Under the pieces are notes generated by a model, which worked only from the letters and a program-made list of their open reading frames with translations, was not told the DNA's origin and searched no databases. Shown piece after piece: positions 1 through 64,000 of a stretch of DNA of 64,000 bases. The stretch's first letter is position 1; each line of letters opens with the position of its first letter. This DNA is from Camelus dromedarius (Eukaryota), in NCBI RefSeq assembly GCF_036321535.1, contig NC_087436.1, positions 35,838,001-35,902,000 of the forward strand. The letters run 5' to 3'. Both the position numbers and the translations under genes were made by a program.

Positions 1-310
1 GTATTCCATAGAAATCCATTCTCTTACTGATGGATATTTAGATTGTTTCCAGTTTCTTACTACTTATAAATAATGGTGCTATGATTTTCTCATTCATTAC
101 CTTATAGAACATAACCTGCCTTGAGACAGACACTTAGGAGAACTGTTGGGATTATCGGGGTCTTCAACATTACTAGATATGCTAGTTGCTTTCCAAAGTG
201 GCTACACCAATTTATGTGCCACCAGCAGAGAGGGAGGCTCCACAGCTCCACATCCTTTGGGATTATAAACTCTGTAAGCAGAGTTTTAACTGCTGGAATC
301 CTCTGTGGCC
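1..310 (-). mobile_element. Old L1 (L1ME-like) fragment
   Basis: gatggatatttagattgtttccag and ttccaaagtggctacaccaattt are antisense L1 3'-region signatures. Confidence 0.65.
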
Positions 311-924
311 AGGGTGAGGATATATTCCTTCAACTAATGCAACTGCTAGTTGCCTAAAGGATATTTCTAACTTGGATTCATGTTTTCATGTTACTTTCTA
401 GGTTTTGAGCTTCCTTGTCAGAATTCGTGTGAATTCAAATCCTGAAGCCATGGTTGGGTAAGCCCAAAGTCAGAATCCTCTTTTTTAATCCAAAGCACAG
501 ACCAAGTCAAGAGAAGCTCCTTGTGGCCTCCCTGGCCTGTGGGAGGATTTCTAGTCTGCCCTCACACTGAATGTGTTGGTTGTTAGAGATCTGAACATTA
601 CATGTGAGGCTCAGTCACAACTTCACGTGTCAGATGGGCTGAAGGGTCCCAGTGGTCATCACCATCTAAACCCCTTCCTGACAGACCGCCCTCCTACCCA
701 GCACCCAGCCCCAGCCTGAGAGCCTCAGTGTTGGTCCCAGCTTACTGTTCTGGTTTTTAGTTTACTGGCAATGGGATTTCTTTAATTTTCCTGTTTAGAC
801 CTTGGGGGATAAGTTTTTCTCTTACTTTCTTGTGCCCCAGCATTTAGAGGGAAGAAGTTATGGTCCTCTAATAACAGGAAAATGGGGAGCAGAAAAGTAA
901 CTTTGAGGTTCTGTTTATTTCAAC

Positions 925-1210
925 ATGGCCTTTGAACACTCGAAATGTGGCTAACATGTCAGATGAACTAAATTTCTAATCCTACTTAATTTTAATTAAA
1001 ATCTAAACTTTGGAGGAAGGGTATACTCTGGTAGAGCACACGCTTAGCATGCATGAGGTCCTGGGTTCAATCCCCAGTGCCTCATTAAACAAACAAACAA
1101 ACAAACAAACAAACCCAATTACCTCCTCCACCAAAAAAACCACACACACACACACACAAAAACACTTAAATAGCTACATGTGACTAGTGTCTATTAGATT
1201 TGACAGCACA
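925..1210. mobile_element. MER3-like hAT-Charlie MITE fragment, split by the SINE
   Basis: gaacactcgaaatgtggcta...aaatagctacatgtgactagtg...gacagcac matches my recall of the MER3 consensus on both sides of the SINE. Confidence 0.7.
1012..1162 (+). mobile_element. tRNA-derived SINE (camelid Vic-1-like) nested in MER3
   Basis: tRNA-like head with B-box (gggttcaatccc), followed by a (CAAA)n and (CA)n tail. Confidence 0.85.
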
Positions 1211-1619
1211 TTTCTAACTAGTAGTAATATTCTTCATCCCTTGGGTGGTTTTATGTACCAATAAACCAACGTAGTCTGGGAAAAAACTCTGACAAAGCTA
1301 CTTCTGATAGTCAAAGGGTGAAACAGTTGAGACATGACTTCAGAGTGTCTGCCACCACAAAACTGTACAGCCCTGTTATTTTGATAATCAGGTATTTCTT
1401 GCCTGACTTGTCTTTCTGGGAATTTTCAAAGATCTACAGTGACTGGGTTTAAGTGCACGTTCTTTCCATCGCCAGCTCCTGAACTGGAAGTCAAGCAATA
1501 AATTTCCAACAGCTTTCTCAAGAATACTTATGAAGTATTAAAATGTCTATAACTCTCAAAGATAAATAATTAGGAGCATATTCAGAATGCAACATAAGAC
1601 AATATGATTAAGCATACAG

Positions 1620-2372
1620 TTTGGGTTATCTTTGAACTGAAAAAGTTTATTGGTAACCTGGAAATGTGTGTAAGTTAAAACATGAATACTTCATATGGTT
1701 TCTTTATAGCATTTTATGAAAAACAAAAACCAAAAAACAACTAAGTCTACTTCTCTAGGCCAGGACTAGGCTTATATCTCCATTTTTTTTTTTTAACTTT
1801 CAAAGGACGTTATAGTATATGAAATAACTCTTAATTCTTCTTTTTAAATTGTCATAAGTACAGGTGAAGAAGTCTAAAGCAAAAATGTAAGTCTGAATTA
1901 TAATGAGAACTAATATGTATTTGGAAACAAGGTCACATAAGCCCGGTTTATGTGCATGTAGCCATTATTTGTAAATATTTTTCACTGTGCTTTCATCTAC
2001 GTGCATTTTCTATGTTCTTGTATAAAACTGATGCCCACAGACTTGGTATCTGGAAATGCACTGAATCAGATTCTGGAGTAAGGAAAGCATTTCATGGGAT
2101 GAATGAGCCAGTCAAAAATGAAAAAGCTACAAGTTTGCTTTTTAAAACTCAGCACACATTTCCAGATAAACTGATTTAAACTCTCTCCAGAGATTTTCGT
2201 GGATATTTTCATTGTATCCATATGATTTAAAATGTCTGTAAGAACTGAAGCCCCTCAATATAGTCAACACATTTGAAACATTTTGCTTATTAAGGGCTTT
2301 TGTGACACTCTTTAAAAAAGAAACAAATTTTCTCTAGAAAGTATTTTTAGCATAATGAATATGCATATTTTC
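1620..2372 (-). other. AFG2A: Proximal 3' UTR of AFG2A (may extend further in longer isoforms)
   Basis: AT-rich, apparently repeat-free sequence between the stop codon and the first AATAAA I found on the minus strand. Confidence 0.65.
1646..1651 (-). terminator. Candidate polyadenylation signal AATAAA
   Basis: tttatt on + at 1646-1651, about 720 nt after the stop. U/GU-rich sequence (tattgtcttatgttg) lies downstream on the minus strand. Confidence 0.6.
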
Positions 2373-2549
2373 TCAGAGTGTATGTAGCCCACTCTTTTCT
2401 TGATAATCTTCATAGAAATGTCTCAATGATTCAGGAAGTCTGGGTGTCACAGTGCTCAAGGCTTGAGTGAAATGTCGTTTCATAATGCAGTTGGCTTGAA
2501 TGTCTTCTTCCAGAGCCTGAAGGGCTGCCTCTTTACACACGGCTATAAT
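2373..2549 (-). CDS. AFG2A: Terminal coding exon of AFG2A/SPATA5 (C-terminal end of D2 AAA+ domain), 58 aa plus stop
   Basis: Translates to [58 protein letters not shown], recognisable as the SPATA5 C-terminus. Preceded on the minus strand by a pyrimidine tract and tttcag acceptor (AG at 2551-2550), phase 0. TGA at 2375-2373. Confidence 0.96.
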
Positions 2550-5500
2550 CTGAAACAACACAAACAAATAAAAGCAAAAACGAAAGAAGAAACAACAAAA
2601 AAGGAGAGAGAAAATATTCCAAACTGTTTTTTAGAAATGTTAACACTTCATATATTCATCCGTGGTAACTTTGATGACAATAAGCACATTCCTAAAATTT
2701 ATCTTCAGGAGTTATTCTCTTAAGTTTTGAAAAGAATAAAAAGTAATCACCTTCATTTTACAACAACGTATTAAGTACGCGGATCCAGGAACGGCAGAAA
2801 GATACGTAAGTGATGGCGTTTGCTCTTCAGGCGCCTACGACTATGATGGTGGAGCGGACGTGCAGGCACAGACCTCGAACACAGACACAGGACGACAAAG
2901 GATGAGTGTGCACGTTGAGGGGGGAGGAGACTGCTAGAGAGTGAGGTCCTGCACATCGGCACACCTTGTCACAGCATAGAATTTCCACATTCCTTTCAAC
3001 CTTTGATGTATTACCAACATGTAAAAGCGTTTCTTTATGTGCAGCTCCTTAATGAGTTCTTAAATCTTGGGAATATCAGATAGAGTTGTCTCCGTTTACT
3101 TTGGAGAGCTGCATTAGAACAGAGAAGTGAATTCTGTTTACTCAGCGAGGAAAGCTGGGAGAACTGAAAAGAATCTGGGGAGGGGGAGTGGATGCAGAGG
3201 GAGGGAGGAGAGAGTGGGCGGTAGGCAAACGGAAGGGAGGAAGGTTCAAGTCTTGAATCCTGAAATGTGTTTTAAGCTCTCTGGACTTCAGACAGCGGAA
3301 GCGGGCTGATGCCAGTGTCATTCTAAAGACACATTACTGTGCTGAAAAGAGCTTGTGGGATGAAAAGAGATATTGTGATTTTCAGGGCAACAGGGAAAAC
3401 AGTGATTGATATTGACTGCACCCTTATATCGGTAAATGAAAGGGCCAGCTGAAACACATTTGTCCAGCCATTCAGCATATTTTCTCTGTTTGTTCACTTA
3501 CTGAAAAGAGTTCCTCTGCTTATGCTGGGCTAATGGCTGCCAAAGCAGTTTAGTAGCTTTTTAGGGGATTTAGCAGCATGTTTAGGAAGCTTTCAAAAAA
3601 ACGTGCATAGATTTAGATGGCTTTGTCAAATTACGACAATGTAACTGTTAGTTCTGGGCTTCATTAATGGGTGCTGAAGTCGACTATAGTGGTTATGCAT
3701 ATTAATGCTTTCTCCAAAAGAATGGCTACCAACTTGTGGAAGGCAAAAACAAAACTTTTAGGGATTAGTGAAACGACTTCATCACATATTCTGGTGCAAA
3801 AAGAGTTATTTTGAAAATAAGATGTGATAATTAATAAGCACAATAAAAGCACATGAAATGCCCAGCACAGTAAACTGGCTATCCCACGGTTCCACTGTGT
3901 GTGCCAAAGAGACCTTGGGGACCTCCATACGGAGGTGAAGGGACCAGGTAGGGAGAGCTCAGCCCCCTCCATCTGAGAGCACTTCTTTCATCTGTGCAAG
4001 ATTTTGAAGCAATGGTTGCAAGGCTGAAAAGGCGGAGGAGGAATCACTGGAAGAGGCAGAGAGGACTGAATTTCCTGCATAGTGCAGGGAATGTTTCCGT
4101 TGTGTGGCTCCCTCCTCAGGCGAAGTGGAGTAGGGCCGGTGCCATGTCTGGCACACTTCATAACTGAGGCTCACCTCAGAGAGCACTGGACCCAGCATAT
4201 AATAGCCACACGCATTTACTCAGTACCTACCACGTGTACCAGACAATTACCAGTGACTTTACTAGTTAGTTGCCATGTGGCTTGTGCCCCCCAGGTTGTA
4301 TACAACACAGTGATCCCAGACTAGGGTATGTGTAACGTCTGACGGTGAATGGAGGTGATGGTGGGCGGTGGGGTTGGGAGGATGGGTTGAGAAAGAGGAG
4401 GTGCAAGGCCGCCGGGAACCTCTCAAAAATCCTGGAATTTGGTTCATGTGGTCAGATGGTAGGTGGCTAATACTGCTGGCACATCTGAGACAGTGAACCA
4501 ACAGTCTAGTAGGCTTCTCTCCACACACAGTAATCAAGTTGGGAGAAGACAACATGATTATACTCCTCTAACTACTGAACTCAGGTAGCCTAAGATGACA
4601 GGCAGGGGAATGTAGGTAGTGGGAAGTGAGGTCACTTGGGGCCTCGAAGGCTGTCCTTGGGGTCAACTCCCCTGAGCAGTTCTTCTTTGTACATCAACTT
4701 TCCTTCCTTCATATCTGCATCTATAGATTTTTCTCTAAGCTATAAGCTGCTTTTCGCCCTTACGTGGTAGCTTCCACGGCAGTGACAGAGGGGGTACTGG
4801 TGGTGGTCAGAGCAGTAACTGCCATTTGAAAGCTGAATATTTTGGGGTCTCCGGTCTATGTTAACATTTCAGGGTAATTTGCCTACTATATTTAGTACTG
4901 GCTTGACTTTGAATTAACAATTCCTACAGACCTATGAGATACAGAAAACTTGGACAGACTTTCGACTAAAGCACTAAGAAATGTTTGGATTAAACAGATG
5001 ACCTCTAGAACCCCTGGGAGACAATGACAAGAGAGACAGAGCAGCTGAACACTGGTCCTAAAGCACCGCGTATGAAGGTGTCTTCTGCTGTGTGGAGGGA
5101 ACACAGCTGTTCACAATTCTAGGTGGCTGAGGGCTGCCTGAATTCAACACTGGCTTCAATAAACCTTATCCTGGTTCTTTTTATTTACAAGGGATGCCTT
5201 GAAGAACCAGTCAATTAGGCAATCTTTTCTGCCACTTTTCCTATTATATTTGCTTAGCAATACACAACCAGTAACTAAGAAGAAATAGAACACTCCTCAT
5301 AATTAACCAGTCACTCTTTCAGCAGTCAACGTCCACCGAGTAGCTACTCTGTGCAACAACCAGGCGAAGCCAGGTGGAGAATCCAGAGATGTCCAAGACG
5401 TGGCATTTAGAGGTACTGTTAACAAGGCTCAGGAAAGTACTCTGGTATGAAAAGAAGGAAGAAATGACTGGGTCATAGGCTGGAGTGGGAAGAAGAGAAT

Positions 5501-8500
5501 TTAGATATGGATTTAGGAAAGGCATTCTGAGCAGAAGAGATAAAGTGAGCACGGTGGGGAGAAAGAGACCGGGAATTATACTGATACAGCTTCAGTATCC
5601 AAAATAGAGGGGGAAAAAGTAATTCTATCATCCAAATGTCACTAAAAACAACAATGATGGTTTTCAGAAGTCACGTGGTCCACCGTGACAGTGAAGGCCA
5701 GTCAATGACAGTCATCTCTAGAGCTCTAAACCCAATTCACAAGCAGCTGATGCACTAGCAGCTGACAGAGCAATAACTCCTGAAAGTTCCTTTGTTTTTA
5801 TTTTTCCCTCCCGAAATGGCTTCTTAGTAGAAATTCCAAAAGGAAAAGCATTAATCAGATTATTTGCTCTACTTTCCCAACCCAGTAAAAAGGTAGGCCT
5901 GAACATGCAAGTATTCTTAGGAGGCTGGTTTCTATCTGCTCTGGGGTCACGTGCTTTGGTATGAGTTCTGAGATGCCACGCTTCCCAAGAAAAGTGCAGC
6001 TTTCCTGCTTGCTTTCAAGGCCTAGGTCAGCCTATCCCTTGAAATATTAGTGTCTTCTCAGAGGAAGAAATATTTCATGATCAAATACGTTTTAGGTAAC
6101 AGTGTATATACTGTGTTTCCCACACTGCACTACAGAATGGTAAGGATTTTTGTAAAGTCTAGCAATGATGATCTGCTCAACTTTCTTTAACTTGTTGTTC
6201 CCCACAGAACTCTCCCCCCTGTCCTGTTTTGGACAGGACACCTGTAAGTGGCTATCTTTAGGGTTACTGCTGATCTTCAGCATGTACTTGGGGAGTGCTG
6301 GCCAGTATCAAACAGCTCGATCTAGGCACAATATGGCTCTTGCCTACGTCACATCCTTTTAGAAGGAAAAGGGAAAGAGCTGAGCGAGAGAGACTGGAGG
6401 AGGACCTGTTTGTTTACAGGTCAAAAGGCAGCAGCCACCGCACACACTTGTGTTTTGGAGACGTACAGTCAATGCATATTTGTTGAACAGAACTGAACAG
6501 TTCCTTAACTAAAAACAAGTTTTCAAAAAGTGCATTGTTATATTTATCTTTCTGATATTGGCCAATATTCTGTAATATTTTAACTTCTATTTCATATGAC
6601 CTAGATCTTGTCAGTTATATTTAAGTCTTTGGAATGAAGTTTTTGGAATGATAAATTCAATAAGAAAAATTACTTAACACTGTGATATATGTTCATCTTA
6701 AACAATGTTTTGGTCTGGGGCACTACTTTGGATCTAGTTTTTTCCTTAGAAGTAATATAAATTAGACATTCTAACAAGAATACAAGCATGCCTGTGTTAT
6801 ACTAAGGGATGCTTCCCTAGGTATCACAATTCGTTACACAGGGACAGGAAATTTTTTGCTGTGTTGTCATGGGGAAAAACCTGCACTTTAATTGAGAAAG
6901 ATTCCTGAAAATTTACCAATGCAGTGATACACATTGGTTTGGAGAACTGAAATGAAAGCTTTGTTTAAAAAAAAAAATTTGTGCAAATGGTGATCTATTG
7001 TCTTGCCTGATGAAAGTAATCTAGAATCAATTAATTACTGACGGATTTTCTTTTCTGTATTACGCTTGGAAAGGTGAGGTCTTTTTAGATAAATCTGCCA
7101 ATATACCTCTATATTTGGGAATGAATACTACAGAAACTGAGAAGAAAAGCCCTCAGTTTAAAGTAGGACCTTTCTCATTACTCTCTCCAAAGTTTGTAAG
7201 AAACATGAACAAGTATATGTATATGTGTACATATCTGTACAGTGTATACAGGGACCACACAGCTCATCATTCTGCTGGCATCACATTCAAAATCACAGAG
7301 TTTGGGACTGTTTCAATGATGCGGGAACCCAGCTGAATTTTTCCCATGAGGCCACAGAAGAACCTCACTGAGAAGGAGTGTAGATGAACATACAAATTTG
7401 AGTTAGACTGTCTGGAATGTTCAAGTAACTCGTTTAGAAACAAAACTCTTGGCACTTGAGCACCTTAACATCTTTGGCAAAAAGGATTTTGGAAGCTCTC
7501 CCCTAATCCCTTCACCATCTTGTCCTCTTCCCCTGTAGGGCTGCACACTAGATCATTTAAGTGAATTATTAGCCAACTACCAGTCAGATTGCTTTTGCCA
7601 GTAGGCTGTAAGAGTAAAAATGTTTTGGCTGGCTCTGTAAAGCTGAGTGTGTGTTCTGTGTTCTTTTTCAGTTTTGACTAAAAAACTGATATCCAAACTT
7701 TAAAAATATGTATGTGCCTTGCTGAAAAGGTGAAAATATTATGTTTGGGGAAACGAGTAAACAAAAGACTAGCAGAGTGGGCCCAAAATCTCACTGTCAG
7801 AGTGACTAAGACACGTGTTGCAGTGGCCGTGACACCCATTTATTTGGTGCCAACATGTCACAAATTCTCCTTCCATTCATTCAGCAGAATAAAAGATCAC
7901 TAAGATATCTGAAAAATAACAGAAAATAAGCAGGAAACCTATATGAAAGATTTAGGCATATTTAAGATGAGCCCCTAAATGGTAGGAAAGGAAAAGATTT
8001 TTAATGAAAATATTTACAAACCCTCAAAACAAAGTCACTGAAGAAAACTGTTTTCAACTGCAGGAAAAAAGTACCTCAGCAATATTAGTAAAGAGACATT
8101 CAAGTATAAATTTTCATGCTACACTCGCCCTCTGAGAAAGCAGCGCCTTTAGAACAACGCAGCAATCGCTGGATTACGTGAGACAAGTCCCCTTGTGGGG
8201 TGTGGGGAAGCAACTTCCCAGGATGAGAAGGCTCTTGACCATTGAACCTTGGGAAATCTAATTACCTCACTTTTAAATGGAAAAGGGCAAAAGAGGCAAT
8301 TGTGCAGAATTCTGAATGCCATGGAGAATAAGAACAATGTCTTACTTCACTGTGGAAGAAAAAAATGAAACCTCTTACACAGAGCCTACGGTTCTCTCCC
8401 CCAGCCCACGAGACAAGAAGAGTTTAAACAGGTGGCTGAGCTTAGTAAGAAACAGCCGCACTGCGAAAATTAAAACCAACATGCTTTCTAAACAATCAGT

Positions 8501-11500
8501 AGTAATTTTTAAAAATGACGTGATAAAGAATGATAGTGAAGGCAAAGACTGTTTACCAAAAACTGGTCAACTCGAAGGAAAAGATGAAAATGTTGGGCAC
8601 TATTGTGGGTATTCAGCCCTCCTGTGTGATAACCCTTCCCTTGTTCTTTTCAGTTTCACAGCCACACTACCTTCTTCGCTGGTGCACTGAGAGGTGAGGA
8701 ACCCAACAGCAACTTTAAGCACAGTTATTTCTATTTCCTGATAAGGCCTGGGGAATATCTGCACTTCTCTTCTATTGACTGTAAACAGATGCCAGTAATG
8801 ACAACAGGAAAGCATGGACGGCCAGGGATGCTGCTGCAAGTAGGCCGGTGGAGAAGCGAAGCTAACAGCTGCTTGTTTCCAACAGGGATGCTCAAGTTCG
8901 AATGTAACCTCCACCACTAAGTTCCTCACTTCTTCTCCGAGATTATCAGTATCCTCCAAGAAAGGTGGAAGGGTAACAAAGTTCTGAAGGTGGCTTAAAC
9001 AGCCAAGTTCTGCCTGGTTCCCATCACCCCACCCTGCAGGCACAGGGTGCACTCAGATCTGTGCAGAAAAAGAAGTCAGCGACTTTGAATGTGCCAGAAG
9101 AGGAGGCTCATTTATAGGGTGACCCTAGATGATGAGAAAGGTGGCTCTGGATAGCTGAATTCATTTATCTAGGGTAATCAGCACGTGGCAGGGCTGCTTT
9201 TTAAAAAGTTCATAGGGAAACTGCAGCCGCATCCTAGGAACTGTAACTTCTGGGGACAAGGATATGGCCACGCAGCAGTTTCTTGCATGAGTACGTGAAC
9301 CGCACAGACTAAGAGGGCCACGTGGGAGATGGAGCTGGGGAAGAGAGCGCCCCCCAGCCCTTTCTTGGGCAACTGCACACTGAATCCGTCAGAGGCAGGG
9401 CTGCTCTCCCCCGACCCTGGGGCCACAGCTCGGGGCTGCTCCTGCTGTTTGGCACTAAGAAAGCTTGCCTTCCAGTGAGGCCTAAACGTGCTTTTCAGCT
9501 TCTTTGTATTTCAAGTGTATTAAATAGCTTTAAAGAATCTACCCAAAGAAATGGGCTGCCGTGCTTTAAAAAGTCTTAGGTATTTTCAAGAAAGTGGTTT
9601 TGTTAAAAGCATCTTCTGTCTGGAACACCTGTGACCTGTTGAGCTTAATTGGGCTGCAGCTGGCGCTGATTGTGCGGCGGGGGGACATTGTGTGCGCTCC
9701 GCTCACCCGCCCCCTCGCTTTTCTTTTCACTTTTGAAGCCCCGCGACCTCCTTCCCCTGAGTGTCTGAGGGATTAGGAACCCAGTAGAGCGGTGTCCTGC
9801 TGTTTGCGAATAGCCGGCACTGGAGGTGCTGCAGGGAGGAGGCTACCTGGGAGATTATGTGCGCATGTGGACGCGGAGGACTCATTCTCCGCAGCCCCAT
9901 TGAGCCCCGCTGGAAGGTGGCTGAATGGTCGGGCCTGAAAGATGGGACTGAAGGGAGCGCAGCAGGCTCCTGGCCACGGAGCAGCAGATGGAGTCGGACT
10001 GTCACAGGCACAAACGGCCAGGGCTGCCCCAAACTGCCAAGAACCAGGATCAGAGCATAAAACAGCGCCGGGGAGGGGAATTTGAGGGAAGCAAGCAGCA
10101 CATACTTAAAGTCCTTTAAATGCCACCTCACCGACAAACTTTCACTTGGGGAAGCCAGAAGTGAGATTTTTGGAGGGAAAACTGCAGATTTAAGGAATTA
10201 CCTAACTACTGCCCTTGGATTATCTGCAAAATAAGCTTTATGGTAACATAATCCCAGACGGATTCAGTCTACAGTGCCATACGCAATACTGAGTCAAAAG
10301 AAAAGAATTTCTAAGCCTAATGACGTTCAAAGCCTAATGACACTGAAGAATCCTCTTGGCTGCTTAATTTTGGGGATTTAAAGTTATTTTGAAGCCTCTA
10401 AAATAGACAGCTGAAGCATATGCACAACCTTTCATAATTACTTGCATGGAGAAACCCAAAATTGTTTTTTAAAAATTGGCAAATGAACTGGTCATTCCCC
10501 AGAGGGAAAGATTTGGGGTTTTTATTCTTGTTTCTACAACCATCCGCAGCTGTGGGAATTTTAAATGTTTCTAACATGAACTGAGTCATAACAAGATAAA
10601 AAGGAGTACTTTCAGGTTTGAAAAGAACACATCAACTGGTACAGGAATGGAGAGAACAAGAACCACGTGGCAGAAGGGAGAAGGGTGAGAAGGCACACAG
10701 ATGTTGGGAGCCCCCTATTCAATGATTCATTCAAGAAATCTTATTGACCACCTACAAGGTACCAGGCCCTGGGGGACAGAGCAGTGAGCAAAAACAAAGC
10801 CTCGCTCTCCTGGAACAAGATGTGCGAAGTATTGGCTAATTCTTACTTACTTTTCAAGGTTCACAGTGAATGCTTCCGCTGGGAGAGACTCCCAGCGGCA
10901 ACCTCACCACCGTCCCAGGCCTGACTGCTCTAGGATCACCTGTTTCATGATCTGGTAGCAGCTTGTACTACTAGTCCGTCATATCACAGTTGTTGGGATA
11001 TAGAGTTATTAGTAGTAAATGTCTATCTCCTTCACTAGGTTAGAAGTTCCATGAAGGCTCTCCAGCCTGGGCCCGGCTCTCTTCCCAAACATACCAAGTT
11101 AGCATGTCCCTTGGCCTTTGGGAGTCTACAAAAAGGTCTACTGCTGAGGTCATCTGGGAAAAGAGATATAAACTACTTTTTACTTTTTTTTTTTTTGGTT
11201 TTGTTTTAAATACACACACACAGACACAAAGCTCCTGCTGTGACAAATGAAGCCAAGAAAACTGTCTACTATGGACTAAAAAAGCATAAATGTTGGAGCA
11301 CAATGGAATATCCTAAATTGAGGTGTGTATTTGTGAGCCCTTGTGGGGCTGATGACCAAGCTATGAGCAGAGAGCTAGCAGAGCCCTGGAAGAGGCACCA
11401 AACTCTGGGAAAAAGCTCCCGGGAGTGGGAGAGCTTGAGACTGGCCCAGGGCGAAGAGGAGAGAGGAGCACAGCAGGGGATGTTCTCAGGAGAGGAGAGC

Positions 11501-11839
11501 CCGTGAAGTCCAGCCAGCTCCGGACTCTCTGTCTGCAGGATTTGAGCCTCCCTGCCCGTGTTATGGGAGCTTGGGAAGCAGTGGCTGGGGGAGGCTATAG
11601 ACAGGGGTGTTAAGCCAGTTTTAACATCCCCTGTGTTTCATCACCTGTCAACTGTCTTCACTGCCAACTCCCACTTTGTGCCCCAGCAACACACACATAA
11701 AAATGCCTCCTTTGAAACTGTAGCTTTGGGGATGCCTGGATCGCCTTCCTTGGATCTTGCCTAGTTTAGGATCCTGGACCTAAGAACTCGCAGAATAATG
11801 GAGTATTTGGGAGTTAGAACCTTTTACACCCTGCTTGTC

Positions 11840-12140
11840 TTTTTTTTTTTTTTTTTTTTGAGATATAACCGACATATATTATACTAGTTTCAGGAATACA
11901 ACGTAATGATTCACTGTATGTATATAATGTGAAATGATTGCCGCAATATAACATCCATCACCACAATCAGTTACAAATTTCTTTTTCTTGTGATGAGAAC
12001 TTTTAAGACCTACTCTAACTTTCAAATGCACAATACAGTGTTATTAACTATAGTCACCAAGGTGTACATTATATCCTCAGGACTTACTTACTTCATAAGT
12101 AGAAGTTTTATCTTTTGACCACCTTCACCCATCTCACCCG
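11840..12140 (-). mobile_element. L1 3' end (L1MA9-like) with T20 tail
   Basis: Poly(T) at 11840-11859 followed by typical antisense L1 3' UTR (ttgtgatgagaacttttaagacctactct...aactatagtcacc). Confidence 0.8.
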
Positions 12141-12739
12141 CCATGTGCCCACAGACTTAACCTATAATGAGCTCCTTTCCCCTTTCCCATTCTCTGAGCA
12201 GCTGCAGGCTGGTCTTGCCTATCGGCAGCCTTGCTTTTCATCCTTAAAGTCATTTTAAAGAGTATTGTGTTAGTGGCTTGACCATACTTAGGCAGCCAAG
12301 GGGCATGTGAAAGTAGGTCCTGGTGAGCAAACACTAAGTGTGCCATTAGCTCATGACAGGGAGTGAGAGGACAACATGATTCTTTACCTTGCACTTATTT
12401 TATACATGTCATTCTCACTGACAGTAATATTATCCTAAAAGAAAGGAGAGCTCTTCTTTCCCAATAGCATATAAATAAATAAAAATGGATGTATATTAGG
12501 TTATATCACCATCAAATAGGATATTCTAAAATACTTTGTATATATTCATATATCTTCCCTACTTCCAACTTTTTTTAAGGTGGTCTGTTTCCTCTGATAA
12601 CACTTATATTGCTTATAAGCCATTTGTTTAGAAGCTCATTTTTTTGTTTTAAACTCAAATAATAATAAAGCAACACTGTCTTATTTGTTACATGAACTGG
12701 ATGATCTTTCAATTAGTACTTTCCATTCTGTGTGTTTAC

Positions 12740-12889
12740 TAAAGATTCTTAACCTAGGGTCTCCAGATAGCTAGATGGCTCTAAGCATACACCAAAACCT
12801 ATGAAAACTTCTACATGAAGAGAGAGGGTTCAAGGCTTTCATCATATTCTAAAAAGGAACCATAACCCTGAAAGGGTTAAGAACTACTG
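12740..12889. mobile_element. hAT-Charlie-type MITE (~150 bp)
   Basis: Imperfect terminal inverted repeats ttcttaacc ... ggttaagaactactg. Confidence 0.55.
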
Positions 12890-15800
12890 CTCTATAGTAA
12901 CCACATTTCAAACCATCTTAAATCCTATGAATGCTTCATAATAATATCTATCTTCCCCTTTCCAGATGACTTAGGCCAGAAAGCAACTGGGCTAGAATGA
13001 GTACAGGAGCTACAAAGTAGAGCTGATCATAGTAAAGGTAAGTAGCTTTTGCTTTCTTAGACCTTCCTCTTGCACCCTAGAACAATTCAACATCTGCCTC
13101 TAGTATAATTAAATGCTTATTTGGGACTTTATTGACATGAAGAGGAACCAAAAGACCTACATCATACTTCATTTATTAACCCCCCCCCCCCACAAAACTA
13201 GGGTAATAAGACACTAAGACTGAAAATTTAAGCTTACTAGTTAAGGAATGCAAAAGCCAAGTTCCCAAGATAAGATTAGAATTTACAAGTGGCACGTTTT
13301 AACTATGTGTAATTTTAGATAACGCGTAAGTGAATTTTTAAGTTTGTACGTTTTAATGTTTGGTAATAACTTACATGCTGGGTATTTAGAAACTGAGAGG
13401 GTTCTCTCCTTACCTGAAAAATTATATGGCCTGTTGTCTTATAAAGAGTGAGATACACTTTGAACTGTATTTCTTGAATGTCCATTAAAAAGGAAAAAGA
13501 AAATCTCTGATTTTACTGATTTGAAAGCTAGTAGTGACATACAGCGCTTGCCTTTTAACAATAAAAAGTTATGTATGTGATACAACTTAAAAGAAATTAC
13601 AAATACTTGTAAAAGCCACATAGGCTAATCATTTTCATTATGGTTACTCTTATTCCAGGTCAAGGTGAAGAATAAAGATGATTCAGTTTATGAGGGCTTT
13701 AATCAAAACATTCATGCTTTTCTCTTCTGATCATTAAGTCCATTACTTAATGGCCTAAGAAACCTAAATATTCTTTCTTAACTACGGCTACCCAAACTCC
13801 TTTACAAGAATTCTAATACGAGAATAAGGTTTGTGTCAAGTTCAGTAATGAAACAAACTGCAAAGTCTCCTAAGGAAAGACAGAAAAATGTTTACTTATA
13901 AAGACTAAACTGAAAACTGTAAGAAAGGCCATGACAGATATGGAAAGGGTTGTGGAAAAGGAGGGTAGATGAAACTACTTGTTGATAATGAAGAAATGAT
14001 GTTAAAAACTTTTTTAATTTAAAAGCTGTAATAAGAGTCACTTGGTGGGACTGGCTGGGTATCAGAAATGCAGCAGTTGGAATTTTTAAAGAGCTAATGG
14101 TGAATTTTTAAAGCATAGATTATTCATCTAGTTTTAAAATCCAAAGATGTAAAATTGAGTGAATTTGAGTATATGTATTTAGTAAATCTCATGACTGTTT
14201 CCATACATTGTACCTCATCATTTTAAACTAGCCATCAAATTTCTAACCATCAAAAAATGTATCATTGGAAAGAGATCAGCAGATATTTCTAAGTGAACAG
14301 AAGTTTTTTTCATAGAGATGAGTCAACTGGACACAAGGAGATTACGATTCAATGGAAACTGTTTTGCAATCTTAGTCAATGCATTCTCTATTATGAATGA
14401 TAAAATATACACATAAAAGCCCCCTATAATGTTGTAAAGAGGAGAAAATGGGAGCAAGTGCCAAGAATTTCCTCTTAAGGGCTGTACTTTTTCATTTGGA
14501 GATCTAATCACAAAACTTCAGATTGGGCTACACTGTGGTGAAAAGCACCTTTGCTTTAGTATGCTGGCTGCTAACTGGAAATAAACCCATACCACTTGAT
14601 ACAGTGTGTTAAAGACATTTTTGTACATATTTTATAATTACACTGAAGAATGTGAGAGTCAGGAGAAATTCTGAGTTATTTTGCAGGCCTGTCCCCCTCT
14701 CCCCGACCAACTCTGTTCTCTTTGAAATAAACATACGTATACATATTCATATGTAAACAGCCACACCCACACCCCCACACACAGACTCATCTGCAGATGC
14801 ATTTTAAATTCACAAGATGTGGCATGAGTTTAAGTGCTATATTAAATTGTGACGTGTATTTTACTATCAGTAGTTTGAAGCCCAGCATTTGTAAATCTTT
14901 TAAAATTAACTAGGCTGTTAAGATCCACTCACTCTGGCAGCAACCCAGCATAGCTGTGCCTTTAACGAAAGAATTCTGTAATAAAACGAGATTTTACATG
15001 CTGAAACAAAATATTTTAAAACATCTTTCTGCAGATTGCTCATTTGAGTAACATTTGTGGAATTTAAAACCCACACACACATATACAAATGTTCCCATGG
15101 AAGATTATGCTAAGTTCTGAGTTAACCTCAGCATTATTAACTTTCTATATCAATCTTTTAATGAACACTTTTGATATATTTTCTTTAGGAAGAAACCTAA
15201 GTCCTGAAAAGACTTTAAGTCATGAATTCTTTAATTGTTGCAACAAACACGGCCAGGCTAACTTTAATCAGAGGGGACTCATGAGTAGTTTTCACACTAC
15301 ATATGTGAACGCCTCTTAGCCAGGTGGATTAAATCCTGCCCGGCTTCTCTTATGTCTCCAAATACGAGCAATCATCTGTGACATCTGCTGTATAGTCGGC
15401 CGAGTACTAGGAACAGAAACTCAATTTGAATCATAAGGGGAATTTATGATATTATTGGGTCCAGTAGAGTCTAAGGGCAGTAGAACCTGCACAGTTTTCT
15501 ATGTTTTATATCTTACAGCTTCAGCCACCAGAAAGACCTCATTTTCTCAGCTCTAGGAAACAACACTCTCATGGAAAGTCTGAGTGGCCTGGCCCAGTCA
15601 TTGGGGCTAGGGAAAGGGTACTATGATGGAGTCAGACTGAGGGAGGTCATTTCCTCTGCACCATATCAACTGTGTGTGTGTTGTCACCCTGTGATAACAT
15701 GACAGTTCTATAGTTTTTTGGGGGAGAAGATGAAGATCCTTGGGAGGGCTGGCAGCACAGGTGACTGGAGGCAGGTCTATGCTGGCTGGTTGACGGAATA

Positions 15801-17379
15801 AGAGAGGACGCAAGAAGTGTCCTCCAACCTTCTCTACGTATATGTAAACCTGTGGTGCTTTTACATTGCTTGAACACATTACCTTAAAATGTTCTGTTGA
15901 AAGGGGCCACTTTCGACCTTGTGCCCAGCAGTACAACAGCCCCCCTGCTCCCTGCCAGCTATACTTCCAAAAAACAGTGCTCAGCACACCACAGTGGTTT
16001 CTAGTTGCCATTTTCTTAGACCACGTTGCTCATTAGGGGTCCAGATAACATTCTGGGCTGTACAACTGATTTTCAGGTCACAGGTTATCATCTGAAATAT
16101 GATAAAGTTGAAGAACCTCAAGGGCCAACTTCTTTGGCAATGATTATAGGATCTCTAGAAAAAATAAAAGCTATCCTTTTTGAATGATGACTCCAGCACA
16201 GGTCATGGTCAAAGATAGATGTTATCTTTGTGTTAAACTCATTCTCTTTCTTAGCAACTGGAGAAGTCTCAACGAAAATCAGAAAAGAAAGCAAACAAAT
16301 TCAATTTCTTCTGTCGGGGGAGGGGTCATATAGCTAACAGATTACTAGGCTGGAGTCTGGAGCTGTTCAGTTTCAAAGTTTATGTAAATTTAATTTGGAG
16401 ACAGTCCCTAAATTCAATTGAAATTGTACATGTAACTGGAAGTGCGTGTTGACAAGTTTCTAGTCTTCACCTATTACTTCTCAAAGAATGAGTCTACTCT
16501 TCTGTCTTCAAACATCCATCCCATGCAAATGCCTCTGAAATACTCATTTTCAGCTCAGGCATCTCTCCAGACACCTACAACCCAAAGTGTCCAACATCAG
16601 ATCTGTCATCTTGATCTGAAAACTGCCTGCCTCACTAACTCATTTTCAGGGATACTCCATTCTTCTAGTCATCCAGGCTTGAATCCACTGATAATATATC
16701 CCTTTTCTTTGCCCCATACCACTTAATCTGAGCACCTCTTCTGGATTAGCTATCAATTTATCTGGAGTCATGTGAAAACTTATAAATGACAACCCCACCA
16801 AGAAGGGGCTAACTAATGGGTAAAGGTCAGGTTGGAGGGAACTCTTTAGTAGCTGTGCTTTGTCCTTGGCTGCACCCTACAGATAAACACAGTAGTTAAA
16901 AACTTTGGTGGCATGCTGGTCAAGTGTGACTATTTGTTAGAACCTTGAATATTTGGGGGGAAAAAAAAGCCTAGGAAAAAAAGACCCCAAAGGCCAGCAC
17001 ACAGGAATCCCAAGTAATAAATAAAACTGATTAAATAAGCCTGGCTCCTATAAGGAGAGAGAGTGATCAGATGTGAGAGGGGCTTAAACACCCAGCAGGA
17101 ACACTAAAGGGATAGGTGTGATAGCCAGAATGAGTGAGGTCAACAGTGAGAAATCGTCAACCCTTGAGTACTTGAGAAGGACTGGAACTGTCAATCTTGA
17201 GAGGCTCTAGAAGGCAGAATAGCACCAATGCTAGACAGGTTTTTGCTTAATAAAAGAAATACATGAATAATTTATAAGCTAGCCAAATATGGAGATAATT
17301 CTAGAGATAGTGAGTAAATGACCATATGACTGGGATAGCATTGATGTTACTCAAACTCTGGACAGATAGTTGTTTATTG

Positions 17380-18266
17380 GGCAGAAAAGAACTTTCACGA
17401 TGCTACCACCATCAGGTCTACCCTATTTCCTTTATTCATACTTGTGTACTTAACTTTCCTTCCTGTTTCAAGGGATGGACTATCTGGGTTCCTAAAATAA
17501 GCCCTCCTATTTATGCACTGGATTCCATTCTCTTTTTCCTAAGTCCTAATCCTGTTATGATTGTTTCCCTACATATAATCAACTTTTCCAACTAGCATAA
17601 AAATACGTTTCATTTTAAAAGCTTAACCCCTCCCTTGTCTCCATATCTGCTTCAATCCACCACCAGTGAGACTCCTTTGAACAGTCATCTTTGTTTGCTA
17701 TTCTTGACTTCCGCTCCTCCCATTCTCACTTAAATCCATTCAAATGAGACTTCTGATCTTCCACTGAATTGCTCTGTAAGGATCATAACCCAATGGTCAG
17801 TTCTCAGCTCTCAGTTTACTTAGTCTAACATCCCTCCTGCTTTCTTTAGCTGGACACTGGAACAACCCACACTCTCTCCACTCCAGCTACACTGGCTTCC
17901 TGACTGTCCCTAAAGGTAAGAAGTCTTGTTCAGAGCACTTGCTCTCATTCCCCTTCTGGAATGCTCTTCTCTTGGTTCACTCACCTCAGGTCTTTACTCA
18001 GACGTCACCCTTTTAGAGAGATTCTCCCTGGCCACCTTCATTTAACCCTGCTGCCTCCTTCCTATTTTTTTCCCTCCCTGACTTATTTTGCTCCCCTGTT
18101 ATTGCTGTCTAATAACATTACATTTGAACTTATTTTGTTGATGTTCTGTTTCCCCTCACAAAATGAAACCCACAAAGAGTACAGACTTTTGTTTATTTTG
18201 TTCGTAGTGCCTAAAAATGTACTGGGCACACAGCAGGTGCTCAATAAATACATGTTGAATGAATGA
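17380..18266 (+). mobile_element. L2 LINE 3' fragment
   Basis: Pyrimidine-rich body ending in the L2 terminus ggcacacagcaggtgctcaataaatacatgttgaatgaatga. Confidence 0.7.
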
Positions 18267-19131
18267 GGACAAGTCTGACATTTGGCCTAATGTTAACTAA
18301 AGTTAGGATTTCTGTTCCAACAATTTGGCTTTTGACCAAGTGTAGAATTTATACCTTAGAGCAGGTGCTGCATTTAACTTTACATCACATATACTGCTTA
18401 GGCAGATTGTTAAGACATCAAAAACTACAAACAACTATCCCACAAACTTTAGAACCAATGAACCTGTATGCTTGTGTTCTAATCTAGATTCAGCAGAGCA
18501 AGCTATGAGGACTACTGGTTTGAAGTATGCTCCTGGCCAGCATTCCACAAAATAGGGCTGCACTAAATACCTAGTAACCAAATAAAAACAGTAGAGATTA
18601 AGTAGAGATCAGAGCTAAATGGAATGTTACATAAAGCTCTCAGCTGTGATACTATTTTATATTCCTGAGTGGTTGCAAGTAATTCCCCAAAGTATTTGCA
18701 GTGTAAATTTGGCCTGTCCCTTGGCCACCTCCTCCCTTTGCTGACCTGGTCCCTGAGCACATCTCCCCTGGGCTCACTGCAGAGGTGTCTTTAAGTCAGG
18801 TGAAGCACAGCTGGTTCAAAGCTCTGAGAACACCACCCAATACAGAGCTCTGCAAAATCCAGCTCCAAAAAGGCTTTCTGACTGACAAAAGGGATTCGTG
18901 ACTTTGGGGTGCTGGTACTTCTTACAAGTACTCCATGTGAATTTATGCTGTTTTCCCAAAGGCCCCTCAATGCCTGCCTGGTCTGTCAGTCAAATCCACT
19001 AGCTTCAGACCCCTCTGTTACAGAAGTGCAGATCAACAACAGTGCAACAACTCTTTTCCTATTTTTTTTCCTTCAAAAATCACCAGCAGATCCAGATCTA
19101 CACTCCTGGTCCTCTGGAAAACAAACAAGGC

Positions 19132-19190
19132 AGTTATAGATTACTGTAACTAGTTATAGATTACTGTAACTAGTTGTAGATTACTGTACT
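19132..19190. repeat. 20-bp tandem repeat AGTTATAGATTACTGTAACT, ~3 copies
   Basis: Two identical units (19132-19151, 19152-19171) and a third with one substitution and one deletion. Confidence 0.92.
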
Positions 19191-20279
19191 GTAAATAGAT
19201 TAATGTGTGATTTGTGAAGGGACACTTCTGAGAAGCAGAAAATCTGCTTTCCAGAAATATGTTCAGAGATGGAAAGTAAGGGTTTTATAAGAAAAAACAT
19301 TATGTAAAGAAGAAAAATTGCTAGTTATTTAAGCCGAAAAACAAACAAACAAAAAAAACCAAAAACCCACCAAACCCTGCAGTTGGCTTTGATTTTATAA
19401 ATCAGAAAGTATAAAATCAAAAGATACATTTTCATGTAAGAATTATATATATATAATTATATATATATATATACCTTATTTGAAATATTTTACTACTGAT
19501 GGCAATTATGTATCAAATACAAATTTTTTTTTCAAAAATAAGAATTACTTCAAACTGTTTAACTCTAAATATATAGGTTCTTAAGTTTCTGAGGAATTAA
19601 ACCGCAATAATTTTAATAGCTAGTTTCAAGATACGGTGTGACAAAACATAACAAGAGCCAATGACTTTTCAGTATGCTAATTAGTATCTGTCTGGAGTAT
19701 GAAGACACAGACACAAACGTACCAGCTCTGAACTCTAAGAACGCTGTAAAGCCAGTATTTCTTTAGGGGAGGAGAAGGGTTATTTTGTTCAATTCAACTC
19801 ATTTAGGAAAACGTACACACAAGTCATTGTTCAATGCTCTGGAAGAGGAGGGGAATATAAAGACAATTTCTAGGAGCCTAAAATTGAGAAGGGGGAATAA
19901 GACAACTATACAAATGCTTTTTAGAAAGTGGAGCGAAGTAAGTGACACACGAGAAACATAAAATATTGGGGAGAGAATAACACTGATGATGATGACAGTT
20001 GTCACTACTACCCCCCCGCCCCAGCACCACCACCGACTAATTCCCCAGTGTTCTAGACCTTCACATGTCTGATCTATCCAACAGTCCAGTGAGGTAGGCA
20101 GCATTCTGAAAAACTGACATTTTCAGCATTTGGGTAAATGTGCTCAATGCCAGACAATCCAGTAAGTGGTGGGTCCGGATTTAAATCCGTATCTGCATGA
20201 CTCCAGTCCCTTTGCTCTATACACTGTGCCAGGCTGTCCCCCACTGTAGCTCAGATGAGGAAGAGAAAACATCCACTGG

Positions 20280-20920
20280 GAGCTCAGTAGCATCAAAGAG
20301 TAGATCCTTGAGGAATGAGTTTGAAAGGAATGTGAGAACGCAGGGATGGCGGATGGGCAGGGAGGCTCTCCATGTGGAGGAGCGCTCCCGAGCAAGGCAC
20401 ACGGCGGGCCGCTGTAATCAGAGACTTAGAAGTGGTCTCCCAGGACTGGATGCTTTTCAAACTGCTCCTTACAGCCTCCAGATTCTCCTCAAATGTCTCA
20501 GGAACTGAGGAAGGATGAGAAGGAAAAGGCTAAGAGTATAGGGAAAGAAGGGATCCAAGGAGCAGAACTTGGGGAGCACTTCAGCTTAGCGTGATACTAG
20601 CAGAGTTTGTAAAAGATGGGAAGAAGGAGAGGAAGACAACGGTCCAAGTGAAAGCTGGGAGAGGGTTTCAGGAAGGGGGTAGGAATTCCAGCAGGAGGGG
20701 CAGAAAGGCCGGGGAAGCGGAGGATGCACTGAAGATGAGGAAGCAGTGTTGCTACCAGCTCGGCTGTGCGGGGGGAGCAAGAGGCCAGGCTGCCCGGGTT
20801 TGAGAGGTGAAGGAGGAGGGAGGAAGTGGAGGCGGTAGGTGCGCCAGACTTTTAAGAACTGTGGTGGTAAAAAGGAGACAGGTTGTAACCTAAGAGTAAC
20901 AGTGATCTAAGGGAGGTTTA
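20280..20920 (-). mobile_element. L2 LINE fragment
   Basis: Purine-rich degenerate sequence resembling antisense L2 (gaggaagtggaggcgg...aagggaggttt). Confidence 0.5.
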
Positions 20921-23312
20921 GAAAGGCATACACTATCCAAAAGTGGATGTAAAGCAAGAAATGGTATTTCCAGAGTTAATTTTTAATTTCCTGAGTTCAC
21001 TGCTGTAAGAATTTCAGACCAGTTTGGCATTCATATCCTGGCACGCTTGTGAAGTTAATTGTGGAGATAAATGCAGTAGCAGCTCAGACAGAAACCAAAA
21101 ATCCTCTGTAAAATTACTGGAATGGTTATCTTAAGTTCTCAAACTCCCAACTCCCTGACAATTTCAACTCTAACATAATGGTTAGAGGTCTTTCCTCCAG
21201 TGGGTAAAGACAGGTGCCCCCAAATGTAGCAAAAACAAGTTTGTTGAACGAACACTAGCACACAGAAAGCCTATCAACAATATAGTAATGATCATTCAAA
21301 AATTTCAGATCTCCATTGTCAAATAAGTTTCCTTTGTATTCACGCTTTATTTGCTTTACCTTAAGTCACCCCCCAATCATGCTGACATCTACTACTGATG
21401 ATTATATTAGACCTAAAAGTGTTCTTAAACAAATGAAGAATACTGACTTCCATTCCTGAAAGTCCTGCTTCCAATTTTCAGGAGGAAATTAAATAATGTA
21501 TAAATCAAATACTGGGCCTAGGCCCAGACAGCTGAACATCGTTTTGTCCTTTCAAGGCAAAGAGGAAGTGTCTGCTATGGCAGGGACACGCCAAGAGAAA
21601 TAAAGCTTAACCTCAGCCCCATGTGAAAGTGATTTTAGATAATCGGGGGTGTCTACAAATAGGTTAAAAATGGGACCACATACTAACAGGGAACTTTCCA
21701 TGGAAGTTAAAAAATGTATCAAGATCTATCCCCACCTTAAAATCAAAGTATGTTTGGAAAATGGTATGGCCTGAGAAATTCTATATCAAGGCAGTAGAGG
21801 AAAGGGAAAGCAGACAGGGAGGAGAGAGTTGACAAGCCAAAGGGAAATTAAAACGTGTTTCCGCTTACCATTTACTGTAGGCTCACAGCTTGATTTCTTT
21901 GTAATTGCTGTTGCCAAAATTAAAATGATATATGTGAAGAGGAAGAGAAGGGGGTGTGGGGGGAGGGAGGAAGAGAGCCAGAGAGAGAATATGAATCTAA
22001 GTGTGTAGGTAGAGTGGCAGATGGTGGAAAAATTACTTAGATCGAGGGCCAGCAAATTTATCCTGTCAAGGGCCGTAGAGCAAATATTTCAGGCTTTGTG
22101 GGGAACACAGTCCCTCCAGTAGCTACTCAAATACCCTTGTCGTGTGGAAGCAGCCACGGGCAGCGTGTAAATGAATGAGCTGCGGCTGCGAGCCAACGCA
22201 GCTTTACAGACACTGAAATGAGAACGTCATGTATTTTTCCCTTCTTTTGATTATTCTTCAATCACTTAAAAATACACAGAACTATTCTTAGCTTACAAAA
22301 ACAGACTGTGGGACATAGCTGACCTGCAGACCATCGTCTGCTGACCCCCTGATTTAGATAGAACATTCTTATGAAACTGGGCTTGACTCAAATTGGGGAT
22401 TCTGAGTAATAAAACTGCCATTCTTTTTGTCAGCAGCTGAACAACAAGATGGTAGTAATGGTTGAAAGCATTTATTTGGAAGATACAGTAGATTCTCTCT
22501 AACCCTATGAAAAAAACAAGCATCTCTACTTTTTTTCTGGCAGGATACTGATACAGCTATGAAATCAAAGTTTATATAATAAGAAATTTTGAAGCCAAAT
22601 GCTCTAAAACCATTAATATTCACCATCATTTAGGAATCAAGAATGATATAAAATATTATTCCCTTTATCAGAGTTTAATATTTTACAAACATCCTTTGCA
22701 GCATAATGCTAGTCTGGAATTACACATAAATTTCCATCATCACCTCTATGGAAACCAGAGAGCTGGTGACTAGAAGGATTTGCTGGTGGAACATATGCTA
22801 TACAGATCACATGGTGATAAAAACTTTATGGAGCATCTGATCTAGACTTCCAGAAACAAAGGAAATATAAAAGTGCAGAGCATCTACGTTCATAGTCTTT
22901 GTGAAGCAAAATAATTTTTATACATCAAATGTTCCGTTGGAGAACAAACAGTGATGTTCCCTTTCTGCGTTAAAAGGGAAAATCTTGTAAAACATCCTGG
23001 TAGATGTCTCAATACCTTGATATAGAAAACAGCATTCTTCTCTCTTTCCCTCTCTCTTTCCTTTTTTTGGGGATATTCCCAGTTCTTCTCCTTAGTAATC
23101 TGAACAAATGAGGGAACTGCCCCTCAGTCACGCCAACCCTTCATAAGCTGGTCCCGGTGCCCTGGACCTCTGGCCACAGGAGTAGCTGCAGGACCCAGCT
23201 GGTCAAGACAGGTTGTATCCTAAGGGTAACAACGATTCAAGGAAGGTTTAAAAAGGAATATACTATCCAAAAATGGCTGTAAAACATGATTATTTCCAGA
23301 GGTGTATTTTTA
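20876..23312 (+). repeat. Dispersed ~110-bp direct repeat (20876-20985 and 23206-23312)
   Basis: 68 of the first 81 positions are identical without gaps in a manual alignment, and both copies share tatttccagag further on. Confidence 0.85.
22043..22351 (+). mobile_element. MER58B-like hAT-Charlie DNA transposon with 8-bp TSD
   Basis: Ends cgagggccagcaaa ... tgctgaccccctg. TSD acttagat (22035-22042) / atttagat (22352-22359). Confidence 0.8.
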
Positions 23313-23707
23313 TAGACCAATCACTCATGGCATACAGTGTCCCAATCAGTGTGTAGTGTATACTCATGTTTCTCTTAGAGAATTTGGGACGTACTTTTTA
23401 TTTGATGGCAAGTGCTGGTAAGGAATGCAATTCTCTGTTATAATATTGTTTGTATAAGGAAATAGAATTCTTTCAACAATGATCTGTTTTGTGGAGGTCT
23501 GCTTTATGGCACTGTTTCTAGGAATTCATTGTGGGGAAATATGCTGCCTTAACCATCCACATGGAAACGATTGAGGGTGGAGGAGAGGGAGGGTCGTGGA
23601 CAGAGAAAAGGCCGAGTGTGTAAAACAGGCAGTGAGCAGCCTTCCCATTTCCTCTCTCCTTCTTCCTCTCCTCCCATCCTGTATTATCATTATTAGTAGT
23701 AGTACTC

Positions 23708-24280
23708 TTTATTATTTAGAGCAGTTTTAGGTTCATGGTAAAACTGAGCAGAAAGTACAGACACCTCCTGCCCCTGTGTGCACACGGCCTCCCCCACCAT
23801 CAGCATGTCCCACCAGAGTGGTACGCTGGTTATAATCGATGAACCTGCACTGACACCGTTATCACCCAAAGTCCAGAGGTTGTATCAGGGTTTACTCTCG
23901 GTGTTGTACACTCTACAGAATTGTTCAAATATACTGATGATGTGTATCCACCAAGATAGCAACACACAGAATACTTTCATACTCTGAAATCCTCTGTGCC
24001 CTACCTATTCACACCTCCTTCCCTCCTAACCCCTGGCAACCACTGACCTTTTTACCGTCCCCCTAGTTTTGCCTCCTCCAGAATGTCATGTAGTTGGAAT
24101 TATGTGGTATATAGTGCTTTCAGATTGGCGTCTTAGTGCTATGCATTTATGGTTCCTTCATGTCTTTTTCTGGCTTGATAGTTCATTTCTTTTTAGTGCT
24201 AAATAATATTCCATTGCGTAGATGTTCCACAGTTTATTTTTCCACTCACCTACTGAAGGACATCTTGGTTGCTTCCATGC
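23708..24280 (-). mobile_element. L1MC-like 3' fragment
   Basis: tttagagcagttttaggttca...ccctggcaaccactgacct...catcttggttgcttcca. Confidence 0.8.
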
Positions 24281-25618
24281 TTTTTATAGTCACTCTTTTA
24301 TTTTAAATTTCTTTCTTCTGCTTTAAAGTCAAAGTATGCCAAAAAGCAGGCAGGATCTTAATTAGCAACCTATACAATCCTCCAAACAGGTATGAAAAAA
24401 ACTGAAGCCCAGAGGTTAAGTGACTGATCCATGGTGTTGTTTACTTCCTGTGCGTTTATTTGTCTGAGCCTGGCCTCTAACATCTAACAACACTTAAAGG
24501 TACTGCTCTCCTCCCTGGCAGCGCGTAGGTCTAAATATTCGTTAGACTTTGGCTTAGATGTTGTATCCAGTTTTAACACCCTAGAAGTCACATTTGGGTT
24601 TTATTTGCTGCATCCAGTAATATAAAAAATATGACTCATACATCCTTTAAAAATCTGGCCAGCCATTTGCTTGCTACTATTAGAGACAAAATAATTAGGT
24701 AATAATTTAATCTTCACAGTCACCCTTGAAAGTAAGTACTATTACTATGACTACTACACGTACGAGAAAACTACCCAGGGTGGGTCACAGAGATAGTAAA
24801 TGTCAGACATCGGATTCTAACCCAGGGGTGCCTAATTCCGGAGACTGAGTTCTTCATCTCTCTGTCATACTACTAATTTGTATATATTTTTATGTACATT
24901 TCTTCCAGTTGAAGATTTAAAAGAAACTGTCTTTTTGACCAGAGATAATGTGAACTCACACTAAGGGAATAATTAATAAATTTCAGTTTTTTGTTTTTTT
25001 TTTAAATCACGGTCCTAAATCCTGAGGTCCATTTCAGTGTCCACAAGATGCAAAGTACCATTTATATAAGAAACATATAAGTTGAGATATAAAATTTCCC
25101 CTTAAAACTACAGCATATAACTTACCCTAATGTTGAAACAACTAATTTCTGTAATGTACATACTCATAAAAAAGCATCAGTATTGTACCTATGTATTTCT
25201 CATATGCTTTATATTTTTATAGTTTCATAAACAAAAATTAAACGATTAGCCAATTAAGTCAGTGAGCTAAGAATATAAGTGGATTGCCACAGGACTTTCT
25301 TATCCCTCCAAGTCATTTTCCTGGCCCCAAAGAGAGACTACAATAATGAACAAAACAGCTGTAGGGAAGACAGCTTAAAAGAATAAACCAAACAGACAGA
25401 AGAGGCTACCAGAGCTTTATGCAAACACTGCTTGCAAACTCATCTGCACTACCTCCAGGGGTCTCATCACTTGTGTAGGACCCAAAGTCATTTACCGGAA
25501 AAATGAATGTGTAAACTCAAAGGTAGAAAAGGGACACTTTGCAGAGTGTGGCTGTTTGTGGTTATTTACATTTAACTGGAACACACATGAGGTGAGAATG
25601 GTAGAAACTGGAGAAGGT

Positions 25619-25705
25619 AAAAAAAAGAAAAAGAAAAAGAAAAAGAAAAAGAAAAAGAAAAAGAAAAAGAAAAAGAAAAAGAAAAAGAAAAAGAAAAAGA
25701 AAAAA
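25619..25705. repeat. (GAAAAA)13 perfect hexanucleotide microsatellite
   Basis: Read directly: a G every 6 nt from 25627 to 25699. Confidence 0.97.
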
Positions 25706-27929
25706 CAACCATCCAAGAAACCAAGGAAAAAGCACTGCAGAAAAAATTAAGGAGAATATAATTCAATTAAAATACAAACTATTTCCAGCATACATGGATA
25801 TGAATGCAATATAGCTGCACAAGAAATAAAAGCAAATGTACTTAATCACATGGTCTGTGAGCTGCCTTTTTATTCTGACCCATCTAGCAACTTACTCTGG
25901 GATTCCTCTTACCGGAAATTATGACCCTCAGTAAATTTGACTCTGACCAAAATGTTTCAGACCACAGTGCTGCCAGCACTCTGGTGAAATGGACTACAGT
26001 TCTTCATTCTAGATTCTCGCCTCAAGTTCTTTCAGATGGGAATGATTTCCTTTCATTACAAGACAGCCTGTCAAGATACAGGGACTATTCCAGTGAGGAG
26101 TCCAATTACCATTTCCAGATTAAATCAGTTCCTAAAGCATATGAACTAGAAAACTGGGTAACAGGATTTGATAGGGTTTTTTTAAAATGAACTCTTTTAT
26201 ATAATTAATTTGAACCTTGCCCAAACCAGCACCAAACGCAACGTGTTACCACCAAATATTAAAACTCAAACGCAAGGTAAAAGGAAGTGAGTGAAGTCTG
26301 TTTATGTCCAGTGATTGCCTTTGAGTGCCTGCGACTCACAAAAGTATTTGTTACCATAGTTAAGATACAACCATTTCAGATATTCCAAAAAGAACACACA
26401 CCACTTCTTTCCAGAGAAACTGGGAGTTTTCAGTGTGGTAAACGTTCACAAAAATAACATTGCATGCATTCAGTCTTCCACTCATTAAACATTTATTAAA
26501 GTACAAGCTGTGGGCCAGGCACTGAGAGCCTTCTTTGCTCAATCAATCCAGTCTAAGATTTGGAAGCTTTAACACTGTATTGCAAAGGCATTATTTCTGG
26601 AAAATGTAAATGGTTCTCAAATCTGTGTAGAAGTATTAAAATAATTCAGAAAACACTTTAAGATCACATTCAGTTATAAGTAACATACTACATAGACAAG
26701 TGACATACTTCTTTGTGATAGTGACTATGAGACTAGATTATCACGCAGGTCAGAAAGTAAGAAAAAGCTCCAGTAGAAGCCTAATGGGCAAAAATGTTGC
26801 ACAGACAAGACCACCACCAGGGAGAGGTCCCGACCTAAACAGTAATTATGGAAAGCCAGGAGACTAACGAGTTACTCGTCAACTCAGTATCTTCAATCTT
26901 ACTTTCCTATCTAGAAAACAGTATTAATTTACAGTTAAGTACATGACCATCCACACATACAGAGCTTCTCCTGCTCTTTATGCATTAGATCTATATTAAT
27001 TAGAATTTTACACAATGGATCATATTTTCAATGGATCAGGGAGAGATTCAAGCAAAATGAAAACAGGTCTGGATGCCAACTCTACTGAGATGTTCCACAG
27101 ATGCCTCGAACTCAGAATGTTTACTTTTCCAAAGTTGGGGTTTCTGTATATTTTATTTCAAAAAGAGGGATCTGATTTTATTATGCATTGTACTACGCAT
27201 AATAAAGGGTAAAACACAAGCTTTTGAGAGTTCATTATATATGGATTCAGTAATACTTATTACTTCTATCCTCAAACTGACCTATATTTTTTTCCTCTTA
27301 CTTGATGGCACCCAAGGTAGCTTATCTGAGAGTTACCTTTGATTCTTGTATTATCTTCCTAACTAATTAATCCTTAAGTCTTGTTTCTAAATGTTTTATG
27401 AAGCTACCCTCATTTTTACCATCCTTAACCAATATAAGTTTAGGCCCTAATATTCCTACACATGGGTTATTATCTGGGCTACTAGTCATGTTTATCTTAA
27501 CTCTGCCCTTCCCACCACAACTAGAGGTATTTAATTAAAACATACCCCCTGCAGTAGGGAAACTAAGCCAGGTATTGTTTGTGGCACACTCTCAGTCCCA
27601 CTCTCAGGATGGATGGGGGTAGTACTAGGTATAACAGGCAGAGACGACAAAGCTGAGTTCATGATGAACTGGTGTGGGAGCACAGACAGGACAACACCCT
27701 CTGTCCGGATCTGTCAATCCTGCAGCTACGTAAGGCACGTAAGTTATAGTTGTTTATGGAATAACAAGGTATTATGTTTCACATACTGATGGAAGTATGG
27801 GAAGGTAAGTGTGCCTAAGCTACATACTCAATAGACTAGATACATTTAGTCAATGATTTATGGCCTAGCTCATAATATTTTCCAATTCTGTGGGAAATTA
27901 GTTCTCTAGCAGCCATATCTATTCAGTTA

Positions 27930-28255
27930 TGACTTTTGTGTGCCACTGCCCCGTTGCCCCCCACTAATTAGTTCAGGGGCAGACACATGACTCAGAAAGG
28001 GCCAATCAGATTCTTTCTCCAGGAACTTTGGGACTGAGACACACAAAGAAGAGTTGCTGGTAGCTGATGGACATTCACGGCTGCAGAGTAGTTACAACTC
28101 CTGTTGTTGAGAATTGTGGAGTCCTCCTTGCTCCTGACCTTACAAAGTCTTATTCCTTAAATACTGTGAGATCACAGTCTGTTTTTAAAACATTCTTTAT
28201 TTGTTTTTGCCAAGTTAGTTCTAGCTGTTTTCTCTTACAACAACTAGAAACTTAA
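27930..28255 (+). mobile_element. ERVL-type LTR remnant (LTR16/LTR33-like)
   Basis: cacatgactcagaaagggccaatcagattct...gccaagttagttctagctgttttctcttacaac. Confidence 0.45.
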
Positions 28256-29109
28256 ATACTATATTATATTTGCCGATACAGATATAGCCATTTGCCTAGT
28301 CATCAGGTTGAAAACATTAGTCAGTTTCGATGCTTGACTTTAAGTCCTTTTTATTCATCAATTACTAACTACTGTAATTGTCATTTATTTTCATTGCTTT
28401 CTTTTTTCATTTGCTATGTCTTCTTTCTACTTTCTACTGCTCTCACTGTGTAATAGTTTTCTGACTAGTTATCTTGTTCCCAGATTAAATTTCCTAAATC
28501 ATAGCTCTGATATCACTTCAAAACTCTCCAAAAGTTCATTGCTGCTTACCTATTAAATGACAAGCTTCCAGCCATGAATGTATTCTAGGTTCCCTACAAT
28601 ATAATCCTCATCCACTTTTAGACCCTTACCTTCAAACACTACTCAACACAGCCCATTTCTCAGTGTATATCCAGGCTTGAGATGCATCCTTCTCTAACTC
28701 TCTGTCTGCCTAAAATGCATTCTCTTTCACAGTCTCCTTACAAAATTATACTTATCTTTTAAAGGCCCATCAAAATGTTAACTCTTATGTAAAGACTTTC
28801 TGATCTTCTCCCACTGGATGTGTTACTTCCTTCAAAATTTCACTGCATTTATTTCCCTTTCTGGACTTCCTAAAGGGCTCTCATAGTTTTCTTCACCATT
28901 TATGCTGAAACTTCTGTTCCTTCAGAGAGGGTTAGACTTCATCCTGGAAACTTCAGGAGGCAAGCTGAATTTTTCCATGGGTTACCCATGATAAACTAAG
29001 AGGTTCTGCCACCTTGAGGTTTTGACTGGTTTGCTATGTTTTGGTCAAGGTACTTCAACTCATCTTAGAAATATATGAAGATAATGTGAAGCAGGTCCAT
29101 AATATGGTA

Positions 29110-29634
29110 GCATTTTTTTCCTTCTGTTCTTCTTCAAATCAAAATTTATTTTTCTAAATTAAAGTAATACAAGCATATGGTGAAAATAAATAAAGAATTG
29201 GTTACCAAAAAAAAAGCAATAGCCCCTTGCTCTCCCCCATTCTACTCCCCAGACTAACAATTTCTAACACTTAAAAAAAAATTCTTCCGGTCGTTGGTTA
29301 TCTTTAAATCTTGATTTATCAACTTCAGACATCACCTATTGATGTTTTATTATGATACATGTATGTTTAGCTTATTTATGCCTCCACTTTCCTTTTTTAC
29401 TTTGTAACATTAAACAACATACTTTAACCTCTACTTCTTGTTCCATTGACTACAGACAGTATACATCTTGATTCCATACTTTGCAAGATTAGGATATTAA
29501 TGTCATTTTCTTCAATGTACTCCTCTGTTCCCTTCTTCTTCTCTATTTTATTATTGTTGGTTTGATAAATTTTACCTTCTGTTCTGTAACCATAATTGAA
29601 CTTTGTCTATGGACTGATTCTAAAGTTGAAAATC
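29110..29634 (-). mobile_element. Ancient L1ME-like fragment, left part (resumes at ~37170-37620 after the young L1 insertion)
   Basis: T-rich degenerate antisense L1-like sequence on both flanks. The reconstructed empty site reads ttctaaagttgaaaatcaataaag. Confidence 0.5.
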
Positions 29635-31320
29635 GGGAGAAGATGGCGGAGTAGAAGGACGCTCGCAGGTCACCCTCTCCCACAAATACACCAAGACCCA
29701 CATCTACAGACCCACTCAGCCAACCAGAGCACCTGTGGAACTCTGACAGAACATCGCCCTCTTCAAAAGATAAAGACGCCAAAAATCTGGTAGGAGAAAA
29801 GGAAAAAAGAAAGAACAAAAGGCAAAGCAGTGCAGGACGGGTCCCGCGGGGAGGGAGCGGCAAAGGAGGACTGGCGCTCGCTCGCTGGGTCTCCCCTCTC
29901 CAACTGAGAGGCCAGCGGGACGGAGGGGGAGCCTCCGAGGCTCGGATCTGTACAGAGCAGCCCTTGACTAACAGAACTAAGTTAAACGGGCACAGAGCGT
30001 CCCCCCGACACCCAGCCTGAGACGCGGGCCGGCAGCGGCGGGCAGGGCCAGGCTGCACAAGCTGAGCAGAGGACGGAAGCGGCTGCACGGAGGCAGCCCC
30101 GGGGGAACGCAAGGGGCTACGCGCCGTGGCTGTGGGTGCACAGGGCAGAACAACCTGGGCCCTCCATAAAACAGCAAGGTTGATGTGCTCTTGGGGGAAG
30201 GGTGCACACCCCCATCTCTGAAAACCCGCGGAAAGTTTTCGGGGGAAGAGAGGTGGGGCTCAGAAACAGCCGCCATATCCTCCGCGCTGAGCACCCAGGC
30301 GGGGGGGGGGGGGGGGGGGGGGCGAAACCTGCATCCGCACGGAAGGGCTTAGCAGCCTCAAAGGCCAGACTGAGACTGGCCTGCAGCCCGGGGCAGATAG
30401 GATCCTTCCATCCTGGTCTCTCAGAGAACTTGCTCCACAAAGACAAGCAAGGAGCTGGGTTTAGGCTCGGAGCAGGGACAGGGCTGTCCCTCGGTCTTCC
30501 CCGAGCCCACCCGCGGAGCGCCGACCAGGGCGGAGCGCGAAGCTGCACAGAGAGCGGAGCTACCGGCGGTGCAGGTAGAGGGAGAGCGCCCCCCCCACCC
30601 CCGCCTTTGGGGCAGGAACACAGCCCCTGACCGAGGTGCTGGGAGGGGGCACGACCCGCCCTCCTACCTGGCCAGTCTGCAACATCTGACTGCGGCATCC
30701 GGAGGGGCAGCGACCCGCCCGCCCACAGCAGAGAGCTGCACCTGACCCAGTGTTAGGAGGAGGCGCGATCTGCTTGCCGACAGGTGCTGGGAGCAGCACA
30801 GAAGAGGGCGCCAACGGAGGGCCTCTGAAAACAGCAAGCTGAGCTTCCAAAACAGGACGAAGACAGAAAGACTTCACATTAAAAACACACAGACTCCAGG
30901 AGAACACCGACAAACCCCTCCCCCCTTTTTTTTTAAATCTGTTTTTACCTGTTCTATTTTCTATTACTCTCTTAATTTTTACTCCTTAATTCATTTCTAT
31001 TTCTCTTGGATTTTGATGTCCTGCTATTGATTAGACACAGGTTTCAAATACATCTATTCATCTCCCCCCCCCTTTTTTTGTAAAGGTTTTAAAAGGACGT
31101 CTCAACCCGATTAATACTCTGCTTCAACTCACTCTTCTATTATTCATTATACACTGTTTTCAAACCCTCTTTCTCCCTTCTTTTAAAATTCTTTCTCTCT
31201 CTCTCTTATTTTTTTTTCTTTTTTTCCTAAGTTCTATTCCTAAATAGGCATTAGATAGATAAAATCCTTAAGGACCAAAATAAACAACTGATACTCCATA
31301 AACCACAGTACAAGAGAGGT
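29635..31320 (+). promoter_or_regulatory. L1 5' UTR internal promoter, CpG-island-like, with YY1 motif
   Basis: AAGATGGCGG (YY1 consensus) at 29640-29649 at the element start. High GC/CpG to ~30860, G22 run at 30301-30322, then a pyrimidine/AT-rich segment before the ORF1 ATG. Confidence 0.8.
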
Positions 31321-32221
31321 ATGAGCAAGATGAAGAAGCAGAAAAACATTTCCCAATTAAAAGAACAAGAGAAATCCCCTGAAAGAAAGATCAACGAAAT
31401 AGACATCGATAGCCTACTAGATCAAGATTTCGAAAAAGGAGTGATCGAATTGCTGAAGGAATTAAAAGAGATAGTGTTTAGAGATATAAAATATGTCAAA
31501 AATGAAATTGAAGCTATAAAGAGCCAAGTAGAATGGGCAAACTCATTGACAGAGATGAGGAATGATCTAATAGCTGTGCAAAGCCGACTAGATAATGCAG
31601 AGGGACGAATTAGTGATCTAGAAGACAGGGCAATAGAAAGCACCCATTCAGAAGAACTACAAGATAAGCAAATAAAAAATAATGAAAATAGCATAAGGGA
31701 CCTATGGGATAATATAAAGCATCCCAATCTTCGCATAATAGGGGTCCCAGAAGGAGAAGAAAGATCAAAGGGGATTGAAAAGGTTTTTGAAGAAATCATG
31801 ACTGAAAACTTCCCAAACTTAAAGAAGGAATCAGATATCCAAGTACAGGAAGCTCAGAGGGTCCCAAACACGAAGAACCCAAATAGACCCACACCAAGAC
31901 GTATCATAATCAAGATGGCCAGAGTCAAGGATAAAGAAATGATTCTAAAGGCAGCAAGAGAAAAGCAAAGAGTAAGTTACAAGGGAACCTCCATCAGGCT
32001 CTCAGCTGATTTCTCTACACAAACACTACAGGCCAGAAGGGAGTGGCAAGATATATTCAAAGCCCTGAATGAAAAAAAGATGCAGCCTAGGATCCTTTAT
32101 CCAGCAAGGCTATCCTTGAGGATAGAAGGAGAAATAAAGAGTTTCACAGACAAAAAAAAAGCTGCAGGAGTTTAGCAACACTAAACCCATGCTAAAAGAA
32201 ATATTGAAAGGGCTATTCTAA
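31321..32221 (+). pseudogene. L1 ORF1p (RNA-binding protein) with a +1 frameshift near the C-terminus
   Basis: Contains NLRIIGVPEGEE, RRIIIKM, ARREW and YPARLS motifs. Removing one A from the A9 run at 32152-32160 restores ...FTDKKKLQEFSNTKPMLKEILKGLF* (TAA at 32219-32221). Confidence 0.92.
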
Positions 32222-32624
32222 ATAGAAAAGCAGCAGGATGCTACAGAAATGAGAAACTCACAACTGGAAAGGTGATAACTCATGAATTACAAATAAAGTA
32301 AACATGAAATTATAAAAGAAGACATACAAATTACTGAGAGTGGGAGAGGGAGGCAGGGAAATATAGAATATTTTTTTCTTTCTTTTTTAAATTTTTTTAA
32401 CAGTAGGATGGGTTTGAGATCATGTTACTATCAGTTTAATAAAACAGTTATAGTAATGGGTTGATAGATTTACAAAAAAGGGTAACCACAAGCCAAAAAT
32501 TTACAAAGGAGTCACAAAAATTAAATAAAATCCATGATAATACAAAGGAAAATTACCAAACCACAAAAGGAAGAAGAAAGGAACAAAGAGGATATACCAA
32601 TTCAACTGCAAAGATAAATTCAAA

Positions 32625-35600
32625 ATGGCAATAAACACACATCTATCATTAATTACTGTAAATGTTAATGGACTAAATGCTCCAGTCAAAAGACATAGAG
32701 TGGCAGACTGGATAATAAAGCAAGAACCTTCAATATGCTGCATACAAGAGACCCACTTTAGGGAGAAGGACACATATAGATTGAGAGTGAAAGGATGGAA
32801 AAGGATATTCCATGCAAATGGAAAAGCCAAAAAAGCAGGTGTTGCAGTACTGATTTCAGACAAAATAGACTTTAAAACAAAGGCCATAAAGAAAGATAAA
32901 GGACATTTTATAATGATTAAAGGAGTGATACAAGATGAGGATATTACATTCGTTAATATATATGCACCCAATATAAGAGCACCTAAGTACATACAAGAAT
33001 TACTAACAGAGATAAAGGGGGATATTGATGGGAATACAATCATAGTTGGAGATTTTAACACTGCATTAACATCACTAGACAGATCTTCCAGACAAAAAAT
33101 AAACAAGGCAACAGAGAAATTAAATACTACAATAGAAAAACTAGATTTGGTGGATATTTTCAGAACATTACACCCCCAAAAAATAGGATATACATTCTTT
33201 TCAAGTGCACATGGAACATTTTCCAGGATCGATCATGTACTTGGGCACAAAAGAAACCTCAACAATTTTAAGAAGATAGAAATTATCTCAAGCATCTTTA
33301 CTGACCACTATGCCATGAAACTGGAAATCAACAACAGAGAAACAAAGGAGAAAAAAAGGAAAGCATGGAGATTAAACAATATGTTGTTGAAAAAACAATG
33401 GGTCAATGAGGAAATCAAAGCTGAAATTAAAAAATACCTTGAGACAAATGATAATGAAAGCACAACCACTCAAAACCTATGGGACACAGCAAAGGCAGTG
33501 CTAAGAGGGAAGTTTATAGCGATACAGGCCTTCCTCAAAAAAGAAGAACAATCTCAAATAAACAATTTAACCCACCACCTGAATGAATTAGAAAAAGAAG
33601 AACAAAAAGCCCCAAAAAGCAGCAGAAGGAAGGAAATAATAAAGATCAGAGAGGAATTAAATACAATAGAGATTAACAAGACCATAGAAAAAAATCAACC
33701 AAACCAAAAGCTGGTTTTTTGAAAAAGTAAATAAAATCGACAAACCTCTGGCCAAACTCACAAAGAAGAAAAAAGAGAGAGCACAAATTAGCAAAATAAG
33801 AAAGAAAAATGTAGAAATTACAACAAACAAAATAGAAATACAGAATATCATACGAGAATATTATGAAAAACTATATGGAACCAAACTGGATAACCTAGAG
33901 GAGATGGACAAGTTTCTGGAAACATACTGTCCACCAAAACTGAATCAAGAAGAATGTGAACACTTGAACAATCCGATCACTAGAAAGGAAATAGAAATAG
34001 CAATTAAAAACCTCCCTACAAATAAAAGTCCAGGACCAGACGGCTTCACCGGGGAATTCTACCCAACATACAAAGAAGAACTCATACCAGTCCTTCTCAA
34101 ACTCTTCCAGACGATTGAAAAGGAGGGAATACTCCCAAACTCATTCTATGAAGCCACCATCACCCTGATACCAAAACCAGGCAAAGTCACCACAAAAAAA
34201 GAGAATTATAGGCCAATATCACTGATGAACATAGACGCCAAAATCCTCACCAAAATTTTAGCAAATAGAATCCAACAACACATAAAAAAGATTATACATC
34301 ATGACCAAGTGGGGTTCATCCCAGGGACACAAGGATGGTTCAACATACGCAAATCAATCAATGTAATACATCACATCAACAAGAGAAAGGACAAAAACCA
34401 CATGATCATCTCAATCGATGCAGAAAAAGCATTTGATAAAATTCAACACCCATTTATGATAAAAACTCTCGCCAAAGTGGGTATAGAGGGAACATATCTC
34501 AACATAATAAAAGCTATATATGACAAACCTACAGCCAGCATAGTACTCAACGGTGAAAAACTCAAAAGCTTCCCACTAAAATCTGGGACAAGACAAGGCT
34601 GTCCACTATCACCACTCCTATTCAACATAGTCCTGGAAGTCCTAGCCACAGCAGTCAGGCAAGAGAAAGAAATAAAAGGGATCCAAATTGGAAAAGAAGA
34701 GGTAAAAGTGTCATTATATGCTGATGACATGTTACTATATATAGAAAACCCTAAAAGGTCCACACAAAAGCTACTAGAGCTGATTGAAGAATTCAGCAAG
34801 GTAGCAGGTTACAAAATTAACGTTCAAAAATCAGTTGCATTTCTTTACACTAACGATAAATCAACAGAAGAAGAAAGTAAAGAAACAATCCCCTTTAAAA
34901 TAGCACCCAAAGTAATAAAATATCTGGGAATAAATCTAACCAAGGAGGTGAAAGAATTATACACAGAAAACTATAAACCAGTGATGAAGGAAATTAAAGA
35001 AGACTTTAAAAAATGGAAAGATATTCCATGCTCTTGGATTGGAAAAATCAATATTGTTAAAATGGTCGCACTGCCCAAGGCAATCTACAGATTTAATGCA
35101 ATCCCTATAAAATTACCCAGGACATATTTCACAGAACTAGAAAAGATCATAATAAAATTCATATGGAACCATCAAAGACCTAGAATTGCCAAAGCATTAC
35201 TGAAGAGAAAGAAAGAGGCTGGAGGAATAACTCTCCCAGACTTCAGACAATACTATAGAGCTACAGTCATCAAAACAGCATGGTATTGGTACCTAAACAG
35301 ACATATAGACCAATGGAACAGAATAGAGAGCCCAGAAATGAACCCATAAACTTTTGGTCAACTGATCTTCGACAAAGGAGGCAAGAATATACAATGGAAT
35401 AAGGACAGTCTCTTCAGCAAATGGTGTTGGGAAAAGTGGACAGCAGCATGTACAGCAATGAAGCTAGAACACTCCCTTACACCATATACAAAAATCAACT
35501 CAAAATGGATTAAAGACTTAAACATAAGACAAGATACAATAAACCTCCTAGAGGAAAACATAGGCAAAACATTATCTGACATACATTTAAAAAACTTTCT

Positions 35601-36420
35601 CCTAGAAGAAATAAAAGCAAGAATAAACAAATGGGACCTAATGAAACTTACAAGCTTCTGCACAGCAAAGGAAACCAGAAATAAAACAAGAAGAAAACCT
35701 ACGGAATGGGAGAAAATTTTTGCAAGTGAAACCGACAAAGGCTTGATCTCCAGAATATATAAGCAGCTCATACGACTCAATAAGAAAAAAATAAACAACC
35801 CAATCCAAAAATGGGCAGAAGACCTAGACAAGCAATTCTCCAAGGAAAACATACAAATGATCAAAAAGCACATGAAAAAATGCTCAATATCACTAATTAT
35901 CAGAGAAATGCAAATCAAAACTACAATGAGGTATCACCTCACACCAGTCAGAATGGCCGTCATTCAAAAATCCACAAATGACAAATGCTGGAGAGGCTGT
36001 GGAGAAAGGGGAACCCTCCTACACTGCTGGTTGGAATGCAGTTTGGTGCAGCCACTGTGGAAAACAGTGTGGAGATTCCTCAAAAGACTAGGAATAGACT
36101 TACCATGTGACCCAGGAATCCCACTCCTGGGCTTGTATCCAGAAGGAAATCTACTTCAGGATGACACCTGCACCCCAATGTTCATAGCAGCACTATTTAC
36201 AATAGCCAAAACATGGAAACAGCCTAAATGTCCATCAACAGGTGACTGGATAAAGAAGATGTGGTATATTTATACAATGAAATACTACTCAGCCATAAAA
36301 ACCGACAACATAATGCCATTTGCAGCAACATGGATGCTCCTGGAGAATGTCATTCTAAGTGAAGTAAGCCAGAAAGAGAAAGAAAAATACCATATGAGAT
36401 CGCTCATATGTGGAATCTAA
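32625..36420 (+). pseudogene. L1 ORF2p (endonuclease/reverse transcriptase) with one frameshift and one nonsense codon
   Basis: EN motifs NVNGLN, GDFN, RIDH. RT motifs QGCPLSP and YADD. C-terminal [18 protein letters not shown]. Extra A in the A7 run at 33688-33694 and in-frame TAA at 35347-35349. Corrected length is about 1264 aa. Confidence 0.95.
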
Positions 36421-36743
36421 AAAACAAAAACAAAAACAAACAAACAAAAACAAAGCATAAATAAAGGACAGAAATAGACTCACAGACAGAGAATACAGAC
36501 TTGTGGTTACCAGGGGGGTGGAGGGTGGGAAGGGATAGACTGGGATTTCAAAATTGTAGAATAGACTACACTGTATAGCACAAGGAAATATACACAAAAT
36601 GATATGATAACTCACAGAGAAAAAAATGTGACAATGAATGTGTATATGTCCATGAATAACTGAAAAATTGTGCTGAACACTGGAATTTGACACAACATTG
36701 TAAAATGATTATAAATCAATAAAAAATGTTAAAAAAAAAAAAA

Positions 36744-37156
36744 GAAACAATCCAAGTGTCCATCAACAGATGGGTGGATAAACAAAATGTGGTATACACT
36801 TACAATGATAATTATTTGGCAATAATTTTACAATGTAGCAAAACCTTGAAAACATTATGCTAAATGAAAGAAGCCAGAAATCCAGGACCACGTATTGTAT
36901 AATTCCATGTGCAGAATAGGCAAATCTATAGACAAAAAGTAGATTAGTGGTTGCTTAGGGTGGGGCAGGTAGGGGCTGAGAAGGTACCAGCTAAGGGGTG
37001 AAAGGGGTTCAAGAAGGGGTTCTTTTTAGGGCAATAAAATTTACTGTGGTGGTGATTGCACAACTCTATGAATATACTCAAAACCAATGAACTGTACACT
37101 TCATAGGTGAATTGTATGGCATGTGAATTATCAATAAAATTGATTTTTTTTAAAAA
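36744..37156 (+). mobile_element. Old L1 (L1MB-like) 3' fragment lying inside the young L1's TSD; putative 3'-transduced segment
   Basis: Degenerate L1 ORF2-end and 3' UTR sequence with its own AATAAA (37133-37138) and a short A run, followed directly by the right TSD copy. Confidence 0.8.
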
Positions 37157-37729
37157 AAAGTTGAAAATCAATAAAGTATGTTTAAGTATATTACCTAATG
37201 ATTCTTCCTAACTCAACACATACCTTTAATATTTTTTTCCTTCCTCAAAATTTGGGTTCTTCTGGCATCTCTATCATAATACCTAGTTTATGGAGCCCAC
37301 TCTCCCTTTATCCTGACCCCTGTTTCCTGGAACCCTACATTCTCCTGTTCCTTGTGGATTAACTGTTCTCTAGACCTGCAGCACAGTTCTCATCCTAAGA
37401 CTTTCCATTAGCACTCTTCCTATGTCTTCCTATTTCTTGAATTACTCCTTTGTTCGGCTGGTATACAACCTTAAGTAACTTTGCAAAAAAGAGTACACAT
37501 TGAATCCCTTCTAGGATATTAGAAAATGCCTTTATTCAATCACCGTGTTTTGAAAGTCTGGTTTGGCATATAATGCTAGGTTAAAGATATTTTCCTTGAG
37601 GTTTTGAAGGACATCTTACAGTGTCAGTACCTCTGTCTTCTCCCAACATCCTCTCTGCTCCCCAACATATACTGAAAACATTCAAAGCCATTCTAAACAA
37701 ATAATGGATATCCAAGGAAATTAGGATTT

Positions 37730-37955
37730 AAAGACATAGGCTTTATGGACATACCTGGGTTTAAATCTTGGATCCACCAGCTGTTATCTTTGAGCCTTGA
37801 AAAAGTTACTTTAAGCTACAGTTTCCTCCCATGGAAAATGAATGTACTAAGTTTGTTCCTCATAAGGTTATTGTATTAAATTGGATAACTCATATAAAGT
37901 ACTTATTATTCTGTCTAGCACATAGTAAGTACTCAACAAAACTGTCACAGATATT
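37730..37955 (+). mobile_element. MIR SINE
   Basis: acctgggtttaaatc...cagtttcctcccatggaaaatg...gcacatagtaagtactcaa core. Confidence 0.7.
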
Positions 37956-38310
37956 AACAATATTGTTAATATATGAACTGAGTACTGAATGTATAATGAC
38001 GGCCAATAGAGAATCTGGTGGCTATTTTCCAACAAAAATCACTTATAACCTGTTCAAGTGGAAGTCACTCTGGTCTAGGAGGCTTCTATCTCACATGTCC
38101 TTATAAGCTTCTACAGGTTCTATGTTCCCCTTTTGGTTGTAATTTGTTCCAGCTCTTCTGGGCCATATTCCAGAGAACAAATGAAACTGGTAAGTGGGGG
38201 TCTGATGTGAGATGACTGTAAGCAAAGCAACCCCAAACCAATTTTTATAGCCATTTAGCAGCTGTCTTGGAAACTGAGGGGGAATAACACTGTTAAAAAG
38301 TAACCAGCAT

Positions 38311-39224
38311 AATTCTCCAAGGAAGAAATACAAATGATCAATAGGCACATGAAAAAAATGCTCAGTATCACTAATTATCAGAGAAATGCAAATCAAAACT
38401 ACAATGAGGTATCACCTCACACCAGTCAGAATGGCCGTCATTCAAAAATCCACAAATGACAAATGCTGGAGAGGCTGTGGAGAAAGGGGAACCCTCCTAC
38501 ACTGCTGGTGGGAATGCAGTTTGGTGCAGCCACTGTGGAAAACAGTATGGAGATTCTTCAAAAGAATAGGAACAGACTTACCATATGACCCAGGAATCCC
38601 GCTCCTGGGCATATATCCAGAAGGAACCCTACTTCAAAATGATACCTGCACCCCAATGTTCATAGCAGCACTATTTACAATAGCCAAGACATAGAAACAG
38701 CCTAAATGTCCATCAACAGATGACTGGATAAAGAAGTTGTGGTGGTATATTTATACAATGGAATAGTATTCAGCTATAAAACCCGACAACATAATGCCAT
38801 TTGCAGCAACATGGATGTTCCTGGAGAATGTCATTCTAAGTGAAGTAAGCCAGAAAGAGAAAGAAAAATACTATATGAGATCGCTCATATGTGGAATCTA
38901 AAAATAAATAAATAAATAAATAAAAATAAAACAAAACACAAAACATAAATATAAAACAGACATAGAATACAAACTTGTGGTTGCCAAGGGGCGGGGGGTG
39001 GGAAGGGATAGACTGGGATTTCAAAATGTAGAATAGATAAACAAGATTATACCGTATAGCACAGGGAAATATATACAAGATCTTATGGTAGCTCACAGAG
39101 AAAAAAATGTGACAATGAATTATATATATGTTCATGTATAACTGAAAAATTGTGCTCTACACTGAAATTTGACACAACATTGTAAAATGATTATAAATCA
39201 GTGAAAAATGTTAAAAAAAAAAAA
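38311..39224 (+). mobile_element. 5'-truncated young L1 (~0.9 kb) with 16-18 bp TSD
   Basis: Highly similar to 35834-36743 (ORF2 C-terminus plus 3' UTR) with a poly(A) tail. TSD AAAAAGTAACCAGCATAA at 38295-38312 and 39220-39237, perfect TT/AAAA site. Confidence 0.95.
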
Positions 39225-39966
39225 GTAACCAGCATAAAGGAATGAGGAGTGGAAGTTTATAGGTTTGAGACATAGTTGTGTATAACCAAGTTTTGCAAAT
39301 ACACGGCAAAACCCTAAAGATGGACTTTGTGTGTGTGTGCTAAACTCACAGTGGTATTTTCATTATAGCTATACAAATAAAGAATGAGTTATCTGTCATC
39401 AGTTATCTTTGAAAGCAAAAAGCAAAACATTTTCTAACAGACAGAAGCTCAACAATGTCACCCTGACTACTGGTATTATCTGAGTATCAAGACTAAGTGA
39501 TGAAATTTTGCAGTATCTTCGCTAACTGGTGGAAGCATTTATAAGTTGATAGGAAAGATCATTCTTGCCAATATCTCAAAGGATTTCACTATGTACTATA
39601 ATGCATTACTGTTAATGTCATCGTGATTCTTAGCATATGAAATACTGATTATTTTAACCTTTCAAAATTAGTATAGGTAAATCAGACTGATGTTCCAATA
39701 AGCAAACCAAAATTATCAATATCATTTTGGGCCATGAAAAAAACCACTGTCATATCAAGAAGCACACTCATGGCAGAATTTTAATTGTAGGACCAGAAAG
39801 ACTTCAGTATAAGTTACAAATGGCAAATGAAAGGTTAAATTTATTCAAATGTATGGGCATCATAGTTCCATCAAATGAAATGAGTCTCAAGTACCCAGGG
39901 AACTTTGTTCTCACGAGTGGGTAAGCCAGCTAGAAACAAAGGAAAATAAGAAGACAGCTTAACCAC

Positions 39967-40082
39967 GGGGTGGGTATAGCTTAGTGGCAGGGCACATGCT
40001 TAGCACATATGAGGTCTTGAGTTTAATTCCTAGTATCTCCATTAAAAAAAAAGTTTAAAAAAATTATATAAATATAAAAAAA
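39967..40082 (+). mobile_element. Vic-1-like tRNA-derived SINE
   Basis: ggggtgggtatagcttagtgg head and A-rich tail. Degenerate TSD with exact core cagcttaacc on both sides. Confidence 0.85.
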
Positions 40083-42399
40083 GGAGGCCAGCTTAACCCA
40101 CAGGGATCAGGAATCAGGATATTCTTCAAGCCATGAAACTTTTCATGAACCTTGAATGAAAAGCTATATAAAATGAGACTGGTAGGCAAAGCCACCAAAT
40201 AAGGCCACGGTGACTGAGCCCTAAGTCAAGGGGTGATATTCACATGGACTTCCAGAGCGGTGCACTGCTGTGTTCCTGCTGGCAGGAATTCACGAGTGCT
40301 GTCAACTCTTGATAACAAAAGGATCCTCATTCAATTAAAACAGAAGAAAAATACCAATAGATGGATAATTTTAACTGTTTCTACAAGTAGAAGACCAGAA
40401 GACAATGAACTGAAGAACATCCTCAGAGCCATTCCAACTATTATTTTCTGCCAAGTTAGGAAGACACAATTTTCCTTACAGGTATGTCTAAGTAATGCTT
40501 TAGTCTTGAAGGTAGCTCCTAAGTGAGGGGCTTTTCTGGAGTGCTAGTCACTCTCCAGTACTGCACCTCAGTAGACTACAAGGATCTCATCAATCATGCT
40601 AAATCTGGGTACATTTTATTACCTCTGTGGACATCACTTCGTGGTACTGCTTCTTTACAGGTGTCACAAAAATGATCCTTAGAGAATGACTAAGGGATAA
40701 AAGTGATGGACTGTTCTGTTAACTTTCATGTGAAACTTACTTTTCATGGTTTTCAAAATAAAAACATTCTCTGAGTTGAAATGGTAATCTGTGCATCTGC
40801 TTTTTAGGTTGAGCATAAGAAGATAATAGTATCTCTCGCTGTGATTCAGTGTTCTTCTAATTGTACTTTGATCATGCTTCAGATTAAAATAATTTGCCTG
40901 CCAAGATATGTACTTGCTCAAGGTTTTAATTCTCAAAATTACAGGTAGGGATATAAAAGGTTGGAGTTTTAAATATATTCTTTTCCTCTTTCAATTTCAT
41001 AAGCTATATTTCTGCATTATTTAGTTGAAGAACCTAAAAGGAATAGGTGAGTGGGAACACAACATGAACCTAAATTCTTTGACGCACAAAGCATGCAAGA
41101 TTTATAGCTATTTCTTCATTATCTTTCTAAGCCTTACAAATAAACATTAAACATTAATCAGTTCTCAAAATGTTTGGTTAGGGACTACCTTTCCCCTAGA
41201 AGATATACAGGTAATAAAGACAATAAAGTTGGCATTTTAAAACACTCAACAATGATAAATCATTTTTTTGATTGAAAAGTTATTGCCAGGCTCTACTATT
41301 TTGTATTTTACATTTTCATGGTAAGCAGGCAGGTTCAATTCCAATGTGGAAGACATCCCATAATGACTACACTATACAAAAACTCAAATTCTCATAGCAT
41401 TAAGTTTTCTGTTTTTATTCTTTATCCTCACCTTTTAGTTTTATTTACCAGAGAAGATTGTATCTGGAAAGCTATTTAAAACTATAAATCTGTCAACAGT
41501 TTCTTTCACAGAGGTGACACGGGAAAAAGAAAGGACAGTATTAGGAGCACCTGAGACGCAGGCCCCTCCCCTCCCAAATGCAGTGCTATCTGGAGGCTCA
41601 ATGTTTGCCTCAGCTCATGCTTACAAAGGAAAAGGAATATGAGTTAGTCATTTCAAACTTGAAAATGTCAGGAATGCAAAAATTGGAATTTTTATTTTAA
41701 ACTGAAGCAAAGATGTTTCATTAAAAATGAGACTGTTACAATCAGGTACAAATCTGTCAAGATGCAATTTTAGTGTGCATTTCATACACACACAGGTACA
41801 CAGCCTTGTAACAATGTTCTGCTTCTTGAGTTCATGAAAATAATAAGTACTCAGGTTATAATTCTAAGAAATAAGAATGAAATAAGCCATGTGTTCAGTA
41901 GCTTTTTTAGTTAGCAAAATAGTTTTTAAACTGCTCTGCAGTCTCCAAGGTGCCTCAGAGGTCACAGCAGGAGTAGGAGGGAAAGGTATATAGGTGGGAC
42001 AGACCCTAACCAAAGCAGATTCATTCTTATCTCTTTCATATAATGGTCTTCCTCCAGAAGGTTTTATTTGAGGGAGGGGAAAAGGTTCTGCTACTAAAAT
42101 CTTTTGGAAATTACTCTTCTTTAGATTCAAAAGTGATAGAAAAGATTAACATTGAATTCTGAAATAAAGTTTTTTATAGAGAAACAGCTCTGGATTGGAA
42201 TGAAGAGGTGGAAAGAACAAGATAATTTTTTGAGATAATGTTTTGCTTTTATCATTTCCAAGTATAACTACTAATGTAATCTTTGCCTACTAGTCTTTCT
42301 TATTATTTATTCTCAATTGAAAAGCAAAGTCAGACAAATAGTGACAACCTGGAAAGAATGACTTTTCCTTGTCAGCTTATATAGAGAAGCTTAAAAATA

Positions 42400-44010
42400 T
42401 TTTCTCTGGAACTTCTGTTCAACATCTCCCTGGGCATTCCCTTCCCCACTCTCGTATGTTGCTGCTTGCTTCCTGGACCCCATGTCTTTTCCCTGTTTTT
42501 GGTGGAACACATCCACCATTAGTTTCCTAAAAAGAGGTGCATGGAGATAAATTTGTTTTAGACCTTGCATGTCTGAAATGTATTTATTTCACCTTCACAT
42601 TTGGTTTTACAGTTTGGATATAGAACTCTAGGTTGGAAATTATTTCCCCTCAGAAATCTCCTCTCCCGTGGCGTCTACTGTTGCTGCAGAGAATCGTGCG
42701 GCAATCCAAATTCTTCATCCTTTGTATGTGATGGCTTGGGACCTGACGCTTAGTACAGCATTGCCATCTAGAAACTTATGTTCCTCAATTTGTGGAAAGA
42801 AATTTTGATAGTTTTCTTTCCTCTGATTTGTTTGCTTTTCCTGAGACCCCGTATTAGTCATGTCTCAATTTCTCCAATTCTTGTCTCCTTGTCCTTTTGT
42901 TTTGTTTTCTGGGAGACTTACTTAACTTTTTCTTCCAATGTTTCTACTGCATTTAGCAGTTTACTTTTTTCTTTAATTTGTGTGTAGGGGGAGGAATTAG
43001 ATTTACTTATTTATTTATTTAAATGGAGGTAGTGGGGATTGAACCCAGGACCTCATGCATGCTAACTAAGCATGTGCTCTACCACGGAGCTATACCCTCC
43101 CCTACTGCATTTAAAACTTCTTCTACCTGAACATTTTAAATTTTTAATTAAGGAACAATTAAATGTTCTTTTTTAGAACTCCTGTTGCTTGTTTCATGGT
43201 TGTAGTATCTTTTTCTTATCTCTTTTTTCATCTGCTCCCTCACTATCTCTATTTCCCTGTATTTGTTTTAGAGTGTCTTTCATATTAGAAGCTTTATTCA
43301 AATATTAGTGTTGCCCAGCTTTCCATTCATATTTAGGAATGAGAAACTAAAATTCCACTTGGAAACTCTGAGTGCATGAGTGAAGCTTAACAGCCGGTCA
43401 TGACTTCACTACTGTTACTTCCCTACCTGTAAGTATCTGTAGAGCTGTTTTCTTAGACTAATCTTCAGTTTCTCTAGAGAGCAGAGTTCCAATATTCTGT
43501 CTGGCTGCCAGCACAGCAGGAGCAGAGCAAGGGCAGGGCCTTGGATGTCTCCGCATGAAGTACACAGATCTTCCCTCAATACCCTGTTTCTTGGTTTGAC
43601 ATGTCACCACTCCCCCATCTTCAGATGGAATTGGTATCTTAATGTCCAGAACCTCTTTAGCTCAATTTTTCTGAAAATAAAGCTTCAATTTATTGCTGGG
43701 GGTCATCTCTGGTCTGGTAGGAGCCCGGAAAACAATCTAAGAACCTACCTCCTCTTTGTAAAGACCTACAACAGCCCTTTCCCTTTTTCTACAGCCCTGC
43801 ATTCTAATTCCTTTCCTGAGTCTTGAGTTCTGTTGTGGAAATCAGCTGCTTATTTGTTTCTCTTGCCTACAGGTTTCAGCATTCTCTTAACCTGCTCATT
43901 TATCATCCAGCTTCAACAGTTTTACTTAAATTTTTCATTGGCTGTCATCTTCCTTATTTTCTCTGTCATGCCTGGTTTATACAATTCTTATTCTTTACTT
44001 TCATTTTAGT
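42400..44010 (-). mobile_element. Ancient L1ME-like fragment hosting a SINE
   Basis: gaccttgcatgtctgaaatg and ggatatagaactctaggttggaaattatttccc are antisense ORF1-region signatures. Confidence 0.6.
42956..43102 (-). mobile_element. Vic-1-like tRNA-derived SINE
   Basis: Minus-strand head ggggagggtatagctccgtggtagagc with B-box. TSD ctactgcattta at 42944-42955 and 43102-43113. Confidence 0.9.
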
Positions 44011-46269
44011 AAGGATTCAGAAGGGACTAGACGTAAATGAGTTTGTTCAGGTTAGCATGCTTAATGAGAAGTTTCATAAATTTGTTTAACGATATTCAAT
44101 TTCTACAGGTCACCCTACAGGTTCAACAATTCTGTGTCTCAGAACTCAGTCTCAACATGCAGAGCCACCTGCGTGTAGAACCATGCCAGCATGCCGGATC
44201 TTGTGGCCTGGACCTCAATTTCTAAAGCACTTAAGGATGTTACTAACATATGCTTTTCTAAATGTTAAACATTTAAAATTAGTATCTGTCATAAAATAGA
44301 TGTGAACATTAAAGTGGCAGTCTCCATGCCTTCAACACAGTTACTGCAAAGCTATTATTAATTTAATGGTGTCTCTTATAATTGATGGCATCTTAGAATC
44401 AAGGGTACAAGGTAGTACCTATCTGAGAGGGTTGCTGGAAGACACAAATGAGATGATGCTTATAAAGTCTTAAGTAAGAACAGTGGCTAAGAGACACTAA
44501 GTGCTTACATTTTAGTTACTCTTAACAGCTTTTCCAATATGCCTTTGCATGATGAAATACTTTTCCACTAATCTTTTTCCACTGCTCTGTTAAGATAGGT
44601 TATTATGTTAATTTACCATAAAGTATATAAAAATCACCAGAAAGCATATAATGAGTTGCTGGTTTTACCGTTTTTTACAAACGTGTGTGTACGTGTAAAT
44701 AACGGCTATTTTCTGAAAGTGAGATGAGAGTCAGTATAAAGTCCACAGTATCCAGATCTATGAGGCGCTTCATTTTCCATCTAGTCACTTATTCTTTTAT
44801 TAACAAATTATGAAGCATATCTTAAATGCTTAAGTTCTGGGGATACAAAGACGTGACACAGATCCTATCTTGGGGAAGCTTACAATTCAGCTGTTGGAAA
44901 TGACCAGGGTACCATACAGTGTGTTGAGTGAGTTCCTGTGGCGCACGTAACAGAAATCAGAAGTGCCTAGACAAAGTAGCTGGACACTGATTCAGGGGCC
45001 ATACTTAACGGTGGCACACTGCAAGTCACATCCTCTGCACCTTTCTGTAAAACAGGTGGGTGTGACTTCAGTTTAGAGCCCATGAAAGAAATCCTTTGCT
45101 GAAAGGTATGGAATCACCTTTCCTTGTGCCACGGTATTCAGATGAATGCAGGCCTGAAGGGAGGATGTGGCCACCAAAGAGAGCACAGACATAGGGTTTC
45201 AGTCTGAATGGAGCTGTAGTCCCACACAGGCATAATGCGCATTCTGGTGAGCAAACTGGAGAATTAAAGCCCTTTTTGGAAATTAGTTTTTAAGAGCTTT
45301 GCTGTTAAAGGCTATGTTGAGGAAGCACACATTCCACGACTTTGCAATAATAGCCCTGAAATGAAAAGAGGACTTGTGGACACAGAAAGTATGAGATAAT
45401 AGCATCAAGACATGTGGTTTAGATTCCAAAGTAACCAAAATATTTACCATAGCCATACTGGAGGAATGACAAATCATCAGAAACTATTACATAGAAACAT
45501 ATAAAGATATGTCAATAAAATCTGCTAGAGCTTTATTACACTGTATGTGTTAAGATACTTTTAACAACTTTCCCCATCTTGACCTAGTGCTAAATTGAGG
45601 AACTCATTTTAGCTTAAACTACCTGGTCTGGCTGGATCCTAACTCATGATGTCAAGATTTCTCAAAACCAACTACAGCTACTTTTACTGATCCTGCCTCG
45701 ACATTTTGTTTTTTGTTTTTAAAAACCACAAACCCAAAAATCTCGATATGAAAGGGAAACGTGCAAGGTGTTATGGGATACTAGTAAAATTATATAATCC
45801 CGGCTGGAGGTTAGAAATGGCTTTCTGGAAGAAGTTATGTCTAAACTGAGTGGGTACAAAAGACTCAAACAAACAGCTGTATATGAAGCTGTACCTAGAC
45901 AACAAAATGTTCCTAAATATCCTTGTTTTTCTCATCTAATAAGATAGTTTATCCCCATTTCAGGGGTGGGGCAGATGTAACCTTTAAAACAAGGGAGACA
46001 ACAGCAGCTCTGCAGTTGATAAGAAGCAGGAAAAGCAAGGCATACGGCTTTAAAGACAAGGTGGTTCACATGATTAACACATGGCCATATCGTAGTGCCA
46101 CTGTGTAACGTGTGATCTACATATAAAACACTGCATGTGCCCAAGTTAAATCACAATTTTGAGGACAAAAGTCAGCTATTAAGCAAATGTGGTGGTTTTT
46201 ATCTATAAACATTTACAAAGCATAAATTGATTCAAAGTAGCTTTTTTTACAGAAAGAATACATTTAATA

Positions 46270-46630
46270 CCTTATTGATACTTTGAAAGAGAAAAATCAA
46301 TAATTCATTACAATTAAAATTTCTGTTCTACAAAAGACAACATTTAGAGAGCAAAAAGATGAGCCACAAACTATGGAAAAAATCTTTAGACAACACAAAT
46401 CTGATAAAGGAGTGGTATCCAAAACATACAAAGAACTCTTAAAATCTAAAAATTAGAAAACAACCCAATTAAAAATGGGCAAAAGATCTGAACAGACAGC
46501 TCACCAAAGAAGATGAAGTCTTAAGTCCACAAACAAGACTTGCACTTATGTTTATAAAAGCTTTACTCAAGCTTTATATATTAAACTTGTAAGCAATCAA
46601 CATGTCCTCGAACAAACAGATAAACAAATT
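46270..46630 (+). mobile_element. Old L1 ORF2 3' fragment
   Basis: acaacccaattaaaaatgggcaaaagatctgaacagacagctcaccaaagaagat. Confidence 0.7.
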
Positions 46631-47139
46631 TAAAAAAGATGCAGATACCTCTGGGAATGATCTTGATTATTTGGCATTATATAGTGAGTTTATAATCAGT
46701 TGTCTTCTAACCAACTGATTGAGACTGGAAAAAAAAAAGCACTCAGAAAAGGAGGTCTAAAAGATGCTGGAAGTGGGGCAGGGGACTCGGAAGAGGAAAG
46801 GTGAAAAGTTATACAGAGATAAAGTGAAGACAAACTTTGTTTAATCTAATCCTGCATACGACTGGCCCTGCGCCTAGGAAAAAACCCTCCTTTCCCCTCT
46901 GGTAGGTTCTAATAGTGCATGCTCTCCTGCTTCCAGGACCTAAGACTTGTGTCTACTACTGTTAGGTTACCATACACTAGGGTGTAATACACTTCAGGGG
47001 ACTAGCTTGGAAACTACCCATCAGAGAAGCACTGCTTCCAGGAATAAGTACATTCTGAATTCTCAAAAGGCAACTTACAGTAAATGTTTTGCCTATACTC
47101 ATCCAATTCTCAAAGACAATTCAGGCTGAAATCACCCAT

Positions 47140-47259
47140 ATCACTTCCCTTAACCCTGGTTACCTCTTTTCCTTACAGGCTCTATCTCCAAATACAGTCA
47201 TGATGGGGTCTAGGGTCTCAACATATGAATTTTACAGGGACAGAATTCAGCCACAGCAG
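47140..47259 (+). mobile_element. MLT1 (MaLR) LTR 3' fragment
   Basis: tatctccaaatacagtca...tcaacatatgaattttacagggacagaattcagcc. Confidence 0.65.
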
Positions 47260-48466
47260 ACTCTTTAAAAAATTATAAGCAATTACTATTAGGAAAAAGA
47301 AGAAAGAAAACGTCAAACTTATTAGGCACTAAGATCTCTCTCTTTTTTTTACTCAGCCTGTGGCTTTCTCTGTGAAGCACATAAAATGGGAGCAATATTC
47401 ACTTTCACTGTATTCTATATTTTGACTGTTATATGACTATAAATGTGAATTGATCATCAAAAGTATAATCTACTGTAGAAAACATACAGTTTTCACAGGT
47501 GGTGAGCTTGTAAGGCATCAGCTATATTAAGCTATATTTAAACAAAGTTTCTAGATGTAGATGGTTCAGGCAGCAAGTCAAGTGATTCTTTAAACACCTG
47601 TAAAAGTTAAAAATCTAATTTAAAAGCAATGAGGGTATAATTTATTCATGAAACTATCCCTATAGGATTCAAAAAAAAAAAAAAAAACCAGACACAGCAA
47701 AAGGTTTTTGATGTGCTGTACATAGCATGTATACAATATTAATCGCATAGCATGAATGTCTTTTATTAAACTGTAAGGAAGCCATAAATGAAATGGCAGA
47801 CAGGATTTGTAAAGCTGTGCATGTATACATATTTCATGCCCATTATGACCAATTCAGTTGTATAAAAAGAAATTTCACTTTGAATTGACAACTTTTGGAT
47901 TCATCTCCTTCCTAATCTCCAGTTCTGACCCAGCTTTATGATAGAAAGAAAGAAAAAAAAATGCTGGGACTACTATTGTTCAGTGTGTTTGACCTTTAAT
48001 ATTTTTAAGAATTCTGGCAAGAAGTTAATACTAGGCAAACTAAATACAATTCTTGCTTTTAAATAGAAAGTCACTCCTTAAGGATTCTTTTGAAGTGAAT
48101 AAAAATATGCCAAGGGGCTACTTTTGCTACCACTGAAAGAAGGTCTTGTCCGAATGCCAAAGAGTTTAAGTAATTTTTCTTTAATTCTGAAGAAAAAGAG
48201 AAAAGGACTAATTTATGATTTGGAACTTCCACAATGATAAAAGTGGCATATGTATTATATCTAATTTTTTTTTTTTTGGCTTCTAAATGAAGAAGGGAAC
48301 TTTCCTACAAATATAAAAGCAAAACCCATTTTCCAGATTTTAATAGTAAAAATGGAGCTAGCTATTATTAAAGCATACCAGAAATAATACTTCAAGGTTA
48401 AAAACATAAACAAAAGACAGCCCTGCAAATATTAATTCTTTTGACTTTCCTTTGAAGCCTAAGGCA

Positions 48467-48545
48467 AGGTTAGATTCTATTTTTAAATATCTAAAATATA
48501 CCAGAGGTTAAGATTCGGTTTTTAAATATCTAAAATATAGTAGAG
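48467..48545. repeat. ~39-bp tandem duplication
   Basis: aggttagattctatttttaaatatctaaaatataccag followed by aggttaagattcggtttttaaatatctaaaatatagtag. Confidence 0.85.
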
Positions 48546-51519
48546 ATTATATTTAAGAATAATTTAATGACTGCCTTGCAACACTAAACAATGAATTTTA
48601 TAGACTTTTAGTAACATTTTAATACAGTGAAACCTTTGAGAACTCAGAATTACTGTCATCTGGGGATGACAAATGAGAGCATTCCTACGTCACCATCGAG
48701 CACTGAATGACAAACATGTGGTGCTTCTGCCCTTAGTGTTAGATTTCTGGGTCTTACCTAAACACCTGAGTTCAATCCCAACCTACAATGAAAGGGCACA
48801 GTAATTAGCTATGCTTATTTCCTAACTAATCATTCTACTAGAAATGCTAAGTTCACTATTTTTTTCTTTTTAATTAAACAAAACTTATATTAAAAAAATT
48901 AAGTTGTACACAAGGAACTAGAAATTACCTTAATAAATATACTAAAATATGGGTATTATGGAGATAGTTTGTAAAGAAACATCAGCTTTACACACCTGAA
49001 AGTAACAAAAAAAATAGTATACATCTTTAAAAAGAAAGAGATTACAGATGTTTATAAATGTAAACAGCTGAAATCAATACTGCATGTAACTATGAAATAT
49101 AGTTTGAATTGAAAGAATACATCATCAAAACTAAAAACATGACCTACACATGAAACACTCATGAGTATTCCTAAAATCTAAGACAAAAAATATAGAAAAA
49201 TTAAGCAAAATGTAAAATTTTTATATTAGAGATCAATTAAATTGGATTGGCTGATATATAAAAACACAACAAAAATGATTTATTGACCACTTGCTATGTG
49301 TACTAGGACAAGTATACATATGCACTTATGTGAATCATCTCCTCTATTCTAGACAAAAGATCTATTAAGTGGAGACCTTACAAACTGTTCTTAAAAGAAG
49401 AAACAGTTTTCACTTGTATCAGTGGCATACTTTTTATAGATAGATCAATTAAGACTATTATTAGAAATTAGCCTAACTTCACCTCAAATAACCAGACATT
49501 AATATCCAGCTCTACTAGTATCTATACAGAATTAATAGTGTGCTTTACACGTCTTTTTAAAGTCATGAGCCTCTCAAGTTGGTAGAATCCCCCCAGTTTG
49601 ATCATTCTTTTGATGACGAAGAAGCACATATGAAATGTTTGTGCAAAAATTCTGGAGAATCTGCATGAGTCAACAGAAAGACTAAGAATTTGGAAGAAGA
49701 GAAACAAAGTGGAAGGTTAAAATGCTCAAATCAGCATTACTACTGGACTGAGTAATTTTTCACAGATACACATTTAGCCTGGACACCAGGCTTGGGGACT
49801 AGATTATCAGGTAGGTATTGATGAACTTGTTGCCTTGATATATTGCTTCCCTTTATAAAGGGGCCTCAGTACTTAATACTTTTGGTTATAAAATGCTACA
49901 CTAAGTTTGCTGCCAGCCAGCCTTTCATTCAACATCCATCTCCTTTCTAACTAATGCTTCTTGTAATCTGACAGCAGTTTTAAACACCTGGCAAGGAGTC
50001 AGTACTATAGGAATGGCAGCACAAGGTGTTCTGGAGGATGATTTGCTTTGGTGTAAACATCCTATCTAAAATAGCCTTCAGGTAAGCTGAATTAAGGTTC
50101 TTTTTATTGCCAATTTAAGGAGAAGTTCAAGTTTGGAAATTTAGAGCATGTTTACATTTCTCTGTAACTTTATACATTATAACTTACTTTCCTAACAAAG
50201 AGTTTAGAAAAAAAGTGGGCTGATGCATATTTCTGTTTTATGACTTTTTATCCTAACACTTCCAGAATCATAGACATTGAACTTGACTAGCTGTTCCTAA
50301 GGAAGCTGAAAAGCAGGAAAACCAAAGGTATCAGGAAGAAAAATCCCTGGGCTGGGAATCTCTGAGCAGGTAAAACTTTCATTTCCATTCAGTGAAAAAC
50401 TGTTAAAGTTTGCTAAGGAGAATTTTATTAAAACCCAAATTCTATGAACTGTCAGTCTTTCAAGGTTCCCATTCCTCTGTTGCCATGATTAGGATCTCTA
50501 GGCAACAGTAGCAAGGACTGAGACACTGACCATGATCCCAAGATGCCAGGTCTCTGGAAGCACTGTAAGGAAAACAGCCAAGTTATATATCCCTGGAGGT
50601 CCAACCCCTAAGAGATTCCTTGTATAATTAATCTAATCTATGACAGGTATATAATCACACAGATTTTTAGCACCAGTAAGGATCATAAAGACTATATTCC
50701 CACTCCCTTATTAAAATATGAGAACTGAGCTCTAGATATGATAACTAATTTGTCCAAACTAATACTGTAGTAAACGGTCAAGAAGGGACTGAAGTCTAGG
50801 TCTTGGCTTTTATCAAACGATAAGGGGGAAGGAGAGGGGTGGCGAGCTTGCTTAAAAGTTACAGTCTAAATATCTGCTTTTAGTGTATTCTGACTTTTGT
50901 GCTGAAGGATTTTATCATGATTCATTTACAAGGTGGCCACATTTTAGCCATGTAACAGAGCTGCAGAGATAAGGTACTTGCCGTCAGGGCTTATATTCAG
51001 TTACAAGTGATAATTTGGTTCAGAAGACATAATTCACCTGATTTTCACCATTTTAGCCATTCATATTAGGTACTGCATCTCATGGCAGGTTTAATGTGCT
51101 GATGTTGTATAAAAGACATCTTTAATAATCCCCATTAATCCCATTCACAAAACATTTTTGTCCAAGAGCTCATGAGGCAAATCTTAAAGTCACAGGAAGT
51201 AGTTTATTTGGTATTAAAATCTAAATTTGCTTATCTGATGCATACATGTCAGCTTTATACAAGGTACTGTGGTAGCAGGCACTGACTGAGGGATGTTTAA
51301 GGGTGGATAAGCCAAAAATGTGTCAGCCCTGTACAAATGGGAAGGCTGTGTACATACAAGGATCCCGAGCTGAAGGGGTGAATAAGGACTTAATGAAACA
51401 GGAACTTTCATGAAAGTTCTCGTTTTGCTTGACAAGCGTTTTGCCCTGGTAGAAATCTGTCACCAAGTGAGACATCTTTCACCTTTTTCTAATTCACGTA
51501 ACTGTGCTCCACAGCCTAG

Positions 51520-52032
51520 CTAGCAGTAGCTTTGGACACCAATGCCACCTATCTTTCAATAACACAAATCTGACCACAACATTTCTTATTAAGTTCTTTA
51601 ATGGTTCTCCACTGCTTAAAGGCAAAAAACAAGTTCAGATGATGTCCAAGGCCCTTCACACCTACTTTCCCTGCTTGATCACCTACCACTTCCACTCGCA
51701 GACTCTTTCTAGCCATATTTCAACCTTTAGCGGAACCTGGAGCACACTAAGTCCTTTCGTGCGCCTGCCTTTCTGTATGCCAGGGATGCTCCCTTCCCCG
51801 CCCTGCTCTACTCGGGGAACTCCTATTCACCTATTAAGATGCATATCAACTGTCCCCTCCTTTAGTCCCAGTTAATATGAGTTATACTTCCTCTTCTTTC
51901 TCCTATAGTACTCTGCACATCATTATATCATGCCACATAAATACACTACAGAGAACTTGGTTTTTTATGTGTCTTTCCCTCTAAACCGAAAGTCTTATTC
52001 ACAATACCTGAGAAATACAGTAAATGAATAAA
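51520..52032 (+). mobile_element. L2 LINE 3' fragment
   Basis: ttctttaatggttctccactgct...tccaaggcccttcac...aactcctattcacc resembles the L2 3' region. Confidence 0.6.
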
Positions 52033-53844
52033 GGAAACCAGTTCCTAACTTCAGGTGGCTTACATTTTTGTGAAAATGACATCAAGGTAGCTAAAGACAA
52101 TAACTACATATTGAAAAGTACATATAAAAAATATAAAGATGCTTCATATTTGCTGTTTAGTTTGCTAAGTCAGTGTCCACAAGAGTAAGCAAGACTTTAT
52201 CAAAGATTCAGAGATGTCAAAAGGAACTATAAAAGTTTTAAAGACTCTTCTGTTGACTCAGAGGCATGAAGAGTCATTCAGGAGGAGCTGAAAGATTTGG
52301 TTTCTGAGTCCTGAGTTTGTCACTTATTTGCTGTGGACTTCAGACAAATCAATTGCTTTTGCTTGTCTAGTCCTTTTGCTACAGCACTGTTCCCATAGCT
52401 AGGCACTCACATAGATAACACATACAAAAGAGTTTAAAACTATTGTCACTTTAGTGAAAGCTAAAACTGACATTTTGTTCACAGAATGACTCGGAATCAA
52501 CACATAAATCTATCATTCATCCAACATTAATGTCCACTGATTCTGTGGACAAACTGGTTGCTCTGCTAGACTTCTAAGAAGTACAAAACCTGATTTCTGT
52601 CATAAAGAATTTTATAGTTTGTTTCGGGAAACATGAGGTGGCTGGTTGCTCATGTTAAAATAACTACAAGGAGAAATATCCTAAGAGCTAAACAACTGAA
52701 ACAGAATTCAGTATAAAGGAGTTCAAAAGGAGAAGTCATTTCTGGATGGGGTTGTCATGATGGTTTAATGACAAAGCATTGATTTCAGTGGGCTGGGTAA
52801 GCAAAGAATACTTTGAAATTCTGGGGTATAGGTATAGAATTTCAAGGATAAGTGCACAAGAAAGAGTAGAGAGAGAACAAAGATCTCCAATAAGAACAGC
52901 AGACCAGCTGGTTATAACACCCTGTTTTCAAAGGGCAGTTTCTGATCAGGCAGGACAAGGAGGTTGCAGGCATGTCTACAGGAGGCTGCTAAGTACTGTG
53001 TGCCCTGCTTCACCTTGAGACAGGAACACTGCTGCTAGCTGCTCTCTCGACACAGAGAGCCTGAGACCTGGCCAAAAGGTGTGCCGTCCCATTTTGGATC
53101 TTTGGTCTTATCTCAGATATGTTGTTAGACTGATCATATAAAGAGTCAATCTATACTGGATCCTAATATATTGATCCTGATTTTTAGTTTAGGGAAAACA
53201 GTCACAAGAGGCTTCATGTAGGAAGAGCAGAGAGAGCCTACGTGGTTGTAACTGCTCCTTCTGTTTTCACTGTGTGGGGGCGACGAGAGAGGATGTCAGA
53301 AGGACTATTAATCAGCAAGACAGAAAAGTAACTTAAGTCTTTCTCTTTATTAGCTATAATAGCTCAAGCACAGTGAAAAGAAACCTTCTTGAATTAATGA
53401 GGCACACTGGAAGGTGATTTCTTTATGTCAAGCTGGCATGAAGACCTTGAACGATTATTAGACCCAGGAGGGCATAGACTACAAAAGGGGATTCAGGGCA
53501 AGACACATCACTTTAGTGAAACAGAGACAAACAGACGAAATTTAGATGCAGCTAACGCTTTTTGAAAAATTAATGTGAAATGTATTTAACTCTAACAAAT
53601 TGCTTTAGAAAGATTTTTTTTTTCTAGAGCTAGATTCATGATTACCCTAAAAATCACCATATTAAGAAGACTTTTACATTTTGAAGAAAAGGGTAAGAAG
53701 CAAACTCAATTATCTAGCTCCAGATAAATTATCTGGTTATTGAGACGATGCAAAACGTACTCCATCTTGTAGTAACATCATCCAATACTGTTGTGGTAAA
53801 TATAAAGATTGAACTGATAAAAGGAGGAAACAATGAAGGGAAAT

Positions 53845-54075
53845 AACACTTATGAAGCACTCTTTATGTGTCAGGCCTTGTTTCTTGGTGCCTTCATATT
53901 TATCATCTCATTTAACCCTCAAAACAAAATTCTGTCACACAGATATCTTACAAATGAGGAGACTGAGGTTCAAAGAAGTTAAATAACTTGCCTGAAACAA
54001 TCCTGAAAGAAAAGAGCTACAATTCAATTAAAAGTCTACTCAACTGCGACATTAAAAATTCTTTTCTTCCACTTT
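53845..54075 (-). mobile_element. MIR SINE
   Basis: ctcatttaaccctc...ttacaaatgaggagactgaggttcaaagaagttaaataacttgcc. Confidence 0.7.
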
Positions 54076-57000
54076 ATTGCCTCTCTTGAAAGTTGAATTC
54101 ACAAATCTTGATATATGAAATAAATGTTATGACCGTCCATATTATTTGTAAATGTATAGTGGGTACCTGGCTCTTAGATATTTTCAGTTTTACTTAGTGA
54201 GATAATCACTAGAAGGTGGATAACATCCAAATGCAAATAAACATTCAACTCAAATTTTACAGACATCGTCAGCCTATGTCAGCATATTCCTATACAGAGA
54301 GGAAGTTATGTATCTTATTCATGTCTCTGTTCTCAAGCACATAGTGCACAGGGAATGGGTTCAGTCATGACTTTCATGTACATATATTTGTGATTGCTGA
54401 TTTCCTGTCAGTGGGTAAGATAAAAGTTTCCCTAAAGTAACTAGGATAGTTTGATATAAGACAAATAAATGGAGTGGAATCTGCTACAAGTAACTGAAAA
54501 AACAAAAATCAAAGCAAGAGAAAACAATAGCTATAACCAAAAAAGACTTCTTATTTCCTCCTGAACTGAATTCCCAACCACTTTTAAATGGCAACATGTT
54601 TTTCCATTGACTGGGAGCTACAGCCAAGAAGCCAAAGACAATGAGGTTCTGGCCACCGGGAGAGCAGCGGGCCGCAGAGATGGCTGAGGGATGCCGCCTG
54701 CTGCAGCCACTCCTTAGAGGCTTGCTCCCTAGTGACCACATTCCCCGTTCAGCTGGCGACAAACTTCCTCCTGGGACTCTCCTGAGGGTTAGCAAAAAAT
54801 GCTTCAATTCTCTGTATACCCTCTCCAGGGAGAGAAAATGGAGTAACTCAGTAGTGTATAATGAGCTACTTCAAACACTGGGCCTGTGTAAGCTTTTATG
54901 GAACAATGTTGACTAGGAAAAATAAAGCACCAGGTGAAAAGAAAAATTTTTTAAAAGTAATCCCCCCAGCTCAGTCTTTTAATGAGTGCCAGTAATTATC
55001 TCCATCCCAATCGTTCTCTTCAACTTTTTAATTAAAAATAAAAATAAAAATAAAATACTCACTACAGTTAAAATAAAGTTTGTTTCCAAAAAAGAGTGTC
55101 AGCAATTTCCTCATCTCCAGCTCACCTTGCCAAATGCTTGTCCATATAACTAAGAGTGTACAGCCAAACTAAATTAATCTCATGTAACACTGCATATACT
55201 ACTGTCCTGTGAAGACAATTAACCGAGTCCATAGTTTCATTTTTATACCACAGAATGGCCACAGAGACACTCCAGCTCTGAGAAAGTAGCTGTGACCATA
55301 GCAGGGAGCACGGCTACAAGAGGATTCCTCTCTGACTAATGAGAATAGGAAGTCTATTCTTCAGAAATATAGGTAAAAAATCTTTTTTCCCTTTCTCCAG
55401 TTTATTAAGTGTTTGCTAGGGATGTACTGTGGAGAAGCTTCTATGCTGAAGGATATGGCCTTGCTGCAGAAGGAAATAAATTGGTTACATTAGTGGTAAA
55501 GAACTGAGCCTGAGGAGTCAGGAGACTGAGTTTCTAGCTTTGAATCTATTTTACTATTTAAAAACATTTCAAAACTAATTTTGGCTTTCAAACATTGCAG
55601 CACCATTTTCATTCTGATAGAAAGAGGAAAAAAAAGATGAGAGAGATCTTATACTTTATGTGAAGCTAAGTTTAATCTGTCTTAAATTTCCTATTTATTA
55701 ATTTTAAGACTTTAAAAGAGAGAATGGTTCTCTTCAAACAATAGGGGACCTATGTGAATTACCTAAATATTCAGACCAAACCGTCACACAGAACAAAATA
55801 TGTGGAACAAATCTGCTTTATCCAAACTGAAAATCCTAGAACTACTACGACATAGCTCTGGAATAAATGTCCATGAAGTTGTAATAAAATATTCTGATTA
55901 TAATTCGGATCACAGGAGGATAACCTTCCCTCTCCCAAGCATCATGGGACACAAAAATGTAAATTGAGGGACAGAATTTTCTGCTACTTTTCCAGTGACT
56001 ATTTTTAGAAGCTCTGATATAAAAATTAATCTGAAATGAGTATGCTTATATTTCAGACTGAATAAGGCATGTACTACGTAAGAACTAGCAAGTTGCTACA
56101 ATAATTCCTGGCACCAAATGAGTTTTTTCCTTTCAGCCAGACAGGACCTCATTGGCTTTGATTTTTGTTTTGCACTTCTGTGTTACTACTATGAATTACT
56201 TCAAAGTGAGGAGGGCATATTTATACCTAGCTAACTGCTCGTCCACTTCACTCAACTCAAGTGAAAGATTTATGGTTTCTTCTCCTAGCTGTTTCCTGTA
56301 AACTGACATATCATATACAGGATGCCAGCCCTGGTCTCACATCAAAAACTAAATTCTAGAAATGCTGGAGCAGTCAGTTAGTAGGAACTATATGTTCATT
56401 TTAACTTAATGGATAGTTATGCCAAAGAGATACTCTGAAATAATAAAGATTATTTTAAAGGTGAATGCACTTCAACTGTTTTTCAAGCTGCTTTCTGCAT
56501 GGCTTTTCCCCCTCTAATGGAATTTAAAAACTGAAAGGGGAAAATCAAATATATATTGCTCAGCTTAAAAAAACAAGGAGTAGATTTAGAATTTATTTTG
56601 GTTGTTGTTATTAGCTGTGAATGCACGATGTACTAAATCCAATTCCACATGTATATTTACCTACAGGACTCTCTGAGTACCACAAATGATCTGTTATGTA
56701 TATTAATTGGTTTGGTTTTTACAGAAGACAGATAAAAATAGCAAGAAAATCAGATTGTGGAATCCCAGTCTGCTGAATAATTCAGATGCAAAGAATCTAC
56801 AACTTTGTACTTTAAAAAGTATTAATTTCCCAGTACAAACCATATCAGTGGTATTCAGAAGATATTTTTATGTGGAGGAATACAGTCTGAACTTTTCTTT
56901 AAAAATGCATGTAGAAAAGATGCACAATTATTTTAAAATAAAATTTCGTAAATAAAAACAGCCTAAGTGAAGAGTCGCTGAGGAGAGAAAAAAATGTTCA

Positions 57001-57159
57001 TTTGCCACACTTACAAGTTTCACATTTTCACAGAGGTCTTGCTGTACTTGTTGAGAGTATATTTTTACTATTAAGGGCAGACTGGCTGTCCAATTAAGTT
57101 TTTTATGAGAGAATCTTTGTAGATTGAGATTATTTTTCAAAATGATAAAAGATGACAAT

Positions 57160-57390
57160 AATACAAGCTCTTTGCCAAGTCCTTTGTATTGTACAGAGCT
57201 TTCACGACATCCTAATCTCATTTTTATGATCTTTACGATAAAACGGTACAGGAAGTTGTATATCATTTCCATTTGATAGGTGAAGAAACCCAAGTTCAGA
57301 GAAGTGTGTAACTGGTTGGAAGCTGGGCATGAAGCCCATCAGTAGAATCTTCAACTTCTAAGTCCAGTGTCCTCTCCACTATATTATGCT
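57160..57390 (-). mobile_element. MIR SINE
   Basis: ccatttgataggtgaagaaacccaagttcagagaagt...ttctaagtccagtgtcctctccacta. Confidence 0.65.
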
Positions 57391-57629
57391 ACTTCTCTAG
57401 AGACTACATTTTGAGAAATAGTAAGGGCCAAGTAAAAACAATCGAAATATAATAGAGGCCAGGTAAAATGCAATTTAGTTTAGTGATTACCTGTCATGTA
57501 GTACATTTTCTGTTTTAAGATTTCTTAATATATAGTTATTTTAAAACAACTGGCGTCAAGCAGTCCTTTTGGTGGACCCCAAGCCACTGCTTTCCTCACA
57601 CCAAGGTATTTTGAGGGGATCTATCTTAC

Positions 57630-57794
57630 CTCTGCTCCTGAATATGTATCTGTTTGGAGGATGAGTTCATTCAGATCAACATCATTACTGATTGGCATAG
57701 AGTGAAACTGCAGGTTAAATATTTCCCTTCTTGTTGCTGCATCTGGTAAAGGCACATAGATGATTCTATCAATTCTTCCAGGCCGCAGCAAAGC
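57630..57794 (-). CDS. AFG2A: Penultimate coding exon of AFG2A/SPATA5 (165 nt, second-region-of-homology RPGR motif)
   Basis: Manual translation gives [55 protein letters not shown]. Acceptor is ccatcttctttatag, donor is GAG|gtaagat, phase 0/0. It joins in frame to the terminal exon ([13 protein letters not shown]). Confidence 0.96.
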
Positions 57795-58511
57795 CTATAA
57801 AGAAGATGGAGCAACACAGATGAACCAAGCTCAGAACTGACATTCCACATGGAAGGTACCCAAGGAAAGAGGATGTCCAGAATCTCATGAATAACTATTA
57901 CCCATAATTAGTAAATAAAACCAGTACTAGAGATTCCATAATCTATTTCAGAGGTTCAAACAATGTTAGAGTACTTTTGAAAACAGAAAAGCAGTATTTC
58001 TTAAAGGCTTTTTTTGCTCCTCAGCAACTGTCAGGTCAGTAAAAGATGACTATTCTCTTTTAAGGAAATGTGTACATGGCTTGTATTCATCTTATTAAAA
58101 AGACATTAAAAGACTTTTCTTGGGGTACCTTCCTGCAATAATTCTTAAAATATGGTTAAGCTGTTTCAAGAGCCCCCAAAATAGGCACAGCTCTGATTAA
58201 ACAATACTTCTAGAGCTGATGATAGTCAAATGAATTTCCCTAAAATTTTACTGGAGGTTAATGCCTAAATTATCTTAGAGCTAATGAAGTCATCTCTTCA
58301 GAAAAAATTATTACATATGTATTATATACCAGATATTGTTCCTGGTGCTAGGAACCAGCATGAGTAAGATGGATATGCGTAAAACTGTAGTGACAGTTAC
58401 ACATGTATGTAAGTATACTAGTAATCTCTGAATTGTATAACTTAAGTGGATGAATTTTAGGGTATGTGAATTATATCTCAATAAACCTATTAAAAGAGAT
58501 ATAGGTCTAAA

Positions 58512-58512
<1 letters not shown>

Positions 58513-58548
<36 letters not shown>
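58513..58548. repeat. (TG)18 microsatellite
   Basis: Read directly. Confidence 0.97.
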
Positions 58549-58552
<4 letters not shown>

Positions 58553-59729
58553 GAGGGAATGGGGCAGCTTTTAGTTGGGATGATGAGAGAAAGCCTCTCT
58601 AAGGAGGTAGCTTATGCAGATATCCAAAGGAGTCACCATACAAAGATCTACGGGAAGAGCATTCAAAGTACAGGGAACATCAGGTGCAAAGGCAACAATG
58701 ACTGGTATGAGCTAGGGAAAGAAAATAACCCAATAAAGTGAGAAAACGTAGGAAATGAGGTTAGAGAGATAGTCATAGGGAGGTTATAAGGCCTTAAACA
58801 ACATGGTAAAGAGTCTGGATTATATTCTAATTGCAGTGAGAAGCCAGTGGAAGGTTTTAAGTGGGAAGGTGAAATGGTGAAATATACACAAAAAGATCAC
58901 TCTTTTGGGACAAAATCAAAAGGTCTAACATATGTGTAATTAGAGTCCAAGAAGGAAAGAAAAGAGAAGATGGGGTAGAAAAAAATATTAGGAAAAAAAA
59001 AGCCAAAAATGCTCCCAAATTAGTTAAAAAAAAATTAAGTCACAAAATCAAGCTCAGTAAATTTCCCACAAAATAAATACAAAGAAAACCACATAAGAAC
59101 ACATTGTAGTCAAACTGCTGAAAACCAAAGATAAAGAAAATCTTAAAAGCTGCGAGAGTGAATACAGGGAACAATGATTTGAATCACCAATGACTTTTAA
59201 CCAAAACAACAGAGTGCGAAAACCAGAACAACATCTTTCAAGTGCTGAAAGAATAAAAATGTCATTCCAGAATTTTATTCCCAGAGAAAATACTCTTCAA
59301 TAATCAAGGAAAAATAAGGTCACTTTCAGATAAAAGAAAACTAAGGAAATCTGTTTCCAGCAGATCTACACTACAGAAAATGCTAAAGGAAGTTCTCCTG
59401 GTTGAAAGGAAATGACATGAAATGGAAAACTGAATTTCTAGGAAGAAATAAAGTACTGAAAATGAAATTCCCAAAAATGTAGACTCCTTCCCTCTCCCAG
59501 AAGTTACTCTACTTGCTGGCATAATCAGAAGTAGCACTTCTTGAATACTTAAGAGATACACACTTATAAATAGTGAAAAATAGCACATTTCCCTATGTGT
59601 ACTTATGAATATGAAGTATCCAGAAAGAAGGTGGGATAGAAGTAAATACAGAAAAGTAAGGAAGACAAGAACTTAGGCATGAACACCTTTAATTATAAAA
59701 CCTGAAACAAACAAACAAACAAAAATCCT

Positions 59730-59980
59730 GAAAATGTAGCTGGGACTATACCTAAGACACTACAGAAAATACAAATACTGAAACCTCATATGGTTGCTCT
59801 GTGGGAATTAGTTCTTAGGAAACTGGCACAAAAAATGATAATACTCTGTGAGTAATAAACTGTCCTCTGTCTCTGACTCAAGAGTCTCATGCCTTTCACC
59901 AGCTTCCATGAAAATTGTGGCAGGCTAACTAGTTACCGTTCAAATAGGGTAAAGCCTCAGAACCTTCATATTTCTTGACA
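59730..59980 (+). mobile_element. ERV1 LTR 3' fragment (MER34-like); left boundary uncertain
   Basis: AATAAA followed by gtctctgactcaagagtctc...gtggcaggctaact...ttcttgaca, ending in the LTR CA terminus. Confidence 0.55.
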
Positions 59981-60566
59981 TGTATGTTACTCATAATGGA
60001 AACTCAAAATATAAAGCAAATATTGCCAGGACTAAAAGAGATAAACATATAACTCTAAAATTGTAATAGGATTTTTTAACATTCCTCTTTTAGCAACTAA
60101 GAGAACTAGAAAACACACCAGTAGAGAGGATCCAACAAGACTATCAATCATCTTGACCTAATTGCTATTTATTTATAGACCACTACATCCAACAGCTGTG
60201 CAACACATATTCTTTTTAAGTGCACTTGGTATATTCACCCATATGATAATCCATAAAACAAAACTCAGCAAATTCATAAGTACTGAAATCACACAAAGTG
60301 GAGCTCTGACTGTAAGAGGGAGTTAGACACGAATAAAAATAAGACATACAAGAAAACCCCAAACATATGGAAATTAAATAACATACTTCTAAATAAGTCA
60401 TAGGTCAAAGAAGAAATCGCAAAGGAAGTTAGAATATTTTTCTAACATATGAAGATTTGTGGAATATTGTTAAAAGTGCTTAGTGACAAATTTGTAACTT
60501 TAAATGCTTATAGCAGGAAAGAAGGCTAAAATCAAAGACCTAAGTTTCAAGAGTATGTACAAGGAA

Positions 60567-61102
60567 TGAAAGTAACCTAAGTGTCCATCAGCAGATGAAC
60601 AAATAAAGATGTGGTATACACAGATACAATGGAATATTACTTAGCCATAAAAGGAAGGAAATACAGCTGCTTGCAGCAACATAGGTGGACCTAGAGATTA
60701 TCACACTAAGAGAAGTAAATCAGAGAGAGAAAGACAAATACTACACGGTATCACTTCTATGTGGAATCTAAAAAATAATACAAATGGCCTTATTTACAAA
60801 ATGGAAATAGACTCACAGACATAGAAGACTAATGGTTATCAAAAGGGAGGGGGGAGGGATACTTAGGAGTTTGAGATTAACAGATACACACTACTACATA
60901 TAAAACAGATAAATAACAAGGACTGACTTATAGCACAGGGAATTATATTGAATATCTTGTAATAACTTATAATGGAAAAGAATCTGAAAATGAATATATA
61001 TGTATAAATGTATATACACACACATATATAAAACTGAATCACTTTGCTGTATACCTGAAACTAACACAACATTGTAAATCAACTCTACTTCAATTAAAAA
61101 AA
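60567..61102 (+). mobile_element. 5'-truncated L1 3' end (cetartiodactyl-age type) nested in the old L1
   Basis: ORF2 end (...tatgtggaatctaa), 3' UTR and A tail. TSD aagagtatgtacaaggaa (60549-60566) / aacagtaagtacaaggaa (61103-61120), 16 of 18 identical. Confidence 0.85.
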
Positions 61103-63257
61103 AACAGTAAGTACAAGGAAGGAAATAATGAACTTGAGAGCATAAATCAATGAAATAGGAAACAAATAATAGAGAAAATCAACAAAGTCAAGGGAGGTTC
61201 TCTACAAAGATTTTTAAGAATTGATTAAATTCTAGCTAGACGAAACAAGAATAAAAGAACAAATCACCAACATCAGAAATCAAAAGGGGCTATCACTACA
61301 GATCCTAAAGATAGCAAAAGGATAATAAGAGAATATTATAAACAACTTTATGACAATAAAAAAGAAACAAATGCCTTGAAAAAGCCAGTTATAAAATGGA
61401 CACAGCATAAAACAGAAAATCACAATAGCCCTTTATTTTTAAAAACTGCAACTGAACTGATTGAAAAACTGAATCATTATGACCAACCTTCCCATCAAGA
61501 AAAATTCAAGCCCAGATGGTTTCCCTTCTGAAATCTACCAAAGAAGCAATCACATCAGAATTATATAACCATCAGAATATAGAGGAGGAAACACTTCTCA
61601 ACTTGTTTCATAAGGCCAGCATAATACTAATTCTAAAACCTGACAAAGATATTACAAAAAATGACAACTACAGATTAGTGACACCCTCATAAGCATACAT
61701 CTAAAAATTCTTTGAAAATATTAGCAAGTAGAATCTAACAATATATAAAATGGATAAATCATCACAATCAAGTAAGAATTATCCCAGGAATGAAAGGTTA
61801 GTTTAACACTCAAAATCCAATGAGTATAATTTAACCATAGCAACAGAATTAAAGGAGAAAATCTGTTCCATCATTTAAATATGTGCAGAAAAAGCATATG
61901 ACAAAATTTAAGATCTAGTCATGATTAAAAAAATCTCTCAACAAACTAGAAATGAAAGGAAACTTCTTCAATACCTACAAAAACCTATAAGTAAAATAAT
62001 AATTAATCTCAAAATTTTGAATGCTTTCTAACCTAAGATCAAGAACAAGGTAAAAACTCACCACTTCTACCAAACATTGTAACAGAGGTACTAGCCTTTG
62101 CAATAAGGCAAAACCAGGGCAGGGGGGATTTGGAGGAAGGAAGTATAGAACTTGCAAGAGTAAAAAGTAAAACTATCCTTATTTGCAGATGACATGATTG
62201 CTTATGTAAAACTCCTAAGGAATCTACAAAACAGCAGCAAGATTACAGGAGACAGGTTTAATATTAGAAAAATTGTATCTTTATATATTCAGCAGCAATC
62301 TAAACAGAAGAATGAAGTTAAAAAATCTACTTTATGGAAATACGTAAAAAACAAACAAAGGAATAAAATTAACAAAAGAATGCTTCATTAAAAACTACAG
62401 AGCACTGTTGAGAGAAATTAAAGATCTATACAGAGATTAACCACATTCATTGGAAGATTCAATATTATTAAGATATTCATTCTTTCCAAATTTATCTACA
62501 GTCTCAATGCAATTCCAATCAAAATTCCACAAAGACTTTAAAAAAAATGACAAACTGATTATAAAATGTATATAGAAATTCAAGTGACTGAGAATTATGA
62601 AAGCAAATCAAAAAAGGAACAAAGTTGAAGGACTTAAACTACTTGGCCTCAAAATTTATAATCTTAAAGAAATAAGACTGTGATAAGTCTAGAAGATAGA
62701 AATACAGATTTAAAAAACAGAATAAAGAGTCCTTATTGATTTTTATTTTTAAGGTATTCAATGAGGAAAGTAAAGTACTTTAAGAAATGATGCTTCAACA
62801 ATGGAATATCATATTTTAAAAATGAACATTGACCCTTCCCTCACCCCATTCTCAAAAATCAACTTGAGATGGATCATAAATCTCAATGTAAGAGTTCAAA
62901 CTATAAACTTCTAGAGGGAGTATAAGAGAAAAAAACTGATAAACCTGTCTTTTAAAAATTAAACCATTTTTCTCTTCTAAAAACTTCAAGGAAAAAAAGC
63001 AAGCCACAGACTGGGATAAAATACTCACAATGGGCAGGTATATTTGACAAAGAACTTGTATCCAAACACATAAAGACCCCCTAAAATTCAATGGTAAGAA
63101 AATAAACAACCCAGAAGAAAACAGGCAAAAGATCTGAACAGATCCAGACAAAGGAAACTATAAAGTTGGCAAGTAAGTAAATGTTGAGTAAAAAGATACT
63201 CAACATCATTGGCCATCAGATCAATGCAAATTTAAACCACAGTGAGATGTCATTATA

Positions 63258-63405
63258 GGGGAGGAGGGGATAGCTCAGTGGTAGAGCGCATGCCTAGTAT
63301 GCATGAGGCCCTGGATTCAATCCTCAGTACCTTCATATAAGCAAACAAACAAACCTAATTGACCCCAGCCCCCCAAAAATCCCCCACAAAAAACAAAAAA
63401 GAAAA
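63258..63405 (+). mobile_element. Vic-1-like tRNA-derived SINE nested in old L1
   Basis: tagctcagtggtagagc A-box, B-box and A-rich tail. Degenerate TSD gagatgtcatta / gaggtatcatta. Confidence 0.88.
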
Positions 63406-64000
63406 GAGGTATCATTACATTCTCATAAGAATGACTAAAATTAAAGACACCAACAATAACAAAGACTGAACAAGGATTATAGAGTAACTAGAACTTATAC
63501 ACTGTTAATGGGAACATAAAATAGTACAATCAGTTTTCCAAAGTGGTTGAGTGGTTAAGAGACTGACAGTTTCTTAAAACGTTTAACATTCTCCACTACA
63601 ACAATCCAGTTATTCTACTCCTAGGTATTTATCTAAGAGAAACAAATACATAATCCATGCAGACTTATACATAGATGTTCATGGCAGCTTTATTCAAAAT
63701 AGCTCCAAACTGTAAATAATCCAAATGTCTACCAATTCATGAATGGATAGACAAAATACGTATTTACATATAATAGAGTATCACTTGGCAATTAAAAAAG
63801 AACTATTGATATACTCAATAACATGCATAAGTCTCAAACTTCTGTTGAGCTAACGAAACCAAACATTGAAAAGTACATACTATACAATTCCACTTATACA
63901 AAATACTTAAAAAATTTGGTCTAATCTGTAATTATAAAAAGTAGACAAGTGGTTGTTTGGAGTCTGGGGTAGAGGGAAAGATGGATTGCCAAGGAGCAAA

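Follow-up and report, generated by a model that had tools for sequence, protein, structure and literature searches.

A young intronic L1 of the dromedary most likely carried the 3' end of an older L1 into AFG2A by 3' transduction

When a full-length L1 is followed by its own A tail, then by some 410 bases of a much more decayed L1, and only then by a target-site duplication, is one looking at a single insertion or at several? The locus that raises this question lies within a 64,000-nucleotide stretch of the dromedary genome, which was analysed as a whole (the window), and the answer begins with the boundaries. A 13-mer at 29622-29634 on the + strand, whose final base directly abuts the L1 5' end, is repeated perfectly at 37157-37169; exact repeat searching found these two copies on the + strand of the 64-kb window and none on the - strand. 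Left and right target-site duplications of 13 bp, forming one perfect pair, thus bracket an insert of 7,522 bp. When 29560-29660 was compared with 36690-37600, this 13-mer was the longest exact match and the runner-up was 8 nt long. As a chance control, matches of at least 13 nt were sought in a 1-kb region beginning 7.1 kb downstream of each test position, and they occurred at 4 of the 11,140 positions tested, of which the 29622 site is by construction one. Near the first tail there is nothing comparable, for among the words of 9-12 nt that begin at 36725-36769, none agrees with 29535-29640 when one mismatch at most is allowed. There is, then, one duplication around the L1 and the extra segment together and none after the first tail, the arrangement by which a 3' transduction is recognised. 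The original prediction had reported an A13 tract at 36731-36743, an AATAAA at 37133-37138, the perfect recurrence of the 13-mer downstream of the latter and its failure to recur after the former, and all of these hold.

The element that starts at the left duplication has the parts of a mammalian full-length L1, namely a CpG-rich 5' UTR, an ORF1 with L1 domains, and an ORF2 with endonuclease and reverse transcriptase. The 5' UTR (29635-31320, + strand) has a start that resembles a complete L1 5' end; over 29635-30900 it has 63% GC and a CpG observed/expected ratio of 0.58, against 0.07-0.09 in the flanks, and at 29640, near the L1 start, it bears what we take to be a YY1-type motif. ORF1 (31321-32221, + strand) encodes trimerisation, RBD-like and dsRBD-like domains, and its frame changes once, close to an A9 run at 32152-32160. 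ORF2 (32625-36420, + strand) encodes the endonuclease (PF03372) and reverse transcriptase (PF00078) domains; here too the frame changes once, close to an A7 run at about 33690, and a single stop at 35347 comes prematurely. With three breaks, as assembled, the L1 falls short of the two intact ORFs that retrotransposition competence requires. The 3' UTR (36421-36730, + strand) has its own AATAAA at 36718-36723 and another at 36460, and the + strand A13 that follows it is the L1's own, parental tail; an L1 body that has a poly(A) signal of its own, followed by an internal A tract, is what the carrier of a transduction should show. A second young L1 3' end of 0.9 kb, at 38313-39219, serves as an internal control. 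Its 3' UTR is 86% identical to that of the full-length L1, and an 18-bp duplication stands directly after its tail, where the extra segment is not present. Its endonuclease target site is perfect; that of the larger insert, CT/AAAG, has 2 mismatches to the consensus TT/AAAA.

What lies between the A13 and the right duplication (36744-37151, + strand) is an older, decayed L1 3' end, consisting of an ORF2 end followed by 3' UTR. Its first 150 bp match the C-terminus of the young L1's ORF2 in two frames, and the ORF2 remnant has suffered a frame change and a deletion; the alignment to the young ORF2 end shows 72% identity (111/155 columns, 6 gap runs). The final 100 bp align with the 3' end of an old L1 at 58384-58485 (70/102 columns). 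Identity to the old L1 copy at 63713-64000 is 69% (171/248, 12 gap runs), and across the old L1 copies in the window it spans 59-69%. Aligned to the young L1 3' UTR, the cargo 3' UTR reaches a score of 12, where 30 random controls gave 2-16, so the cargo does not belong to the 3' UTR of its carrier. The suggestion that the fragment of about 410 bp is a diverged L1 3' end is therefore confirmed by the matches to an ORF2 C-terminus and to an old 3' end. The L1MB label given to it is presumptive.

The carrier and its cargo differ in age, and the duplication can be set against both. Across 4,407 coding nt the young L1 has 1 in-frame stop, which gives a decay of about 0.6% (95% interval 0.01-3.1%) by a clock consisting of that one stop and a simple mutation model. 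A 13-bp pair would stay identical with a probability of 0.45-0.95 at 3%-0.2% decay, and of 0.015-0.003 at an assumed decay of 15-20% per copy. Considering the low decay of the L1 on the one hand and the divergence and indels of the cargo on the other, the perfect duplication fits the young L1 and not the old cargo. A pathway of two events could be envisioned, where an ancient, 5'-truncated resident owns the duplication and the young L1 later hit its 5' edge without making a duplication. It would agree with a fragment whose boundary is a natural L1 3' terminus, complete with AATAAA and A tract, and with our seeing no second copy of that fragment in the 64-kb window. However, the perfect pair would have to outlast the decay of the cargo, at the lower of the two ranges above, the young L1 would need to insert at one exact base and be left with no duplication of its own, and the endonuclease-like site is found at the start of the 13-mer instead of its end. 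Taking these points together, we regard two events as most unlikely. The idea of a resident old L1 split in two by the young one was also considered and rejected, the left flank having no upstream ORF2 remnant of the cargo. Both flanks of the insert do share a T/C-rich skew, opposite to that of the insert, and this is the one point that speaks for their being a continuous old element; a protein match of both flanks to one old element gave nothing better than E 0.25.

A partnered 3' transduction in one insertion event is thus the highly probable interpretation, and the single-insertion reading, which the original prediction had put forward, is well supported by the local anatomy and by the mismatch in age between duplication and cargo. 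The anatomy, the duplication and the two ages are read directly from the sequence, and from them we infer the parent locus, the read-through and the manner in which the RNA ended. The parent would be a full-length L1 elsewhere, lying in the same orientation within, or directly upstream of, a decayed older L1 3' end. Its transcript would have read through its own AATAAA and tail and 408 nt into the fossil, as far as the fossil's natural end. There the transcript may have been cut after the AATAAA at 37133 and given a poly(A) tail, or the priming of reverse transcription may have used the A tract already present in the fossil. A single target-primed reverse-transcription event could then have inserted the 7.5-kb RNA copy at CT/AAAG, antisense to AFG2A, creating the 13-bp duplication, and the coding capacity of the inserted L1 would have been lost since. 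More conjectural are the further steps of the original prediction, that the parent lay in an L1MB copy, that the RNA ended at the fossil's poly(A) signal and not at its A tract, and that sibling insertions share the tag.

As to the terminal signals, the + strand AATAAA precedes the terminal A tract by 13 nt and lies within 10-30 nt of the insert end, a spacing found at 274 of 349 human transduction ends (PMC13009371), and a second AATAAA occurs within the cargo at 37033. The terminal tract (37152-37156, + strand), which follows T8, has 5 A outside the duplication (A8 if the first three duplication bases are included); it falls short of the internal A13 in length and may have belonged to the genomic sequence of the fossil. 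So short a tail might be held against transduction, but the argument is weakened by the neighbouring L1, whose tail is likewise short, with 7 A outside its duplication. The target site, with its two mismatches from the consensus, is a further point against the transduction reading.

The same local anatomy would result if reverse transcription had started on another RNA, one that ended in the fossil, and had then switched templates to a full-length L1 RNA at its 3' end, or if the two RNAs had been ligated. Template switching has been proposed for one SVA transduction (PMC12593883), and the usual chimera layout is likewise a full-length 5' partner joined to a truncated L1 3' end (10.1101/2025.02.02.635956). 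Yet the SVA case was argued from a missing internal A tract (PMC12593883), and here the A13 is present. Moreover, the partners in the Alu/L1 chimeras of the latter study were concurrently active (10.1101/2025.02.02.635956), whereas the 3' partner here is long dead, its ORF2 remnant having a frameshift, a deletion and a divergence of about 30% from the young L1. Since read-through is also far commoner, we consider template switching or ligation highly improbable.

Foreign sequence could also have come to lie between tail and duplication through an assembly chimera, a later recombination or gene conversion. Of the ORF breaks, which number three, two are in or near A runs and may be sequencing errors, which would suit a faulty assembly. 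An ending in AATAAA, 13 nt, an A tract and the exact 13-mer is not what such accidents would be expected to leave, and words from the cargo and flank recur in sequencing runs. Of 157 words sampled from the cargo plus the right flank, 0.95 were present in 19 of the 23 runs listed; these 19 come from 10 studies and two coded organisms, and one may be the source sample. The other runs are uninformative, three (25-31 million letters) containing almost none of the words and one lacking an index. The cargo and the right flank do exist as DNA, although words from runs show neither adjacency nor copy number, and an artefact or conversion of this sort is extremely unlikely. In a metagenome contig collection the left junction had 0 matches, and so did even the high-copy 3' UTR motif common to both young L1s; the collection therefore seems to be without host DNA, and the blank is uninformative.

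Partnered L1 3' transductions were reportedly described by Moran 1999, Goodier 2000 and Pickeral 2000, and Szak et al. 2003 is said to treat transduced sequences and may contain direct precedents. As such insertions are described in PMC13009371, PMC9311842 and PMC5932605, the present locus agrees with them in its order of L1, internal A tract and downstream segment with one duplication around all, in a poly(A) signal 10-30 nt before the second A tract, and in a cargo of 413 bp, within the human polymorphic range of 7-997 nt; it departs from the typical case in that the cargo is entirely old L1 and the terminal tail very short. The original prediction implied that an ancient repeat as cargo is surprising, and this did not stand, as the phenomenon is documented and frequent (PMC12593883, PMC13141329, PMC5174737). 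Among human SVA 3' transductions, 49% (53/109) contain TE sequence, which equals the genome background, and five SVA_D insertions share an 87-bp L1M5 fragment with a traced source locus (PMC12593883); in our case, by comparison, an autonomous L1 is the carrier, and its cargo is the sense-oriented terminal 3' end of the fossil itself. Dogs offer the parallel of germline L1s with traceable tags in a non-primate mammal, although the canine loci are dimorphic and mapped to sources (PMC13141329), and our insertion is known from the local anatomy of one assembly. Since only 3 of the 27 mapped canine sources adjoin an L1, a source copy lacking an adjacent L1 would be compatible with the model (PMC13141329). 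In gibbon LAVA, too, an ancient L1 fragment (L1ME5) was set moving again, as the 3' portion of an element younger than itself; LAVA, however, is non-autonomous and multi-copy with L1ME5 in antisense (PMC5174737), and one copy is known here.

Most likely, then, the event is of a well-known and common kind, in which a young intronic L1 carried about 410 bases of an older L1 end. Taken singly it has little weight, because 3' transduction is standard for L1 and repeat cargo is to be expected from genome composition; its importance would be greater only if the tag marked many copies or a whole sub-lineage. Extending the transduction reading rather than opposing it, one could hypothesize that the fossil end is a heritable 3' extension shared by a transduction family of the LAVA or SVA_F1 type. 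Precedents are the fixed L1ME5 module of LAVA (PMC5174737), the five SVA_D insertions with their common L1M5 piece (PMC12593883) and eight dog sources with several offspring each (PMC13141329). Against this, the sole other young L1 3' end in the window is without the fossil piece and the 64 kb hold 0 further cargo copies; its 40-mers, too, find no near copy in the rest of the window, the best match being 33/40 at the ORF2-like start. Such an extension therefore appears very unlikely, and we give a slim chance to a productive L1 sub-lineage having adopted the fossil 3' end as its functional one, with many insertions carrying it. Were that so, 5'-truncated "orphan" insertions of the fossil piece alone would also be expected, recent insertions in the genome would pass for ancient L1 copies, and the 3' UTR of a dead subfamily would be back in active retrotransposition, comparable to L1ME5 in LAVA.

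In a literature search judged by title and abstract opening, we recognised no paper on camelid L1 transductions. In practice, the cargo can be used to tag the lineage of an L1 that was active recently, in a genome that has been little studied. In the dog survey, the demand for at least 25 bp of unique sequence drops about 40% of eligible transductions (PMC13141329), and a cargo made up entirely of old L1 belongs to the class so filtered out. The insertion described here is a clear example of that class, which is lost to unique-sequence filters and to which repeat annotation would assign an ancient date.

The 13-bp direct repeats flanking the full-length young L1 and the decayed older L1 3' end behind it are exact (29622-29634 and 37157-37169), and the description of the sequence in the original prediction is borne out. 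The last base of the left copy directly abuts the L1 start, the 13-mer occurs nowhere else in the 64-kb window on either strand, and no exact match shared by the left junction region and the 900 bp surrounding the 3' end is longer. As a chance control, a match of at least this length was found at 4 of 11,140 positions when a 1-kb region was compared at equal distance, with the true site included in those positions. Past the internal A13 tail of the L1 (36731-36743), the sequence shares no word of 9-12 nt with the left junction region, even allowing 1 mismatch. The putative target site reads CT/AAAG, with two mismatches to the TT/AAAA consensus, and the 7,522 bp between the duplications consist of 7,109 bp of L1 and tail (29635-36743) and 413 bp of cargo (36744-37156). 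A second, 5'-truncated young L1 in the same orientation (38295-39237 including duplications) served as a control and had the ordinary pattern, with a perfect TT/AAAA target site and an 18-bp duplication (38295-38312 and 39220-39237) whose right copy lies directly past the tail. It belongs to the same broad family, being 95% identical to the young L1 in the end of ORF2 and 86% in the 3' UTR, and its poly(A) signal is mutated. The feature behaves like a partnered L1 3' transduction and very probably represents one; of the defining properties compared within the window none failed, a source copy and an empty allele being the two further ones to be expected.

In the young L1, the 5' UTR is GC-rich and retains its CpGs (observed/expected 0.58 vs 0.07-0.09 in the flanks), ORF1 carries three L1 Pfam domains, and ORF2 carries endonuclease and reverse-transcriptase domains; no Pfam match was found for the fourth, C-terminal piece. 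As assembled, the element is disrupted by one frame change per ORF, both within or close to A runs, and by a single premature stop at 35347. Its 5' UTR also holds a run of 22 G (30301-30322), likely to be a G-quadruplex or a length-unstable site, and its ORF1-ORF2 spacer of ~400 bp (32222-32624), with a T-rich tract inside, is presumably longer than that of primate L1.

The cargo opens in the terminal portion of an L1 ORF2, split over two frames and with a deletion. It shares 72% identity with the end of the young ORF2 and 69% with an old copy at 63713-64000, and it ends in a stretch resembling the old L1 3' end at 58384-58485 (70/102 columns). Its 3' UTR aligned with that of the young L1 no better than random sequence did; the L1MB label is putative and reflects a resemblance. 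Among the sequencing runs listed, 19 of 23 carry 0.95 of the 157 words sampled from 36744-38300, a measure of presence only, with adjacency and copy number outside it. These 19 runs come from two organisms (18 and 1) and 10 studies, one run possibly being the window's own source, and since the cargo makes up 27% of this stretch, most of its words must be present in all of them. Scans of metagenome contigs for the left junction and for a 3' UTR motif common to both young L1s gave 0 matches each; the absence of the high-copy motif suggests that these contigs include no DNA of the host, and the two blanks carry no weight.

As far as the window can decide, the ages settle whether there was one event or two. 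From 1 stop in 4,407 coding nt, and assuming that 4.07% of substitutions are nonsense, decay of the L1 is estimated at ~0.6% (95% interval 0.01-3.1%), a crude clock given the single stop, the simple model and possible assembly errors. For decay of 3% to 0.2% the 13-bp pair would remain identical with a probability of 0.45-0.95. If the duplication instead belonged to the decayed fragment and the young L1 arrived later, this probability falls to only 0.015-0.003, assuming that each copy has decayed by 15-20%, and the L1 must also have hit one exact base without making a duplication of its own. Splitting of a resident old L1 by the young one is excluded, because the left flank has no upstream ORF2 remnant. 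Both flanks of the insert share a T/C-rich skew (AT -0.27/-0.26, GC -0.34/-0.40), which agrees with a continuous empty site and does not prove it; by their composition, 28200-29634 and 37170-37570 may be one old minus-strand repeat, and neither gave a protein match.

The most likely mechanism is read-through from a parent L1 into the fossil. The parent would have lain in sense orientation inside or adjoining an old L1 3' end, and transcription would have passed its own signal and tail, then the first of two AATAAA motifs in the cargo (37033 and 37133), to reach the fossil's natural end, the RNA then being copied at full length into the CT/AAAG site. The second motif stands 13 nt upstream of an A8 run, 3 A of which belong to the duplication. 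The RNA end could have been set through cleavage directed by the fossil's own signal, as originally proposed, or through priming on its genomic A tract, and because the end position is the same for both, the two are indistinguishable. The terminal tail of 5 A counts only weakly against a fresh poly(A) tail, since the neighbouring L1 itself retains only 7 A. A template switch joining the L1 to the fossil end would leave an identical local picture, but such chimeras are less frequent, and those reported between Alu and L1 joined partners that were concurrently active.

In published work, 3' transductions accompany ~25% of somatic human L1 insertions, 274/349 transduction ends being preceded at 10-30 nt by a poly(A) signal (PMC13009371), a quoted share of <10% of new germline insertions (PMC9341517), and, at high confidence, 268/7,103 polymorphic human L1s, the lengths being 7-997 nt together with SVA cases (PMC9311842). 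Repeat-derived cargo is ordinary and already known from SVA, dog and LAVA cases: TE sequence is found in 53/109 SVA 3' transductions, which equals the background level, and an 87-bp L1M5 piece is common to five SVA insertions (PMC12593883); in dog, ~40% of eligible transductions are lost when unique sequence is demanded, and an L1 adjoins just 3/27 mapped sources (PMC13141329); and L1ME5 is a fixed module of LAVA (PMC5174737). The camelid TE survey has a single, general mention of transduction (PMC8605555), and no paper devoted to L1 transduction ending at an older L1's own signal was found in the literature searched, from which we claim no absence. The boldest reading, in which this tag would mark out a productive sub-lineage of the L1, is very improbable.

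An AFG2A (SPATA5) coding exon of 55 codons with AG and GT edges lies at 57630-57794, and its best PDB match is AFG2A (E 4e-32). It is on the minus strand, and the L1 is therefore antisense to AFG2A; we infer that it sits in the intron following this exon. Elsewhere in the window, a decayed older L1 on the plus strand (58900-64000) retains ORF1 and ORF2 remnants and is apparently broken at ~60570-61120, where a further L1 3' fragment lies. A tRNA-like SINE, which we take to resemble the camelid SINE, is present in copies of both orientations (1029-1083, 39967-40003 and 43026-43102). Two stretches of at least 84 bp (20876-20959 and 23206-23289) are 83% identical and separated by 2,330 bp; they may represent the termini of an LTR element, or else a local duplication.
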